A stretch of DNA of 5,529 nt from a virus (Duplodnaviria > Heunggongvirae > Uroviricota > Caudoviricetes), in IMG/VR virus record IMGVR_UViG_2585427765_000008. One strand, given 5' to 3'. Made by a program: the position numbers and the translations under genes. Under the pieces are notes generated by a model. That model ran no database searches. It had not been told where the DNA came from and saw only the letters and a list, made by a program, of their open reading frames with translations. Below, piece after piece: positions 1 through 5,529 of the stretch. Numbering within the stretch: position 1 is the first letter of the stretch; the number at the start of each line of letters is the position of its first letter.

Positions 1-48
1 ACTGATATTTTCTGCCAGCGTCGGGCGCTGAAATTCACTGTCCGCCAT
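1..48 (-). CDS. Partial CDS: first 16 codons of the next baseplate gene (position of Mu gp47 / baseplate J-like), continuing beyond the window start
   Basis: ATG at 48-46 on the minus strand translates MADSEFQRPTLAENIS and stays open to the window edge. It overlaps the 3' end of the GP46-like gene by 14 bp in another frame. Identity is inferred only from Mu-type gene order; too short to recognise by sequence. Confidence 0.35.
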   Translation of the reverse strand, partial: MADSEFQRPTLAENIS

Positions 49-463
49 GCGTTATCGCACTCCACAGATCATCAAAAGAAATCATTACCGGTCCGTCACG
101 TCGCCAGAGAGTGATACTGTTACCCAGTTCATTAATCCCGGTGCGGCGGATATCCAGATCAATACGGGACACCACACCATCATCAATCATCCATTGCAGG
201 CATTCGCGGATATACCCCCTTACCGTCTGCACCAGCTGATTGGTCAGTTTGCTGCGCTGAAGCAGCCACAGTCGGGAGCCGTAACGGTCATTCTGTACCG
301 CAGGCCAGGTATCCCCCCACCATCCCATCGGGACGTCGGCATTGTCATCAGGCTCAGCCCGCCGCCAGGTGAACAGGGAAATCACCACGGCACGGGTCAG
401 CGGATCCAGCGGTGCGCTGGCACAGGTGCGTTTACCGTTCACCGTCAGCCACAGTTCCATCAT
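35..463 (-). CDS. Phage GP46-family baseplate protein (Mu gp46-like)
   Basis: 142-aa ORF (track) with a length and motifs (LFTWRR, GWWGD) that I recall as typical of the Mu gp46 family. GGAGG at 465-469 on the minus strand lies just upstream; spacing favours the second ATG (460-458) as the start. ATG 463-461 overlaps the TGA (462-460) of the upstream open frame in an ATGA arrangement. Confidence 0.8.
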   Translation of the reverse strand: MMELWLTVNGKRTCASAPLDPLTRAVVISLFTWRRAEPDDNADVPMGWWGDTWPAVQNDRYGSRLWLLQRSKLTNQLVQTVRGYIRECLQWMIDDGVVSRIDLDIRRTGINELGNSITLWRRDGPVMISFDDLWSAITHGGQ

Positions 464-624
464 GCCTCCATCGCTTTATCAGGTTTGTCGGTGTTACTGC
501 CCTGACCGTTCTCTCTGTGACGATGCCCGTTATAGGCAAGCCGCATCGCTGACATGGTGGTGCCGCCGGAGTCGCACAGGTCTTTCACCTGTCCTGTCAC
601 TTCCAGGTCCATTTCAAAACGAGC
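460..624 (-). other. Open frame in the -1 frame relative to the spike gene; probable displaced C-terminal apex of the central spike (or an independent small ORF of up to 51 codons)
   Basis: Hand translation of the minus strand: frame open from the stop at 627-625 to TGA 462-460, reading (A)RFEMDLEVTGQVKDLCDSGGTTMSAMRLAYNGHRHRENGQGSNTDKPDKAMEA. It contains an HxH motif followed by a Gly/Ser/Thr/Pro segment, resembling spike apex regions of gpV/gp45-type proteins. No convincing Shine-Dalgarno precedes its internal ATGs (612-610, 555-553). Its stop overlaps the GP46-like start. Confidence 0.5.
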
Positions 625-1007
625 TTAGGCGCATTGCGAAACGTGATCGTTTTACCTGCACCGTCCACCACGATCCCCGCCCGGGTCAGCGTCACGGACT
701 GCCCCTGATCGTCATAGACAGCCACCTCACCCGTCTGCAGCCCTTTCAGGCGGTAACGCCGATCCGACACCGTAACAACCACCGCATGAGAACGGTCACC
801 ATCCGGAAACAACACCACCGCTTCCGCACCGCTGTTTGCCCTTGCGGTAAAACCGTAAGGTTCAAGATGTTCAACCCCGGCTTTGGGTTCACCGGCAATC
901 AGGGACACATCCACGGTCTGACATTTCGTGGCGGCACTGATGCTTTTCACCACGGCCCGACCAATCAGCCCGAGGAGTTGTCGCTGTATGGTTTCAATCG
1001 CCCTCAT
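597..1007 (-). CDS. Baseplate central spike / assembly protein (Mu gp45, P2 gpV family), apparently truncated at 136 aa by a frameshift
   Basis: 136-aa ORF (track). The N-terminal part has an OB-fold-like gpV signature (GRAVV, PYGF, GAEAVVLFPDGDRSHAVVVTV), followed by short beta-strand-like repeats. Start ATG 1007-1005 overlaps the P-like stop (TGATG). AGGAGG lies about 10 nt upstream. Mu gp45 is about 197 aa as I recall, so 136 aa looks short. Confidence 0.75.
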   Translation of the reverse strand: MRAIETIQRQLLGLIGRAVVKSISAATKCQTVDVSLIAGEPKAGVEHLEPYGFTARANSGAEAVVLFPDGDRSHAVVVTVSDRRYRLKGLQTGEVAVYDDQGQSVTLTRAGIVVDGAGKTITFRNAPKLVLKWTWK

Positions 1008-2086
1008 CAGAACGGGTCCTCCTGTACTCTGGCTTTTTTCTTTTTCCGCGCGCCGGGATCTTCGGGTTCAGGCAGATAAGCATCAGGCGGGCCGACACGG
1101 ATTTCCGTCAGGGTGCCGTTCTGGTCCTGAGTAAACGTGACTTCCGAAACAAGCAGTTCGGTATTGTCGAAACCACAGACCGGATCAAAGACAATCACCC
1201 GCTGGTTGGGCTGCCACAGCGTACCGTTACCCTGTCGCCAGCCCTGCACCACATAGGTGGTTTCATCCGTCCGCGCCGCCCGTTGTCGGGCTTCAAAGTC
1301 AGCACGCGCAATACAGCCTGCCCCCGTGGCCTGCCCTGTCTGCCTGATATACATCGGACGGTAACGGGCAATAAATGCGTCCTCTGTGCGGGCCCGCAGC
1401 GCGGTGGTGGTGGCCTCACCGAAATCATCGTCGTTTCCGGCACGCTGCCCCGCCACCTGGTAAACAGAAAACCGCTCCCGGATACTCTTCTCCGTATCGC
1501 AGGAAAGGATGTTTTCCCCGAGTACTAGCGCGGTATGTGCCCGCGTTGAGCCAATACCGCCAATCACCAGCCTGCCGTGCGGGTCGTCGTAAGCCAGTGC
1601 CTGCTGCTGACCGAGTATTTTGTTGATCACCTCAATCACCGTTTCGCCGTGATCAGGCTGGACATCAGGAATAACGCCCGACGGCGCACCGTTGTTCACC
1701 ACCTCAATGCCGAAAGGCGCAGCAAGCGCCTGCGCAATCTGTACCAGCGATCGTCCGTTAAACTGTGTCGGTTCGGCTGCACAGTCAATCAGGTCAGCGG
1801 TCAGACTACGTCCGGCAATACCGGTGCTGACCGAACGGGCATCGTAACGAACGGGAGTCGCCTCCACCCAGCCGGTGATCACCAGCTCATCACCAATCAG
1901 CACTTCCACTTTTGAACCGTTTTTAATGCGCGGCTGAAGCGTGGTGATACCCTCATCTCCCGGCCACTGGCGGGTGATCTCCACACTGAAATCCCGCGCC
2001 AGCCGTTCAATACCGGCACCGATGCGCACCGATGTCCAGCCATTCCACTCCCGGCCATTTACCCGTAGCGTGACATTGTCGTTCAT
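1007..2086 (-). CDS. Baseplate hub protein (Mu P / gp44 family; phage late control D-like tail protein)
   Basis: 359-aa ORF (track). N-terminus MNDNVTLRVNGREWNGWTSVRIG matches the recalled start pattern of the Mu P family. Start ATG 2086-2084 overlaps the N-like stop TGA 2085-2083 (ATGA). Basic C-terminal tail ARKKKKARVQEDPF. Confidence 0.85.
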   Translation of the reverse strand: MNDNVTLRVNGREWNGWTSVRIGAGIERLARDFSVEITRQWPGDEGITTLQPRIKNGSKVEVLIGDELVITGWVEATPVRYDARSVSTGIAGRSLTADLIDCAAEPTQFNGRSLVQIAQALAAPFGIEVVNNGAPSGVIPDVQPDHGETVIEVINKILGQQQALAYDDPHGRLVIGGIGSTRAHTALVLGENILSCDTEKSIRERFSVYQVAGQRAGNDDDFGEATTTALRARTEDAFIARYRPMYIRQTGQATGAGCIARADFEARQRAARTDETTYVVQGWRQGNGTLWQPNQRVIVFDPVCGFDNTELLVSEVTFTQDQNGTLTEIRVGPPDAYLPEPEDPGARKKKKARVQEDPF

Positions 2087-3411
2087 TGCACTGGCACCTT
2101 CAGAGGGATCACCGGCACAAAGCCGGGATGCGTAATGGCATTACGCCGGATAATGTCCGCGTCACGCGCCGCGTTATCAAACCAGGTCGCCGCCAGCACC
2201 AGCGCGGGTAAAACCTCATCCGGCGTGCGCTGAATGATCCGAGCAGACTGTTCAAGGCGCGTGTTGATATCCGCATTCAGATCTGCTTTCACCCGGCGCA
2301 GCGCCAGAAACAGCGCATCACTGGTTGTACGGGACAACTCCTTATCAATTGCCGTATTCAGTGTGTCGCGAATGTCAGTCAGTTCTTCCCACGTCGGCAG
2401 GTCAACCGTGTTTTTCACCGCCAGTGCATTGTTCAGTGCCGGATGCGTGACGGAAGGCCAGCCAGTGCTCTGCGCAGGTGTTGTTGCCTGCCCCATTGCG
2501 GCATTCTGCATCACCGCGGAAGTTGTTGGCGCAGGCAATCGGGTAACGGCATAGGCCGCTTCGCTGATTGCAGTCGTACGAAGGGTGCTGGCAACCACGT
2601 TACGCTGCTGCGTCGCCGTGACGGTGGTTTTACTGTCCGTTTTCCAGACGCCGCGCGGTTGCAGATCGCTGCCAAGGCTGACACCAGAAAGCGTTTTGAT
2701 CATGGTGACCAGGTCGCTGGCGTTACCATAAAGGCGTTTCCCGGTACGCCACATTTTCTGCACCTGCTCAACGAGATTTTTGCCTGACGATGGCGGCGGC
2801 AGAAGTACCGAGATATCCCCCTGCAACAGCCTGGCGGCATCCGATACGGCAGAATCCACCACTTTCATCGCATCAGAAACATACCCCAGCATTGTGCTGA
2901 CATTACCGACGACGTCGTTCTGCACAAAATCCGCCACGCCATCGATACTGAAACCACTGAAGCTGTCAATGATGCAGTCATCCAGTGCAGAACAGGATGA
3001 CATCAGCGTCTGCGCCGTCGCCGCACCTGAAGTGGGGTAAGAGAGTTCTCCCGCTTCGACAAACTTCAGGTCAAAGCGGACAATACGCCCTTCACTCTTC
3101 GATGTGCTGACCCGAACTTCCCCGTCAACACAGACTTTCAGCTCACCGTAAGTCGGATGGACAAGCGTGCCGGGACCGGGTTTATTCAGCGCGTCAATCA
3201 GGCGATCGCGCTGGTCAAAGCAGTCATCTCCCACCACATAAGCTGTGATGGACGGGCGAAAAGTGATTTTCCCCAGGTCTTCGGTATAGGGTTTGTCGCG
3301 GTTCGGGTATTCGTGCGTTTCCACACGACGACCGGTTCCCGCACTTTCTTCTTCAACCTTAAACGGCACACCGCGAAATGACGCGTCCTGAAGTCTGTCT
3401 TTCCACGTCAT
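2083..3411 (-). CDS. DNA circularization protein N-like tail/baseplate protein (Mu gp43 family)
   Basis: Long minus-strand ORF containing the ASFRGVPF motif near the N-terminus, characteristic of the DNA-circularisation N-terminal domain family. Start chosen at ATG 3411-3409 (MTWKDRLQDASFRGVPF), preceded by GGAG at 3420-3417 with 5-nt spacing. The track's upstream ATGs (3453, 3426) lack a Shine-Dalgarno and would place the hairpin inside the coding sequence. Product about 442 aa. Confidence 0.85.
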   Translation of the reverse strand: MTWKDRLQDASFRGVPFKVEEESAGTGRRVETHEYPNRDKPYTEDLGKITFRPSITAYVVGDDCFDQRDRLIDALNKPGPGTLVHPTYGELKVCVDGEVRVSTSKSEGRIVRFDLKFVEAGELSYPTSGAATAQTLMSSCSALDDCIIDSFSGFSIDGVADFVQNDVVGNVSTMLGYVSDAMKVVDSAVSDAARLLQGDISVLLPPPSSGKNLVEQVQKMWRTGKRLYGNASDLVTMIKTLSGVSLGSDLQPRGVWKTDSKTTVTATQQRNVVASTLRTTAISEAAYAVTRLPAPTTSAVMQNAAMGQATTPAQSTGWPSVTHPALNNALAVKNTVDLPTWEELTDIRDTLNTAIDKELSRTTSDALFLALRRVKADLNADINTRLEQSARIIQRTPDEVLPALVLAATWFDNAARDADIIRRNAITHPGFVPVIPLKVPVQ

Positions 3412-3426
3412 ATAAACTCCGTACAT

Positions 3427-3448
3427 AAAAAATCCCACCGGAGTGGGA
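3427..3448 (-). terminator. Candidate intrinsic terminator or attenuator hairpin between the tape measure and N-like genes
   Basis: On the minus strand: stem TCCCAC (3448-3443), loop TCCG, stem GTGGGA (3438-3433), then TTTTTT (3432-3427) and AT. A perfect 6-bp stem with 4 G:C pairs followed by a U-tract, 21 nt downstream of the tape measure stop and upstream of the favoured N-like start. Confidence 0.35.
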
Positions 3449-3471
3449 CTCATTAACAGATTAATTTTTCA

Positions 3472-4386
3472 TTACCTGCCAAAGCGCGTATAGCCAACAT
3501 CATGGCTGACATCAAAACCGCTGGATCGCGTTTCCATAACCCGCATACCCGGAGGCGAATTCACAAAAGAGACCTTGATCTCACCATCAACTTTTGGCGC
3601 AGAAGCTTTGTTAATTATGAAGGGATTCGGGCCTGTGGCATCGGAGGCGTTGTTTGACTGAGCCGGATCCACCGCCGGATAAGGTGTGTATCCCCGCGCC
3701 GGTATTCCAGTCCCATAAGCATCATAAGCACCCGCGTCCCACTGCGCAGAGTTAATGGCATCGACCGTGTCACCGGAACTGTCGGTAAACCACTCAATAA
3801 TTGGCTTCAGCTTGTCCCACATATCCTGAAACCACTTAACAACCGGTCCCCAGTTATTGATCACCATCCCCAGCGGCGACCAGGCAAAAACTTTCTTAAG
3901 GAGTTCCCAGCCAGCCTCAAAATAAGGACCAATGGTTTCCCAGAGCTTCTTGAAATAAGGTCCGACAACATCCCAGTTAGTGATAATTAATCCCGCAGCC
4001 AGGGCTATCGCCGTCGCAATCATGCCAATCGGCGTCATCGACATGATCCTGCTGACAATGCTGATGGCACTGCCAACGCCCATCAATCCCAGTTTCAGAA
4101 TCGCAAGACCGGCAGCAAGCCCGACGACGCCGCGAATAACCCGGGGATTTTCATCCGCAAACTTCGTGAATTTTTCCCCTAACTCCCCCAGCCATTGCGT
4201 GATATTTTTGGCGTCACCAGAAAATGCGCCGCCAATAGCCGCAAGGCCGTTAGTTGCGGTCCCCGTCATTGCCTCCCACAGGTTGGACAGCGTTCCAAGC
4301 TGGGCCTGAACACGTTTATTCAGGCTGGCCTGTTTATTCATCTTCTGCTGGATCTGATCGTAGCCATCCTTTCCTTTATCGATTAG
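3472..4386 (-). pseudogene. Tail tape measure protein, 3' (C-terminal) fragment; 5' part separated by the IS insertion
   Basis: The 289-aa track ORF (3472-4341) has a long hydrophobic Gly/Ala/Ile-rich segment followed by Trp-rich repeats (WDVVGPYFKKLWE, TIGPYFEAGWE, NNWGPVVKWFQDMWDK), typical of tape measure C-terminal regions, and sits immediately upstream of the N-like gene as in Mu. The frame stays open upstream of ATG 4341 through 4386 and on into IS sequence (first in-frame stop 4524-4522) with no start codon, so the gene was cut at the IS boundary. Confidence 0.8.
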
Positions 4387-4440
4387 TGAACCGCCCCGGG
4401 AATCCTGGAGACTAAACTCCCTGAGAAAGAGGTAAACAGG

Positions 4441-4767
4441 ATGACTAAAAATACTCGTTTTTCCCCCGAAGTCCGTCAGAGAGCGATTCGTATGGTTCTG
4501 GAAAGTCAGGGCGAATATGACTCACAGTGGGCGGCAATTTGTTCCATTGCCCCAAAGATTGGCTGTACACCGGAGACTCTGCGTGTCTGGGTACGCCAGC
4601 ATGAGCGGGATACCGGAGGCGGTGATGGCGGGCTCACCACCGCTGAACGTCAGCGTCTGAAAGAGCTGGAACGTGAAAATCGTGAACTGCGCCGCAGTAA
4701 CGATATCCTTCGCCAGGCTTCCGCTTATTTTGCGAAGGCGGAGTTCGACCGCCTCTGGAAAAAATGA
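4441..4767 (+). CDS. IS3-family transposase OrfA (HTH DNA-binding, leucine-zipper protein)
   Basis: 108-aa ORF (track), [30 protein letters not shown]...[36 protein letters not shown]. It matches, from memory, OrfA of IS629/IS1203 almost residue for residue. GAGG lies 8 nt upstream of the ATG. Confidence 0.9.
4759..4767 (+). other. Putative -1 programmed ribosomal frameshift site for OrfAB fusion transposase
   Basis: A6 run (4759-4764) spanning the last two Lys codons of orfA, immediately before the orfA stop TGA (4765-4767), with the orfB ATG (4764-4766) in the -1 frame. IS3-family elements make their transposase by -1 slippage on A-rich heptamers in this overlap. Confidence 0.5.
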
Positions 4768-5529
4768 TGCCACTGCTGGATAAGCTGCGTGAGCAGTACG
4801 GGGTCGGACCGCTATGCAGCGAACTGCATATTGCCCCGTCAACGTATTACCACTGTCAGCAACAGCGACATCATCCGGATAAACGCAGTGCCCGTGCGCA
4901 GCGCGATGACTGGCTGAAGAAAGAGATACAGCGCGTATACGATGAAAATCATCAGGTGTACGGTGTGCGTAAAGTCTGGCGTCAGTTGTTACGGGAAGGT
5001 ATCAGAGTGGCCAGATGCACTGTGGCACGTCTCATGGCGGTTATGGGACTTGCCGGTGTTCTCCGGGGTAAAAAGGTCCGTACGACCATCAGCCGGAAAG
5101 CCGTTGCCGCAGGCGACCGCGTAAACCGTCAGTTCGTGGCAGAACGACCTGACCAGCTGTGGGTGGCTGATTTTACTTACGTCAGCACATGGCGGGGCTT
5201 CGTCTATGTGGCGTTCATCATTGATGTGTTTGCCGGATACATCGTGGGGTGGCGGGTCTCATCGTCTATGGAAACGACATTCGTGCTGGATGCTCTGGAG
5301 CAGGCGTTATGGGCCCGTCAACCGTCCGGCACAGTCCATCACAGTGATAAAGGTTCTCAGTATGTATCGCTGGCCTACACACAGCGGCTTAAGGAAGCCG
5401 GATTACTGGCATCAACAGGAAGTACTGGTGACTCGTATGACAACGCGATGGCGGAGAGCATCAATGGCCTTTACAAAGCGGAGGTAATACACCGTAAGAG
5501 CTGGAAAAACCGGACAGAAGTGGAGCTGG
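4764..5529 (+). CDS. IS3-family transposase OrfB (DDE integrase core), 3'-truncated by the window edge
   Basis: Hand translation from ATG 4764: [37 protein letters not shown]...[31 protein letters not shown]...[10 protein letters not shown]...[16 protein letters not shown], open to 5529. It is in the -1 frame relative to orfA. Absent from the ORF track, presumably because no stop codon falls inside the window. Confidence 0.9.

Follow-up and report, generated by a model that had tools for sequence, protein, structure and literature searches.

Why should a prophage gene for the central spike of the baseplate end after 136 codons when the rest of its coding sequence stands open in another frame? 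The gene lies in a window of 5,529 bases, which is the whole of contig JOSO01000094.1 from assembly GCA_000713745.1 of Escherichia coli 2-177-06_S3_C3; literature searches found no publication under the assembly accession or the strain name. The contig contains a section of the tail/baseplate module from an SfV-like prophage whose tail genes are of the Mu type. The closest complete genome is that of E. coli CFSAN064035 (L001), which contains a prophage 99.77% identical to bases 1-4388 of the window; nine mismatches and one gap separate the two. Among phages, the relatives are SfV and SfIV, which are serotype-converting phages of Shigella with 97% protein identity to the window in the spike; phiP27, Pantoea phage AH07, phages of Ralstonia and Bordetella, and Mu/D108 are more remote.

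Read along the minus strand, the window starts with an IS3-family element, followed by the 3′ half of a tape-measure gene, a gp43-type gene, a gp44/gpP-type hub gene, the spike gene, a gp46-family gene and the start of gp47. Of the insertion sequence (4387-5529, plus strand), which reaches the contig end, the left end and orfA are present along with the greater part of orfB. It cuts off the 5′ part of the tape-measure gene, so that the contig has a 3′ remnant at 3472-4386 on the minus strand that corresponds to approximately codons 307-611 of 611. The DNA-circulation or gp43-type gene occupies 2083-3453 on the minus strand and matches PF07157. Its longest ORF is 456 aa, compared to 442 aa, from a downstream start, in relatives and in the contig’s own annotation; this difference (window 3412-3453) is a matter of start-codon choice only. 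The baseplate hub gene (1007-2086, minus strand) is intact, matches PF21683, PF22255 and PF21929, and has a 359-aa counterpart in relatives. Its stop codon overlaps the start of the spike gene. On the other side of the spike gene is an intact baseplate wedge gene of the gp46 family (35-463, minus strand; PF07409 GP46, E = 6e-33), annotated as “phage GP46 family protein” in relatives. Only the first 34 nt of the gp47/baseplate-J gene, also on the minus strand, are present before the contig ends at window position 1.

According to the ORF list and its translation, the spike ORF spans 597-1007 on the minus strand and terminates at a TGA at 599-597. It consists of 128 native codons followed by eight out-of-frame codons (LVLKWTWK) before the stop. 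The −1 frame opens at 624, straight after an in-frame TAA at 627-625, and closes at a stop codon at 462-460. This displaced C-terminal segment (460-624, minus strand) comprises 54 codons plus the stop and translates as ARFEMDLEVTGQVKDLCDSGGTTMSAMRLAYNGHRHRENGQGSNTDKPDKAMEA. Its TGA and the ATG of the gp46 gene overlap as ATGA at 463-460. The two frames share a 28-nt overlap with a U-run, GUUUUG, inside it. This is the arrangement described in the initial annotation, which placed the end of the spike ORF at 136 aa and the ATGA overlap at the gp46-like start; all of its coordinates check out in the sequence.

The break is explained by a single missing base. The intact gene of CFSAN064035 is 549 nt long and encodes 182 aa, and pairwise DNA alignment of window positions 440-1020 to it gives one gap column. 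At codons 127-130 (Pro-Lys-Ala-Arg), CFSAN064035 reads CCT AAG GCT CGT, whereas the window reads CCT AAG CTC GT; other alleles have CCT AAA GCA at this site. One purine has thus been lost from a run of 2-3 purines in Lys codon 128 (624-625, minus strand), where there is no long homopolymer, and the retained G is window base 624. The sequence spanning the site is CCTAAGCTC with the deletion and would be CCTAAGGCTC or CCTAAAGCTC without it. It is the only indel in 4,389 bases aligned to the CFSAN064035 prophage. The initial annotation had argued from the frames that a once-continuous gene was split by a 1-nt indel, be it a true mutation or a sequencing error, and the lone gap relative to intact relatives bears this out. 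It had also estimated a repaired length of about 182 aa, which is exactly the length of the intact relatives, so that a first-pass reading of the frame structure predicted the intact protein length exactly. The site that it offered as an example, a run of T at 616-619, is not the right one, since the missing base belongs to codon 128 at window 624/625. Relatives differ at this codon, which encodes Lys, Arg or Glu and has several linked SNPs nearby, and the deletion falls exactly inside this small variable patch at codons 125-129 (window 622-632).

Both pieces belong to one and the same spike protein. The N-terminal piece matches the Pfam family PF06890 (Phage_Mu_Gp45) over residues 17-84, covering the full profile from 1 to 68, with E = 7.7e-25 and 87.1 bits (cut-off 24.1 bits). 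It also scores 52.5 bits against NCBIfam TIGR01644 (phage_P2_V), above the cut-off of 46.75 bits. These two matches uphold the original assignment to a gp45/gpV-like spike. The native part of the truncated ORF aligns with residues 1-128 of homologs that are intact at 182 aa. The 54-residue tail is a 100% match to residues 129-182 of SfV orf17, and S148G is its only difference from the CFSAN064035 protein of 182 aa; its reading frame is thus not open by chance. It also aligns with the C-terminal end of each of the nine intact relatives collected. On its own, the tail finds no match in Pfam, PHROGs or NCBIfam, and its identity is therefore taken from the intact homologs and from a profile search against the PDB. 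When a single sequence was searched against the PDB, the C-terminal part matched only weakly (3vto, E = 0.33). With a profile made from eight relatives, from which Mu and D108 were deliberately left out, the match to the cryo-EM chain of Mu gp45 (9ki1_V, 197 aa) extends over residues 13-194 with E = 1.7e-36, and the crystallised C-terminal domain of the Mu protein (3vto) is matched with E = 6.6e-09. In this profile match, the tail segment corresponds to approximately residues 144-194 of Mu gp45. When the two pieces are compared to Mu gp45, as the initial annotation had proposed, they cover adjacent N- and C-terminal segments.

The displaced segment includes the codons CAT CGT CAC (517-525, minus strand), which encode H162-R163-H164 of the intact protein, a candidate for the HxH motif that binds metal in the apex of the spike. 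H162 is invariant in an alignment of eight sequences, and an HxH motif is found in nine of nine relatives. The HIH motif of Mu/D108, however, sits one column away from the HxH of the window type in both automatic alignments. The earlier claim that an apex-like C-terminus with an HxH motif lies in the −1 frame thus stands as far as the presence of HRH at 525-517 is concerned; its correspondence to the motif of Mu is one column off, and the tail alone has no profile match. In the window, the C-terminal β-helix and the HxH apex are not contiguous with the N-terminal domain, as the HRH codons (525-517) lie in the −1 frame past the stop. The position of the gene is also that of a central spike, between a gp44/gpP-type hub gene and a gp46-type wedge gene with overlapping stops and starts, and the same order is seen in SfV, phiP27, D108, PY223 and AH07. 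The locus is a disrupted member, a pseudogene, of the Mu gp45/P2 gpV class of central baseplate spikes.

The closest known system is SfV orf17 (NP_599049.1), together with the 182-aa “phage baseplate assembly protein V” of SfV/SfIV-like E. coli prophages (for example WP_001201467.1), to which the protein identity is 96-99%. The order of hub gp44, spike, gp46 and gp47 is shared, including the same start/stop overlaps. The window differs in being one base short in codon 128, which gives 136 aa instead of 182. Mu/D108 gp45 (197 aa; PDB 9ki1 chain V, 3vto and 3vtn) is homologous over nearly its full length and likewise lies between gp44 and gp46. The Mu protein consists of an OB-fold, a β-helix and an apex that holds Fe and Ca (PMC11915804). 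The spike of the window type shares this architecture, and its HxH at the C-terminal end corresponds to Mu H183-I184-H185, as counted from the alignment. However, identity is only about 27% (the tblastn match to D108 extends over residues 2-176, with 27% identity), and the window-type spike is 15 residues shorter even when intact. In the alignment, the window copy is cut at the equivalent of approximately Mu R143. The iron-loaded spikes P2 gpV and phi92 gp138 (PDB 3qr7/3qr8 and 3pqh/3pqi) have an HxH iron site at their tips (PMC6116203) and belong to the same functional class; the N-terminal part of the window spike matches the TIGR01644 model. In published structures, the Mu, P2 and phi92 spikes are trimers that bind Fe at the apex, with Ca as well in Mu (PMC11915804, PMC6116203). 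Similarity to the solved P2 and phi92 chains is not significant even with the profile (E = 0.22-0.72), and kinship to these spikes is based on the family model and on Mu as an intermediate.

The intact form of the gene is widespread. The region was matched in 1,094 of 5,426 complete E. coli genomes, with at least 80% of it covered in 1,087, and up to three copies are found per genome. Every copy listed and every copy examined has one more base than the window. An intact single-frame gene is also present in phages SfV, SfIV, phiP27, AH07 and D108. The comparison with related genomes called for in the initial annotation therefore found homologs intact at 182 aa, none of which ends where the 136-aa ORF ends. 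When the 71-nt deletion junction was searched against the complete E. coli genomes, the best match was 97.2%. A product look-up across 153 billion gene positions returned the exact 136-aa product for only one contig, JOSO01000094.1, and no second contig with this product is on record.

The 50-aa ORF of the tail is also called separately on other public contigs. Ten of these (L011-L020) carry different lesions in an allele that is only 96% identical: single-base losses in CCCGGGCGGGG or in an A or CCC run, a 13-bp deletion and an N-gap. The lesions cluster at nt 321-335, 355 and 381-384 of the reference spike gene. One contig (L020) is affected at the same reference position as the window, but there, judged by the SNP pattern, a C was lost from a CCC run. 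In several of these assemblies, gp47 is split too. These lesions are independent events and in part resemble assembly noise. Many of the spike frameshifts on other contigs probably stem from faulty assembly and give rise to spurious pairs of 136-aa and 50-aa genes in databases.

The state of the prophage as a whole bears on how the lesion should be read. The alignment to the CFSAN064035 prophage ends at position 2713 of its sequence, within the tape-measure CDS (1794-3629). The junction between the insertion sequence and the tape-measure gene lies at about 4386-4389, where the left end of the element reads TGAACCGCCCCGGGAATCC. Its orfA (108 aa) matches NF033516 (transpos_IS3), orfB runs past the contig end, and its called genes match PF01527, PF13276 and PF00665. 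The element is 99.9% identical to copies on many plasmids annotated as IS3 family transposase, and the sequence at 4387-5529 presumably resembles IS629/IS1203. The tail module is defective because this element cuts the tape-measure gene. A look-up of the IS-truncated tape-measure product led to the same junction in contig JNQF01000092.1 of a sister assembly (GCA_000704005.1), which is identical to the window at 4,442 of 4,442 nt. The shared junction and the complete identity indicate that both assemblies are accurate and that the prophage is truly degraded. The locus thus combines a private lesion in an otherwise intact gene with an IS-truncated tape measure, as found in pseudogenes of degraded prophages. 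Since the prophage is already degraded, further decay is unsurprising, and since the insertion already disables it, the functional consequence of losing the spike is moot.

JNQF01000092.1 ends at window position 1079, inside gp44 and 72 nt short of the spike gene. The lesion is accordingly not visibly shared by the sister isolate, whose contig stops before the spike, and there is no second record of the 136-aa product. With its record confined to a single contig, the deletion is without independent replication. The contig itself ends 34 nt into gp47 and the sister contig inside gp44, and neither end shows a repeat or foreign sequence. One possible cause of the contig breaks is that the genome contains a second, related copy of the prophage, given that E. 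coli genomes carry the region in up to three places; such a copy would make consensus errors more likely.

Four SNPs are private to the contig in a comparison with 12 relatives. One is in gp45 at codon 16 (position 960), and three are in gp46 at codons 13, 95 and 120 (positions 422, 176 and 101, respectively). All four are synonymous, as expected for a real allele under selection and unlike a noisy consensus. Four further differences from the CFSAN064035 prophage represent the common state among relatives. Across the polymorphic cluster at 627-622, the contig follows the allele of the CFSAN064035 type apart from the deletion, and alleles are not mixed there. A chimeric consensus of two alleles was considered and rejected, as the common-state and the synonymous private SNPs speak against noise; the deletion itself may still be an artefact. 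The stretch from the tape-measure remnant through gp44, about 3.4 kb long, differs from the closest genome at only one position. SNP density thus increases at the start of gp45, which suggests a recombination boundary at that point.

The best explanation is that the mutation is real, and the locus probably represents a recent, strain-private inactivating frameshift in an already defective prophage. On this reading, one base has been lost from Lys codon 128 of the SfV orf17 orthologue, a homologue of Mu gp45 and P2 gpV. Translation then continues in the wrong frame for eight codons to a stop, giving a 136-aa product. This product keeps the OB-fold domain that docks to the hub and the initial stretch of the β-helix, but the last 54 residues are gone, including the HxH that forms the metal-loaded piercing tip in homologous spikes. 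By alignment, the truncation at about Mu R143 takes away the last part of the helix together with the entire apex, and the truncated protein would presumably be unable to form a working spike. The displaced tail has no further damage, which indicates that the lesion is young. The base is probably missing from the genome rather than from the assembly only; the lesion is an ordinary pseudogene mutation or possibly a base-calling error.

A sequencing or assembly artefact, by which an intact 182-aa gene exists in the genome and the base is missing only from the draft consensus, for example because reads of two related, co-resident prophages were collapsed at a locally polymorphic spot, is unlikely, although it has several observations on its side. 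Across 153 billion gene positions and 1,100 copies in complete genomes, the lesion is seen on a single draft contig, and the downstream frame is perfectly kept. Codon 128 lies where four linked polymorphic sites are clustered. The contig and its sister both end in phage genes at points with no visible repeat, which is compatible with a second copy of a region that occurs up to three times per E. coli genome, and independent frameshifts of the same gene occur in other public assemblies of low grade. Against this, the deletion is the sole indel in 4.4 kb and does not fall in a long homopolymer, and the two independent assemblies agree elsewhere at 4,442 of 4,442 bases. The private SNPs are synonymous in four of four cases, unlike noise, and the contig tracks the allele of the CFSAN064035 type across the 627-622 cluster with no sign of allele mixing. 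A real frameshift therefore remains the favoured reading.

The remaining readings are very improbable even when taken together. That a −1 ribosomal frameshift or transcriptional slippage within 600-624 joins the two frames as a programmed event borders on the negligible, despite the GUUUUG run in the 28-nt overlap and the intact downstream frame. No slippery heptamer of the form X XXY YYZ occurs in frame 0 anywhere in 597-1007, every relative examined, from more than 1,000 genomes and including functional phages, has the gene in a single frame, and the break is fully accounted for by the one base that is missing relative to them. Recoding was rejected on the strength of the in-frame relatives and the lack of a heptamer; the initial annotation had already ranked it as less likely on the latter ground, and the heptamer is indeed absent throughout the ORF. 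It is scarcely more credible that the gene is functionally split, with the 136-aa fragment and a separately initiated 50-aa peptide forming a two-piece spike. An ATG at 612-610 does open a 50-aa ORF in the frame of the tail that gene callers annotate, but it is internal Met133 of the intact protein, and the 20 nt upstream of it (GCGCCTAAGCTCGTTTTGAA) hold no Shine-Dalgarno-like sequence. Moreover, the alignment to Mu gp45 places the break inside a continuous β-helix region, no relative has conserved the arrangement, and the tape-measure gene is broken regardless. There is likewise only a very slim chance that the break is real and tolerated, with spontaneous −1 slippage at a low level at GUUUUG or separate initiation at ATG 612 yielding sufficient complete or two-piece spike to serve some function, for example in a tailocin-like particle that another prophage complements. 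If true, such a tolerated break would be a natural split of a β-helical spike.

A young frameshift in a decaying prophage is thus the preferred account of this locus. The gene is well known, here as a disrupted copy in a common type of E. coli prophage, and the case represents no new biology. Its importance is slight beyond the correction of annotation. The database entries KEO04893.1 (136 aa) and KEO04892.1 (50 aa) need to be merged into one frameshifted pseudogene of the SfV orf17/Mu gp45 type, and they provide a clean example of how the loss of a single base yields two spurious short database proteins. The prophage itself, with a tape-measure gene cut by an insertion sequence and a frameshifted spike gene, should be scored as defective.

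What the first reader, a model, noticed from the sequence alone, without database searches (positions are those of the whole stretch)
4300..4470. IS629-like insertion sequence interrupts the tail tape measure gene
The tape measure reading frame runs without a start codon up to the IS boundary at 4386/4387 and then continues as meaningless IS-derived codons. The IS terminus TGAACCGCCCCGGG begins exactly at 4387. The tail operon is therefore physically interrupted, so the prophage can no longer make a functional tail from this locus. The flanking TAG (4384-4386) may be the 3-bp target duplication.
Basis: partly seen in the sequence, partly recalled or inferred. Interest (0 to 1): 0.45.

Follow-up and report, generated by a model that had tools for sequence, protein, structure and literature searches.

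The report
IS629 copy capping a truncated prophage
A common E. coli jumping gene (an IS629 variant) abuts the surviving half of a prophage tail tape measure gene, and in the one closed genome with the same junction it marks a 23-kb deletion that gutted the prophage, which is ordinary IS-driven prophage decay.

Summary
At 4387 the phage sequence stops and an IS3-family element begins with TGAACCGCCCCGGG. The visible 1143 bp are 97.2-97.8% identical to elements deposited as IS629. They carry orfA, orfB and the ALIL frameshift pseudoknot. The minus-strand ORF at 3472-4386 is exactly codons 308-611 of a 611-aa tape measure protein.

The "simple insertion with TAG duplication" reading is not supported. 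The window is a whole 5529-bp draft contig that ends inside the IS, so its right side cannot be seen.

Among 5426 complete E. coli genomes, only E203449 has the identical junction. There the IS is a complete 1310-bp copy flanked by TAG on the left and CAT on the right, with no duplication. Its right flank is the integrase-proximal early region of the same prophage.

Against the intact prophage of strain LH09-a, 23,006 bp are missing. That segment holds 34 annotated genes (repressor, replication, lysis, terminase, head, sheath, tube, chaperone) plus tape measure codons 1-307.

Related prophages with genuine simple IS629-family insertions in this gene do show 3-bp duplications. This is a known element and a known process, of low interest.

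The parts
3472..4386 (-). 3' remnant of the phage tail tape measure gene: codons 308-611 plus the stop of a 611-aa protein. The native start and the N-terminal 307 codons are missing.
   Evidence: This stretch is 100% identical at DNA level to the 3' part of the intact gene in LH09-a (L003 39648-41483, PGAP 'phage tail tape measure protein'). The intact protein matches Pfam PF10145 PhageMin_Tail at aa 88-296, which lies entirely in the missing part. The remnant has no Pfam hit. PGAP marks the E203449 copy as a pseudogene, 'missing N-terminus'.
4384..4386 (+). TAG, the last three bases of phage DNA before the IS.
   Evidence: In E203449 the three bases after the IS right end are CAT, not TAG.
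4387..5529 (+). Left 1143 bp of a 1310-bp IS629 isoform (IS3 family). It is cut off by the end of the contig, not by biology.
   Evidence: It is 100% identical to E203449 L001 10388-11530. It is 97.8% and 97.2% identical to copies deposited as IS629 in phage BP-4795 and Stx2_499, and 95.8% identical to a PGAP 'IS1203 family' copy. The contig ends at 5529.
4387..4411 (+). Left terminal inverted repeat (IRL), beginning 5'-TG.
   Evidence: In E203449 it pairs with the right end. The arms are 26 nt, 92% complementary and 1260 nt apart. The outermost pair, G/C, lies in the flanks.
4441..4767 (+). orfA (108 aa), the helix-turn-helix part of the transposase.
   Evidence: Pfam HTH_Tnp_1, E = 1.8e-12. 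ORF listing.
4722..4838 (+). ALIL pseudoknot, the IS3-family programmed -1 frameshift stimulator. It spans the A6 run at 4759-4764 and the orfA/orfB overlap.
   Evidence: Rfam RF01497, 120.2 bits against a gathering score of 50, full-length model match. PGAP annotates the same feature and a 'programmed frameshift' join in E203449.
4764..5529 (+). orfB (DDE transposase catalytic part), first 255 codons, truncated by the contig end.
   Evidence: Pfam HTH_21 (E = 9.7e-19) and rve (E = 2.4e-26). Gene call.
4387..4521 (-). 45 IS-derived codons that extend the tape measure frame upstream. There is no start codon in them, and the stop lies at 4522-4524.
35..3411 (-). Retained Mu-type baseplate genes of the prophage remnant. 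These are the DNA circulation protein (2083-3411), the gpP/gp44-like hub (1007-2086), a gp45/gpV-like gene (460-1007, split here by a 1-bp deletion at 623/624) and gp46 (35-460).
   Evidence: Pfam DNA_circ_N, GpP-like_1st, Gp44-like_2nd and GpP_4th. Phage_Mu_Gp45 and GP46. Frameshift.

Best explanation
Window 4387-5529 is the left 1143 bp of a 1310-bp IS629 isoform: IS3 family, orfA/orfB with a -1 frameshift, copy-out-paste-in type. It abuts codon 308 of the tape measure gene of a prophage with a lambdoid early region, an HK97-type head and a Mu-type contractile tail, integrated next to yejO. The IS most likely marks an IS-associated deletion rather than a simple insertion. In the closed genome that shares the junction, one IS copy replaces 23,006 bp of the prophage. 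That segment holds the repressor, replication, lysis, terminase, head, sheath, tube and chaperone genes and tape measure codons 1-307. What remains is the integrase-proximal genes, the IS, half a tape measure gene and the baseplate and fibre genes. The remnant can make neither tails nor virions.

These points are shown by the data: the IS identity and exact terminus, the truncation point, the absence of a target duplication, and the 23-kb gap in E203449.

These points are inferred. First, the window's strain shares the same right side, because it shares the identical junction and an identical 4.57 kb. Second, the route to the deletion. The simplest route for a copy-out-paste-in IS is two direct copies, one in the tape measure gene and one in the early region, followed by homologous recombination between them. 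The alternative is an aberrant transposase-dependent event, possibly helped by IEE, starting from a single copy.
For: - IS identity and ends.
- The window is the whole contig JOSO01000094.1 and ends inside the IS. A second draft contig, JNQF01000092.1, is 100% identical over 1079-5520 and also ends in the IS.
- Only E203449 of 5426 complete genomes has the left junction at 100%. Window 961-5529 is identical to it.
- In E203449 the IS spans L001 10388-11697 (1310 bp) with flanks TAG and CAT. The genes to its right are a frameshifted hypothetical gene, yfdR, three hypothetical genes, the integrase and then yejO.
- Both flanks are collinear, in the same order and orientation, with the intact LH09-a prophage at the same chromosomal site. 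Together they bracket L003 17563-40568.
- Positive controls: simple IS629-family insertions in homologous tape measure genes show 3-bp duplications and keep both gene halves. APEC 102026 has TTC and O121 WL1277 has CCG. Stx2_499 has a 4-bp duplication.
- No complete genome carries a simple insertion at either endpoint.
- A simple insertion would predict an exact 308-aa N-terminal fragment. It is absent from the 15-billion-protein collection, although the 289-aa C-terminal fragment from both drafts is present.
- Literature: IS629 makes 3-4 bp duplications, but these were seen at only 21 of 47 sites in O157 (PMC3271280). [quoted passage not shown]
Against: - The right side of the IS is not visible in the window or in the sister draft, so the deletion in the window's own strain is inferred from one related closed genome.
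- The window's strain is not E203449. It differs by 8 SNPs and 1 indel at 101-960, and the E203449 draft has another accession. It could in principle be a pre-deletion intermediate.
- The negative 308-aa look-up is weak. One amino-acid difference or a contig break would also give a miss.
- No intermediate genome was found, so the route to the deletion is not resolved.
Confidence: 0.8

Rival explanations
1. Simple insertion in the window's strain. The IS629 copy sits inside an otherwise complete tape measure gene with a TAG duplication, and the rest of the prophage is intact. On this view E203449 is a later derivative that lost 23 kb from the IS right end.
For: - The left junction alone fits this equally well.
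- IS629-family elements do insert simply into this gene in related prophages, once only 24 bp away.
- The window's strain is distinct from E203449.
Against: - The only genome in which the right side can be read shows the deletion.
- None of 5426 complete genomes has a simple insertion at this site.
- The 308-aa N-terminal product this model predicts (the TGA of the IS end would stop it directly after Leu308) is not in the protein collection, which does hold the C-terminal fragment from both drafts.
Confidence: 0.17
2. Alternative route for the same deletion: a one-step transposase-dependent adjacent deletion from a single IS copy. This would involve aberrant or 'sloppy' strand transfer, or IEE-assisted microhomology joining, rather than recombination between two copies.
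For: - Deletions of up to more than 40 kb next to IS629 are reported in the presence of IEE and transposase (PMC9943667; bioRxiv 10.1101/2023.06.07.543989).
- Both joints show a 2-nt identity between the IS tip and the deleted DNA (TG on the left, CA on the right). This would suit microhomology use at one joint.
Against: - The IS is retained complete, whereas IEE-type events are described as excisions.
- Copy-out-paste-in transposition regenerates the donor and is not expected to delete flanks by itself.
- IS629-family copies occur independently in both regions in other strains, which makes a two-copy intermediate plausible.
- Two bases of identity are weak evidence. The two routes leave the same final sequence.
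Confidence: 0.3
3. Assembly artefact: the phage-IS junction is a chimeric join made by a short-read assembler at a repeat.
For: The window is a short draft contig that ends in a multi-copy IS at one end and in a two-copy baseplate region at the other.
Against: The identical junction is present in a second independent draft and in a hybrid Nanopore/Illumina closed genome.
Confidence: 0.01

Closest known systems
IS629 (isoforms IS1203 and IS3411), IS3 family, of E. coli O157:H7 and Shigella
   Same: The complete copy in E203449 is 1310 bp with TG…CA imperfect terminal repeats. It has orfA (HTH_Tnp_1) and orfB (HTH_21 + rve), an A6 slippery run and the ALIL pseudoknot. It is 97.2-97.8% identical and collinear over its full length with elements deposited as IS629.
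   Different: It differs by 2-3% from the Stx-phage copies and by about 4% from a PGAP 'IS1203 family' copy. This is within the 4-5% spread of the described IS629 subtypes (PMC3271280). The closest copies (99.9%) are on plasmids of E. coli, Proteus and Providencia. ISfinder itself could not be queried.
IS629-associated deletions and prophage decay in E. coli O157 (Ooka 2009 and Kusumoto 2011, as cited in PMC9943667 and PMC3271280)
   Same: One complete IS, no target duplication, and flanks that are collinear with an intact reference with kilobases missing between them, inside a prophage.
   Different: The host is a commensal-type phylogroup A O8:H10 isolate, not EHEC. The presence of iee was not checked. 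The route to the deletion is unresolved.
Simple IS629-family insertions in the same tape measure gene family (APEC 102026, O121 WL1277)
   Same: The same target gene and the same IS orientation relative to it. One site is only 24 bp away.
   Different: Those copies keep both halves of the gene and have 3-bp duplications (TTC, CCG). The junction studied here has neither in E203449.

Membership tests
IS629 (IS3 family) | Element of about 1.3 kb with imperfect terminal inverted repeats ending 5'-TG…CA-3' | tested here: met
   The E203449 copy with the identical left 1143 bp is 1310 bp long. Its arms are 26 nt and 92% complementary. In the window only IRL and 1143 bp are visible, because the contig ends there.
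IS629 (IS3 family) | orfA (HTH) and orfB (DDE/rve) in the 0 and -1 frames, with a programmed frameshift signal | tested here: met
   Pfam HTH_Tnp_1, HTH_21 and rve. Rfam ALIL pseudoknot at 120 bits. A6 run at 4759-4764 at the overlap.
IS629 (IS3 family) | Nucleotide identity in the isoform range to reference IS629. The ISfinder convention of above about 95% is recalled from memory. | tested here: met
   Identity to depositor-annotated IS629 copies is 97.8% (BP-4795) and 97.2% (Stx2_499) over 1143 bp, and 97.3-97.7% over 1310 bp. The ISfinder type sequence itself was not available.
IS629 (IS3 family) | 3-4 bp direct target duplication flanking the copy. This is a mark of a primary insertion, not of family membership. 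| tested here: not met
   In E203449 the flanks are TAG and CAT. This cannot be tested on the window itself. Controls with a duplication: L005 TTC, L006 CCG, L009 CTGG.
Simple IS insertion into a gene | Both halves of the target gene directly flank the IS | tested here: not met
   In E203449 the right flank maps 23,006 bp away in the intact prophage, and no N-terminal tape measure sequence follows. Not visible in the window.
IS-associated deletion | The two flanks are collinear with an intact reference, with the intervening DNA absent and a single complete IS at the joint | tested here: met
   L001 9355-10389 matches L003 41601-40567, and L001 11696-17530 matches L003 17564-11729. Orientation and chromosomal site (yejO side) are the same.
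Phage tail tape measure protein | Homology to a tape measure protein with the PF10145/TIGR01760-type core | tested here: inconclusive
   The remnant is identical to aa 308-611 of a 611-aa protein whose aa 88-296 match PF10145 (E = 1.1e-26). The remnant itself has no Pfam match. Membership therefore rests on the intact homologue.
Phage tail tape measure protein | Gene position between the tail tube and assembly chaperone genes and the baseplate genes | tested here: met
   The intact LH09-a order is sheath, tube, tail assembly protein, tape measure, DNA circulation protein, gpP-like, gpV-like, gp46, gp47/J.

The most novel reading that the evidence does not exclude
The central part of this prophage family's tape measure gene could be a preferred IS629 target. 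Four independent IS629-family copies touch the gene in four strains, all in one orientation, and two lie 24 bp apart. IS-driven loss may then repeatedly leave the integrase plus baseplate and fibre module as a retained, possibly selected, remnant. Alternatively, the window's strain could preserve the pre-deletion intermediate, which would give a stepwise record of the decay.
Probability: 0.1. Interest if true: 0.3.

Novelty: already known. Interest (0 to 1): 0.1.

Why it matters
The result matters mainly for annotation. The locus should be labelled a cryptic prophage remnant with an IS629 isoform at a probable deletion joint. It should not be labelled an intact prophage with one interrupted gene. 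It also shows that a phage-IS junction at the end of a draft contig cannot by itself tell an insertion from a deletion endpoint. A closed relative or read-pair evidence is needed. Biologically it is one more instance of IS629-associated prophage erosion, here in a commensal-type E. coli lineage.

Tried and rejected
- **Junction in other collections:** I searched the 30-nt junction in GTDB representative genomes, JGI metagenomes and IMG/VR. There were no matches.
- **Longer contigs by protein look-up:** I looked up the window-specific 136-aa and 289-aa products. Only the window contig and one sister draft contig exist, and both end inside the IS.
- **Evolutionary intermediates:** I looked among 5426 complete genomes for simple insertions at either endpoint. 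None was found. The other apparent hits to the right junction are IS copies about 200-600 bp away from it.
That draft is JAATCY000000000.
- **Exact look-up of the predicted 308-aa N-terminal fragment:** it is absent, which is weak negative evidence.
- **Ooka 2009 (PMC2765283):** I tried to read it for the classes of IS629 deletions, but it is not held.
- **Artefact hypothesis:** rejected, because three independent assemblies share the junction.
- **TG/CA identities at the joints:** I considered them as a mechanistic signature, but they are too short to interpret.
- **Not done:** a large protein-database search to chase the right-hand contig of the draft. The chance of a decisive answer was low relative to the cost.

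Full report
**Observation**

The window reads …ATCGATTAG|TGAACCGCCCCGGGAATCC…, with TAG at 4384-4386 and the TGAACC terminus at 4387.

On the minus strand an ORF ends at 3472-3474. It is open through 4386 and for 45 more codons into the next segment, up to a stop at 4522-4524. Its only start codon is an internal ATG at 4341.

**What lies on each side**

To the right, 4387-5529 carries several IS features:
- orfA at 4441-4767, matching Pfam HTH_Tnp_1;
- an overlapping -1 frame orfB from 4764, matching HTH_21 and rve;
- the Rfam ALIL frameshift pseudoknot at 4722-4838, at 120 bits.

This stretch is 97.8% and 97.2% identical to elements whose depositors call them IS629, in phage BP-4795 and Stx2_499. 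It is 95.8% identical to a copy that PGAP calls IS1203 family. Copies that are 99.9% identical sit on many plasmids.

Full-length copies in thousands of other contexts begin at exactly the base corresponding to 4387. IS1203 and IS3411 are regarded as IS629 isoforms, and IS629 subtypes differ by 4-5% (PMC3271280). "IS629-like" is therefore correct.

To the left, 3472-4386 is identical at DNA level to the 3' part of a 1836-nt gene in intact prophages, for example E. coli LH09-a.
- That 611-aa protein matches PF10145 PhageMin_Tail at aa 88-296.
- Its gene lies between the tail assembly chaperone gene and the Mu-type DNA circulation and baseplate genes.
- The window keeps codons 308-611. The Pfam core lies entirely in the missing half.

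**The window cannot show the right side**

The window is the whole of contig JOSO01000094.1 (5529 bp) of draft assembly GCA_000713745.1. It stops 167 bp short of the IS right end.

A second draft contig, JNQF01000092.1, is 100% identical over window 1079-5520 and also ends in the IS. The junction does not occur in GTDB representative genomes, JGI metagenomes or IMG/VR.

**The closed relative**

Among 5426 complete E. coli genomes, only E203449 holds the junction at 100%. E203449 is a GEMS control isolate from Mali, phylogroup A, O8:H10, assembled from Nanopore and Illumina reads. Window 961-5529 is identical to it.

In E203449 the IS is a complete 1310-bp copy with 26-nt inverted repeats that are 92% complementary. 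Its flanks are …GATTAG on the left and CATAACAGC… on the right, so there is no target duplication.

The genes beyond the right end are a frameshifted hypothetical gene, yfdR, three small hypothetical genes, the integrase and then chromosomal yejO. These are not tape measure sequence.

I compared this with the intact LH09-a prophage, which sits at the same chromosomal site.
- The left flank ends at L003 40569 and the right flank resumes at L003 17562.
- Order and orientation of the two flanks are preserved.
- The IS therefore replaces 23,006 bp.

The missing segment holds 34 annotated genes plus tape measure codons 1-307:
- regulation and replication: an ECs1072-family gene, the XRE repressor, replication genes, a methyltransferase, RusA and antiterminator Q;
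- other accessory genes: a KAP NTPase and an HNH endonuclease;
- lysis: holin, lysozyme and a third lysis protein;
- packaging and head: both terminase subunits, portal, protease, capsid and connectors;
- tail: tail terminator, sheath, tube and tail assembly protein.

**Controls**

The same inspection of related genomes finds duplications where the insertion is simple.
- APEC 102026 has an IS1203-type copy 24 bp away in the same gene. It has a TTC duplication, and both gene halves are present.
- O121 WL1277 has a copy at the equivalent of window 3962-3964, with a CCG duplication.
- Stx2_499 has a 4-bp duplication.
- Strain 102651 has a copy near the gene's 5' end with no duplication and unrelated DNA beyond it.

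**Does the window's strain share the deletion?**

This point is inferred, not shown.

In favour:
- The junction and 4.57 kb around it are identical.
- No complete genome has a simple insertion at this site.
- A simple TAG-duplicated insertion would yield a 308-aa N-terminal product, stopped by the TGA of the IS end. That exact sequence is absent from a 15-billion-protein collection. The same collection holds the 289-aa C-terminal product from both drafts.

Against:
- The strain is not E203449. It differs by 8 SNPs and 1 indel at 101-960, and the E203449 draft has another accession.
- It could be a pre-deletion intermediate.
- The negative look-up is weak.

I put the shared deletion at about 0.8.

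**Mechanism**

IS629 makes 3-4 bp duplications on insertion. In O157 genomes only 21 of 47 copies had them. [quoted passage not shown]

IS3-family elements move by copy-out-paste-in, which regenerates the donor site. The simplest route to an IS-retaining deletion is therefore two steps:
1. a second copy pasted in direct orientation within the same prophage;
2. homologous recombination between the two copies.

IS629-family copies are indeed seen independently in both regions in other strains. A one-step aberrant event, dependent on transposase and possibly IEE, is the alternative. The final sequence cannot tell these routes apart, and no intermediate genome was found.

**Verdict**

This is a known element and a known process, with low interest.

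Noticed in passing
window 101-960 (indel at 623/624): A 1-bp deletion (GAGCCTT to GAGCTT) splits the Mu gp45/gpV-like baseplate gene into 136-aa and 50-aa ORFs. All 8 SNPs relative to E203449 and LH09-a fall in 101-960, and there are none in 961-5529. No complete genome carries this allele (best match 99.2%). E203449 has two places matching this region, and the sister draft contig stops at 1079. The patch may be a collapsed or chimeric repeat in the draft, a gene-conversion tract or real further decay.
   Followed up: partly
L005 4125-5434; L006 6967-8276; L007 8621-9930 (homologues of window 3472-4386 and upstream): Four independent IS629-family copies, 95.8-96.9% identical to the window's copy, touch the tape measure gene of this prophage family in four strains. 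All have the same orientation relative to the gene. One lies only 24 bp from the window's site. This is suggestive of a regional preference but not statistically convincing.
   Followed up: partly
window 4387-4388 and L001 11696-11697, against L003 40568-40567 and 17564-17563: At both deletion joints the first or last two bases of the deleted DNA equal the IS tips (TG on the left, CA on the right). As a result, alignments to intact prophages overrun the IS boundary by 2 nt on each side. This could be chance (about 1/256 for both) or microhomology use at one joint.
   Followed up: no
window 1 and 5529 (contig ends): The window is a complete draft contig. One end lies inside a multi-copy IS and the other at the gp46/gp47 boundary of a baseplate module that occurs twice in the related closed genome. 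Both ends are repeat-induced assembly breaks, not biological boundaries.
   Followed up: yes
L001 1-6000 and 11698-17530; L003 10307-17564: The prophage sits next to yejO. Outside the deletion it already carries decayed genes in both the intact and the deleted versions: truncated stfP and tail fibre assembly genes, a frameshifted hypothetical gene next to yfdR, and yejO with an internal stop in LH09-a.
   Followed up: no
L001 11598-11797 versus hits H46-H57: Several unrelated strains (MS8345, APEC E19019, O145:H28 and O157:H7 isolates) carry an IS3-family copy about 200-600 bp from the right-hand deletion endpoint in homologous prophage early regions. That region is therefore also hit repeatedly by IS elements.
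   Followed up: no
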